From: Antechinus flavipes
Taxonomy: Eukaryota
Length of the DNA: 64,000 nt
Assembly (NCBI RefSeq): GCF_016432865.1
Contig: NC_067400.1
Coordinates: 624,402,001 to 624,466,000, forward strand
Reading direction: 5' to 3'
Position numbers and translations under genes: made by a program. The notes under the pieces are model-generated. The model was not told the origin of the DNA, searched no databases, and saw only the letters and a program-made list of their open reading frames with translations. This document shows positions 1-64,000 of the stretch, in pieces (positions within the stretch are counted from its first letter, which is position 1; the number at the start of each line of letters is the position of its first letter).

Positions 1-325
1 CCAAATGTGGAATTTTAAGCTTATTCTTATTAAGTCCCACCTTATTAGAGCTGACTCAGGGTTCCCAAATATCTTGATTTTGATTCCCAATTGTTCAGTG
101 AGTTAGCTATCTTACCTGATTCTATGTCATCTGGGAATTTAAAAAGCCTCTATTGTATTTATCCACTCATTGGTCAAATAAAACAAAACACAAAACAAGA
201 GAGAGGGATCCCTGAGGCCCTCCCAGAGACACCTTCCAGGGGGACACAGATCCCTTAGTCAGCACTCTTTTTACACAGCTGACCACCAGTGTTCCAATCT
301 CCCTAACCACACTGGCCCGGCCCAG
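1..325 (-). mobile_element. Degraded L3/CR1 LINE ORF2 (reverse transcriptase region) fragment
   Basis: Minus-strand translation GSVSPWKVSLGGPQGSLSLVLCFVLFDQ..NKLKIPHL aligns loosely with the CR1 RT stretch W.EV.SGVPQGSVLGP.LFNIFINDL..KCKVLHL; multiple stops. Confidence 0.55.
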
Positions 326-570
326 TTCCTCGCCCTCATCCGCAACAAGGACGCAGAAGACTTCCACTTGGCTTGGACCGGGTTGGGTTGAATCACGTTG
401 GTTGGGGGCTTTGTGGAATTTCTGGAGGTCTCAGTGAGTTGTGTGGAGCGGTTAAGTTGTGTTGATAGGAGCCTTTGTACAAAGAGCCCTTTGGGCTGGC
501 TGTGGGGAGGACCTGGTCCTAGGACCGTCTTTGCCAGGGGTGGATCTGTCCTTGGTGGAGCCTCAGTAGT

Positions 571-782
571 GCTCCCGGCCCCTTCCACCTCCACGGGCTC
601 CCGGCCCCTTCCACCTCCACGGGCTCCCGGCCCCTTCCACCTCCTCGGGCTCCCGGGCCCTTCCACCTCCTCGGGCTCCCGGGCTCTTCCACCTCCTCGG
701 GCTCCCGGGCCCTTCCACCTCCTCGGGCTCCCGGCCCCTTCCACCTCCTCGGGCTCCCGGGCCCTTCCACCTCCTCGGGCTC
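571..782. repeat. 26-bp GC-rich minisatellite, 8 full copies
   Basis: Unit GCTCCCGG(G/C)CCCTTCCACCTCC(T/A)CGG starts at 571, 597, 623, 649, 675, 701, 727, 753, with a partial copy at 779. Confidence 0.95.
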
Positions 783-1158
783 TCTCTTCTTCGGTCGCAC
801 GGCACATAATTCCGTTGTCTGTGGTTGTACAGCCCTGAGGGAGACGACTGTGTATTTCCTGTGCTGCTGCATTTGTGCAAGGTCCCACGTGTCGTGCTGC
901 CTGTCTGGGATGTCTGCGCGGTCTGTCAGTGTGTGGATGACTTTTCTGAATAGGGCTGAATAGGGTCTAGGCCTTTTGGCTTATCGGGCCCCAAACTGCA
1001 CCCTCCCCTTGTCTACCTTAGTGTCTTCCTGTTCTAGCCCCCTTGCCCCTTCCTCAGCCCCTGAGAAAGTATGATGGGAGAGAGCTTTCTGGCCTTCCAA
1101 TCTGGCTGTTGGAAACTCCCAAGTGATCCTGAGCATGTCAAGGAGCAATTGGGGGGCG

Positions 1159-1160
<2 letters not shown>

Positions 1161-1236
<76 letters not shown>
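1161..1236. repeat. (GA)n microsatellite
   Basis: Direct reading. Confidence 0.97.
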
Positions 1237-3647
1237 GGACACACGCAGACACAAACACAGATGAGGGGGATGCAGGCAAAGATGCTTTCTTTCCCAAGCT
1301 CCCTCCTCCAGGTTCTGGGACAGAACTGTCAGACTAAGATTGGGGTCGGGGTCACAGGGAGGTATTGCCTCGGAGCAAGCAGTCTGGTGGGGGGTGGGGC
1401 AGGGCTGGGACGAACCCAGTTCTCCAAATAAACAGCCTTAGTCTCCCCTACCGGGCACTGCCCTTGGCTGAGAAGAGGAAGGGGGACCCAGACTGGGGGG
1501 ACAGAGAACCACAACCTGGGGACACCCAGCCTGCACCGGTCCTAAATTTAGGGCTGGGATGGCCCCCGGGCCAGGGTGTCCGATGTCTGACACCTAAAAA
1601 TAGCCCGAGGGGGGAAGGGCGGAGGAGTCCCCGGCGCGGTCTCTCCGGTCTCCTCCCGGATCTGGGTGTCTGCCTCCATCTCTCACCTGTGTGAGCCGGA
1701 CCTCCCCCTCCCCCCGGACTGCGCGCCCCCTGAGGGCAGGGACTGGCCACCGCGCCCACAGCGGCTCCCCACGCTGGCCCTTAATAAATGCCGGTTGAAT
1801 GGAACCCGCGGCTCCGTGTGCTGTTTGTGGGCAGGCCCGCTGCCGTCCGTGCGGCTCCCTCCGAGCTGCTCTCTTGCCCTCCCTCTCTTCCCCGCGGAGC
1901 GGGGGCCCTCGGGAGGCCGGGACGGGGGCTGGGGCCTGGCCAGGGAAATGGGGCTCCAGTCTCCCCGCTTCTGTCTCCGTCTGGGCCCTTATCTTTCCCG
2001 GGGCGCCTGGTTTGTGTCTCCCCGCGGGAAAGGCTCGGAGTGGGGATGGGGGGACGCGCTGCCCCGACTGACACTTCTCTGGCAAGGGAGAGAAGGAAGC
2101 CGGGGCCAGGACGCCTGGGTCCAAGAAGGGGGTGGGGAGGCGGGGAGGGAGGCGCTTAGGCCGGAGTCCCCGGCCGCCTAGGTGGACGGGGTGGGTGGGA
2201 CTGCTGGTCACTCCCCCCGATGGGCGGGGTCAGCCTAGCGCCCGCCCCCTGTCCCGGGAGCGGGCCGCGCCGCGCGGATCCCGGCGCCAGGGAGCAGCGG
2301 CCGCCAGAGCCCCGAGCCCAGGCGGGTGTCCCAAGTAAGGTCCGGGCCGAATGTCGGGAAGGGGGGGCGCGGATCTCAGAGTGCGGCCGGCCGTGGGTCC
2401 GAGGGGGCGGACCCCGCCGGAGCTTGGGGGTGGGACCCCGCGGGGAAACTGAGGCAGGAGGCCGGCGGGCCGGGCCCAGGCTCGGAGCAGTTCCAGGGCG
2501 TCCGCAGGCGGGCGGGGAGGCCGGGACCAGCATCCGCTTTGTTTCTCTGCCCCCCTTTTTCCGTTAGCTGGGTCAGGCCTGCCTGGGTCCCAGAAGGGGC
2601 GGGGACTGGGTCCGGACGCCCGGGTCCTCCGGGGAGCGCTGGAAGTGGCCCGCACCCTCTCTCCGCCTTCCTCCCCGACTCCCTGCCCGCCCCCGCCCGG
2701 GCGGCAGCTCCAGGTATGTGCAGCTGAAGTCCTGGGCGGGTCCCGGCCTGTCCCAATTCTGAGGGAACATTCCTGGGAGCCGCCTCCGGGACCCAGGAGT
2801 CCAGCCCCCGCCCCTTGGGGTCCGGCGTCCGACCCCAGCCCCCGCCCCCTCGGGCCTCAGGCGCCCCTGCCCCCGAGTGACCCGGAGCTCCTTGCCCTCC
2901 CCAGCCCCGCCCCCTCAGGGACTTTGGGGTCCCACTTCCCCCAGTCGGTGCCCCTTGGGGACCCAGGCTTCCTGGCCCCCAGCCCCCTCCGCTGTCTGGG
3001 AGATGGATGGGCCGTGCGGGACATAATCTTTTCCAGCCCTTGAGCCTCATCCATCAGCCGCCGCCCCTCCCCGACATCTGCTTCCCATCCCGGGCAGGTT
3101 CCCGTCACCTGGGAAGGGGCCTGCGCAGAAGGCCCTGTCTGGGGGAGGGGATGCCTGGGTCCTTCGGGAGGACACGAGGGAGAATCGCTCTTAAACTTCC
3201 CTCCTTTTTTGTTCCCAGGTGGTCCTGCCCCCCTCCCTCTCCCGGAATGGCCGGGAGGAGGGGGCTCCCGGAGACCCTGATGAGGGACCCTCAGAGCCCC
3301 CGAGCCCTCAGCCCAGGGTCCAGGAGGAGGTGGCCCTGAGAAGTCTGGTGAGCCTCGGATCTTCCCCTACCCATCTTTCTCCCTCTTTCCCAGGGTGCTC
3401 CGACTGGAGAAAAAGGGGGCTCAGCCCTCAGAGCCCAATGGCTTCCCCTTGCAGAGGGGGGAGTCGGGAGGCCCCCACAGGGGCAGACACTCTCCCAAAG
3501 GAGGCCTCCTCTCTGGAGGCCCTTTCCCCAGGAGCCCCTTCCCCTCCTCCCTGGAGCCCCCTTCCCAAGGGAGCCCCTTCCCCTCCTCCCTGGACCTCTA
3601 GGCTGCCTCTCTGACCAGCGCCCTCTCTTTCCCAGGTGGCCACAGAG

Positions 3648-4262
3648 ATGCTTCTCCCATCCCTCACGCCCCACGGCTGGCTCTGCCTCTCTCTTCTCTG
3701 GGGGCTGTTCTGCGTGGCCCCCCAGGAGCTACCACCGCTGCCCCCATTCCCGGGCCCCGAGTGGGATCTCCTGTCCCCACGGGTGGCCCTGTCCCGGGGG
3801 GCCCCCTCCGGGCCCCCGCTCCTCTTTGTCCTGGAAGCCTCCCTGGCGGCAGCCCCCGCCAACCGGAGCCGGCGGGAGGCCGGCGTGGGAGCGGGGGCCG
3901 GCCGGCGGGGCGAGCTGGCCGTGTGCGACGCCGTCAGCGGCTGGGTCACGGACCGTCGCACGGCCGTGGACCTTCGAGGCCGCGAGGTGGAGGTCCTGGG
4001 GGAGGTGCCGGCGGCAGGAGGGGGGCCCCTGCGGCAGTACTTTTTCGAGACCCGATGCAAAGCGGCGGGGGGGCCTGAAGGCGGGGCCGGTTGCCGTGGG
4101 GTGGACCGGAGACACTGGGTGTCCGAATGTAAAGCCAAGCAGTCCTACGTTCGGGCGCTGACCGCAGACGGGCAAGGGCGGGTGGGCTGGAGGTGGATCC
4201 GCATCGACACGGCCTGTGTGTGCACCCTGCTCAGCCGGGCCACGGCGGGGGGGCGGGCCTGA
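3648..4262 (+). CDS. NTF4: Neurotrophin-4 precursor, single coding exon, 204 aa
   Basis: Acceptor TTTCCCAG ends at 3635; ATG at 3648; signal peptide; furin site NRSRR; mature domain [78 protein letters not shown]. Confidence 0.97.
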
Positions 4263-4684
4263 TCCCGAAGCGGCCGCTGTGTGGCCTTGGGCAAACGCCT
4301 TCCCCCCTGCGCAAGCAGAGCCTCTCCTGCCCATGGTCCTTTCGGGGCTGCCCGGGGCTCGCCAACCTCCCGGCGGAGAACTTGTTTTCCTTTCGAATGA
4401 GAGCTCCCGGGCCCCACCTGGCACATTGAACAGGGGAAGCCTTGGAAGGGAACGGACTTACGCAAGGGCGCCCTGCTGGATCTGGGAAGTGACCGCCCCG
4501 TTAGACTGAAGCATCCTGGGCGCGGCCACCATTTGTGGTCAAGTTCTGGGAGTTGGAGGCCCTCGGCCCACCGGGGACCCAGTCGCCGGACTCAGAGGAG
4601 CACAGAGACCCAGGGGTCTCTTCCCACACCAGGGCGGAAGCAGGACCCCTGGTGGGGATGACTGTCAGCCAGCAGGAACCCTGA

Positions 4685-4760
4685 TGCTTGGAGAGGGAGT
4701 GAGCCCCCTGACCGTGGAAGTGTTCAAGCATAAGCTGAGCAGCTGGGCAGAGGGAATGGG
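4685..4760 (+). mobile_element. L3/CR1 3' end fragment
   Basis: GAGTGAGCCCCCTGACCGTGGAAGTGTTCAAGCATAAGCTG resembles the L3 3' consensus as recalled; short and diverged. Confidence 0.4.
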
Positions 4761-5614
4761 AACTGGGACAATCTTTAAACTCCCCTGCGTTTGTAAGGGT
4801 CTCAGTGGAGGAGCAGCTCTGACCGTGGGTGGGCCAGGCCAGTGGGAGCTGGGCAGATCCTAGCCCCGATGGAACATCCTGAGGTTCATGGGGCGGAGGA
4901 ATCAAAGACTGGTGCTGAAAGCCCTCACAGCTTCCATCCTTCAATTTAAGGGGCAGGGGCGGCTGCCTGCTTTGGTCCACTAGGACCATGAGCCCTACCA
5001 GTGGGTCATATCCCCATAACCTTCAGAGCTGAGGAAGGGTGACAGAGGCTCAGGCTGTGTCTCTGGGTCCCCGACTTCTCAGGGCTTCCGCTTATCTTTG
5101 CGTCTCCCCGAAGGCCATCTTTGGAACTTTCCCCAATATTTTTGGGGGGTTGATTCCAATATTCCCTAGACACGCCCATCTCTTTCTCTGTTTATATATA
5201 TGAATAGACATATTTCTACACTCTGTCTTTCTGCCCCTCCGCTGCTCCGGGTCTCTCGCGAGGTCCGACGGCTGGTGCACCGCTCTCTCCGGGTCTCCCT
5301 GCCCCTGCCTCCGGGCCGCCTCTCTCCTGCCCTTCCCCCTTCCCCCTAAGCTCTTTTTCACTCTCACTCCGTACTGGCCCCAGGTGGCTTTTTCTCTCCC
5401 TGGCTCCCTAATGCTCTCCCTCCCCCACCCATCCTTTACCTGGACTCTTTCTGAACTTCCCTCCCGCTTCCGTTCACCCTCCCCCCACCCCCAGCCCCGG
5501 CTCCCATTGGCCAGGTCCAGGCTCCGGCAGGTTCTGTCAGTCTCCTGAGCGACGGGACGGCATCAACAGGGGGGGAGGGGGGGAGGAGGAGGGGGGCCAG
5601 AAGGAGGCCGGGCC

Positions 5615-7169
5615 ATGGCGGGCCTCGCGCGGGTTTCACACAGCGGCCTCTTGGGCACCCCGGTGGAGAGTCCTGGAGGTCGGAGGCCAGCCCGCTCAGA
5701 CAGGCGACAGCTCAGCATCCCGCTCCCCTTTCCGCCGCCTAAAGGGCAGGTGAGCGGCCGCCGGCTCCCGGGGATGAGGGCCCTAACTAAGAGGGAAAGT
5801 AGGACCCCTCCCCCAAGGGGCGGGACTGGGGAGAAAAAGACCTGGAGGCCCGAGGCGCAGGGCTGCGGAGGGAGGGCGCCGGGGGTCTTTCACCCTGCCG
5901 AAATCCTCCCCCCTCCTCGTGCCCCAGCCCTCGGTCCGCGAAAGCCTTCCCCCAGAGGCCACGTGTGACTCCCTTCTCCTGGACCTCGACGAGGACTTCA
6001 GTCGCTGGGAGACGTCCTCAGGTGCGGCGCACGGCCCCAAGTCTCACGGCGGGATGTACGCGCAGCCCGACCACCGGCTCTCCTCTAGGATCAGAAAGAC
6101 GCTGGGGATCAAGGAATTGGGAGAGAAGGTCAGGAGCGGGGGATTCGGGGGAGGAGGGCGGGCAGGGGAAGGGGCGAGAGGCCTGCGAGGACTGGGGGGG
6201 GAGCGGGCAGGGGAGAGGGCCAGAGATCGGAGGGGAGGGGCGGACAGGGGAGAGTGCCAGAGGCCGGAGGAGATTGGGGGAGGGGGCGGGCAGGGGAGGG
6301 GCCGACGACTCCAGCTTCCCCCTCTGTGCTCAGCTTCAGCTCCGGCCCCGGCGGTACCCCTTGAGCATGGCGTACCAGAAAAGCGAGATGCGGGAGAAGT
6401 ACCCGGGCTGGCCCAACCTGGGCACCGAGACCAGTCCAGGGCCAGAGTTTTGGGACCGAGCCAGCCAGGTGAGGCCGGGCTGGGGGAGGGGGAGGGGGCA
6501 GCGGGGTGATGGTGCCCAGGACACCCCGAGCGCTCCCCTTCCCTCTAGGCCCTCAGCTCCTCCAGCAAGGACCCGGCCCTGTCCGAAAAGCCCTTCTTCG
6601 AGCCCTATCTGACCACAACCTCCCGGGACTTCCGCTACTACCCGAAGTGAGCAGTGGCCGCGGCCCCTCGGGGCGCCCCCTTCGGGGCATCGCTCCAGCC
6701 CCTCCTCAAGCTCCCAGGAGCCCCTGTCCGGGGGATTCAGGAACCCCTGACCCTCGGCAGACCCCTCCGGGGCGCGCTGGGGAAGGCTGGGCGGGAAGTC
6801 CTGCGGGGCTCGGGCGTCCTCGGCCCCCTCCCCCCCGCCCTGCGGCGTCCTGACCCGGACTCATCCTCGAGCAGGAAGGAGCTGAGTTTCCCGCCCTGGA
6901 GTTTCCGCAGCCAGCCTCCGTCGGGGGCGCTCCAGCCGAAGCGGCCCCTCCCCCAGGAGCCCTGCGCCGACCAGCCCGTGGCGCGCGTCCCCCATCGCGG
7001 GGCCTTGTCGCTGATGCGAGAGTCCTACGGGCCCTTCCAGCAGTCGCTGCCCCGGGCTGAGAGCTCCCGCCCGGGGGAGGCCCGGCCACGCCCGTCCCTG
7101 CCCAGCCTGCAGGCCCTCTACCGGACCGAAAGCTCCCGTTACGGCAGCCTCAAGCCCGACTTCGTCTGA
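5615..7169 (+). CDS. SAXO3: Stabilizer of axonemal microtubules 3-like, 5 exons, about 287 aa
   Basis: Exons 5615-5749, 5928-6128, 6334(or 6340)-6468, 6549-6646, 6875-7169 are all GT-AG and in frame (864 nt). Motifs IPLPFPPPKGQ, DEDFSRWETSSG..PKSHGG, YLTTTSRDFRYY, VPHRGALSL.RESY and YRTESSRYGSLKP match my recollection of human SAXO3, which lies immediately upstream of LHB. Confidence 0.8.
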
Positions 7170-7677
7170 ACCGTGTGCGTGGCTCCGGGGCGCAGGGGGC
7201 GGGGCCTCTCCGGGCACGCCCCCGGCGCTGGCCACACCCCCTCGGGCCCCGGAGCACTGCGCCCTGGCCGCGAAGAAACCCACCCCCACAGTCGGGGCAG
7301 GGCTTGGGGCCGGCCCACCTGCCCTGGGGGCCACTAGGAGAGGTGGGTTCTGGGAGCTGGGGCGGCGGGCATCCCACCTGGGCATCCCACCTGGGCAGGC
7401 CTGAGGTGAAGATGCATGGGGAGCCCCAAGGTTCTCCCCCCCACGACCTTGGGCCCAGTTCGGCAGTTCCCTGGGCTGCAGACTCAGCGCCCTCCTATCC
7501 CACCTGAGGCTTCGGGCCAAGGCCCCCCCCAGGTCAGACACAGTCTGCCACCTGCCATTCCCAGCTGTGAGGGGGCGGTGGCCTTGGACTAGCCCCCCCC
7601 CCCCCCTGCAGCCCAGGGACAGTGTCCCACCGATGTTTGGGAACCCTAAAGCCTGGCCCCATGTGCCAGCCTTCCAG

Positions 7678-7786
7678 TGACCTTGGCTCTGCCCACCTCC
7701 ACCTGCCCAGGGGATTAGTGTCCAGGTTACGCAGGCGAGAGCTAGAGCCCGCGGCCTTGCCGCCCCCACTGCCCGGGGCCTATAAG
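7678..7786 (+). promoter_or_regulatory. LHB: LHB proximal promoter (SF-1, Pitx1, SF-1/Egr-1, TATA)
   Basis: TGACCTTGG 7678-7686 (SF-1/NR5A1), GGATTA 7712-7717 (Pitx1), CGGCCTTG 7752-7759 next to CGCCCCCAC 7761-7769 (SF-1 plus Egr-1), TATAA 7781-7785. This is the established tripartite GnRH-responsive layout. Confidence 0.9.
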
Positions 7787-7821
7787 GTGCCAGGGCTCCG
7801 GCTGCCGAGGGGCAGCGCAGG

Positions 7822-8491
7822 ATGGAGAGACACCAGGTCAGAGCCCAGGACCCAGGGAGCCCAGGGTGGGAGGCGGCCTCCAGACCCAGGAAGCCCAAGA
7901 GGGAAGTGGGTGGGAAACCCCCAGGGGCGCCCTTGAGATACGGGGTAAGGGGTCTTGGGGGCTCCCCGCTCCAGAGGCTGAGCTGGACTCTGCCACCCCC
8001 TCCCCAGGAGCTAACGCTGCTGCTGCTGCTGCTGCTGGAGGCAGCGGGAGCCAGCCCCCTCCGCCCCCTGTGCAGACCCACCAATGCCACGCTGGCCGCC
8101 GAAAGCGACGCCTGCCCCGTGTGTGTCACCTTCACCACCACCATCTGTGCCGGCTACTGCCCCAGCATGGTGAGGCCGGGCGGGGGAGGGCCGGGGGCCG
8201 GGGAGGGCCCGGCTGCAGGCGGCCCCTCACCCAGCCTCCCCGCTCTTCTCCCAGGTGCGGGTCCTGCCAGCAGCTCCGCCTGGCCCCCAGCTGGTCTGCA
8301 CCTACAGAGAGCTGAGCTTCTCCTCCATCCGCCTGCCTGGCTGCCCCCCCGGCGTGGACCCCGTCTTCTCCTTCCCCGTGGCCCTGAGCTGCAGCTGTGG
8401 ATCCTGCCGCCTGAGCCACTCCGACTGTGGGGGCCCCAGGGCCCGACCCCACCTTTGCACCCGGCCCCATCTCAGCCTCCGCCTCCTCTAG
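7822..8491 (+). CDS. LHB: Luteinizing hormone beta subunit, 3 exons, 137 aa
   Basis: Exons 7822-7836, 8008-8169, 8255-8491; [15 protein letters not shown] signal peptide; [26 protein letters not shown] and 12 cysteines; closely resembles marsupial LH-beta. Confidence 0.97.
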
Positions 8492-8558
8492 GGCCCAGGC
8501 CTGGGGCTCCAGGGTGGCTCCTTCGGGTCCTTCCCTTCCCTCCAACCCCCCCGACCCC

Positions 8559-8564
8559 AATAAA
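8559..8564 (+). terminator. LHB: LHB polyadenylation signal AATAAA
   Basis: 67 nt after the stop codon, followed by U/GU-rich sequence. Confidence 0.85.
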
Positions 8565-8769
8565 GGCTTTTCATCTCACTCCTGGTGTCGTCTGCCTGCA
8601 CTCCCTACCAGCTCCTATTCCCTGGCACGACTCGTTTCCCCCACGCCCCCCCACAAAGTAACCCGAGAGGCAGGAGGCTTCCAGAACGGTTTTATAGAAA
8701 GTTCAAATGTCACAACTCAGGTAGAAAAGCGGGGGAGCGGGAGGGAATCGGGGCATCTGTCGAGGAGGC

Positions 8770-12694
<3,925 letters not shown>

Positions 12695-13278
12695 GTCGCG
12701 TTCCAACCGCCGTTCCTCCACTGCTAGGCAGGAAGCGGAAACGGCCACTAGCCCCGCCCTCCCCCAGCGATCATGAGGCTACTCTAGGCGGCAGCAGTCC
12801 TCCGGCTCCTCTCGGTGGAACAGAGGGAGGGGGGGATGCGGTCTGGGACATCAGCAAGCCAGGAAATGTCGACACTTCCCCTTTAAGAACCGCACGTCCC
12901 CCACGCGCCCTTGCGCCCAACTCGGCTCCGGTGCGCCGCCTCAGCCCCGGCCCGGAGACGGACATGTCCTCTCGGCCAATCGGCGGAGTCGCCCACTACG
13001 TTCGGTCCCGCCCGCGGGCGGAGAGCCCGAAACTCTGACCAATCAGGGTGCTACGTACCTCCCGCCCCGCCCCTGCAGCCTTCCTCGGTCCGGGAAGAGA
13101 GCGGAGATCGCGACGAGCCAATCAAGCGGCGCCATCCGCGGCGCCCCAATGGCGGGCGAGGGGGTGGGGCAAGGCCTGAAGGGGCCGCAGGGTCCGGCTG
13201 CGGCTGCGGCCCGGGGCTCACAGCCTCTGCCTCCACCTCTGCCTCGGGGCGCCCCGCGCCCCGCGCTTCCTCGCCGCC
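12695..13278. promoter_or_regulatory. Head-to-head RUVBL2/GYS1 CpG-island bidirectional promoter
   Basis: Divergent ATGs about 585 bp apart; four CCAAT boxes (near 12977, 13039, 13118, 13146), ETS-like GGAAGCGGAA near 12730, GC boxes, no TATA. Confidence 0.8.
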
Positions 13279-16200
13279 ATGCCGCTCAGCCGCAGCCTGT
13301 CCGTCTCGTCGCTGCCCGGCCTCGAGGACTGGGAGGATGAGCTGGACTTGGACAACGCCGTGCTCTTCGAGGTGGCCTGGGAGGTGGCCAACAAGGGTGA
13401 GCGCCCCCCGCCCGAGGGGGATGGGCTCCGGGAGGGGCGGGAGGAGCAGGGTGACGCCCGGGGAGAAAGCGGGGGACCCCTGGGGGAGGGGGAGGGGGGA
13501 GTGACGGGGGTCCCGGGTGACCCCCGCGGGGAGCGTGCAGGGCAGGGCCGTGCCGACCGAGGGCCCTTGGGGCAGGGGGCTCGTAACCCCACGGCGGGCA
13601 CAGCTTCCTTGGCCCTCGACAGTAGGGAGGGCGCTGGGGGGAGGGGGTTCCTGGGGTCTGCAGAACAAACACAAGAGGAGGGAGCAGCTGGAGCCCGAGA
13701 TCTGGGGAGGGGGCTGCTGGGCACCGAGGGAGGGCGATGGGCTGGGGGAGCCCCTCGGGCAGAGTCCTGAAGGGGCTCTGGGGTCCCTAGGCTGGAAGAG
13801 TCGGGGTAACCAGGAGCGCGGGGTTCTGGGGTCTGTGAGGTGACGCTTTTGTGAAGTGTTTCTGAGGCGGGGGAGGGGCAGCGAGAAGACCTCAGAGTCC
13901 CCGAAGGGGGAGGGGCAGTCAGGGCCCGTCATCCCGGGCCGGGGGAGGGGGAGGGGGAGGCCCAGCACGCCCGGGTCCTGAAGGACGCGACCCAGGGGGG
14001 CTCCCTTTGGTCCCGCGGCCCCTGGGGCTGACCCCCGGCTCTCCGGCAGTGGGGGGCATCTACACCGTGCTCCAGACCAAGGCCAAGGTGACCGGGGACG
14101 AGTGGGGGGACAACTACTACCTGGTGGGGCCCTACACGGAGCAGGGCGTGCGCACCCAGGTGGAGCTGCTGGAGCCCCCCACCCCGGCCCTGCGCAAGAC
14201 CCTGGACTCCATGAACAGCAAGGGCTGCAAGGTAGGAGGGGGCTCCCTGCGGGGCCCAGAGCGGGAGGGGCCTGTCCCCGGAGGGCTCGAGGGCGCCCCG
14301 GCCCATCCCCAGGGCAGCTGCTGGCCACATGACAGGCAGGGTCACAGCCTAAGAATAGCCCCCTCCTCCCTGCCATGGAAAGGGCAGCAAACAGCTGGGG
14401 GGGGGAGGGGCTGCCGGCCTGGGCAGGGCAAGTGCCAGGTTGGGGGGGGCAGCGAGGGGGAGGCCGGGAGGGGCCCCGGGCCCTGGCCGCACGCCCGCCC
14501 TCCCGCAGGTGTACTTCGGCCGCTGGCTGATCGAGGGCAGCCCCCCTGTGGTGCTGCTGGACGTGGGGGCGGCTGCGTGGGCCCTGGAGCGCTGGAAAGG
14601 GGAGCTCTGGGACACCTGCAGCATCGGGGTCCCCTGGTACGACCGCGAAGCCAACGACGCCGTGCTCTTCGGCTTCCTCACCACTTGGTTCCTGGGCGAG
14701 GTAGGGGCCCTCAGGGCCAGGAGGCAGCCCCTCCCCCAGCCCCCTCCTGGCTCTCCCCCAGCCCCCTCCTGACCCTCCCCCAGACCCTCCCCCTGCCCCC
14801 CCCCGATCCTCCCCCTGCCCCCCCATCCTCCCCCAGCCCCTCCCCCAGCCCCTCCCCCTGCCCCCCCATCCGCCCCCAGTCTGGCCCGGCAGCGCCTCCG
14901 TGTCCCCGCAGTTCTGGGCCCAGAGCGAGGAGAAGCCCTTCGTGGTGGGCCACTTCCACGAGTGGCTGGCCGGCGTGGGCCTGTGCCTGTGCAGGGCCCG
15001 CAAGCTGCCGGTGGCCACCATCTTCACCACGCACGCCACGCTGCTGGGCCGCTACCTGTGCGCGGGGGCCGTGGACTTCTACAACAACCTGGAGAACGTG
15101 AGTGGCCCGAGGGGGGCGCGGGGGCGGGGCGGCGGGGGAGGGGGGCCGCCGCTGACCCCTCCCCCCACAGTTCAACGTGGACAAGGAGGCCGGGGAGCGG
15201 CAGATCTACCACCGCTACTGCATGGAGCGGGCGGCCGCGCACTGCGCCCACGTCTTCACCACCGTGTCCCAGATCACGGCCATCGAGGCTCAGCACCTGC
15301 TGAAGAGGAAGCCGGGTGAGGAGCCGCCGCCCCCCAGGCTGGGGGGGCGGGGCGGGGGAGGGGCGGGGTCCCGGGGCCTCAGCGACCGCCGCCTCCCCTC
15401 CCCCCAGATATCGTGACCCCCAACGGGCTCAACGTGAAGAAGTTCTCGGCCATGCACGAGTTCCAGAACCTGCACGCCCAGAGCAAGGCCCGGATCCAGG
15501 AGTTTGTGCGGGGGCACTTCTACGGGTGAGGGTCCCCGAGGGGCGGGCCCGAAGCGGGGGCGTCTGGGGGCCCGAAGCAGGGGTGACCGCGGACGTCTCC
15601 CCAACAGCCACCTGGACTTCAACCTGGACAAGACCCTGTACTTCTTCATCGCCGGCCGCTACGAGTTCTCCAACAAGGGCGCCGACGTCTTCCTGGAGGC
15701 CCTGGCCCGCCTCAACTACCTGCTCAGGGTCAGGCGGCTGGGGCCGGGGGTCAGGGGTCGGGGCCGGGATCAGAGCTGGGGGCCGCACAGGGGCCCCGAG
15801 CTCTGACCCCCACGCCCGCCACAGGTGAACGGCAGCGAGCAGACGGTGGTGGCCTTCTTCATCATGCCGGCGCGGACCAATAACTTCAACGTGGAGACCC
15901 TCAAGGGCCAGGCCGTGCGGAAGCAGCTGTGGTCAGCCCCGCCCCCACCCCCATCCCACCCCCCGGCCCTCAGCCGGGGCCCCCTGCGCTGAAGCCCCCC
16001 TCCTTCCCCGCAGGGACACGGCCAACACGGTGAAGGAGAAGTTCGGGAGGAAGCTCTACGAGTCTCTCCTGGTGTGAGTGACGGGGCCGGGGGCGGGGGG
16101 CTGCACCCCGCCCTGCCGGCGCTCCCTGACCTCTGCCCCTGCCCCCCTCAGCGGCAGCCTCCCGGACATGAACAAGATGCTGGACAAGGAGGACTTCACC

Positions 16201-17754
16201 ATAATGAAGAGGGCCATCTTTGCCACGCAGGTACGGCTGCCGGCAGGGGCGGGAGGTGGGGGGCGGGGGAGGTCGTCCGCCGGCCCACCGGCCCCACTCT
16301 TCCCCTCAGCGGCAGTCCTTCCCCCCCGTGTGCACCCACAACATGCTGGACGACTCCTCGGACCCCATCCTCACCACCATCCGCCGGATCGGCCTCTTCA
16401 ACAGCAGCGCCGACCGCGTCAAGGTGACGTACCGCAGCCCCCCCCCCCCGCCGCGCCGCGCTCTGGTGCAGACCGGCAGGGGCCCCCTGGGAGCCCCCCC
16501 CCCCCAAGGCCAGGACCCGACCAGCCCGCCCCTTCTCTCCCCTCCCCCGCAGGTGATCTTCCACCCCGAGTTCCTCTCCTCCACCAGCCCCTTGCTCCCA
16601 GTGGACTATGAAGAGTTTGTCCGGGGCTGCCACCTGGGAGTCTTCCCCTCCTACTACGAGCCCTGGGGCTACACGCCTGGTGAGACCCGGGGGTGCCTGG
16701 GGAGCGGCCGGGGCGGGGGGCCTGGGGCCCGGGGCGGGGGGGCCTAACCGGCCTCCTCCCCCAGCGGAGTGCACGGTCATGGGCATCCCCAGCATCTCCA
16801 CCAACCTCTCGGGCTTCGGCTGCTTCATGGAGGAGCACATCGCAGATCCTTCAGCCTATGGTGGGTCCCTGAGCGGGCTGGGGAGGGGGCACCAAGCAGG
16901 CTGGGGAGGGGGCATCAGACTGAGGAGGGGGCACCGAACGGGCTGGGGAGGGGCACTGAGGGGGCTGGGGACACGGGCGCGCCCCATCCCCGCTCCTGGC
17001 TGAGGTACCCCGCCCACCCGCAGGCATCTACATCCTGGACCGGCGCTTCCGGAGCCTGGACGACTCGTGCACGCAGCTGACCTCGTTCCTCTACAGCTTC
17101 TGCCAGCAGAGCCGGAGGCAGCGGATCGTGCAGCGGAACCGCACCGAGCGGCTCTCGGATCTGCTGGACTGGAAGTACCTGGGCCGGGTAGGACGCTGCC
17201 CCCCAGCCCCGGGGGTGGAACACGCCCCCCTCCCACCCGCCCCTAACCCCCCCTCTCGCCCCCAGTATTACATGTTCGCCCGCCACATGGCCCTGGCCAG
17301 GGCCTTCCCGGACCACTTCACCTACGAGCCCCACGACGCCGATGCTGTGAGTGATGGGCTTGGGAGCGGGGGTAGATGCAAAGCGGGGGGGGCTGGGCCT
17401 GGCGCACCTTCTCCTACACCCTTACTCCCCCAGACCCAGGGCTTCCGGTACCCCCGGCCGGCTTCCGTGCCTCCGTCCCCTTCGCTGTCCCGCCACTCCA
17501 GCCCCCACCAGAGTGAAGGGGAGGAAGAAGAAGGGGAGGAGAACGGGCCCCAAAAGTTGGACTTCGAGGATGGGGAGCGCTACAATGAGGACGAGGAAGC
17601 CGAGAAGGACCGGAGGAACATCCGCGCTCCCGACTGGTCCCGGCGGGCCTCGGCTGCCAAGCGGGGCTCTGTGGATACGGCCCCCTCCAGTTCTCCCAGC
17701 ACCCCCAGTGAGCCCCTCAGCCCTGCCAGCTCCCTGGGCGAGGAACGTAACTGA
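13279..17754 (+). CDS. GYS1: Muscle glycogen synthase, 16 exons, 736 aa
   Basis: Exons 13279-13396, 14050-14231, 14509-14700, 14912-15097, 15171-15315, 15408-15525, 15608-15728, 15825-15931, 16014-16073, 16152-16230, 16310-16423, 16553-16679, 16765-16860, 17024-17187, 17266-17346, 17434-17754 sum to 2211 nt. Motifs [19 protein letters not shown] and [12 protein letters not shown]; phosphosite cluster [21 protein letters not shown]. Confidence 0.98.
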
Positions 17755-18182
17755 GGAGGGCTCCCCGCTCCAAAACCCACGGCCCCTCACCGGGCCTTCT
17801 AGAGCCTTCCTCCCCAGGGAGTCCTGGGCTGTTGCTTTGGAGGATCCCCTAGACCTCCCACCTTGTGGCCAGTCTGCTCTAAGCCCCAGGAGGTCCCCGG
17901 GACCCCGGTGTTCTAGAGAGCGGCCCGACTGGCTTAGCCCACCCCGTGGTACCCTCTGCGCCCCATGGGACCTGGCACCCTCTCCTGGTGGCCGCCCTGG
18001 CTTGGGGCAGCTCCACCCACATGCACTCCCACCCCTCTGCCAGTGCCTCCCCTGCCTGGCCCCACCCCCCGATTGCCCTCTGGCTCCCCCTGCCGGTGGG
18101 CAGGGGCTGCTGCGGCATTCACCGTGGGGTCAGTGGCCGCTTCTCCCTCCAGGAGTGAAAGAAGGCTTATGTATATTTAAAG

Positions 18183-18361
18183 AATAAAAGATTTTCACAG
18201 GGCCGCCCTCCACACCCCGACTCCTTCCAGGGCCTCCTTTTGCACCCAACGTTGGAGGGGCACTTGGGCTCCCTCCCAAGCCCCGGTCTCTGTTCATTCA
18301 GTTTATCCAGCGTACCCCGAAAGAACTACAGAGTCTGGGCTTTGTGCTAGTGAGCTTTATT
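18183..18361. terminator. Convergent polyA signals of GYS1 (AATAAA 18183-18188, +) and FTL (18356-18361, -)
   Basis: AATAAA on + and TTTATT on +, about 170 bp apart, tail to tail. Confidence 0.8.
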
Positions 18362-18419
18362 GGGGTGTGCCTTCTCCCTGGGGGGGAGGGGGGTTCCTTG
18401 TTTCGGCCTGCAGCCCCTC

Positions 18420-19460
18420 CTAGTCCTGCTTCAGGCTCAGCCTCTCGAATAGGTACTCGCCCAGTCCGGCCTGGGGGTCAGCCTGCACGTGGCGCAGGGT
18501 GGCCAGGTGATCGCCCAGGCGCTTCATCAACTTCACCTCCTCGCCCAGGTAGTGGCTCTCCAGGAAGTCGCAGAGCTAGGGAAGGGACAGAAGCCAATGA
18601 GCGCTTCCGGGAAGGAAGGGGGGGTGCCCTGCTCCCCTTCTCGAGGCTACTTACTTGGGGGTCCCCTTGGCTCGAGCCCAGGGCGTGCAGCTTCAGGAGG
18701 GCCTGGTTCAGACCCTTCTCCAGGTTCAGGGCAGCTTCCATAGCCTCCAAACTTCGGCCCCACTCATCTTGGGCAGGTTTCTGGGAGGGAAGAAAAGGAA
18801 ATGCCAAAGAACTTCATTTCCCAGAAGACATGGGGTCAGCGCGGCAGCTTCCATGAGGGCTTATCTCCGCAGGGGCCTCTGGGAATTGTAGTGCGCGAAC
18901 CACCTGTTACCTACTTGCACAGCCTGCAGGAGAACCCGGCCCCCGCGCTGGTTCTGGAGCTTCATGAGGCGCTCGGCGCCCTCGCGCTTGTCCTTCGACA
19001 ACTCCCGGAAGAAATGCGACACCCTCGGCAAGGCGACATCGTCCCGGTCGAAATAGAAACCCTGGGGAAAGCGGCGGGGAGGGAGGGCAATTACTCGAGC
19101 TGGAAAAGCGGCCCGGCAGGCGCGAGGCCCACGCATGCGCACCGACTTCGCCGCCCCCGCGCGCTTCCTTCCTAGTTAAACAAGAACAAAGGGCGCGCGG
19201 CAGAGGAAAGAAGCTTCCCGGGAGCGAGGGGTGCGCGCGGGGGACTGGGCATGCGCAGACCCCGCGGGTGCAGGGAACACACTGGGGTGGCCCGAAGGGG
19301 TACTGGCCGCGGGGGCGGGGGACTCCGGGGAGGGGTGGCGGCCCGAGCCTCACCAGGGACAGGTAGGAGTAGGAAGCCTGCAGGTAGAGGTTGGCCAGCC
19401 GGTTGAGCGCGGCCTCAGCTCGGAGGAGAAGTTTTGGCGGATCTGGGAGCTGGAACTCAT
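18420..19460 (-). CDS. FTL: Ferritin light chain, 4 exons; exon 1 has a 1-nt deletion in this sequence
   Basis: Exons 19354-19460 (107 nt; 108 needed), 18915-19061, 18655-18780, 18420-18575. Exons 2-4 are intact ([11 protein letters not shown].., KPAQDEWG.., [23 protein letters not shown]). Restoring one base near 19419 gives [25 protein letters not shown]. Confidence 0.93.
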
Positions 19461-19563
19461 GGCACCGAAGGCGAAAGGAGAAGGCTGGTCCGGGAGGTGG
19501 CTGATCGCGGGGGCGGACGGGCTGCAGGAAAGCGAGGGGAGGTGGCGGGGGACCCCGGATCTG

Positions 19564-19588
19564 TTCCGTCCAAACACTGTTGAAGCAA
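19564..19588 (-). promoter_or_regulatory. FTL: Iron-responsive element hairpin in the FTL 5' UTR
   Basis: Minus strand TTGCTTCAACAGTGTTTGGACGGAA with a CAGUGU loop (19574-19579) and bulged C; matches the canonical mammalian FTL IRE. Confidence 0.96.
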
Positions 19589-19638
19589 GAACGAGAGCCG
19601 GGAGAAGCGCTGCAAGGGAGCTGCCCGGGACCACGTTC

Positions 19639-19644
19639 TTATAG
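19639..19644 (-). promoter_or_regulatory. FTL: FTL TATA box
   Basis: CTATAA on the minus strand about 50 nt upstream of the IRE. Confidence 0.75.
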
Positions 19645-20128
19645 CTTCCAGAGTGGGGGCGGGACCGAAGGGCCCAGATCCAATCCCGCGGCGCTGAACG
19701 AGAGCCCGGGGAACCGGCCGCCAATGGGAGAGCAGGGCGACAAGCGGCGGGAAAGGGGGGGAGGGGAACTGCTAGCGCGCGGAGTGGGGGAGGAGGTCAC
19801 GTGCGGGGCCAGGGCGAGTTCAGAAGTGGAGGCGGGGCAGGGCGGAGGGCTGCCGAGTGTGGGGGCGCCAGCACTCCCCACTCCAGGCCCTCCTCTGACC
19901 CCAGCTGAGACCCAGACCCCCGAGAAGGGTCAGGACCTGCCCTAGACTGCACAGTGGGCATCAGAAGCCACACTTGAACCCAAGTCCTCGGATTCCTTCC
20001 CGGGAGGATCCCAGCAGATCCGGGGCTCTTGGACTGAGGGCCACAGAGGGAGTAGGGATTATGGGGGGGAGGGGAGTGGAGCTCGCTGGGCATCGAAGGG
20101 GCTCAGAGCTGGGAATTGAGGGGGTGTA

Positions 20129-20182
20129 GGCTGAGTCACGCTGAGGTCCGGGAGAGGGGATGATGCTGAGTCATGCTGAGCA
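20129..20182. promoter_or_regulatory. FTL: FTL antioxidant response elements (NRF2/BACH1-sMAF MARE/ARE)
   Basis: TGCTGAGTCATGCTGAG 20164-20180 (reverse complement CTCAGCATGACTCAGCA, like the known human FTL ARE) and a second GGCTGAGTCACGCTGAG at 20129-20145. Confidence 0.8.
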
Positions 20183-21130
20183 GCTGTGGGGGGATCATCG
20201 GCCATTAATAAATGAACTTCCTCTTTTGGGGGAAGGAAGCCCGGCTAGGGCGCACCCCGCAGCTGAGGTACAATTCAGTGGGTCTCCTTGGGGTAACCAG
20301 GGAAAGCCCGAGGCTGTTAGCCGTGCCCCCCTCCCCCCAAGATGCCCAGTGGCAAGGGATTCTTTCTGTGTTGTACTCGGAGACCCCCCAAGCCGCCCCT
20401 CCCCCTTGCTGGGGTCTTCACATACAAGGGTATACACATACAGTACACACCCAGTTTTGTGTGGGTGATTGTTTGCAGGTTGTCTTCCTCCTGCCCCTCC
20501 CCCCAACCGTCCAGCCTTTTTTAGTGGTCCCAGGCCTTGGCCAGAGTTGGGTGTCTGTGGGTTGACTGGTGGAGCCCCACAAACCGGGGCCACAACCCTC
20601 CTGAGTGGGCCCCGACCCGGCCTCCAGCCGGGCCCTGCCACTGGCTCTCAGCTCCAGCTCCCAGATTTTCTGGGTAGGTGTGCTTCCTCTGCCTCAAGTG
20701 GGGGAGGGGGCGGGGGAGAGAGTCAGTTGGGGCTGCTGAGAAAGGGCCAGAAGCAGAGGGGAACGGAACAGAACAGCTTCAGGCCTTGGGGTTCAGGATC
20801 GTCCATTTACCACCCCCCACACCCCAACTCAGCCCCAGCAGAGACCTTCCTGCCTGGCCTTTGACCGGAGCCAGGCCCCACCTTCCTACCCCAGCCTCCC
20901 TGGAGCCAGGAGCCAACAGGGAAGTTAACTGGGCCGGGCCCAGATGCAGGAAGCTCCCTGCCTCACCCTCCCCACGGTTTTACAGAAGAGGAAACTGAGT
21001 GAACTCCCCCTCTGGGCACCCTGGGAGTCTTGGCTGAGGGGAGAGCGAGGCGGGGGCACAGGGCCGGGGCTTCAGGCCCCGATCCTCAGTAACACAGGCA
21101 TGGGCAGCAGGGCCTGCTCCAAAGTTGGTG

Positions 21131-21136
21131 TTTATT
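21131..21136 (-). terminator. BAX: BAX polyadenylation signal
   Basis: TTTATT on + (AATAAA on -), about 220 nt past the stop codon. Confidence 0.75.
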
Positions 21137-21354
21137 GGCCAAGGCTACCAGTCATCCCAGCAGCCCTCAGCCAGCAGCCCGAGAACTTCCGGCTTTGGGA
21201 CACTGCCAGAGGAGCAGGGAGATTCCCCCAAATAATTACAAAAGTAAGAAGAATGTGTTCCCCCCCATATCTGAAAACCCATAATTTATCCTAAAAACAG
21301 ACAGTCCAAGCAGAGCTGGCACAGGGTGGGGGCAGCCAGGCCCCCAAGCCCTCC

Positions 21355-22805
21355 CTAGGACATCTTCCAGATGGTAAGCGAAGCTGTGAGGATGCCAGCC
21401 ACGAAGATGGTCACTGTCTGCCAGGTTGGTGTCCCAAAGTAAGAGAGGAGGCCATCCTGGGGGAAGAGGCCAGGCGTCAGCAGGAAGTGAGGAAGGATGA
21501 AATGGCAGGGGGGGGGGCTGGGAAGAAGAGGGGGGTCATTGAGCAGTTGGGGGGGAGGGGAGGTATGGTGCTCACCCAGCCACCCTGCTCCTGGATCCAG
21601 GTGAGCAGCCGTTCTCTCAGGAAGTCAAGGGTCCAGCCCATGATGGTTCGGATCAGCTCTGGCACCTTGGTGCAAAGCGCCTGGGGGCGGGGGGAGGAAA
21701 GGCGGTCCGGAGTGCAGCCCCCCGGCGGCAGAGAAGGTCCAGCCGCACCTCGAAGGGCCACCCCCTCCCCCCAAACTCCAGCAGCAAGGAGGGTCCCGCA
21801 CCCTCTCCCCAGCGGCAGGGAAGATCCAGCTCCTCTGCCCAGGCAGGCAGCGGAAGACCCAGCACTTCCTCGAAAAGAGCCCCCCTTTTCCCTTTCCTCC
21901 CTCCCTCCCATTCTCGGCAGGAAGCCCCTCTCTCCCCGATTGTAGAGAAGGTCCAGCCCCCTCTCGGAGACCCCGGCGGCTCAGGGATGCCCCAAGGAAG
22001 GTCCGGCCCCTTTGCCCCGCCCCCGCCCCCCTACCTTGAGCACCAGCTTGCTGGCGAAGTAGAAGAGAGCCACGACCCGGCCCCAGTTGAAGTTGCCGTC
22101 GGAGAACATCTCGGCCGCCACTCGGAAGAAGACCTCTCGGGGGGAGTCCGTCTCCACCGCGGCGATCATCCTGCAGGGGAGGGAGCCATTGAGGGGGGCC
22201 TGGGGCCCGCGGGCAGCGGGCGGCGGCCGGACGGGGCAGGGCAGCGGCTACCTCTGCAGCTCCATGTTACTGTCCAGCTCGTCCCCGATCTTGCGCAGGC
22301 ACTCGGTCAGCCGCTTGGTCCGGGGGTCCGAGGGCAGCGGCGTCGAGTCCCCCATGGATTCCAGGACCAGTTCGGGGGAGCCCCCCGCCACCCGGCCCGC
22401 GCGGTCCTGGATGAACCTGAGGGGAGAGGGGGGGCTCAGCGCCGCTCCTGCCCAGGAGCCCCCTCCCGGCGCCTGCGCCCGGGCCCCAGGCTCACCCCTG
22501 CAGCAACACGGCCCCGGTCCTCATGATCTGCTCGCTGCTCGTGGCCGCTGGGGGAAGCAAAACACGGGGGGTCGGCGGCCTGGGGCGCCAGTTCGTCCCG
22601 GGGTCCCCCATCTCTCCCGCCCAGCCCGGCCCCCAGAGCGTCGGCAAGTCCGGGCAGGCCCGGCCGGACGGCCCGAGAGCGACGCGCCGGAGCCCAGCCC
22701 CGCGAGCCGCCGCGCCCCCGACGCCGGCCCGGCCCGGCCGCGCCCGCTAGCGCTCCCCGTACCCGGATCGCTCCCGGCCCGCGGCTGCTCCCCAGAGCCG
22801 TCCAT
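21355..22805 (-). CDS. BAX: Apoptosis regulator BAX alpha, 6 exons, 200 aa
   Basis: Exons 22763-22805, 22496-22547, 22252-22416, 22035-22170, 21576-21680, 21355-21456 sum to 603 nt. BH3 LTECLRKIGDELD, BH1 FSDGNFNWGRVVALFYF, BH2 WIQEQGGW, TM helix WQTVTIFVAGILTASLTIW. Confidence 0.97.
22642..22661. promoter_or_regulatory. BAX: p53 response element in BAX intron 1
   Basis: Two abutting half-sites, gene-sense GGGCCTGCCC GGACTTGCCG, each about one mismatch from RRRCWWGYYY. Resembles the conserved human/mouse BAX intron-1 element (recalled as GGGCAGGCCC GGGCTTGTCG). Confidence 0.7.
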
Positions 22806-22896
22806 CGCTGGGCCGCCGCCGCCGCCGCAGCCTCCTCTGGCCGGGCGCGCCCGGGAGGCGGAGAAGAGCCCTTTACCCCGCCCCGCGCACCGCCCC

Positions 22897-22976
22897 GTCA
22901 CATGACGCGCCGGTCCGGGCGCCGCACCGCCCCCATCACGTGAGGCGTCCGCCTGGGTAAGCAAACCTCGCACGTG
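22897..22976. promoter_or_regulatory. BAX: BAX promoter E-box cluster
   Basis: GTCACATGAC 22897-22906, CACGTG 22937-22942 and CACGTG 22971-22976; human BAX has a similar E-box cluster. Confidence 0.65.
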
Positions 22977-24656
22977 TCTGCAGGAGCCCCGCCTCCCCGG
23001 AGCTCCCGCGCATTCTTCTTAAAGGGGCCGAGTCTTTGTTCCCTCCGACTTCCGCCCGGATCCCAGAGGCTGCGGGCCCGGCGCGTGTCCCCAGCCTAGC
23101 TCCCTGACACCGCAGACCTCTTCGGGCAGCCGATAGGCGTCCTTGAAGTGCCTCTGCCCTCGTGGGGTTTCCATTGCCTGCTCACCTCCCTACCGTCCAC
23201 AACCGGGGCCTGCCTTCCCCTGATTGTGCCCAATTCCTCCCGCATCTCCTGGATACGTAGTGGTCCCCCGACCCCAACCCAAGGGCAGGTACTGTCTGGG
23301 ACCCTTCTTTGTATCCTCACTTAGCTTACACTACTTTAAGCGCACACAGAAGGAGCATAATAAATGAGAACCTGAGGACCCCCCCCTCCCCTCTTGCTAA
23401 GAGGCGGAGCCTCCAGGAGACGTCAACCAAAGCAGGGGTCCCGCCCCTCCGGAAGCCCCAAGCCCGCAGGCCTAGGGGCGGGCCCGGTAGGGGGCGGGGC
23501 CTAGCCGGGGCGGGCTAGGCTGACCTCCCATTGGGCACCCGGCCTCCTCACAGCTCCAGTTACAAAGTAGCTACTGGAGCGGAGTCCGCAATCTACCCAG
23601 AAACTGACCGGGCCGTCAGACCGGCAGCGGTAGGAAGGGCGTCCCCGTGCGATCCTGGGCGGGGGGAGCAGACAGCAATTCGCAGGCGACTCGTTCGAAA
23701 GCGTGAACGGGTCAAAGTGAACTCTAGAAACAGGCATTTCATTCAAGAGAAGGACAACGAGCGAGGGGAGGCGGCCAGAGCCGGGCAACTCTCTAAATAA
23801 TGACATCAGGAAGATAGCAAACTGAGAATGCAGCTTAAAAAACCCTCCCCTGAACACCCAATTGGAAATCCTGAAAATGAGAGATTAGTGAACTTGAAAG
23901 TAAGAAAAACATAACACGAATAAAACTCAGAGCTGGTTTTATGGGGGGGAGGGGGCACAATAAAGCAGACAAAGAAAAAACGAAAAATTGCCAGTTTCAA
24001 AAATGAAAAGAATTAATCAAGAGAAATTAAAGCAATTTTGCGGGGCTATTGTGCCCAATTATATTGCCAATAAATCTGACAAAATGAAATGGGTGAATAT
24101 TTACCAAAATATAAATTGCCCAAATGAACAGAAGAGAGGATAGAAGACTTAGCCCTGTTTTAGAAAAAGAAATGAAATAAACCATCAATGAGCTCCCTAG
24201 AAAAAATCCCCAGGATCTGATTGGGTTCATGCTAAATCTACCAAACATGTAGAGAACAGCAATAAATCAAATAAATAAAAAGAGAAATTAAATAACTTGT
24301 ATAATACTGGAATTATTCTCTAAATTCCAATATTATACAAATTATTTCATTAAACAGACAAAGTCCTACCAAATTTCTTTCAGAACACAAATATGGTAGA
24401 TATCTAAACTAGGAAGAGCAAGAACAGAGAAAACTATAGAGCAATTTCACTAATGAGTATAGAGGCAAAAAAGTGTAAACTAAAATACTAGCAAGGGGAA
24501 TGCAGTAATATATCACAAAGATTGTACACTACGGTCAGGTGGGATTTATACCAGGAATCACGTGACAATCTCAACAGATGCAGAAAAAGCTTCTGACAAA
24601 ATGTAGCACCCATTCCGATTAAAAACACTAGAAAGCATAAGAATAAATGCAGCTTT

Positions 24657-25421
24657 GTTGGTGGAGTTGTGAACGAATCCAACCATTCTGGAGAGCAATC
24701 TGGAATTATGCCCAAAAAATTATCAAATTGTGCATACCCTTTGATCCAGCAGTGTTTCTATTGGGCTTATATCCCAAAGAAATACTAAAGAAGGGAAAGG
24801 GACCTGTATGTGCCAAAATGTTTGTAGCAGCCCTGTTTGTAGTGGCTAGAAACTGGAAAATGAATGGATGCCATCAATTGGAGAATGGCTGGGTAAATTG
24901 TGGTATATGAATGTTATGGAATATTATTGTTCTGTAAGAAATGACCAGCAGGATGAATACAGAGAGGACTGGCGAGACTTACATGAACTGATGCTAAGTG
25001 AAATGAGCAGAACCAGGAGATCATTATACACTTCGACAACGATGTTGTATGAAGACATATTTTGATGGAAGTGGATTTCTTTGACAAAGAGACCTGAGTT
25101 TCAATTGATAAATGACGGACAAAAGCAGCTACACCCAAAGAAAGAACACTGGGAAACGAATGTAAACTATCTGCATTTTTGTTTTTCTTCCCGGATTATT
25201 TATACCTTCTGAATCCAATTCTCCCTACGCAACAAGAGAACTGTTCGGTTCTGCAAACATATATTGTATCTAGGATATACTGCAACATATCTAACATATA
25301 AAGGACTGCTTGCCATCTAGGGGAGGGGGTGGAGGGAGGGAGGGGGAAAAAAAATCGGAACAGAAACGAGTGTCAATATAATGTAATTATTAAATAAAAA
25401 ATTTTAAAAAAATAAAAAAAA
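24657..25421 (+). mobile_element. Young 5'-truncated L1 (765 bp) with an 18-bp target-site duplication
   Basis: TSD AAGAATAAATGCAGCTTT at 24639-24656 and 25422-25439; ORF2 C-terminal end (GKGPVCAKMFVAALFVVARNWK), G-rich 3' UTR tract and A tail. Confidence 0.93.
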
Positions 25422-27031
25422 AAGAATAAATGCAGCTTTCCTTAAAATGCTAAGTAGCATCTAATCTAAAGCTATCACAGGTATGATCTATGAAGGAGAC
25501 AAACGAGAAGCCTTCCCTATAAAAATGGGGGGGGGGGAAGGAAGGACGCCTCTTATCACCACTTTTATTCAACATTATACTAGTTATGTCAATAAGAGCA
25601 GAAAAACCTGAAGGAATTAGAAAAGGCAACGAGGAAACAAAATTTATCACTGTAGATGACAGGATGCTAAACTTAGAGAATCGACTAAAAACCTAGTTGA
25701 AATGATCAACTTTAGCAAAATTGCAGAAAACAAAATAAGCCACATAAATCGTCAGCATTTCTACATAGTATGAATAAAATCGGATAGCAACAGATAGAAA
25801 GAGAAATTCCATTTAGAATAAGATAAAATATTGGGAATCTACTGCCAAGAGAAACCCAGGAACTACATGAATACAATTATAAAACACTTAGTACTAACAA
25901 AGTCAGACTACACAATGGGGAAAATGTTCATTGCTCATGGGTAGGCCAAACCAATATAAGAAAAATGACAGTACTCCCTACATTAATTAATTATTCATTG
26001 TCATTCCAAGCAAAAAATGAGTCAGAAAAAATAATCACAAAATTCATCTGGAAGAACAAAATGTCAAGAATATCAAGGAAATCAGTGGGAAATAATATGT
26101 AAAGGAAGACAGCATAGCTGAACCGGATCTGAAGTTGTATATAAAGCAATAATCATCAAAGCACTCATGTACTGGCCAAGGAATGGAGCAGGAGATCGGT
26201 AAACTAGATTGGGTATACAATACAGAGTAGTAAATAACCCGAATGATCTGATGTTTGATAAACCCAAAGGTGCACGTTTTCAGGACGAGAAATCACTATT
26301 TGATGAAAAAAAAAAATGCTGGGAAAGCAGTAAGGCAGAAACTAGGCTATAGGCCAATATCTCATACAGCATCCCAAGATAAGGGCAAAATAGACACATG
26401 ATTTGGACATAAAGGCAGTACCAAAAGCAAATTAGGGGAGCATGGAATAGTTTACCTGTCAGGTCCGGGATTAAAGGCAGAATTTAGGAGCAAACGAGAG
26501 TCAGCATTAAGAGATGTCAAATGGATCGCTTCTATTATATTCAATTTAAAAGCTGCTACAAAAACAAAACTGATAAAAGCCAAAATTAAAAGGAAAGCAG
26601 AAGAGTGAGTGGAGAGAGGGGAATTCTTCTAGCAAGTCTCTCTGATAAAGGCCTCATTTCCAAATATGTAGAGAACCGAGTCAAATGTCTCAGAATAAGA
26701 GTCATTCCTCCAGCTGACGAATGGGCACATTTCAGAAGAAAACAATCATCTAGTCATGAAAAAATGCTCTAAATCACAATTGATTACAGAAATGCAAAGG
26801 AAAGCAATTCTGAGGTAACACTTCACACCTGTCACACTGGCTAATATGACAGAAAAGGAAAATGACAAGTGTGGGAGAGGGGGGGGAATCTGGGCACCAG
26901 AGCAGTGTTGGTGGAGTTATGAACTAATGCAACATTTGGTTAATTATGCCTAAAGGACTACAAAATTGTACATACCTGGGTTTATGACCCAGCAACGGGA
27001 CTATTAAGTCTCTATCCAAAGAGATTTTTTA

Positions 27032-27399
27032 NNNNNNNNNNNNNNNNNNNNNNNNNNNNNNNNNNNNNNNNNNNNNNNNNNNNNNNNNNNNNNNNNNNNN
27101 NNNNNNNNNNNNNNNNNNNNNNNNNNNNNNNNNNNNNNNNNNNNNNNNNNNNNNNNNNNNNNNNNNNNNNNNNNNNNNNNNNNNNNNNNNNNNNNNNNNN
27201 NNNNNNNNNNNNNNNNNNNNNNNNNNNNNNNNNNNNNNNNNNNNNNNNNNNNNNNNNNNNNNNNNNNNNNNNNNNNNNNNNNNNNNNNNNNNNNNNNNNN
27301 NNNNNNNNNNNNNNNNNNNNNNNNNNNNNNNNNNNNNNNNNNNNNNNNNNNNNNNNNNNNNNNNNNNNNNNNNNNNNNNNNNNNNNNNNNNNNNNNNNN
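27032..27399. other. Assembly gap (N run)
   Basis: Ns in the sequence. Confidence 1.
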
Positions 27400-27834
27400 C
27401 CAAACTGCAGCAGATCTCTTTGAGGTGGCAAAGAAATGGAAACCGAGGGATTGCCATCCGCCGGTTGGGGAATGACTGAGTGCACTGTGGTACAAGGTTG
27501 CCATAAAGCACTATTGTGGCCCGAGAAATGAGGAGCAAGATGCACTCTGGAAAGCCTTCAGGGCCTGATGCTGAGGGAGGCAGCAGAACCAGGAGGGCCC
27601 CGCTCACAGCAACAGTCACCGCGTGATGGTCGCCGGGGATGACTATTCTCAGCAATAGATGATCCAAGCCCACGCCTGAGGACTCAGAAGGTGCCATTTT
27701 CAAAGAAAGAACAGATCCCAGCACACCTGTTTTTAACTTTATTTTTCTGGGGGTTTTCCCTCTTTTTTGATGTTTTTTCTTTCATGACATGGTTAATGTG
27801 AAAATATGCTTTGTATGACTCGCAAGTGTTATAT

Positions 27835-27837
<3 letters not shown>

Positions 27838-27868
<31 letters not shown>
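27838..27868. repeat. (AC)n microsatellite
   Basis: Direct reading. Confidence 0.95.
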
Positions 27869-27870
<2 letters not shown>

Positions 27871-30097
27871 TATAAAGTTAATTGCCTTCCCAAGGAGGCT
27901 GGGAGAGAGAATTTGGAACTCAAAACGTTTAAAAATGAATGTTTACAATTGTTTTTACAGTAACTGGAAAAATAAAATATTAAAAACAACAACAGCCTTA
28001 CCGAAGGAACAAAAGGGAGATAGTCTAAACTTTGGGGGGAGGGGCGCGGCAGTGGCAGCTGGGAGGATCAGCAAAGGCTGGAGAAAAGAGGCAGCAGCTG
28101 AAAAAAAAGCGGAGCTGGGAAGGAAACCAGGGGTTCTTGAGGGGGGGAGGGAGGAAGGCTGACTGTGTCCTCCTGGGAAAGGATGATCCAGGCTTCCAGC
28201 GGCCCGGGCTTGGGATCTCCTTGAAGGAAGGGCTTCTTTTCTGCCTTTCTTTGCCTCCCAGGTTCTTAGCACAGGGCCTGGCATTCAGTAGGCGTTTAAT
28301 CAGTGTTTATTACGAGAGGAAAGTGAGGCAGCTGATCCTGCCTTGTGGCCGGCTCTCCAGGCTGGAAAGCGTTTTCCTGATTGGAAAGACCGAATCCAAG
28401 CTCCCCGTGGACGGGGGAGGGGGGAGTCAGTTGGGAGGGGTCTTGGTCAGCAGCAATCCAGTCCTTCCCTCACCCTGACGCTATTTTACAGGAAGGCCAA
28501 CTGAGGCCTGGAGGCCAGCTCCCGAGCTCGCAGCTACACCGAGTCTCTCCCCAGTGACTGCAGAGAACGAGCAGAAGCCCCCAAAGCCCCGCGCCCGGGT
28601 TTGCGGTGAGGCAGGGGCAGAATCCAGCCCTGCCCCTCTCCCCTGCTGCCCCCCCCAAGGAAAGGCAGGGAGCGCTCTGGAGGGGGAGGGGAGGACGCAG
28701 AGTCAGCCGGGCAGAGATGGAAGCCGCGCCGTGGCCAAAGGCTCCGTTGGAATGCTGGGCCTTTGTCTTGTCGGAGGGGGGTGGGGAGAGCTCTGGCAGA
28801 TTGGGGAGGGGGCAGCCGGGGGGGGAGGGGGGAGAGGAAGGGGGGCTGGAAGACAGAGTCTTACAGAAATGAACACTGAAAAAATCCTCAGCCTTTTTCC
28901 TTTGTTGCTTATTTAAGCGACCCGCCATTTATTCTGAATTGATCTTTTTCAATCAACAACAATCCACCTTCTCTCCCTTCCACCTCCCCCCCCACCCCGA
29001 AAAAGAAAGAAAAACAGCAAAACCTCAGACAGAAAGGTGGGGGAGGGGAAGAGAGGGAGGGAGGGGGGAAGAAAGGGAGGGCGGGGCAGGAGGGAGGAAC
29101 TTGAGGGGAAGAAAGACCTTCAGGGGGAGAGACAGAAACAGAAAGTGAGGGGAGGAAAGGAGAAAGTAGGGAGCAGGAGGCCCTCCCACTGAGGCCTTCA
29201 GGCCCGGCCCTGGGCGGGAGCGGCTGCCCCTTGCTCCCTGCTCGGCTGCCCGAGCCGCCCTGGGGGCCCCCTGCGCCCTGGTTCAGCCCTCGGACCCCAG
29301 CTGCTGGCCGAAGCCGCCTCTCCTCTAGAACTCTAGGCTCCTCAGCCCGGCTCTTGCCTTCGGGCCCAGAGTGAAGGGCCCACCCTGGGCTGTGTGAGAG
29401 CTAAAGGGGAGGGGCCGTGGTGTTGGGGCCCCTCTGGCTGGGCCCGGGGCGGTCCGGACCTTCACCTTGGGCACTGGGGACCCGCGGGGGAGCCCACCTG
29501 GCTCGGTCCTGTCCGGAGGGGCGTCAGCGGGAGTGCTCCAGCCACAGACAGACAGACAGCAACAAGGGGGCCCACGCAGGGGCGCAGAAGACGGGACCCC
29601 CGCGATTGCCCCAGAGCGGGGGGGGGGGGTCATAGGGCGTTCCCCCTCAGCTCTGATAGGGAGGGGCCGTTCCTCCTTCAGCTTGGAATGAGGGAGAGGG
29701 GCGCCCTTATCTCCAGATGTGGGGTAAGGGAAGAGCGCCCAACGTGCCCGTCTCGGGCCTTCTACCCATGGCTCTGTGCCAGTGACCCACCACAGCTTGG
29801 GGGGGCGGGGTCAGCAAGCCAGAAAGGAAGTTCCCACAGCAAATTAAAACTGCCACAAGTCAGAACGACAAGACGAGCTCCAAAGAGCAAAATCTCCCAG
29901 GACGACATTGCCGCTGCGCCCTTGTTACAAACGGGCTCAAGCCCCCCGGGGGCCACGTTGACTGGAGGGTCTCTGGAGAACTCGGAGCCGCTGGCTTCCA
30001 ATCCCCTCGGCAGGGGCCCCTGGAGCCGGGGCCATCGTGGGCCGCGGTCCCAGGGAGCTGTCGTCCTTCCTGAAAGGCTGTGCTGCTGCTGCTGCTG

Positions 30098-30270
30098 CCC
30101 TCCGAGCCCTCCTCCCCGCTCACCCTCCTCCCCGCTCGCCCTCTGAGCCCTCCTCCCCGCTTGCCCTCCGAGCCCTCTCCCCGCTCGCCCTCCTCCCCGC
30201 TCACCCTCCTCCCCGCTCACCCTCCTCCCCGCTCGCCCTCTGAGCCCTCCTCCCCGCCCGCCCTCTCCCG
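30098..30270. repeat. C-rich minisatellite built from CCCTCCTCCCCGCT(CA/CG) and CCCTCCGAG/CCCTCTGAG modules
   Basis: Direct reading; the G-rich minus strand has many GGG runs. Confidence 0.85.
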
Positions 30271-30876
30271 TATCCCCTCAGGGACATCTCAGACTCCCAG
30301 AGGGGCAGGTTCCCAAGCCCACAGCTAACCACGGATCCTCCCTAACTCCCTCCACCCGCAAAGCTTGTGATGAGCAGGGGAACTGCAGGCCCTGGAAAAC
30401 GCCCCAGGGAACCGGAGTCAGGGGAGTATCGAGAGGCTGTGACCAACTGGGGACCAACAACTACCGCTGGGCGGGGGAACCCAAGAGCCAGAGCCCCTGG
30501 GAGCCCAGACCCCGAACCCCAGGAAGCATGAAGATGCGCCCGGGGGCTCCTCCTCAGCAGCCGCAGCTAGGAAAGACCCAGACGCTTCTCCCACCGGTCC
30601 CTGACACTCAGTGATCCCACCTCTGAAACGGGAGGATTTATAAGTGAGCCGAGATTCAAGAAGAGGCTTGGCCCCGGTGTCCTATGGACCATGGGACCAA
30701 TCTGTCTGCCACGCACAGAGGCACCTTGAGGTGCCGTCCCCTCTGTCTGGGGGTGAGCATCTTAAGGGCCGGAAATGCTTCGCTTACTGCTAAATGAATC
30801 AACAGGAAATGCTACAGGCTTAAAAACAGGAAATACAGAGCTTAGCACAGGGCCTCTCCCAGTAACGAATGCTCGG

Positions 30877-31247
30877 CCATCCATCNNNNNNNNNNNNNNN
30901 NNNNNNNNNNNNNNNNNNNNNNNNNNNNNNNNNNNNNNNNNNNNNNNNNNNNNNNNNNNNNNNNNNNNNNNNNNNNNNNNNNNNNNNNNNNNNNNNNNNN
31001 NNNNNNNNNNNNNNNNNNNNNNNNNNNNNNNNNNNNNNNNNNNNNNNNNNNNNNNNNNNNNNNNNNNNNNNNNNNNNNNNNNNNNNNNNNNNNNNNNNNN
31101 NNNNNNNNNNNNNNNNNNNNNNNNNNNNNNNNNNNNNNNNNNNNNNNNCCATCCTTCCATCCCTTCATCCCTCCATCCCTCCATCCCTTCATCCCTCCAT
31201 CCCTCTATCCCTCCTTCCATCTCTCCATCCCTCCATCTGTCCATCCA
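30877..31247. repeat. (CCAT/CCCT)n tetranucleotide-type repeat spanning an N-gap (30886-31148)
   Basis: CCATCCATC before the gap and CCATCCTTCCATCCCTTCATCCCT.. after it. Confidence 0.85.
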
Positions 31248-34200
31248 TTCGCAGGGAGGGGCTGTTCACCCCTGCCAGGGCCAGGGGACATCAAGCTGGG
31301 GGATGGTTTGTCAAATGCTCGTCACAAGGGACTTCCAGGACTCACAAGAGTTCTGGGGCAGCTGAGCAGGGCATGGGAGGCCGGGCCTGAATCGGGCCCC
31401 ATCGTCCCGAGTCCAAATCTGAGCCCGGACGCTTCCCGGCGGGGTGACCCTGACCGCATTCCCTAACCCTCCTGGCCTCTGCTCCCTTCTCTCTGACATG
31501 AGCTGGAGAAGGAAATGACAAACCAGTCCCATATCTGTGCCGTGAATCCCCAGGGGGGCGTGAAGAGCTGGACGGGCCTGAAAAACGACTGACCCACCCG
31601 AGTGGCCTTTGGGGAGTCGCCGTCCCTGACCGCATTTTGCTCCAAATTAGCCACTTCTCTGTGTATCCGCTTCCCGGGCCCGAAGGCTGATCCCCTCCCC
31701 GCTGTCCCCAAGGGGAGGAAGGCTGGCCCGCCCAGGCCCGTGTGGGCTTCCGCGAGTCCGGCAGGAGCGGGCGTGCAAGCAGGGCGCGGGCTTGGCTTAT
31801 AGCGTGGCGAGGGTCCTGTCCCCGGGTACAGACCAGGAGGACGTTTCTTTGGTTCACCTAAGGAGTGAACAACGCGAACTTGGTATAAATCGAATGGAAC
31901 CGAACTGAAGCGACCCGCTGAGTGCCGGCGTGTGCCACGCTCCGAGGGCCGGTGGTCGGCAGCAGCCACCCAGGAGCCCAAAGAGAAGTCGGGCTTTGCC
32001 CTTCTCCCTGCCCTGCTTCTTGCCTTCCCTTTGGCCCCCATCCTGGCTGACCGTCCGCGCGTCCCTCAGCGTCACGGGCCAGAACCAGGGGCTAAGTCAG
32101 GTCAGCTAGCCTGGTATCTGACGGTCCCTGGTTCAGTCCATGCACTAGCACTTACCAGAGCCCACAAGGTTCACACCTTTCGGAACCTCAGCCAGGACTG
32201 CGTCCGGGAGAGTCAGAAGCCAGAGAAGTAGGCGGGAGCTCTCGGAACCAAGGGGAGAGGGGGCCCCGAGTGACGGAGATGGGACTCGGAAGGAGACACT
32301 AAAGGATTCGGACTTTAACCCCTGGCTGCCCTTGGGCTGATTCCCGAGCTGAAAGGAAGGCTGCTCCCCGAGACCCCCAGGAAACAGAAACAGGGAACGT
32401 CACATTTTGGAGAGAACATCACACCCGTTTCATGATGTCAGAGGTCGGTGGGTCCGCGGCAACACCGGGCTACGTTTCCTTCTAAATAGAGTTTGTCCTT
32501 TTTATGTTTCGAGTGACAGTATCCCAAAGAGCCCGTCTGTCCTTTCTGGCCCCACAATTAGGGAGATTCCAAAGAAAAACAACGGCGGGGGGCTTCGCTG
32601 TCCCCCCCCCCGCGGCATCTGGCGAAACCGGCCCCGCGTTAGCCGTGTCTGAGAACACATGGAAATCCCGACATTTCCGTGTGGCTGGGGACTGTGAAGG
32701 GGGACGACGGACGGGGGGCCTCTTCCCCGCGGAGGCGGCTAGCTCAGGCCGGCCCCAGGAGCTGGTGTCCAGAGTAGTGACCAGCAGCCGCTGCTACGGA
32801 CCCCGGCCTGTGCCCTCCCTTTGGACCGCCCCCTTCCCCCACGCGCGTCATCTCAGCCTCCTTCCCGGCTTCCCCGAGTCCCGCTAAACGTCCCCCTTCT
32901 CTGGGAAGTTTTTCCCGCGTCGTCCCTCCATGGCTTATTATTTCGAACACACCTCGCGGTTGGCACAGCCCGTGCTCCTCGGGAGCCCCGGCGTGATGGG
33001 GGAGATGCCTGCACAAACGCCACGGAGTGAGGGGCGTTAAGGGGGTTCCCCTAAAGCGGGGGATTGGAGCAGGCTCTTAGGCGAGGAAGGGAGACTCTCC
33101 CCTTGAGAAGCAGCCAGGGAGGGAGAATGGAGGCGGGAGACAGGAAGTCTCGTTCAAGAAACAGCCGAGAGCTAGAGACCCTGGGGGGGGGGGGGGGAAG
33201 GAGGGGGGATTATGAAAAATTTGTGTTCCATCCGGGAGAGGGCCCTGAGGGAGGGGGCCGTCCGGCCGCTTTAGAAAGATTGCTTGGAAACGAGACCGGG
33301 CTGACAGACGCTCCTTAGCCCGTCCCCCAAGCAGGAGGCTGCTGGCGGCTGGGGGGAGAAGCGGGCCTGGGCATGGGGGGTGGGGGCAGCCTGTCGGCTG
33401 CGAGCCTCGGGGGCCGCTCCAGAGCACCAGGGCGGAGGGGAGTCTGGGGGAAAACACGGAGTTTGTTCCGGGACACGCTGGGGTTAAGATTTCCCTGGAC
33501 ATCCAGGACACACTGAGGCCGGGGGTCAGGAGAAAGGTCAGCACCGGATCGGGAGCTCACTTCCAGTAAGATGGGGGAGCAGGGGAGAGGAGCCCTGAGG
33601 GGGGCCGGGATGAAGATCCAGCAAAGGGGCGGGGGGGGGACCAGAAGGCCCACGGACGAGAGAGCAGCGAGGGAGAGGGGAACAGAGGCTGCCCGGGGCG
33701 CAAGGGCCAAGGCTGGAGAAGAGGCCCCAGGGTGGGCCGGGGGGAGCTCGCTGGTCGCCTTAGAGCGGGGGCGAGGAGCCCCAGGCCCACGGGCCTACGA
33801 CCCGGCTCCCTCAGCTTCGCCCTCCACGCTGGCCACTGGGGTGGCCCTCGGGCCCGGCTTTAGGAAGGGCAGTTTGGGCTGAAGGGGAAGCCGGAGAAAA
33901 GGAAGTGGAGGCAGAGGCTTCCCCACAGGGACGGGGAGACACGGGCAAAATGGGGGGGGGGCAGGAGGGAGAAGGACGGACCGGGTGGGAGAGTGGGGGG
34001 TGCTGGGTCTGCCTCGGGAGGCTCTGTCTTTCCGAGTTCAGAAAGGGCAGGAGCCGCACAGGCGGGGTGTCCCTGCCGAACACACGAGCGGACACAGGCA
34101 GCCCCGGCCTGGGCGCAGGCGCAGAACTCTGACAGCTTCCACAGCGCCCCCCGCTCCCGCTTCCCAGAGCCACCCTCGGTGCCAGTCTCGCCGCCCCCTT

Positions 34201-34742
34201 TGCCAGCCTGAGGGGTCTGAGGCCGAACACGGAGAGTCGCCTTCCTCAGTATTGCAGGTTATTCCTTGTTTAGAGCCCGGATTTCTTTTTGAAAACTCTG
34301 TCCCGTTCCCGCCCGGCTCTGGTTCTCCAGTCTGTCCCGCAGAGGCTGCCGGCCCAGAGCCCCTCCCCCCGATGTCGGACTCCCCCCGGAGAGTTCTCCC
34401 CCCCCCTTCCTCTCCTTGCTCTGCGGGCGCCGACCCCCACCCAAAAGCTTCTCAACCTCAGGGACCGGGCGCTGATAATTCTGTCCCGTGATCCCCTGTC
34501 GTCTGTCAGACGTAAACATTTAACAACGGGCTCTCCAGGGGAAATAACAGCGATGTACAAAGCCCTTCAAGGCTTGATCTGCGGGTTTCCCTTCCCGCCA
34601 CCTGCGCCTGTCCCCAAACAATCGTAGCACCGGGCTGTCCTTCGTGGGAAACAGGCCCGGAGGGGAGCCCCAGACCCCCTCCCCGCGCTTCTTCCTGGGA
34701 CTCTGGGGAGAGACGCACCCACACCTCTGCAGCGGGAGTCTC

Positions 34743-34748
34743 TTTATT
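34743..34748 (-). terminator. DHDH: DHDH polyadenylation signal
   Basis: TTTATT on +, about 160 nt past the stop codon. Confidence 0.75.
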
Positions 34749-34910
34749 CCGAAACACCTGGGGGGGGGGAGGGGGCGGGCCCGGGCTCCTGGCAAGTGAC
34801 CCCAATTCCCCTGAGGGCTCAGCCCGGGGGAAGCTAGGGCTGGCGTTCTGGACCTCCACCACCGGGGGGCGCCTTGAGCGGCAAGCTGAAGAGGATGCAG
34901 GGGGTGACCG

Positions 34911-37420
34911 CTAACTGGCCAGTGGCTTGGAAGCTCGGGCTCCGTCCTGGGGGAACTGGAGCCCGATCTGCCTCCTGCTCTCCTCCAGGATGTCCGCCAG
35001 CAGCTCGCTCTCGGCCAGGGGCATTAGCGGGCTCTCCTTCAGGCCTAGGGAATGGACCAGGGTCAGCAGCGCGCACTGGAGGCGGGGGTGGGGACCCGCG
35101 GAGGCCCCTCCCCCCTCCCGGGCTCACCCTGCAGCAGACACTGCCGCACGTGCCGGGCCTCGAAGACCATGCCCATGGAATTGAGGAAGTTTAACTTCTC
35201 CGTGGCCGGAACCGCGGGCAGCGGGAACTCGGTGCGCTTCCCGTTCACGACCAGCTCCGTGGGGCACCACATGTGGGCCGGGATCTGGGAGGAGAGAGGG
35301 CACAGGGCAGGGGGCTGACCCCGCCCGTCCCCGGTCCCGGGCGGCCCCTCAAGCCCAGGCTCCCCTCACCTGGGCCGTGCCCTTGGTTCCGAACACCGTG
35401 AGCGAGTTGGACAGTTCGGTGGAGATGCTGCAGCTGAAGCTGGCCTGCAGCCCGCCCGGGTACCGGAGGGTGACTGTCACCGTGTCATCCACGCCTGGCG
35501 GGGGACACGGGAGGGTCAGGGAGGGCTCGCGGGCAGCCCCCCCCCAGCCCCGGGAGCCCAGCCCGGGGCCAGCACTGCCCCCCTACCCTTCTCGTGGAGC
35601 AGCCCCACGGCGTGGATCTCTCAGGCCGCCGACCCCCGCCCACCATGGAGATGAACTGGACGCAGTAGATGCCCAGGTCCAGCAGCCCGCCCCCGGCCTG
35701 GGCCCAGTCGGTGGCGCGCGGGAAATCGCTGCAATCCCAACCGAAGTGCGCGTGGACCAGCCGCACCTCCCCGAGGGTGCCCTGGGACAGCAGAGCCCGC
35801 AGCGCCTCGGTGGCGGGAAAAAACCGGGTCCAGATGGCCTGGAGGGGAGGGGGGAAGGGCACAGCGCGCTGGGCCCCGGAGGGAAGCGCCCCTCCGCATT
35901 CCGGATGCGAACTGGACGCTGACGCCCACACTCCAAATCCTTTGAGGGCTCAGCCCCAGGGGAAGCTAGGGCTGGCGTTCTGGGCCTCTACCACCAGGGG
36001 GCGCGCGCAGGCAAGGCACTGAGGTGGCTGGGGCTGGTATTCTGGGCTTCTACCACCAGGGGGCGAGTGCAAGCTACGGACTGGGGTGGCGTCCTGGATC
36101 TCCACCACCTGGGGGCGCGCGCAGGCCAGGGTCTGGGGTGGCTGGGGCTGGCGTTCTGGACCTCCACCACCTGGGGGCGCGCGCAGGCCAGGGACTGGGG
36201 TGGCTGGGGCTGGCGTTCTGGACCTCCACCACCTGGGGGCGCGCACAGGCCAGGGACTGGGGTGGCTGGGGCTGGTGTTCTGGACCTCCACCACCTGGTG
36301 GCGCGCACAGGCCAGGGACTGGGGTGGCTGGGGCTGGCGTTCTGGGCCTCCACCACCTGGGGGCGGGCACAGGCCAGGGACTGGGGTGGCTGGGGCTGGT
36401 TTTCTGGGCTTCTACCACCGGGGGCCCCGCGCAGGCCAGGGTCTGGGATGGCTGGGGCTGGTATTCTGGACCTCTACCACCAGGGGGCGCGCGCAGGCGA
36501 GGCACTGGGGTGGCGTTCTGGATCTCCACCACCGGGGGGCGCACGCAGGCCAGGCGCAGACTTCACTCTCACCTCCATCAGGAAAAGGCCACGGGCCCTC
36601 GCGGCTGCCACCATCTCGCGGACTTCGGTGGCCGTGACCCCGAGAGGCTTTTCGCACAGCACCGGCTTTCCCGCCTCTAGGCCCAGCAGCACAGCGCGCA
36701 GGTGCTGCGGATGCTGAGCGCCGACGTACACTAAGTCTATGGCGGTGCTTCCGCAGAGGCCCCGCCCCCAGATGCCTTTTCTCAGCAGCTCCGGCACCTC
36801 TCCTCTGTGGAAGCCCCGCCCCTGGGCAGCCCGTCTGTCTAGGCCCCGCCCCATAGCCCGCCCCTCCCGCAGCTTTCCCTTGCGTAGTCCCCAAACATCC
36901 CTCGGGCCCGGCCTCACCCACGTCCGGGTCCCGCACCAGCTCCTCATAGGAGCCGTAGCTCTTGGGGATCTCGTGCCTTTTGGCGAAGTCCTGAGCCCGG
37001 TCGAGGTCCCTGGCGGCCACGGCCACGATCTGTGACCAGAGACCCCTTTCAAACGGCGCCCGGACCCAGCCACGCTCCCTCGGGGTCCCTCCCCCCCAGC
37101 CCCGTGTGCTCTCGGCGACCCCCGAGCCCCTCCCCGCTTCACCCTTGGCCTTCCGGGACTCGGGCGCTAGCCACGCCCCCTCGGGGTCTCTGTCGCAGGC
37201 GATCGCAGCGCCCCTTCCCCAGCTCCGCGTCTGGCACCAAAGGGACCCAGGAGGCCGGGCCCCGACCGCCCCCCCCCCCAGTCCTCCCCGGGCATCTTCC
37301 TCGCCTCCCCCGGGGCTGCGGGACCTGATGCTCGGACCGCGGCAGGCTCCTCAGGGCAGTGGCGAAGTCGTGCGAGATGAGGCCGGCGGCCAGGAGCCCC
37401 CAGCGCAGAACTCCGCCCAT
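34911..37420 (-). CDS. DHDH: Trans-1,2-dihydrobenzene-1,2-diol dehydrogenase (dimeric dihydrodiol dehydrogenase), 7 exons; exon 4 has a 1-nt deletion in this sequence
   Basis: Exons 37325-37420, 36918-37029, 36573-36736, 35587-35838, 35370-35494, 35128-35284, 34911-35044 sum to 1040 nt, one short of in-frame. Motifs [42 protein letters not shown]. Confidence 0.92.
35950..36560 (+). repeat. 62-bp minisatellite (10 units, two shortened to 52 bp), each with a CTCF-core-like motif, filling DHDH intron 3
   Basis: Cores CCACC(A/T/G)GG(G/T)GGCG start at 35991, 36053, 36105, 36167, 36229, 36291, 36353, 36477 and 36529; the unit at 36415 is degenerate. Confidence 0.95.
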
Positions 37421-39040
37421 CTCTGCAGCAGCCCCGGCGCGCTGAACCTCTGCTCCTCTGCTCCCCAGCGCTCCCTTTTCTAGGCCTCTGCTCATTGGCA
37501 GACTCCGGAAGGCAGGCCCCGCCCCCGCCCCCCAGCTGGAGGTCAGCCCCTGTACCTGCTCCTGGCCCAAGGACAGCCCCGAACTCCGGGCCAGACGGAG
37601 GGTGCACGCGGCTCGGAGGCAGGGCCCCCTCCAGCTCCCCCTTTCCCGCTTCACCTCTGATCTCGCCCAACCCTCCAATAAAGGGCGCAGGACTAAAGGG
37701 CTGCTTGATTCCCTGAGGCTCGGGTTTCAGCCTCTCTGCCCGTCTCTTTCCTGGCTCGGCTCTAGCTGCCCCACTGCGGAAATGACCTTGGGGGCTCCTC
37801 CCACTCTGGGCCACCTCTCCAAGGGGTAGAAGTAGGGCAGGCCCCCTCCCACCGTGCCCAACCTCCTGGCCGGGCAAAAAGGGGGCCCTGGCCTCTTCCC
37901 CCCCTCCCCAACCTGCTGGGTTGGCCGGGATGCTGACCCCCCTTTCCTTTTCCTATGTGACCTTTCATCTCCAAGGTCCCATAATGTACAAACCGGGGTC
38001 CTGGGACTCCCTGGCTCTATGCTTACACCCGACTCAGCCGGCAGGGCCTCCTCCCCCCTCATCTCACCCCGGACCAATGCCATGCTCCTGCCTAGCACAC
38101 AGCAGGCGCTTCATGCTTACTGGACACGCAGAGGACGACCTTTGGAGCCCCCTTTTTGGGGAAAAGCCCTGGCCAGGCAACTTCTGGGAGTGTCGGCCCT
38201 GCCCCGTCTAAAGGTCTCTAGGAATGGGGCGCTCAGCACATGCCCAGATGCAGCCCCAAAGTTTTGCCATCAAAATTAAGCTGCCTTTTGCATCCTCCCC
38301 TCCCTGCTCCTTTCGGATCTGACCGAAGCTTCCAAGCCCTCATGCACTGGTCCGGCTTTCCGAGGCCTGGAAGTTCTCGTCCCCTCGGGCTGCTCGCCAG
38401 CAGGATTCTCGGGGCCTTCCCGGAGGCCCAGTTCAGGAAGCCTCCAGCACATTGAGCCAAGGCCCCAAGATGGCAGAAAGCCACACTTCCTCCTTCAGCC
38501 CATATAAGTCAGGGAGAGACCTTGAGGGAAGCACGGGAACCCTGAACCCTCCTGCTCCTCGAGGCCCGGCCTTCCTTGACACAAGCTGTCCCCTCTGCTG
38601 GACTCCGGCAGGAACTGGCCAAAGGCCCAAGTCTAGAATGTGGGGAAGCCTCGAACCCATGTCCAGGCGCTCCCTTCTGACAGGGCCAAGCAGAGAGGGA
38701 CAGGGAGGTAGCCGGGCTGAGAGAGAGACAGAGGCAGAGAGAGAACGAGGTCTCTAGGAATGGGGCGCTCGGCACGGCCCCCGAAGCCCTTCCCACGCAG
38801 GGAGAGCTTTACGCAGCCCCAGGTCTTTGTCATCAGGACTAAGCTGCCTTTGCATCCCCCCCCACACACACACTGCTCACTGCCTCAGAGGTAGCCAGGC
38901 TCAGAGAGACAGAGATGGATGTGACTTGGGGGATGGGGGGAGAGAGGCCTGGGGGGAAGGGCCCCAGGCTGCCCCCAGCACCGCTGCCTCCTCCCAAGCT
39001 GTAGCACAGACACGCGTGTGGTCAGGGGGCCCAGAAAGTC

Positions 39041-39046
39041 TTTATT
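39041..39046 (-). terminator. NUCB1: NUCB1 polyadenylation signal
   Basis: TTTATT on +, only about 18 nt past the predicted stop codon, implying a very short 3' UTR if this signal is used. Confidence 0.65.
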
Positions 39047-39064
39047 GGGTGATCTTGGGGATCC

Positions 39065-42000
39065 CTAGTGCTGGGAATCGGGCACAGGGGAAGCCGGGCC
39101 CGGGGCTGGCGCCTCTTTCTTCACAGCTGGCTCTGCCTGGGCTCCCGTCTCTAGAAAGACAGAGAGAAAATAAGGTCCCGGATGCCCGGCCTCCCGGCCC
39201 CCCCCGCCCCCCTCCGGAGCTCAGAGCCCTGGCAGGCCACACAGGCCCGAAACCACAATTCCCACAAGGCCGTGGGGCAGGGCCACAGCGGGGCAGCGCC
39301 CCCACCACCCCAAACTCTTCCTCTCTCAGAACCAAGCCCGGGGTCAGGAGGCACCTGGGTGGGGCTGGAAAAGGAGCTGTCCGTCGGGGCCCGGAGCTGG
39401 GGGGTCCGGGGGCTGCTGCTGCTTCCTCTGCTCCATGTGAAGGACGGCCTGGGGGGTGCGAAGACGGGCGGCGGGGGGTGAGCGGACTGGGGCCCCGACA
39501 CCCTGTCCCCCCGCCCCCACCTCCCAGCCGGCCCCAGCCACCTGCTGCAGCTCCTTCTTCTGGGCTTCCAGCAGGCCCTGCGAGTGGTCCAGGGCCTTGC
39601 TCTCCTGGCTCAGCCGCTGGGCCTGGGCCGCCAGCTCGGCCTCCCGCGCCGCCAGTTCCGCCTCAAAGCGGCGCAGTTCCTCCTCCGTGTAAGCCGGGTG
39701 CTCCTCCAGAGTCTGGGGGGGGCGGAGTCAGGCAGAGCGGCCCTTCCTGCCCCCACGGGGGGATGGGGCCCACAGAGCAGGGGCACAAGGCAGCGGCCCG
39801 GGGGATGGTGGGGATTGGGGGGGCAGGGAGGGGACGGTATGGGGGGGAGGGGAGGGGGGCAGTCACCTCCCAGCCCTTCGGGGCGGCCTCTTCGAACTCC
39901 TTCCTCTGCGTGGCCAGGAGGAACTCCTCGAGGGTCACCAGGCGGTCCTGGTTTGTGTCCACCTACGGGACGAGGCTGGATGTGAGCTGCAGGGGGTCCC
40001 CCGGAGCCCTGGTCTCACTGGCTCCACCATGTGCTGGGGGAGCGGCACTGCAGGGGGCCCCTGTTGCCCCCTCCCCTTCCCCCTTCCAGTCTCACTGGCT
40101 CCACCATGTGCTCGGGGGAGGGGGCAGCACTACGGGGCCCGGGGCTCACCGTCTTCATGACGTGCTCCCGCATCCTCAGCCTTTCCTCCTCCATCTCCCT
40201 CATGTCATCGTCCTCGTTCTTGGGGTCGTACACCTTCTCCAGCTGCACGGGAGGGGGCAAGGACGGGGCTCAGGGGCTGCCGACCCCATCCCCCACCCCT
40301 GACCACGTGGCCGCTACGCGCTCGGGACCGGGCTGAGCCCTCAGCCCGAAGGCCTCACCTCCTTGGTAAAGAGAGCCTCCAGCTCCTGCTCGTCCAGGAC
40401 GCCGTCGCTGTTCGTGTCTGGGGAGGGCAGTCAGGGGGCCGAGGTCAGGGAGGCTGCCGGCCGGGCGCGGGGACGGAGAGGTGTGCGGGGGGGGGGCATG
40501 CTGGGGGACCAGGGGGGTGGGGGGGGCATGCTGGAGGACCACGGGGGGGCCCGGGGAGCCGGGGTGGGGGTGAGGGGGGCCGGGGGCCAGAGCCTTGCCA
40601 GGCCCGTCGTGGTGGGAGCCAGCCTCTCCCCGGCAGCCCAGGCCTGGGCCCCGTGGGGCCGATCCACCAGCCTGCAAGCCGTGGAGGCTCCTGGGGAGAC
40701 AGGCAGGGCCTCCGCCTCTGGGGCTGCCCCGTCCCACCAGGAACTCACCGTGTAGCCTGAAGAAGGTCTTAGGATTGAACTCGGTGGGATCCAGCCCGTC
40801 CGTCTCTTCCCACACCTCCTTCAGCTGGGCCTGGCTGCCCTGGGGGGAGGGGAAGAGCAAGGGCTGGGGACTCACAGGCCCGGGAGGACCCCCTCCCGGG
40901 ACCGCGGGCAGCAGGCCCTGCCCCGGGGCCAGCCCTCACCGGCACGTTGAGCCGAGGATGCTGCCGGTGTCTCTGCTTCTGCTCCTCCAGCCTCCGCTCC
41001 TCCGCCAGCCTCTGCTCCTCCCCCAGGGAGTCCAGGTAACGGCGCCGCTCGTGCTCCTTCAGCATCTCGTAGCGCTTGAACTCCTCGTGGTGGGCCGCGT
41101 CGTACTGCGCCAGGTCCCGGGTGGCCTGGGGACGCGACTCAGGAGGTCAGGGGTCCCCGGCCCTGGGCTTCGTGGCCGACTTAGGCGTGGGGTCCGGCCC
41201 TCTCCCACCCAGGATCCAGCTCCAGGGCCCGGAGCGCGTAGCGGCCGGGGAGGGAAGGCCGGCTGGGCTCGCTCCCGAGGTTTTAGAGATGGAGATGCGC
41301 CCCAGGGAGGCCGGGAGGCCCCGAGATGAGCCTCACCGTCTGGATCAGCAGCTCCAGGTCTCGGGCTTCAAACGTGTGCTGGTTCTGAGGGTCCAGGTGT
41401 TCAAACTGCTTGAGAAGGCTCAAGTGGTCGACCTGCACCTCTGGGGTCCGGGAGAGAGGCACATACTTGGTCCGAGCCACAGGGGGCCTCCCCGCGGCCC
41501 CTCCTCCCTCCCTCGGGGGCCCAGGTCTCACCAGGCTCCTGGGCAGCATCCATCTTGGCCTTGAGCAGCATCCGCAGGCGGGACACCTCCTGCCGCTTGA
41601 GCTCGTCCAGTTTGGTGCGAATGTGATGACTGACAAAGTCGAGTTCCCGACTCAGTTTCCCACTCTGGGGTGGGGGAGACACAGAGGGGCGCAGTCACCA
41701 CAACGGGGAGCCGGTGAGCGCCCGGGGGGACGGGACAGCAGGAGAAAGCCCCCCCCCGCCCCGGGCACCGGCCCCCACCTTGATGTCCTCCGCGTTGGCG
41801 GCCTGCAGCTTCTCTCGGAAATGCCCGTCGGTCTCCAGGACCTGGATCACCTCTTGGAGGTAGCGGTGGTAGTAGAGCCCTGTGTCCTGGGAAGACAGGC
41901 CGGATCCCTCGAACCCAAGGCTGACCGGGCCCTGCTGGGCTCCGGGGCCTTCGGAGGACGCCCTCAGGCTCAAGCACAGCTGCTCCGCTCAGCTGCCGAG

Positions 42001-42841
42001 CCTTTGGCCCCTTGCAGGCTGCCCGCTGTCCCCCTCCCCGGCCCAAGCTCGCTGGTGTGTCTCCGACCCCCGACTCGGCCACAGCCCTCGTTTGCAGGAT
42101 GCTCCCCCTTCAGACACTGCCCAGTTGGGGGTCTCCTTCCCCCAGCTCTAACGGACCGTTTCATTTCTTCTCCGTCCCCGGCCGGGGACTCTGCGCAGTG
42201 ACCGCCGTGGGCAGACCACCAGGGTCGCCAAGACAAAGCCCCCCATTTCCTCCTTGGGGAACAAGGTGGCCTTGGGCAAGATGTGATGGGGAGGGGGCGG
42301 AGGAAGCCGGGAAGGGGACAGGGGCAGCGAGCCTGAGGGCAGCAAAGTCAATTTCTGTTCCCAGCAGGCCCCGGGGGCACAGCAGCTCTGACTCAGACCC
42401 AGTTAGGCTCTAAGGCACCGGGAGTGGTGGGAAGCTTCCAGGCTGGCCTCTGCTCCTGGCCAGGCTCCCCAGCAGGGGGCCCACGTGGCCACGATCTTGG
42501 GGGGGAGGGGACACCCCGTCCTGGCTTTGGGTCCCAGCGTTCCCGTAGACCAAACATCCTTCCTCTCCCTCCGTGACTCCAACTCCCAGAAGACTCTGCG
42601 AGAACAAGCTACCAGAAACCACCTGTGGGCTTCGCAGAGGCCGCCGGGAGCTGCGGTTCCAACCTTACCCAGACACCACCACCCTCCCAGGAGATGGGGC
42701 AATCTGTCTCACCGGAGTCTCTGGAGGAGAAGGCGGCACCGCATCCTTCTTGGGCTCAGGCCGGTCCAGAGGAGCTGGCTGGGCAGGCGCGGGCAGCAGC
42801 AGCAGCAGCAGCAGGGCGGCCAACAGCCCCCTGGGCATCAT
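39065..42841 (-). CDS. NUCB1: Nucleobindin-1, 12 coding exons, 449 aa
   Basis: Exons 42713-42841, 41779-41886, 41532-41664, 41337-41440, 40940-41125, 40749-40839, 40359-40417, 40150-40242, 39867-39962, 39542-39712, 39355-39448, 39065-39150 sum to 1350 nt. Signal peptide, [15 protein letters not shown]-hands [12 protein letters not shown] and [12 protein letters not shown]. Confidence 0.96.
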
Positions 42842-42990
42842 GCTGAGGGCTGCCCGAGACAAAGAGACAGTGAGGGAAGTTGGGCCCGGGGTCAGAGCCC
42901 CTTCCTCCTTTCCTCTGGCTTTGGCCTCAGCCCTCCGGACCCCACGTGCCCCACAGAACCCGGAGACAGAAAACTGAGGGAGGTATAGAA

Positions 42991-43576
42991 ACTACAAATC
43001 CCATGAAGACCCGGCGCCGCCAGAGTATACCAGGCGTTGCTGGGAGATGTAGTCCTGTCCCACCCTCACACCGCTTGGGAGAACTCGGAGAGACCATCTC
43101 GGCCTTTCTTGCCCTCTTCTAGCCCTCCCCCCACAGCGACCACGGTGCCTCTACCCCCCCTAGTTGCTTACGTGTCACTCCGCAAGAGCCGGGGGGTGAG
43201 GTGGGGGGAGGTTCTCGGCACTTCCGAAATGGGGGGTAGGGTAGGATGTTCCCAAGCCTGGATCCTGCCTAAGGTCAGCCTCCCACTTCTTCGTTGGCTC
43301 CCAGACTTTCAATTCGTCACGCCCCCGATCCTAAATTAGCCAATCGAAAAGACAAATGTATCCTATGTGGAGGTATCACATGAGCAGACTCCGCCCACCA
43401 AAGCGAGCCTGGCTTCTGCCAAGCATCCACTTTCAGTCCCGCCCCCACTTCCTAATTAGGGGAAAGCAGGTAAGCTTGGAAATGGTCGTGCAACTACAAC
43501 TCCCAGCAGTCTGCACGATAGGGTTGGCAGCCCTTTTATAGGTTGTTCTGCCGCAAGGCTTCCTGGGAATTGTAGT
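42991..43576. promoter_or_regulatory. NUCB1/TULP2 divergent promoter region with four ZNF143 (SBS)-type motifs
   Basis: ACTACAAATCCCATGA 42991, TGGGAGATGTAGT 43041, ACTACAACTCCCAGCA 43493, TGGGAATTGTAGT 43564; CCAAT near 43340. Confidence 0.7.
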
Positions 43577-43981
43577 AACTTTGGTTTTCGCTTTCCAGAG
43601 GCTCTAGAAGGTGAAGGTTGGGGCCCTTTAAGGAACCTAGACGTCCCAATTCCAAGCTGGAACGTTGAGACAGTTGCTATGGAAAGGAAAGAGGAGCTGG
43701 CTCAGTGGCTTCCAGGGAGAGCCCGGTAGTGGGGGCCAAGAGGAGGAGGTGGAGGAGTAGGAGGCGGGGGTGGGGGACGGGGCCGTTCCTGGAGGGGATC
43801 CCCCCATCGGGGATCAGAGCAGCAGGGAAGCTAGCTAGCACCTAGCCCCCCACCCAGGGACCTGCCCGACTTGGGAGAGAGAGCAAGCCAGGTACGAGGG
43901 AGGACGGACAGACGAGAAGCTGACCAGACTGGTGTCCCTTTCTTTCGAGGACCCTGACATTTGCCCCTCCTCGTCCTCACT

Positions 43982-44350
43982 CTCAGTGGACCTCAAAGTT
44001 TCCCAAGCCCAGAGACCCTCTGGGGTTTTAGGGACCCAGGAGTCTGAGGCCCTCAGTGCTTGATCCCCTCTGCCACTCAGCTGTCACAGCCCACATGTCT
44101 CAGTCCCTTTGTCGATAGAGGTTGGGGCAGAGCTGCTAGACCTCGGAAATGCCAGCCTTCTGACAATTGGCTCCCCCCAATCTTCACTTTCAGTGGGTTC
44201 TCAAGCCCAGAGGCTTTCTAGGGTTTTAGGGACCCAGGAGTCTGAGGCCCCCAGTGCTTGATCCCCTCTGCCACTCAGTTGTCACAGCCAAAATGCCTTA
44301 GCCCCTTTATATATATTCAAAAGCTGGGGGCAGAGCTGCTAGCCCTCCGC
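43982..44350. repeat. Tandem duplication with about 198-bp period upstream of TULP2
   Basis: GGGTTTTAGGGACCCAGGAGTCTGAGGCCC..AGTGCTTGATCCCCTCTGCCACTCAG..GGGGCAGAGCTGCTAG occurs near 44023 and 44221. Confidence 0.9.
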
Positions 44351-44855
44351 AGTGCCGGCCCTCCAGTTCTCCTAGGGCGGCCAGGGGCAGCCTCTCATGT
44401 CTCCAGAGCATCTTTTCCCCTTCCGAGTCGGGCCAGAAAGCATATTGGCTGAGGGACAAAGAGAGGGAGAGAGGGAGGGGGAAAGAGGGAGGGGCTGGGT
44501 GATTGCGGGGAGGAAGGGGCTGAAGCCGAGAAGCTGCGCTGCGCCCAGAGGCTGAAAGCCCAAGCTTTCCGACAAACTGCAGGGCAGGAGGAAGGGCTTT
44601 TCTGTCCTCCGCGCCTAATCACCCTGTCTTCCTAGAACCAGATCAGGCGGGGAATCACCAGAGAGCAGGCAGAAAACAGTGGGGCTCAAGGCCTCCCGGA
44701 GGAGGCACATAGCTGATAGAGTCTCCAGCCACAGTCCCCGGTCCTGAAGTGGGGGGCGGGGTTAAGGTTGGAAGGCCGCATCCCTGGGTCTCAGAGAGGT
44801 TAAAACCCAAGAACAGGGATCCTAAATCCTGAGGCCTGATCCCTGTATCACCAGG

Positions 44856-47800
44856 ATGTCTCAGGACAGTGACCTGTGGAGGAAGGATTCGTGAGTTACG
44901 CCTTTTTCTGCTGAGGGGGTGGGGTGGAGTCTGGGTGCCTGTGCATTTGGGGGCTGCAGGAAGCTAGGGAGTAGGCTAGAGAAAGGCAAGCTTGGGGGAA
45001 GGGACACTTGGACTCCTGGGTCTCCAGAGGGCAGAGGTCAGAGTTCTCCTCTTTGTCACCTCACAGAAGATCTGCTTTGGGAGGGGTGCCGCCCACAGAT
45101 TGGGGGAGCCCAGGACCGGCCCCAGGCCCGTGTATCTCTCTCCTCAGGAGTCTGGGCGACGAGCTGGCCGCTGTGAGGCAGCAGAAGCTAGAACAGCAGG
45201 TACTGGGTCCCCTCCCGTTATCCCCTTACCCCCTTTCCCGCCAAAGCCGTGCCCCTGCCCACTGTGTGACTTCCGAGTGCTCACTCCGCCTCTCGGGGCC
45301 TCGGCCTTTCCCTCGGTGAAGCGGGACAGACAGGGCGGGAGTCTTGGGGCTAGAGCATCTCTAAGCGCTCTGAGGGCCTCCCTCAGCGGCGCTTGTTTGA
45401 GAAGAAGCAGCGGCGCAAGCGCCAGGAGCCACTGATGGTCCAGGCCAATCCCGACGCTTCCCTACGGCCTCGGAGGCCCCGACGGCGAGAGGAGCGAGGC
45501 CCCGGGGAGAGTGGTGAGGGCTAGCTCAGGGAGACTAGAGGGTGGCCTGCTGGGCGTGGCGCTCCCACGCGCGGCCTGTGGCAGACCCGCCGTCGTCCCT
45601 CAGGCCCGGTGAACCCTTATCTCCTGGAGAACGTGCCAGAGGCGCATCTGCGAGCTGGTACCCACAGCATTCAGGGCAGCGTTAACTGTGGCGGAGACTG
45701 TGGGAGCGAGCGCACCTCTCGACAGGCCTTAGGAGGGGCTGGTAAACCCCGCTCCTCTGACCCCCCCCCAGGCCTGCCCTGACTCCCGGGCCCCAGGCCC
45801 CTCCGCCCCTTTTCAGCCCTTCTGACTCCCTCTCCGTCCCCCCCCCCCCACGCCCCGGGGAGCCCAGCCTGCCCCGCTCCCCCCCCTCCCCTGCCTCCTC
45901 CGGGCCCACATGCCCCTGTCCTCTCAGTACCCTGGTCTCCCCTTCCCGTGGTCCCCACCAGCCAGCGATCCCGGCCTCCCGACCGCCAGCCCTCAGCTCG
46001 CTCTCTCTGTGCCCACAGAGAGCTCGGACCCAGAGCTAGAGGAGGTCTCGGTGGAGGACAGCCCGATCTCTCCGCCTCCCAGCAAGGATATGCCTGGGAC
46101 CCGACGCCGGGGATGGCCGGCTCGGCAGAGGCCAGGTGAGAAGGGGCTTCGGGTCAGAGCCGGCCGGAAGCCGCCCCCGGTTCCCCCTCATTCCCGCTCC
46201 GCCTCCGCCTCCTCAGGGAGAGGAGAGGCTCCCCAGGAGCACAGCCCAGCGAAGACGCCGGTGCCCACGGCGGAGGAAGAGACTGCGAAGTTGCCGGAGG
46301 AGATGGGAGCCGGTGAGAGGATCCCCCACCCCCACCCCGGGCCCCGCCTTAAGGGCCGCTCCGGGCCCGGCCGTGACCCCTCTCTCTCCCGCGCAGAGCC
46401 AGAGAGCCCTGCGGCGCCCCAGCCGGCTGAGGAGGAAGTGGGCGAGGCTCGCCCTGCCGAGAGCCAAGAATCCCAGAGCGACCTGGGGGATAAGAGTAAG
46501 TGCCCGGGTGTGCGCCCGGGAGGGGGCGGGACCGGCCCCCGGAGCCTTTTCTAGTTTGCCAAACCCTTAGGGGAGGCCCAGAATTCGGGCGGGAGGGGGG
46601 ATCCTGGCGCGGAGGAGGGGGCCTGCCGGGACCCACGCCTCCCCCGNNNNNNNNNNNNNNNNNNNNNNNNNNNNNNNNNNNNNNNNNNNNNNNNNNNNNN
46701 NNNNNNNNNNNNNNNNNNNNNNNNNNNNNNNNNNNNNNNNNNNNNNNNNNNNNNNNNNNNNNNNNNNNNNNNNNNNNNNNNNNNNNNNNNNNNNNNNNNN
46801 GCGAGACTTCGGACGTGGGACCGGAACAGGGCTCGCAGCGAGGCCAAGACCACGGAGACTCTGTGTCCAGCAAGGTCAGCGCCGCGCTGAAAAGGGGCCA
46901 ATCAGAGCTCGGCATGTGCTCGGAGGGGCGGGCCTGAGCGGAAGGAAGCGCCAGTTAGGGCGCGGAACCGGCAGGCTGGGCGGGGCGCTGGCCCTGCGGG
47001 CCCGAATCGGGATGCGGAGCGCCAGTTAGGAGGCGGGGCCGCGGCGGGAGTGTCTCGGCGCGCCCAGAGTCCCGGCCTGTTTTTCCCGGGGAGAGCGGGG
47101 CGGTCCGGCCCCCGAATCCAAAGAGCCGGATGGAGGCCCCGTTCCGGCGTCGTGTGCCCGCGCTCCCTTACGGAAGTAGCGCACGCGGAGGCTGGGAGGG
47201 AGGCTGCGCGAGTCCCGGGGTGGCCCCGGAGCGGGAGGGAGACTAGGCAGATCCCCGCGCCCAGAGGGAGGGCGGGCCGCTCACCCCCGGCCCACCACAC
47301 AGGATGAGGACGAAGAAGAGACGGCCGAGAGGGTGGCCACCGTGGCGCAGGACTCTGCCCCGGGCGGCGGGGTCGGAGCGGAGGCCGGGGACATCGGGAA
47401 GGTGTCGCACTCGTCGCCGCGCGCCCCAGGCCCGCAACCTGGCGAGGACATGGAAGCCTACGTGCTGAGACCAGCTCCTCGCACCTGGACGGTGCAGTGC
47501 AGGATCACGCGAGACAAGCGGGGCATGGACAAGGGCATCTTTCCCTTCTACTACCTTTACCAGGAGGAGCCCGAGGGCAAGAAGGTGTGCCTCGGCCGGC
47601 CTGTGCTCTGGACCCAGGAGTCCCTCTCCCCCAGGCCCGGGATCACAGAGTTCCACCTCCCATTCCCAAACGAGCCTCCTCCTGAAACTGTGGCCCCAGA
47701 GGCCTCCCTCCCCAAGGACCCAGGAGCTCCAGCTCCCAATTTCAGAACCTTTGCTTGGTAACGAGACTTTGCAGGCTCCGATCCCTTGGACCCAGGAGGC

Positions 47801-49713
47801 TCTAGCCTCATGTTCAAAAGACTCCAGTTCCCCGAAGCCTCCAAGTCCGAGCCCAATGCCCGCACCCTGAAACCCCAGTTTCTGTGCTTCAGAATACCAG
47901 ACTGCCCCCGGCCTGTGAACTTCCCCCATTCCTAGCACCCCAGCGTGCCCTTCCCTCCCCTGACCCAGACTTCCATGTGGTCCTGTAGGACTAGAGACTT
48001 TGAGGTTGACCTGTGCTGCTCCTACTTTTGAACCCCAGATTAGCTTCCCTAAAGCCCTGGCCCCCTCCCCACTGTGAGAGACACTCAACGGCCCAGAAGG
48101 AGCTTCCCACCCGCCTGTGGAGGGTGGCAGGGAGATCCTAAGATAGGTAACCGGGGACCTCCATCCCACCCCACTCCTAGCATTTTCTCCTCGCTGGACG
48201 CAAGAGGAAGCGGAGCAAGACTTCCAACTACCTCATTTCCCTGGACCCCACCGACCTGTCTCGAGATGGGGACAACTTTGTGGGCAAAGTCAGGTGGGGC
48301 AGAGGCTGAAGGGATCCTTGGGTCTGGAAGGGCATGAGGGCTGGAGGAAGGGGATACCTGGGTTAGGAGGGATCCACGAAGGCCCCAAAGGGCTGCCTGA
48401 ACTCCCGAGGTATTTTCCTGCCGGCAGGTCTAACGTCCTGGGCACCAAATTCACCATCTTCGACAACGGGGTGAACCCAGATCGGAAAACCTTCATGCTG
48501 GAGTCCACCCGGATCCGAGAAGAGCTGGGGGCTGTGTGCTATGTGAGAGCTGGTTTGACAAGGGGGAGGAGGCGGAAGGAGGAGGAGGAGCTGGCGAGGG
48601 ACAAACTCTGGGTCTTCTTGCAGGAGACCAACGTTTTGGGATTCCGGGGACCACGAAAGATGACAATCATTATCCCAGGCATCGACCCCCAGAACCAAAG
48701 GCTCAAGGTTCAGCCCCAAAATGTGAGTCAGCCCGGAAGGGGGAAGACACTCCTGGGTCCCTGAGGTTGGGCCCCTAGGTGGAAGCGGGACCAAACACGG
48801 GCCCCAAGAGCAAGCCCGGATAACCAGGCAGCGGCAGCGGGTCCCGAAGCCGGTACATGGGTCTACTCTTTGTCCAGGAGCAGGAAACCCTTCTGAGTCG
48901 CCTTCAGCGAGGGGCCAACCAAGGGCTGGTCCTCCTGCAGAACAAGGCGCCATCTTGGAGTGACGAGAGTGGCGCCTACGTCCTCAACTTCCACGGGCGG
49001 GTCACTAGGGCCTCCGTCAAAAACTTCCAGATTGTGCACCCCGAAGACCGTGAGCCGGGGCAGGGCCCCGGGCAGGGTGGGGTGGGAGAGCCAGGGCGGG
49101 GCCGCCAGAGAGGAGGCTTTGGGGCCCTTCTGGGGCGCCAAGAAGGTGTAGACAGGATAAATTGGAGATGGGGAACGGGGAAAGGCTTTTTGCAAAAGGG
49201 GGAGATTGAGCTAGGACTCGCAGGGAGCCAGGGAAGCCAGGAGGGGAACGGGGAGACACTAAGACCCCCGGAGGCAGAGGCTTTTTTGCTGAGCCCTGGC
49301 GGCCAGATCTTTCCCGATCAGGGAGGGGCCCAGGAGCTCAGCTCCCAGAGGGGGGTCTCTCAGGCACCGCCTCCACTTCCCTGACTCCACCCCCAGGATT
49401 AGGAACCGCCTTCCCTCCCATATCTTGGGTAGGGATGGGGATGGACTACAGCTCCCAGAAGTCCTGGCGGCAGAGCCCTTGCCAGGCGCCCAGGCGGCCC
49501 CGAGTTCTATTGGACGTTGTAGTCCCTCTGGCCGGTATAGAGCCCGCGGGTCTCCGTAACCGCCGTTTCTCTCCTCCAGCTGACTACCTGGTGCTGCAGT
49601 TCGGCCGCGTAGCCCCGGACATGTTCACCATGGATTTTCGATTCCCCCTTTGCCCCCTTCAGGCCTTCGCCATCTGCCTGTCCAGCTTCGATGGGAAGCT
49701 GGCGTGTGAGTGA
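44856..49713 (+). CDS. TULP2: Tubby-like protein 2
   Basis: Exons 44856-44890, 45148-45199, 45387-45513, 45604-45741, 46019-46135, 46217-46312, 46397-46495, (gap)-46874, 47303-47584, 48181-48293, 48428-48542, 48624-48722, 48878-49049, 49580-49713 with consistent phases. IFT-A-binding N-terminus ([15 protein letters not shown]) and tubby domain ([41 protein letters not shown]). One exon start is hidden in the gap. Confidence 0.93.
46647..46800. other. Assembly gap (N run) inside TULP2
   Basis: Ns in the sequence. Confidence 1.
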
Positions 49714-49750
49714 CGCCCCCCACCCCCCGGCCCACACGGGGCTGGCCCCC

Positions 49751-49756
49751 AATAAA
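49751..49756 (+). terminator. TULP2: TULP2 polyadenylation signal
   Basis: AATAAA 37 nt after the stop codon. Confidence 0.8.
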
Positions 49757-50499
49757 GTACTAATTTCCCCTTCCCAACGTGTTCTCCGCCTGTTCTTCCC
49801 GGCCCCGGCCCTCCCACCCATTCCGAGCCGAGGGAAAAAACGGAACTACAACTCCCATGAGGCCTCGGGCCAAGTGCGCTCCTGAGAAAGACTCAGGTCA
49901 ATGGCTGCCATTTGGCAGTTGTAGCTCTGTCTCCTTCCAGCCCTGGGGCCCCTCTTTGGACAGGCCAGGCGGGGGAGGTGACTCGCTCAAGGAGGCAGAG
50001 CCGGGGTCGGTAGCCCAAGCCGCCTTGGGTTGCAGGTGGGGGCGGGGCAGCGGGGCGGGAAAGGCCGAGGGTCCCAGCGAGAGACCAAAGCCAAAAAGTC
50101 AGAGTGAGAAACTGAGGCTGGCGTGGAGGTGATGCCGGCCACCTGCGCTGCGGACCCCTCCCCACGATCCAAGCCCCCCTCGCCCCTCCCAAACCCTAAC
50201 CCAGAACACTGTCGGGGACTAACCCAGCAAGGTCCTGAGACAGACAGAGCGCCCGAGGGGCCAGAGAGACACAGAGGGAGACGCTGACAGGGCGGCGGGG
50301 ACCCCCGGGGCTGGGACGGACAGAAGCCAGGGATCCCGGCGCCCACCTACGCTCCGGCCCGAGGCAGATGCAGAGAAATCCCCAGAGGCTCGGCGCCTGG
50401 AGCGGGGGAAGGGAGCCACAGCTCACAGACTGGCGGGGAGCCCAGACAAGCCTCTCAGCCTCATTTCCCAAGATAGAGTCGGGGTCCTTTCCAGCTCTG

Positions 50500-50600
50500 G
50501 GCCTAGGAATATAGGGGAAAGTCACTTAACTTCTCCCAGCCTCAGTTTCCCCATCTGCAAACAGGATGGACCCCGAGGTCTCATCTTGCCGCCCGGGCTT
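50500..50600 (+). mobile_element. MIR/CORE-SINE fragment
   Basis: AAGTCACTTAACTTCTCCCAGCCTCAGTTTCCCCATCTGCAAA core motif. Confidence 0.75.
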
Positions 50601-52439
50601 GTTTCCACATTAGGGCACAGCTCGCCCCCCACCATAAGCACATCAGCTCCTAGACGGTCTTGAAGTCGGACCCCCTGAGGTCACTGCAAATGGGGCACCC
50701 CCCAGTCCCCCCCAGCCCCTAGTCTCCACGCACGACTTGGTGCTCACTACTGAATGGCCCTGGGACCAGGAAAGCATCCCCCCCAAGCCCGAGTTTCTCA
50801 GTCGGCCCGGCTTGCAAGCCCACGTTTGCCGCCCTGTCCCTTCCCTTCCCCGAGTCTCCCCAAACCTACTCTCTGTTCCACTATAAGGCAGCTCTCCCAG
50901 CTGACTGTGCCGCCCACGGAGGGAGCCTCGCCCGCTGCTCGGGTGAGAGTCCAGGCTTCGAACGCCCACCCTCTTCCCAGGCTGGCTCTGCTGGGGCGCT
51001 CAGACAAGACCCTCAGGCTTGAGATCAGAGAGGAGGGTAGTGGGAGAACCTGGAAGCTGGCAGTCAACTTCTCCCCCCCCCAGGGGGCATTGACTTCGGC
51101 TCTTGGGCTGTGCCAAGCCCTGGGCTAAGCAGTGGAGAGTTTGCCAGCTCCAACCAGCGGCCGGGTCCCTTGCCAGGCTGCCTCGGGCAAGCCCCCGGAC
51201 CCGTGCCCAGGAGTTTGTGCCTCCGGGCGGGAAGCAAGGGCGAGACTCCCTAGGCCATCCTGTCTGTCACCGCGGACAGCTGCCGCCTTGGTCTCCCGCC
51301 TCTGTAGCAACTCCGGCTCCCACTTCCCTCATGGGACGGCAAGAGCCAAAAAACGGAGAAGCGGCGGCACAAAGGGCAGCCCCGCAGGCCCCGCCCCGAT
51401 GGTCCTCGCGCCTCGACTCCCCTTCGTGGCCCTACATCCTGAATCCAACAAGGGGAAGTTCTGCTCTGAGAGTGGCTGCTGGGGGCAGGGGAGCAGGAAA
51501 AAAGGCACTCGGGCAGGGGAGAGGAGGGTCCTCCGGCCCGGCTTTTTATGAGGGAAAAAGGAAGAGTCCGGCACAGCGACAGCATTTTAGGGACCCAAAA
51601 GCTGAGATTTCAGAGAGAGGGGCGGGTGGTGTCCAGGGGAGTAAGCCGCAGTGGATTCTCCCAAGGAGCACAGGAGATGCTCAGGAGAAAATCCTGAAGC
51701 TGCAGAGGAAGGAAGAAGGGCGGGTGGTTGGGGATGGTCAGAGTCACCACGTGCTGATGAAACCCATCGCCCCACTTAGTTGGATGTGACCACAGGTGGT
51801 TCCCCCCAAAAGCATGGAGGCCCCGAGCCTGCTGCGAGGGCTGGGGGAGCAGACGGTGAGATTGGGAGGGACGACCTAGAGCCTCCCGGGTCCTGTCCGG
51901 GGCACTGCCAGGCTCATCTCCCGTTGCCCATCACCCGCTGCCCCTGCCAGTGCTTCTCCCTCCGCCGTCCATCCTCGGACCATCATTCCAGAGCCCGTCT
52001 GTTCGTCCAAGGCAGTAGCCGCCCAAGGGATCAGTGCAGCTTCCAAGCTCTCGGTCCGGTTCTCTTCCCGACCCAATATGACATCCCCTACGGACAGACC
52101 TGCTCAAGAACCCACACACACACTCCCCTGTGCCCAGAATCAAATCTGAACTCTTTGACATTCGAGGTCTTCTGAAACAGCTTCCCATAATTGGGTGAGT
52201 GAACTCGGCAAGAGCCTGGCCCCTCGTAGCAAAGAGGGAAGGAACCATCGGCAGCTCCCGGCTCTGGGGAGACCCCGGCAGGCAGACCCTGAGCGATTCC
52301 ACCCACTGATTAATACTGGTGAGAACAGAGTTCCCAAGTGAATGACTTCGCATGTGGGACGCACACAGCTGCTGCTCCACTCCCATGGGAGACCCTGACA
52401 ATAATCAGGAGGCCTCCCTGGAGTCAGGAAGCCCCGAGT

Positions 52440-53465
52440 GCAAATCCAACCGCAGCAACTCATAGTTGTGTGGCCCTGAACAATGTAGTTCATCTGTCCG
52501 CCTCAGTTTCTTTAATTAGAAAATGGCAAAAATGGCCAGAACAACCCCCCCCAGTTCCACTGGCGGACCAGAAGGTGCTCCAAGAAGGGGATCCCTGGGC
52601 AGGCTCAGTCAGCCCACCAGGGAGGGCAATGAGCTTCTATTGGCAGCTTGGGAGATCAGGAGATCAGTATCCACGGCAACAGCAAGATTATATGGTGATC
52701 AGTTCTGATGGACCAAGCTCTCTTCCATGACAAGAATTCAGGCCAGTCCCAATGACCTTGGCATGGGGAGAACCATGTGCCCCAGAGAAAGGACCGAGTG
52801 TGGACCACGACACAGCGTTCTCACGCTTTTTGTTGTTTGCTTGCATTTTGTTTTCTTACTCATTTTTGGTTTGATTTGATTTTTCTTACACAGCAAGATA
52901 ATTATACAAATATGTATTGATATATTGGATTTAATATAGATTTCTACATGTTTAACATATACTGGATTACTTGCCATATCAGGAACGGGGGGAGAAGAGG
53001 GGGAGACTGGAATACAAGGTTTTGCAAGGGCTAATGTTGCAGGATTGTCCACACACGTGTTTTGAAAAATAAAAAGTTTTAATAAAATAGCTTTTTATTT
53101 TTCAAAAAGATTGTTTTCAAATGCACCCTTGTAAAACCTTGTGTTTCAAATTTTTCTCCCTCCCTTCCCACCTCCCCCATCCCCTAGACAGCAGCTAATC
53201 CAATATAAGTTAAACCTGAGCAATTCTTCCAAACAGTTTTCTTCTTGTTAGTAAAGAAGGGAAGGTAATACACATTTATTAAACACCTGATGTATGCCGG
53301 ACACTGTGCTTTACAAATATCACTTTGTGATTAGGCCAGTTCCAATGATCTTGTGAAGAGAGCCATCTATACCCAGAGAGGACTGTGGGAACCACAACAC
53401 TGCATTCTCACTCTTTTTGTTGTTTTGCTTGTTTTTTTATTTTCCTTTTTGATCAGATTCTTCTT
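52440..53465. mobile_element. Cluster of a MIR core and old L1 3' UTR fragments in both orientations
   Basis: GCCTCAGTTTCTTTAATTAGAAAATGG near 52500; L1 3' UTR-like sequence about 52620-53090 (+), about 53090-53240 (-) and about 53330-53465 (+). Confidence 0.7.
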
Positions 53466-54166
53466 TTTTTTTGATCCCTTGTTAGAAGATTTTTTAAAAT
53501 AACTTTTTATTGACAGAACCCATGCCAGGGTAATTTTTTACAACATTATCCCTTGCACTCACTTCTGTTCCGATTTTTCCCCTCCCTCCCACCCCCCCCT
53601 CTCCTCAGATGGCAAGCAGTCCTATACATGTTAAATATGTTGCAGTATATCCTAGATACGATGTATGTGTGCAGAACCGAACAGTTTTCTTCTTGCACAG
53701 GAAGAGTTGGATTCAGAAGGTATAAATAACCTGGGAAGAAAAACAAAAATGCAAGCAGTTTATATTCATTTCCCAGTGTTCTTTCTTTGGGTGTAGCTGC
53801 TTCTGTCCATCCTTGATCCATTGAAACTGAATTAGCTCTCTTTATCGAAGAGATCCACTTCCATCAGAATACATCCTCAAACAATATCGTTGTTGAGGTA
53901 CATAATGATCTCCTGGTTCTGCTCATTTCACATGAACTTTAGTTCATGTAAGTCTCGCCAGTCCTCTGTATTCATCCTGCTGGTCATTCCTTACAGAACA
54001 ATAATATTCCATAACATTCATATACCACAATTTACCCAGCCATTCTCCAATGGATGGGCATCCATTCATTTTCCAGTTTCTAGCCACTACAAACAGGGCT
54101 GCCACAAACATTTTGGCACATACAGGCCCCTTTCCCTTCTTTAGTATCTCTTTGGGGTATAAGACC
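53466..54166 (-). mobile_element. Young 5'-truncated L1 (701 bp) with a 17-bp TSD, nested in an older L1 3' UTR
   Basis: TSD TTGATCAGATTCTTCTT at 53449-53465 and 54167-54183; 3' end of the same type as the L1 ending at 61.9 kb; the host L1 UTR resumes to about 54410. Confidence 0.92.
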
Positions 54167-54504
54167 TTGATCAGATTCTTCTTACACAGCATGATATTAT
54201 GGAACACACAGAATGACATTTGGAAATATGTATGTCTATATTGGATTTAACACCTATTTTTAACATGTATAACATATATTGGATTGTTTGCCATCTAGGG
54301 GAGGGATGGGGAGAAGGGGGAGAAAATCTGAAATAAAAGGCTGTGCAAGGGTCAGTATTTGAAAAATTATCCTTGCATATGTTTTGAAAGTAAAAAATTT
54401 CAATAAAAAAAATCATCTCATTTGAACTTCACAACAAACCTTTAAGGAAGGTGCTCTTCTAAACATCAAATGCTCTTCTTATTAGTTAAAAAGGGAAAGG
54501 AAGG

Positions 54505-54740
54505 CAATAAACATTTATTAAGTAACTGCTGTATGCCAGGCACTGGACTAAGATCTCATTTGATCTTCACAACAAATCTATAAGGAAGGGACTGTTATTA
54601 ACTCCATTTTACAAGTGAAGAAATTGAGGCAAACAGGTGAAGTGCCTTGCACAGGAACACATAGCTAGTGAGAGTCTAAGGCTGGGTTTCAATTCAGACC
54701 TCCTGATCTTGGCTAGTGTTCTGTAGCACACCCACCTGAC
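54505..54740 (-). mobile_element. MIR/Mar1-type SINE
   Basis: CATTTATTAAG..GTATGCCAGGCACT, CCATTTTACAAGTGAAGAAATTGAGGCA and ATAGCTAGTGAG. Confidence 0.75.
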
Positions 54741-54879
54741 CCCGGTGTCCTGGACATCAGTCAGTGTCACTCATTGAACCTGGTCACTTTGAAGCCTGGG
54801 CCACCTCTAGATCCTTGGATTGCCCAAGGAAAAGGGCAACAACTAAAATCTCTTCTGTGGGTTTACTGGGATGAGAAGG

Positions 54880-55490
54880 ATCCCATGGACCTTAGCCCCA
54901 AACCACAAGGCCGTGAATCCCATGGACTTTGGCCTCAAACCACAAGGCCGTGGATCTCATAGACCTTAGCCCCAAACCACAAGGCCGTGGATCCTGTGGA
55001 CCTTAGCCCCAAACTACAAGGCCATGGATTTCATAGACCTTAGACCAAAACCACAAGGCTGTGGATCCTGTGGAGTTTGCCATGTTAGCCTAAAACCACA
55101 AGGCCATAGATCCCGTGGACCTTAGCCCCAAACCACAAGGCTGTGGATCCCGTGGAGTTTGTCATATTAGCCTAAAACCATGAGGCCATGGATCCCATGG
55201 ACCTTAGACCAAAATCACAAGGTCATGTATCCCGTGGACCTTTGCCCCAAACCACAAGACTGTGGATCCCGTGGACCTTAGCCCCAAAGCACAAGGCCAT
55301 GGATCCTGTGGACCTTAGACCAAAATCACAAGGTCATGGATCCCGTGGACCTTTGCCCCAAACCACAAGACCGTGGCTCCCATGGACCTTAGACCAAAAC
55401 CACAAGGCCGTGGCTCCCATGGACCTTAGACCAAAACCATAAAGTCGTGGATCCCATGGACTTTAGCCCCAAAGCACAAGGCCGTGGCCC
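54880..55490. repeat. 37-bp minisatellite, about 16 units (two 45-bp variants)
   Basis: Unit approximately AAACCACAAGGCCGTGGATCCCGTGGACCTTAGCCCC; starts at about 54900, 54937, 54974, 55011, 55048, 55093, 55130, 55175, 55212 and onward to 55471. Confidence 0.95.
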
Positions 55491-56104
55491 AGAGGCCAGA
55501 AGCAGCCAGGACACTAATCTCTGGGCCAACCATCCCTCATGTCTCCCAAAGCCACCAAATGCCTTTTTGGGGCAGCTCTCCCAGCAGCCGCTCTACCCTT
55601 TTCTGCCCAAACCCGCTAAGGCGGCCTGGTCTTGACTGATACCATCATCTCCTCCTTCCAAGCTAGAAGCACCACGGGGGAAGATCTTCTCACTGTGATT
55701 CTCCCTGGAGAGGCGCTTGTCGCCAGGTGGCGCTGCAGGGGATGCAGGGGTGAGCGCCAATTCCCTCGGCCACTGGTGTCAGGGAAGGACAGGAAGGGGG
55801 CAGCTCCCATCTGGGCACGGGGCAAGCAGGCTTCCAAGGGCTGGTGGCAGCATCCGTAGAATCCCATGGACTGAGATGATACAGGAGAGTTGGATCAGGG
55901 CGGATGAAAGATGCTCCGGAGTTAGAGACTGAAGGGACAAAGGCAAATGATTCCAACAAGGAGAGGAAGTGGGATTTGTCTGAAGAGACTGACGTGGATG
56001 CACAGGGAACTCACCCACAAACTGGTTTTTTGTAACCTAGCATTCCATTTTCCCTAATTATATGTAAAAATTTATTTTAATATTCAGGGGGAGGGGCAAG
56101 GTCC

Positions 56105-56180
56105 AAATGTCAAGCATCTGACTCAGGTTCTCCTGACTTCAGATGCAGTGCTCTATTCACTGTGCCAACTAGCTGCCCCT
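56105..56180 (-). mobile_element. tRNA-derived marsupial SINE head fragment
   Basis: Minus strand GGGGCAGCTAGTTGGCACAGTGAATAGAGCACTGCATCTGAAGTCAGGAG. Confidence 0.7.
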
Positions 56181-56329
56181 GTTTGCTTGGTGTTTTTTTC
56201 AAATTTTGAGTTCCAAATTTCCTTCTCCCTTTTCTCCTCCCCCTCCTTTAACCCCCACTCCATTGAGAAGGCAAGAAATTTGACCTAAGTCCCACAAACC
56301 GATTTTAAAAAAAAATAAGCAGAAATGAT

Positions 56330-58270
56330 CATGTTGCAGATGATATGATGGTATACTTAGAGAACCCTAGAGAATCAACTAAAAACTACTAGAAACAATT
56401 CACAATTTTAGCAAAGTTGCAGGATACAAAATAAATACACATAAATCATCAGCATTTTTATATATTACCAACAAAGTTCAGCAGCAAAAGATAAAGAGAA
56501 ATTCCACTTAAAATAACTATTGATAGTATAAAATATATGGGAATCTACCTGCCAAGGCAAAGTCAGGAACTACACAAACACAACTACAAAACACTTTCCA
56601 CACAAATAAAGTCAGATCTAATCAGTTGGAAAAATATCAAGTGCTCACAGGTAGCCTGAATGAATATAATAAAAATGACAATACTACCTAAATTAATCTA
56701 CTAATTTAGTGCCATACCAAACTCCCAAGAAATTATCTTACAGAGCTAAAAAATAATAATAATAATAACAAAGTTCCTCTGAAAGAACAAAAGGTCAAGA
56801 ATGTCAAGGAAATCAATGAAAAAATGCAAATGAAGAATTAATTGGGTCAGACCTAAAACTATATTATAGAGCAGTGGATATCAAAACCATTTGGTACTGG
56901 CTAAGAAATAGAGCAGTTGATCAATGGAATAGGTTAAGTTCACAGGACAAGACAGGCAATGACTATAGTAATCTAGTGTTTGACAAACCCAAAGACCCAG
57001 ATTTTGGAATAAGAATTCACTATTTGACAAAAACTGCTGGCAAAATTGGAAACTAGTATGGCAGAAGGTAGGCATAGACCCACACCTAACACCATATACT
57101 AACATAAGGTTGAAATGGGTTCATGATCTAGACATAAAGAGCGATATTAAAAACAAATTAGAAGAACAAAGGATAGTTTACCTTTCAGAGCTGTGGAGAA
57201 GGAAGGAATCCATGGTTAAAGAAGAACAGGAGCTCATTATTGATCACAAAATAGATAATTTTGATTATATTAAGTTAAGAAGGTTTTGTACAAACAAAAC
57301 AAATGCAGCCAAGATTAGAAGGAAACAGTAAACTGGGAAAACATTTTTATATTCAGAGATTCTGATAAAGTCCTTATTTCTAAAATATATTGAGAATTAA
57401 CTCAAATTTATAAGAATTCAAGCCATTCTCCAATCAATAAATAGGCAAAGGATATGAACAATTTTCAGATGAAGAAATTGAAGCTATTTCTAATTATATG
57501 AAAAAGTGATCTAAATCACTATTGATCAAAGAACTGCAAATTAAGACAACTCTGAGATACCTGTCAGAGTGGCTAAGATGAAGGAAAAGATAATGATGAA
57601 TGTTGGAAGGGATGCTGAAAAACTGGGACACTCCTGCATTGTTGGTGAAGTTGCGAATACATCCAGCCATTCTGGAGAGCAATTTGGAACTAGGCTCAAA
57701 AAGTTATCAAACTGTGCATACCCTTTGATTCAGCAGTGTTACTCGTGGGCTTATATCCCAAAGAGATCTTAAAGAAGAGAAAGGGATCTGTATGTACACG
57801 AATATTTTTGGAAGCCTTCTTTGTAGTGGCCAGAAACTGGAAACTGAGTGGATGCCCATCCATTGGAGAATGGCTGAATAAATTGTGGTATATGAATATT
57901 ATGGAATATTACTGTTCTGTAAGGAATGACCAGCCAGAAGATTTCAGAAAGGCCTGGAGAGACTTATAGGAACTGATGCTGAGTGAAACGAGCAGGACCA
58001 GGAGATCATTGTACATTTAAACAATACTATGTGAGGATCAATTCTGATGGACATGGCCCTCTTCAACAATGAGATGATTCAAACCAGTTCCAATAGAGCA
58101 GTAATGAACTGAACCAACTACACCCAGAGAGAGGACTGTGGGAATTGAGGGTGGACCACAACATAGCATTCTCACTTCTTCTGTTGTTTGCTTGAATTTT
58201 ATTTTCTTTCTCTTTTTTTTTCCTTTTTGATCTGATTTTTCTTGTGCAGCAAGGTAATTGCATAAACATG
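56330..58270 (+). mobile_element. Older 5'-truncated L1 (from the RT ADDM motif to the 3' UTR), degraded
   Basis: [43 protein letters not shown] and NKLWYMNIMEYY; multiple stops and frameshifts. Confidence 0.9.
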
Positions 58271-58370
58271 TATACCTTTTTAAAAATAAAAAGAAAATAG
58301 GCAGAACAAGGCCCAATAAGAAAGAATGAAAATAGCCATATGGCAAATTTCTATAAAGAGAACATTAAGA

Positions 58371-61300
58371 GCAAAAGAAAAGATTGATCTAATTAAAAGA
58401 GATAAGGAAGGAAACTATATCTTGCTAAAGGGCACTATAGACAATGAAGCAATATCAGTATTAAACATATATGCACCAAGTGGTATAGCATCTAACTTCC
58501 TAAAGGAGAAGTTAAGAGAGTTGCGAGAAGAAATAGACAGCAAAACTATAATAGTGGGAGATCTCAACTTGCACTCTCAGATTAAGATAAATCAAATCAT
58601 AAAACAAATAAGAAAGAAATTAAAGAGGTAAATAGAATATTAGAAAAATTAGGTATGATAGATCTCTGGAGAAAACTGAATGGTGACAGAAAGGAGAATA
58701 CTTTCTTCTCAGCAGTCCATGGAACCTACACAAAAATTGACCATCTATTAGGACATAAAGACCTCAAAATGAAATGCAAGAAGGCAGAAATAGTAAATGC
58801 TTTCTTTTCAGATCACGATGCAATAAAAACTACATTCAACAAAGTTAGGTGTAAATAGATCAAAAAGTAATTGGAAACTAAATAATCTCATCTTAAAGAA
58901 TGATGGGTGAAATAGCACATTATAGACACAATTAATAATTTCACTCAAGATAATGACAACTTTATACCAATAAATTTGATAACCTAAGCAAAATGGGTGA
59001 CTACCTCCAAAAATATAGGCTTCCCAGATTACCAGAGGAGGAAGTAAATTGCTTAAATAGTCCCATTTCAGAAAAAGAAAAAGAACAAGCTATTACTCAA
59101 CTCCCTAAAAAAAAATCCCCGGGACCAGATAGATTCACATATGAATTCTATGAAACATTCAAAGAACAATTAGCCCCAATGCTTTATAAACTATTTGAAA
59201 AAATAGGGATTGAAAGAGTCCTACCAAACTCCTTTTACGACACAGACATGGTACTGATACCTAAACCAGGTAGATTGCAAACAGAGAAAGAAAATTATAG
59301 ACCAATCTCCCTAATGAATATTGATGCTAAAATCTTAATAAGATATTAGCAAAAAGACTACTGAAAATCATCTCTAGAATAATACACCACGATCAAGTAG
59401 GATTTATACCAGGAATGCAGGGCTGGTTCAATATTAGGAAAACTATCAGTATAATTGGCCATATTAATAATCAAATTAACAAAAACCATATGATCATCTC
59501 AATAGATGCAGAAAAAGCATTTGATAAAATTCAACATCCATTCCTATTAAAAACTCCTGAGAGTATAGGAATAAATGGACTTTTCCTTAAAATAATCAGT
59601 AGCATCTATTTAAAACCAGCAGTAAGCATCATATGTAACAGGAACAAACTGCAACCATTCCCAATAAGATCAGGAATGAAACAAGGTTGCCCACTATCAC
59701 CGTTACTATTTAATATTGTATTAGAAATGCTAGCTTTGGCAATAAGAGTTGAGAAAGAGATTAAAGGAATAAAAATAGGCAATGAGGAAACCAAATTATC
59801 ACTCTTTGCTGATGATATGACAGTATACTTAGAGAACCCCAGAGACCCTACTAAAAAGTTAGTAGAAACAATCCACACCTTCAGCAAAGTTGCAGGATAC
59901 AAAATAAACCCACATAAGTCATCAGCATTCTTATATATCACTAACAAAACCCAACAGTTAGAATTACAAAAAGAAATTCCATTTAAAGTAACTACTGATT
60001 ACATAAAATATTTAGGAATCTATCTGCCAAGGGAAAATCAGAAACTTTATGAGCAAAACTACAAAACACTTTCCACACAAATTAAGTCTGATCTAACCAA
60101 CTGGAAAAATATTAAATGCTCTTGGATTGGGCGAGCAAATATAATAAAGATGACAATACTACCTAAACTAATCTATTTATTTAGTGCTATACCAATCAGA
60201 CTCCCAAAAACCTACTTTGATGACCTAGAAAAAATAACAACAAAGTTCATATGGAAAAACAAAAGGTCAAGAATTTCAAGGGAATTAATGAAAAAAAAAT
60301 CAAATGAAGGTGGACTAGCTGTACCAGATCTAAAATTATATTATAAAGCAGCAGTTATTAAAACCATCTGGTATTGGCTAAGAAATAGACTAGTTGATCA
60401 ATGGAATAGGTTAGGTTCAAAGGACAAAACAGCCAATAACTTTAATAATATAGTGTTTGACAAACCCAAAGACCCCAGTTTTTGGAATAAGAACACATTG
60501 TTTGACAAAAATTGCTGGGAAAATTGGAAACTAGTATGGCAGAAACTAGGCATTGACCCACACTTAACACCGAACACCAAGACAATGGTCAAAATGGGTT
60601 CATGACCTAGGCATAAAGAATGAGATTATAAATAAATTGGAAGAGCATAGAATAGTTTACCTCTCAGACCTGTGGAAGAGGGAGGAATTTGTGACCAAAG
60701 AAGAACTAGAGACCACTATTGACCCCAAAATAGAAAATTTTGATTATATCAAATTGAAAAGTTTTTGTACAAACAAAACAAATGCAGACAAGATTAGAAG
60801 GGAAACAATAAACTGGGAAAACATTTTTACAGTCAAAGGTTCTGATAAAGGCCTCATTTCCAAAATATAGAGAGAATTGACTCTAATTTATAAGAAATCA
60901 AACCATTCTCCAATTGATAAATGGTCAAAGGATATGAACAGACAATTCTCAGATGAAGAAATTCAAACTATTTATAGCCATATGAAAATATGCTCCAAAT
61001 CATTATTAATCAGAGAAATGCAAATTAAGACAACTCTGAGGTACCACTACATACCTGTCAGATTGGCTAGAGTGACAGGGAAAGATAATGCGGAATGTTG
61101 GAGGGGATGTGGGAAAACAGGGACGCTGATACATTGTTGGTGGAATTGTGAACACATCCAGCCATTCTGGAGAGCAATCTGGAACTATGCTCAAAAAGTT
61201 ATCAAATTGTGCACCCCCTTTGATCCAGCAGTGTTTCTACTGGGCTTATACCTCAAAGAGATACTAAAAAAGGGAAAGGGTTAGGGTTAGACCTGTATGT

Positions 61301-62030
61301 GCCAAAATGTTTGGGGCAGCCCTGTTTGTAGTGGCTAGAAACTGGAAAATGAAAGTATGTCCATCAATTGGAGAATGGTTGAGTAAATTGTGGTATATGA
61401 ATGTTATGGAATATTATTTTTCTGTAAGGAATGACCAGCAGGATGAATACAGAGAGGCTTGGAGAGACTTACATGAACTGATGCTAAGTGAAATGAAAAG
61501 AATCAGGAGATCATTATATACCTCAACAACAATACTATTTGAGGATGTATACTGATGGAAGTGGATCTCTTCGATAAAGAGAGCTAATTCAGTTTCAATT
61601 GATCAAGATGGACAGAAGCAGCTACACCCAAAGAAAGAACACTGGGAAATGAATGTAAACTGTTTGCATTTTTGTTTTTCTTCCCGGGTTATTTCTACCT
61701 TCTGAATCCCATTCTCCCTGTGCAACAAGAAAACTGTTCAGTTCTCCACACATATATTGTAACTAGGATATACTATAACCTATTCAACATGTAAAGGACG
61801 GCTTGCCATCTGGGGGAGGGGGTGGAGGGAGGGAGGAGAACAATCAGAACAGAAGTGAGTGCAATGGATAATGCTGTAAAAAATTACCCTGGCATGGGTT
61901 CTGTCAATAAAAAGTTATTAAGCAAAAAAAAAAAAAAAAAAAAAAGCTAACTGGGCCCAAGGAAAGAGATAAGACTTGGAAGGAGAAAATAAACATTTGG
62001 ATTTTATCAAAAAAAAAAAAAAAAAAAAAA
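58371..62030 (+). mobile_element. Young 5'-truncated L1 (partial endonuclease, RT, 3' UTR) with an internal deletion and a 3' transduction
   Basis: EN remnant LIKRDKEGNYILLKGTI..NIYAP; a 396-aa open RT segment (59415-60605: [20 protein letters not shown]); linker deleted near 58960; A22 at 61924-61945 and a second A22 at 62009-62030; TSD core AACATTAAGA at 58361-58370 and 62054-62063. Confidence 0.93.
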
Positions 62031-62646
62031 GAGAAAGAGAGAGAGAGAGAGAAAACATTAAGAATTTTAAATTTCAGAATGAACAGAGTCAAGAAGTTTG
62101 CTAAGAATCACAAAAAGGGGTAAGCTCACTACTACATACCTCTCAGATTGACTAAGATGACAGGAAAAAAATAATGATAATTGTTGGAGGGAATGGGGGA
62201 AAACTGGGACACCAATGCATTAGTGATGGAGTTGTGAACTGATCTAACCATTCTGGGGACTGAATGTGAATCACATTATAGTTATTTTCATCTTTTTCTG
62301 TTATTTGCTTGTTTTTTATTTATTTTCTCATTTTTTTCTTTTTTGATCTGATTTTTCTTGTGCAGTATGATAAATGTGAAATTATGTATAGAAGAACTGC
62401 ACATGTGTAACACATTGGATTCCTTGCTGTCCAGGGGAAGGGAGGGAGAAAAATTTGGAGCACAAGGTTTTGCAAGGGGGAATGTTGAAAACTAATTTTT
62501 CATATATTTTGAAATTAAAAAGCGATTATTAAAAATAAAAAGGGAATAAGGTCTTTTAAAAAGTAATATAATAATAAAAGTTATATAATAATATATAATA
62601 ACAATAAGCTATATATTTTGCTTTATTATGTAATATAACAATCCTT

Positions 62647-62860
62647 GGGCAGCTAGGTGGTTCAGTGATTAGATCACTGGGCCAGGAGTCAGGAAGATCT
62701 GAATTCAAATCCAGCCTCAGACACTTCCCAGCTGTGTGAACCCAGATAGTCACTTCACCCTCTCTGACTCCATTTCCTCCTCTCAGATGAGTTGGAAAAG
62801 CAAATGGCGCCAATACAACTCCAATGGGGTCATAGAGAGTTGGACATGATTAAAGAACAA
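62647..62860 (+). mobile_element. Mar1-type marsupial CORE-SINE (tRNA head, core, RTE-like tail)
   Basis: GGGCAGCTAGGTGGTTCAGTG..GAGTCAGGAAGATCTGAATTCAAATCCAGCCTCAGACACT..CAATGGGGTCATAGAGAGTTGGACATGA. Confidence 0.8.
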
Positions 62861-63039
62861 GAGAGATATTGTTATCCCCTTTTATAGAAGAAGGTCCCAA
62901 GGCTGGGAGGAGATAAGAGGCTGAGGCTCCCACAGTTAGGATCTGAGGCAGTCTTCCTTGATCTTAAATACAGTACTCTATGTGCTAGGCCATTGAGCTG
63001 CATCTCTTGGGGGAAAAAGGGGCGGGGGGGGGTCAAAGG

Positions 63040-63520
63040 AGGCACAAGGGGTTTGCTTGGAATGGACAGGAAAATAATGACTACAAGTGGAGAAAAAGCA
63101 GAGCTACTCACTTCCTGTTTTGTTTCTGTTTCCTCTGCCAAGAAGAATGATCTTTGCATCTGAAGCCACAAAACCGAAATGACTCCCAGGGAGTGATTCC
63201 CCGAGATAAGGAGATGGTGTGAGCAGCCCTTGGAGCCTCCTAGCCCAGATGAAACCCGTACTGGGGTCCTAAGGGACTGAGAACCCCCTCCCCCAGGTCC
63301 TAAAGGGACTAACAGACCAATCGTTAAGTAGAGGTCAGGGCCGTGTGAAAGATTTTGGGGGAGATTGTTGTGGCCAGCACAACACAGGCCAGTGGCGGCT
63401 GAAAATGAGCGGGGCTGCTGATAATTTACTGAGAGAAACCCTGCAGCTTATAGATCTTAAAACCATGTGTTACTATGAAAAGCACCGATCTGTGAGCAAC
63501 CCCGTCTGTTTTCCATGATC
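63040..63520 (+). mobile_element. L3/CR1 ORF2 fragment
   Basis: EKAELLTSCFVSVSSAK resembles CR1 EKAE.LN.FFASVF; SPDE..GVLR resembles PGPDE.HPRVLKE. Confidence 0.65.
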
Positions 63521-64000
63521 CGGCTCCCCGGAGCGTGTCATTTGTTTCCAGAGGCTCAGTCTTGGGTAAAGTTTGCAATGTCCCCGTAAATGTGCCAGGA
63601 TCTTCTGCTTTCTCATGATTTCAAGCTGAAACGCAGCTTGATTAATTTCAGGAGGAGGGGAACATCCCAGTTACCGAAGGGATCTCTCTACAGGAGATAT
63701 GGCGGAAGATGGCAGAAGAAGAATGGTAACTATGAAATAGAGCGGGAGAGCAGAAAGTTAGCAAGAAAGGGGTTTTATGGAACCTATATATTATGGAGGG
63801 CGTAGCACCCTCCAAGATCTGTAGAGAAATAAGGAGGAAGTCAAGGGTGAGGGAAGAAGATGCGGGAGGATCTCAGGGTGGGGGGAGTTAAGTAATATAG
63901 TGGGGCAAGTTAAGGAGAATTAAAGCAAAGCCAGATAGGAGATGTGTATATAATGAGTGTATATGTATATGTACGTAGCTACATGGGGATATAGAAATAT

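What the first reader, a model, noticed from the sequence alone, without database searches (positions are those of the whole stretch)
35950..36560. Tandem array of about 10 co-oriented CTCF motifs built as a 62-bp minisatellite in DHDH intron 3
Seen: cores CCACCAGGGGGCGC (35991, 36477), CCACCAGGGGGCGA (36053), CCACCTGGGGGCGC (36105, 36167, 36229), CCACCTGGTGGCGC (36291), CCACCTGGGGGCGG (36353) and CCACCGGGGGGCGC (36529). Only the unit at 36415 is degenerate. Variation between copies falls largely at positions the CTCF consensus tolerates (A/T at core position 6, G/T at position 9). Each full unit has CTGG(C/T)(G/A)TTCT about 6 nt upstream, loosely resembling the ZF9-11 upstream motif. Spacings are 62 or 52 bp, close to 6 or 5 helical turns, so the sites would face roughly the same side of the helix. 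The last site is 30 nt from the exon 3 donor. Established: clustered CTCF sites in tandem repeats (H19 ICR, DXZ4, Firre) act as methylation-sensitive insulators or loop anchors, and the GCGC CpG makes these methylation-sensitive in principle. Inference: a lineage-specific, copy-number-variable insulator or splicing-coupled pause element beside BAX/FTL/LHB. I know of no description of it.
Basis: partly seen in the sequence, partly recalled or inferred. Interest (0 to 1): 0.8.

Follow-up and report, generated by a model that had tools for sequence, protein, structure and literature searches.

The report
Dasyurid intron minisatellite carrying CTCF-like motifs
A real 62-bp tandem repeat fills most of intron 3 of the DHDH gene in this carnivorous marsupial and repeats one older CTCF-like site about ten times, but its sequence evolves like an ordinary young minisatellite, so it is a plausible but unproven CTCF-binding cluster of an already known kind.

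Summary
TRF finds a 62-bp array at 35965-36555 (9 copies plus a 52-bp variant, 85% matches).

Unit shuffles reach these scores in 0.05-1.1% of trials.

The functional reading is weaker:
- The most variable column is matrix position 9 (A in 93% of CTCF sites). Only 3 units keep A; 5 carry T.
- Across 28 units from three dasyurids, the motif footprint varies as much as the rest of the unit.
- Unit consensus sequences diverge about as fast as the unique intron flank.
- The core CpG lies at position 12, reported as methylation-insensitive in vitro.

Koala has one unit (17 bits) and Dromiciops has none. Sminthopsis has 3 units, Sarcophilus 6 and this genome 10. A copy in the 3'UTR became a 7-unit array in Sarcophilus only.

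Best reading: a lineage-specific minisatellite that multiplied one pre-existing CTCF-like site, probably neutrally. CTCF occupancy is untested. The scan has flagged at least four other CTCF-motif arrays on other DNA of this genome.

The parts
35965..36555 (+). Minisatellite of 10 units (eight spacings of 62 or 52 bp plus a terminal unit). It is G-rich on the + strand and fills 80% of intron 3.
   Evidence: TRF; unit alignment; GC 72%, GC skew +0.19, CpG o/e 0.43
35988..36006 (+). Unit 1 CTCF-like 19-mer, A-type, 20.0 bits
36050..36068 (+). Unit 2 CTCF-like 19-mer, A-type, 15.9 bits (52-bp unit)
36102..36368 (+). Units 3-7, the recently homogenised central block. It holds T-type cores (CCACCTGG...) of 13.5-14.1 bits at 36102, 36164, 36226, 36288 and 36350.
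36412..36430 (+). Unit 8, degenerate core (CCACCGGGGGCCCC), below 9 bits
36474..36492 (+). Unit 9 CTCF-like 19-mer, A-type, 20.0 bits
36526..36544 (+). Unit 10, G-type core, 15.6 bits. It is nearest the exon 3 donor and matches the single koala site except for one base.
35839..36572 (-). DHDH intron 3 (734 nt), with GT donor at 36572-36571 and AG acceptor at 35840-35839
36573..36740 (-). DHDH exon 3
   Evidence: tblastn, 96% identity to Sarcophilus DHDH
35585..35838 (-). DHDH exon 4, with a 1-nt deletion near 35619 relative to other dasyurids
34800..34875 (+). Single paralogous copy of the array's left flank plus one unit, in the DHDH 3'UTR. It has a G-type core of 15.5 bits at 34856-34874.
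   Evidence: 92% identity over 62 nt; alignment; exact 23-mer shared; stop codon at 34911-34913 and AATAAA at 34743-34748

Best explanation
This is a young minisatellite specific to the dasyurid family. A 52-62-bp piece of DHDH intron 3, lying next to the exon 3 donor, already held one CTCF-like site as a single copy; koala still has it in that state. In the dasyurid lineage this piece was duplicated head to tail, presumably by replication slippage or unequal exchange (inferred). It now stands at 3 copies in Sminthopsis, 6 in Sarcophilus and 10 in this genome.

The same piece was also copied once into the 3'UTR. That copy expanded independently into a 7-unit array in Sarcophilus, which points to a sequence that expands readily rather than to selection at one place.

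Each unit inherits the CTCF-like core, so the ten co-oriented motifs are one ancestral site multiplied, not ten sites assembled by selection. The units evolve as neutral, germline-methylated DNA would. The three A-type units and the G-type unit are good enough matches that CTCF could bind them where the DNA is accessible. I put that at roughly 40-50% for some tissue. No sequence evidence shows that such binding is maintained by selection or has a function.
For: - Array and coordinates.
- Copy number by species: intron 3 is about 200 nt with no motif in Dromiciops, has one unit in koala (17.0 bits), is about 300 nt with 3 units in Sminthopsis, is 495 nt with 6 units in Sarcophilus, and is 734 nt with 10 units here.
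- 3'UTR copy: single here and in Sminthopsis, a 53-bp x 6.7 array in Sarcophilus, identical in two devil assemblies.
- No motif-biased conservation. Within this array the variant rate is 0.080 in the footprint and 0.074 elsewhere. Across 28 units it is 0.090 against 0.099 (p = 0.53).
- The most variable column is matrix position 9, with states A, T, G and a gap.
- Unit consensus identity between species is 92/88/84%, counted by eye from the consensus rows. Unique intron flank identity is 87/87/83%.
- The recently homogenised central block carries the weaker T variant.
- The CpG at matrix positions 8-9 (CCACCG) appears as CA in the A-type units and as TG in the 3' copies, and the array's CpG o/e is 0.43 against 0.56-0.63 nearby. 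This is a methyl-CpG decay signature.
- Per unit, 0.05-1.1% of shuffles reach the observed score. Scan notes list at least four more CTCF-motif arrays among 626 windows of this genome, so many such arrays may arise by chance genome-wide (rough, inferred).
Against: - The motif match is well above composition for a single locus (p = 0.0005-0.011).
- The high-information positions CCA, G10, G13 and C15 are invariant or nearly so in all 28 units.
- A CTCF-like site sits at the same place, about 30 nt from the exon 3 donor, in koala and in the dasyurids. These are separate marsupial orders, so the single ancestral site may be conserved.
- The G-to-A change that made the strongest motif is shared by all three dasyurids.
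- The conservation tests have low power: the units are short, evolve in concert, and come from only three species.
Confidence: 0.68

Rival explanations
1. Functional CTCF cluster. The co-oriented sites are occupied by CTCF and cohesin and act as an insulator or loop anchor between NUCB1 and the DHDH/BAX/FTL side, with strength tuned by copy number.
For: - Nine of ten units pass p < 1e-5 under a uniform background, and three reach about 1e-7 to 2e-6.
- All sites have the same orientation.
- The upstream block sits at a permitted spacing with 6/10 identity to CAGCTGTTCC.
- An ancestral site is shared with koala.
- Tandem-repeat CTCF clusters are known, for example DXZ4 (PMC3491370) and the HRNR VNTR conjecture (PMC10234305).
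Against: - There is no motif-biased conservation.
- The expanded subfamily here carries T at a near-invariant A.
- Two of the six Sarcophilus units have a 1-nt deletion that breaks the motif.
- The paralogous 3'UTR copy expanded in only one lineage.
- CpG decay suggests germline methylation.
- No strong convergent partner site lies at higher coordinates in the window.
Confidence: 0.12
2. Splicing-coupled pause element. CTCF bound just downstream of exon 3 slows RNA polymerase II and favours recognition of exon 3, and the array strengthens this effect.
For: - The last site lies 30 nt from the donor.
- The single koala site is at the same place.
- A precedent for CTCF-promoted pausing and exon inclusion is known from general knowledge; no paper was checked here.
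Against: - Exon 3 is a constitutive coding exon with a good GTGAGA donor.
- Dromiciops lacks the site and still has the same exon structure.
- The 3'UTR copy and its expansion in Sarcophilus cannot serve this role.
Confidence: 0.04
3. Hotspot-driven minisatellite. The unit is expansion-prone because it lies in a GC-rich, high-recombination region or attracts breaks, and the CTCF resemblance is incidental or itself promotes breakage. This concerns the cause of expansion and is compatible with the best explanation.
For: - Two paralogous copies expanded independently in different lineages.
- The surrounding region is 60-73% GC and holds many other GC-rich arrays.
- The unit contains short internal repeats (CTGGGG x2-3), and the 52/62-bp variants differ by a 10-nt internal duplication.
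Against: No recombination, break or population data exist for this genome. The koala and Dromiciops single copies stayed single.
Confidence: 0.12
4. Transposon-derived array. The unit descends from a CTCF-motif-bearing SINE such as the opossum MAR1_Mdo elements.
For: - Opossum MAR1_Mdo SINEs carry CTCF M1 motifs (PMC3368268).
- The flank GGCAAGTGACCCCAATTCC next to the 3'UTR copy looks like a MIR core (from memory only).
- Another array in this genome was read as a SINE head (s1-208930).
Against: - The unit and both flanks align to single-copy intron 3 sequence in koala and Dromiciops.
- blastn finds no similarity to the MAR1-like head present in the window at 56156-56177.
- Only one other copy exists in 64 kb, and it is a local duplicate.
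Confidence: 0.04

Closest known systems
GC-rich intronic minisatellites (VNTRs) of mammals
   Same: Head-to-tail units of tens of base pairs. GC-rich with strand asymmetry. Central units homogenised and edge units diverged. Copy number differs between related species. Length variants arise from internal short duplications.
   Different: Each unit happens to carry a high-scoring CTCF-type motif. Polymorphism within a species has not been shown: two Sarcophilus assemblies have equal unit counts.
Tandem-repeat CTCF clusters (DXZ4, Firre, H19 ICR, human gamma satellite; HRNR VNTR conjecture)
   Same: Repeated, co-oriented CTCF motif matches, one per repeat unit. Copy number sets the number of potential sites.
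   Different: The units are far shorter (62 bp against hundreds to thousands of bp), and the array is inside a gene intron. No occupancy data exist. The methylation-sensitive core position 2 is not a CpG here. The motif is not conserved more than the rest of the unit.
Repeat-driven expansion of CTCF sites by SINEs (B2 in rodents, SINEC_Cf in dog, MAR1_Mdo in opossum; Schmidt et al. 2012, PMC3368268)
   Same: Lineage-specific multiplication of one CTCF-like sequence in a marsupial genome.
   Different: Multiplication here is local tandem duplication of native intron sequence plus one nearby copy, not retrotransposition. No SINE origin was found.

Membership tests
Minisatellite / VNTR | Head-to-tail repeats with a unit of about 10-100 bp | tested here: met
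   TRF finds period 62 x 9.0 copies at 85% matches, plus a 52-bp variant.
Minisatellite / VNTR | Copy number varies between individuals | tested here: inconclusive
   Copy number differs between species (1, 3, 6, 10). The two Sarcophilus assemblies have the same unit counts and differ only in poly-G length. No second assembly of this species was available.
CTCF binding-site cluster / insulator | Match to the CTCF core motif | tested here: met
Exact p-values are 1e-7 to 8e-6 under a uniform background and 6e-7 to 3e-5 at 68% GC. Shuffles reach the score in 0.05-1.1% of trials.
CTCF binding-site cluster / insulator | CTCF (and cohesin) occupancy in vivo | not testable with these tools
   No dasyurid CTCF data turned up in the literature search. 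Opossum liver ChIP-seq exists (PMC3368268), but by gene span opossum has no room for the array (1734 nt).
CTCF binding-site cluster / insulator | Motif positions conserved more than neighbouring sequence | tested here: not met
   The variant rate is 0.090 in the footprint against 0.099 in the upstream 23 columns over 28 units (p = 0.53). Matrix position 9 is the most variable column. Unit consensus sequences diverge about as fast as the unique intron flank.
CTCF binding-site cluster / insulator | Methylation-sensitive CpG at core position 2 (as in the H19 ICR type) | tested here: not met
   Core position 2 is followed by A. The CpG is at position 12, where methylation has almost no effect in vitro (PMC8084297). 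G-type units add a CpG at core positions 5-6.
CTCF binding-site cluster / insulator | Upstream (ZF9-11) motif at the proper spacing | tested here: inconclusive
   CTGGCGTTCT matches CAGCTGTTCC at 6 of 10 positions, 6 nt before the 19-nt matrix, and a linker of 2-7 nt is allowed. A 6/10 match is expected by chance in roughly 2-3% of 10-mers per offset (my own calculation).
SINE-borne CTCF sites (MAR1_Mdo type) | Unit derived from a SINE | tested here: not met
   Orthologous single-copy intron sequence exists in koala and Dromiciops. There is no similarity to the MAR1-like head in the window. No repeat library was available, so an old, eroded element cannot be excluded.

The most novel reading that the evidence does not exclude
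The single CTCF-like site about 30 nt downstream of DHDH exon 3 is a functional site older than the dasyurid-diprotodont split. In dasyurids it has been multiplied at two places in the gene (intron 3 and the 3'UTR). CTCF/cohesin binding itself may make such sequences prone to tandem duplication, for example through breaks or fork stalling at bound sites. That could explain why the same unit expanded twice independently, and why CTCF-motif minisatellites keep turning up in this genome.
Probability: 0.07. Interest if true: 0.6.

Novelty: new member of a known kind. Interest (0 to 1): 0.3.

Why it matters
If CTCF does bind, the dasyurids offer a natural copy-number series of one site at one locus: 0, 1, 3, 6 and 10 copies. 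A second array exists in the devil's 3'UTR. Together these could show how the number of clustered CTCF sites affects boundary strength next to BAX and FTL.

As it stands, the locus mainly documents the birth and growth of a minisatellite from single-copy intron sequence. It also shows that a tandem array of motif matches is one event multiplied, not independent evidence of function.

Tried and rejected
- **SINE origin.** I recalled the MAR1/MIR head and core. One MAR1-like head is in the window (56156-56177), but the unit shows no similarity to it, and the MIR tail and core probes found nothing useful. The koala and Dromiciops orthologues show native intron sequence instead.
- **G-quadruplex reading.** No canonical G4 (loops of 7 nt or less) occurs on either strand of the intron. 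G4s appear only with loops up to 12 nt.
- **Known RNA families.** Rfam finds none in 30000-42000.
- **Coding or retained-intron reading.** The intron is 734 nt (not a multiple of 3) and has stop codons in all three sense frames.
- **CpG-column enrichment of variants within this array.** The odds ratio is 2.1 and not significant (p = 0.12).
- **More species.** Monodelphis, Gracilinanus, Macrotis, Trichosurus, Petaurus and Vombatus returned gene spans but no DNA because the files were too large.
- **Within-species polymorphism.** The two devil assemblies have equal unit counts.
- **Look-up of the unit among the scan's findings by sequence.** This returned nothing.

Full report
**What is there**

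TRF reports a period-62 array at 35965-36514 (9.0 copies, 85% matches, score 729) and an overlapping period-52 row to 36555. The spacings are 62, 52, 62, 62, 62, 62, 62, 62, 52, and one further match lies outside the array at 34859. The 52-bp units lack a 10-nt internal duplication (GGCTGGGGCT) that the 62-bp units carry. The array is 72% GC, G-rich on the + strand (skew +0.19), with CpG o/e 0.43 against 0.56-0.63 in the neighbouring kilobases.

**Gene context**

Ten marsupial DHDH proteins found by protein search map by tblastn to seven minus-strand exons between 37420 and about 34911.
- Exon 3 is 36740-36573, the donor GT is 36572-36571, and exon 4 starts at 35838.
- The array therefore lies in intron 3 (734 nt), fills 80% of it, and its last core ends 30 nt from the donor.
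- NUCB1-like exons lie at 39.6-41 kb on the same strand, as in the fetched marsupial loci.
- The CTCF-like motifs are antisense to DHDH.

The exons are 91-97% identical in protein to Sarcophilus and 88-92% to Sminthopsis over exons 1-3. The genome is therefore a third dasyurid. A scan note names it Antechinus flavipes. I did not check that, but it fits.

**Motif strength**

Its column sums of 908-913 look right, but it should be re-run with the real file.

| Units | Core type | Score (bits) |
|---|---|---|
| 1, 2, 9 | A at core position 6 | 20.0, 15.9, 20.0 |
| 10 | G | 15.6 |
| 3-7 | T | 13.5-14.1 |
| 8 | degenerate | below 9 |

Exact p-values run from 1e-7 to 8e-6 under a uniform background and from 6e-7 to 3e-5 at 68% GC. 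In 20,000 dinucleotide-preserving shuffles of the unit, 1.1% reach the consensus unit's 14.1 bits and 0.05% reach the A-type's 19.7 bits.

The resemblance is therefore better than composition for one locus. But the ten matches are one founder multiplied, so the effective sample is one. None of the window's other roughly 20 TRF arrays has a hit of 11 bits or more.

- Core position 6 is matrix position 9, which is A in 851 of 912 sites (1.55 bits). It is not a tolerated A/T position.
- It is the most variable column of the whole unit. Its states are A x3, T x5 and G x2 here, and A, T, G or a gap across 28 dasyurid units, with 15 of 28 in the minority.
- The variant rate inside the 19-nt footprint equals the rest of the unit. 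It is 0.080 against 0.074 within this array, and 0.090 against 0.099 across species and paralogues (Mann-Whitney p = 0.53).
- The GCGC CpG is at core position 12, where methylation has almost no effect in vitro. The sensitive position 2 is not a CpG here (PMC8084297).
- The upstream block CTGGCGTTCT matches the published upstream consensus CAGCTGTTCC at 6 of 10 positions at an allowed spacing (PMC12885311). That is weak.

**Comparative history**

I fetched DHDH loci for Sarcophilus (two assemblies, L001 and L004), Sminthopsis (L002), Dromiciops (L003) and koala (L005).

| Species | Intron 3 | Units | Best motif scores (bits) |
|---|---|---|---|
| Dromiciops | about 200 nt | recognisable orthologous sequence, no CCACCACC and no motif | none |
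| Koala | not measured | 1 | 17.0 (CCACCAGCGGGGGGCGCCG), next to the donor |
| Sminthopsis | about 300 nt | 3 | two at about 20 |
| Sarcophilus | 495 nt | 6, in a 123-bp higher-order pattern | three at 20.3, one at 12.8, two broken by a 1-nt deletion |
| This genome | 734 nt | 10 | see table above |

Gene spans of species without DNA leave little or no room for an array: Monodelphis 1734 nt and Gracilinanus 1865 nt.

The G-type core of the koala site, of this array's donor-side unit and of all 3'UTR copies suggests that G is ancestral. The CCACCG CpG then gave CCACCA (A-type, the best CTCF match) and CCACTG (in the 3' copies). These are the two products of methyl-CpG deamination (inference). 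T is specific to this genome and marks the central, most recently homogenised units, so the latest expansion multiplied the weaker variant.

Unit consensus identity between species is 92, 88 and 84%, counted by eye from the consensus rows. That is close to the identity of the unique intron 3 flank, 87, 87 and 83%.

**A second copy**

About 75 nt comprising the array's left flank plus one unit recurs at 34800-34875, in the same orientation, at 92% identity over 62 nt. It lies in the 3'UTR, between the stop codon (34911-34913) and AATAAA (34743-34748).
- It is single here and in Sminthopsis.
- It is absent from koala (by eye) and Dromiciops.
- In Sarcophilus it has become a 53-bp x 6.7 array with cores of 11-18 bits, identical in both devil assemblies.

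Two paralogous copies that expand independently in different lineages point to a sequence that duplicates readily, rather than to selection for a cluster at one position.

**Verdict**

The thing is a lineage-specific intronic minisatellite that multiplied one older CTCF-like site.
- CTCF binding to the stronger units is plausible. My estimate is 40-50% for some tissue.
- VNTRs and satellites carrying CTCF motifs are a described kind (PMC3491370; PMC10234305).
- Marsupial lineage-specific expansion of CTCF motifs is known for SINEs (PMC3368268).
- The scan has flagged at least four other CTCF-motif arrays on other DNA of this same genome. With a 0.05-1.1% per-unit chance rate, that is roughly what one expects without function.

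No dasyurid CTCF data were found in the literature held.

Noticed in passing
window 35610-35625 (minus strand, DHDH exon 4): There is a 1-nt deletion relative to Sarcophilus and Sminthopsis (gene sense GAGAAGA becomes GAGAGA, near 35619). It shifts the frame for the last 12 codons of exon 4 and everything downstream. This is either an assembly error in a short purine run or real inactivation of DHDH in this animal.
   Followed up: partly
L001 5342-5695 and L004 about 5338-5691 (Sarcophilus DHDH 3'UTR): A 53-bp x 6.7 tandem array (93% matches) derives from the same unit as the intron 3 array. It is present in two devil assemblies and is a single copy in this genome and in Sminthopsis.
   Followed up: yes
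L001 3891-4247 (Sarcophilus intron 3): The array has a higher-order 123-bp period of alternating 53-bp and 64-70-bp units. The long units carry poly-G runs of 9-13 nt whose length differs between the two devil assemblies.
   Followed up: partly
window 54878-55487: A 37-bp x 16 minisatellite (77% matches, GC 53%, CpG o/e 0.29) lies in the AT-richer right part of the window. A separate single CTCF-like match of 15.8 bits sits at 55717-55735.
   Followed up: no
window 56100-56180 (minus strand): This is a fragment of a MAR1/MIR-like SINE head (GGCAGCTAGTTGGCACAGTGAA...), the family reported to carry CTCF motifs in opossum. This copy has lost the motif.
   Followed up: partly
window 571-782: A 26-bp x 8.2 C-rich minisatellite, very homogeneous (96% matches).
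   Followed up: no
window 17973-18099 (minus strand): Two single CTCF-like matches (14.9 and 16.0 bits) lie about 100 bp apart, in the opposite orientation to the DHDH array.
   Followed up: no
   Followed up: no
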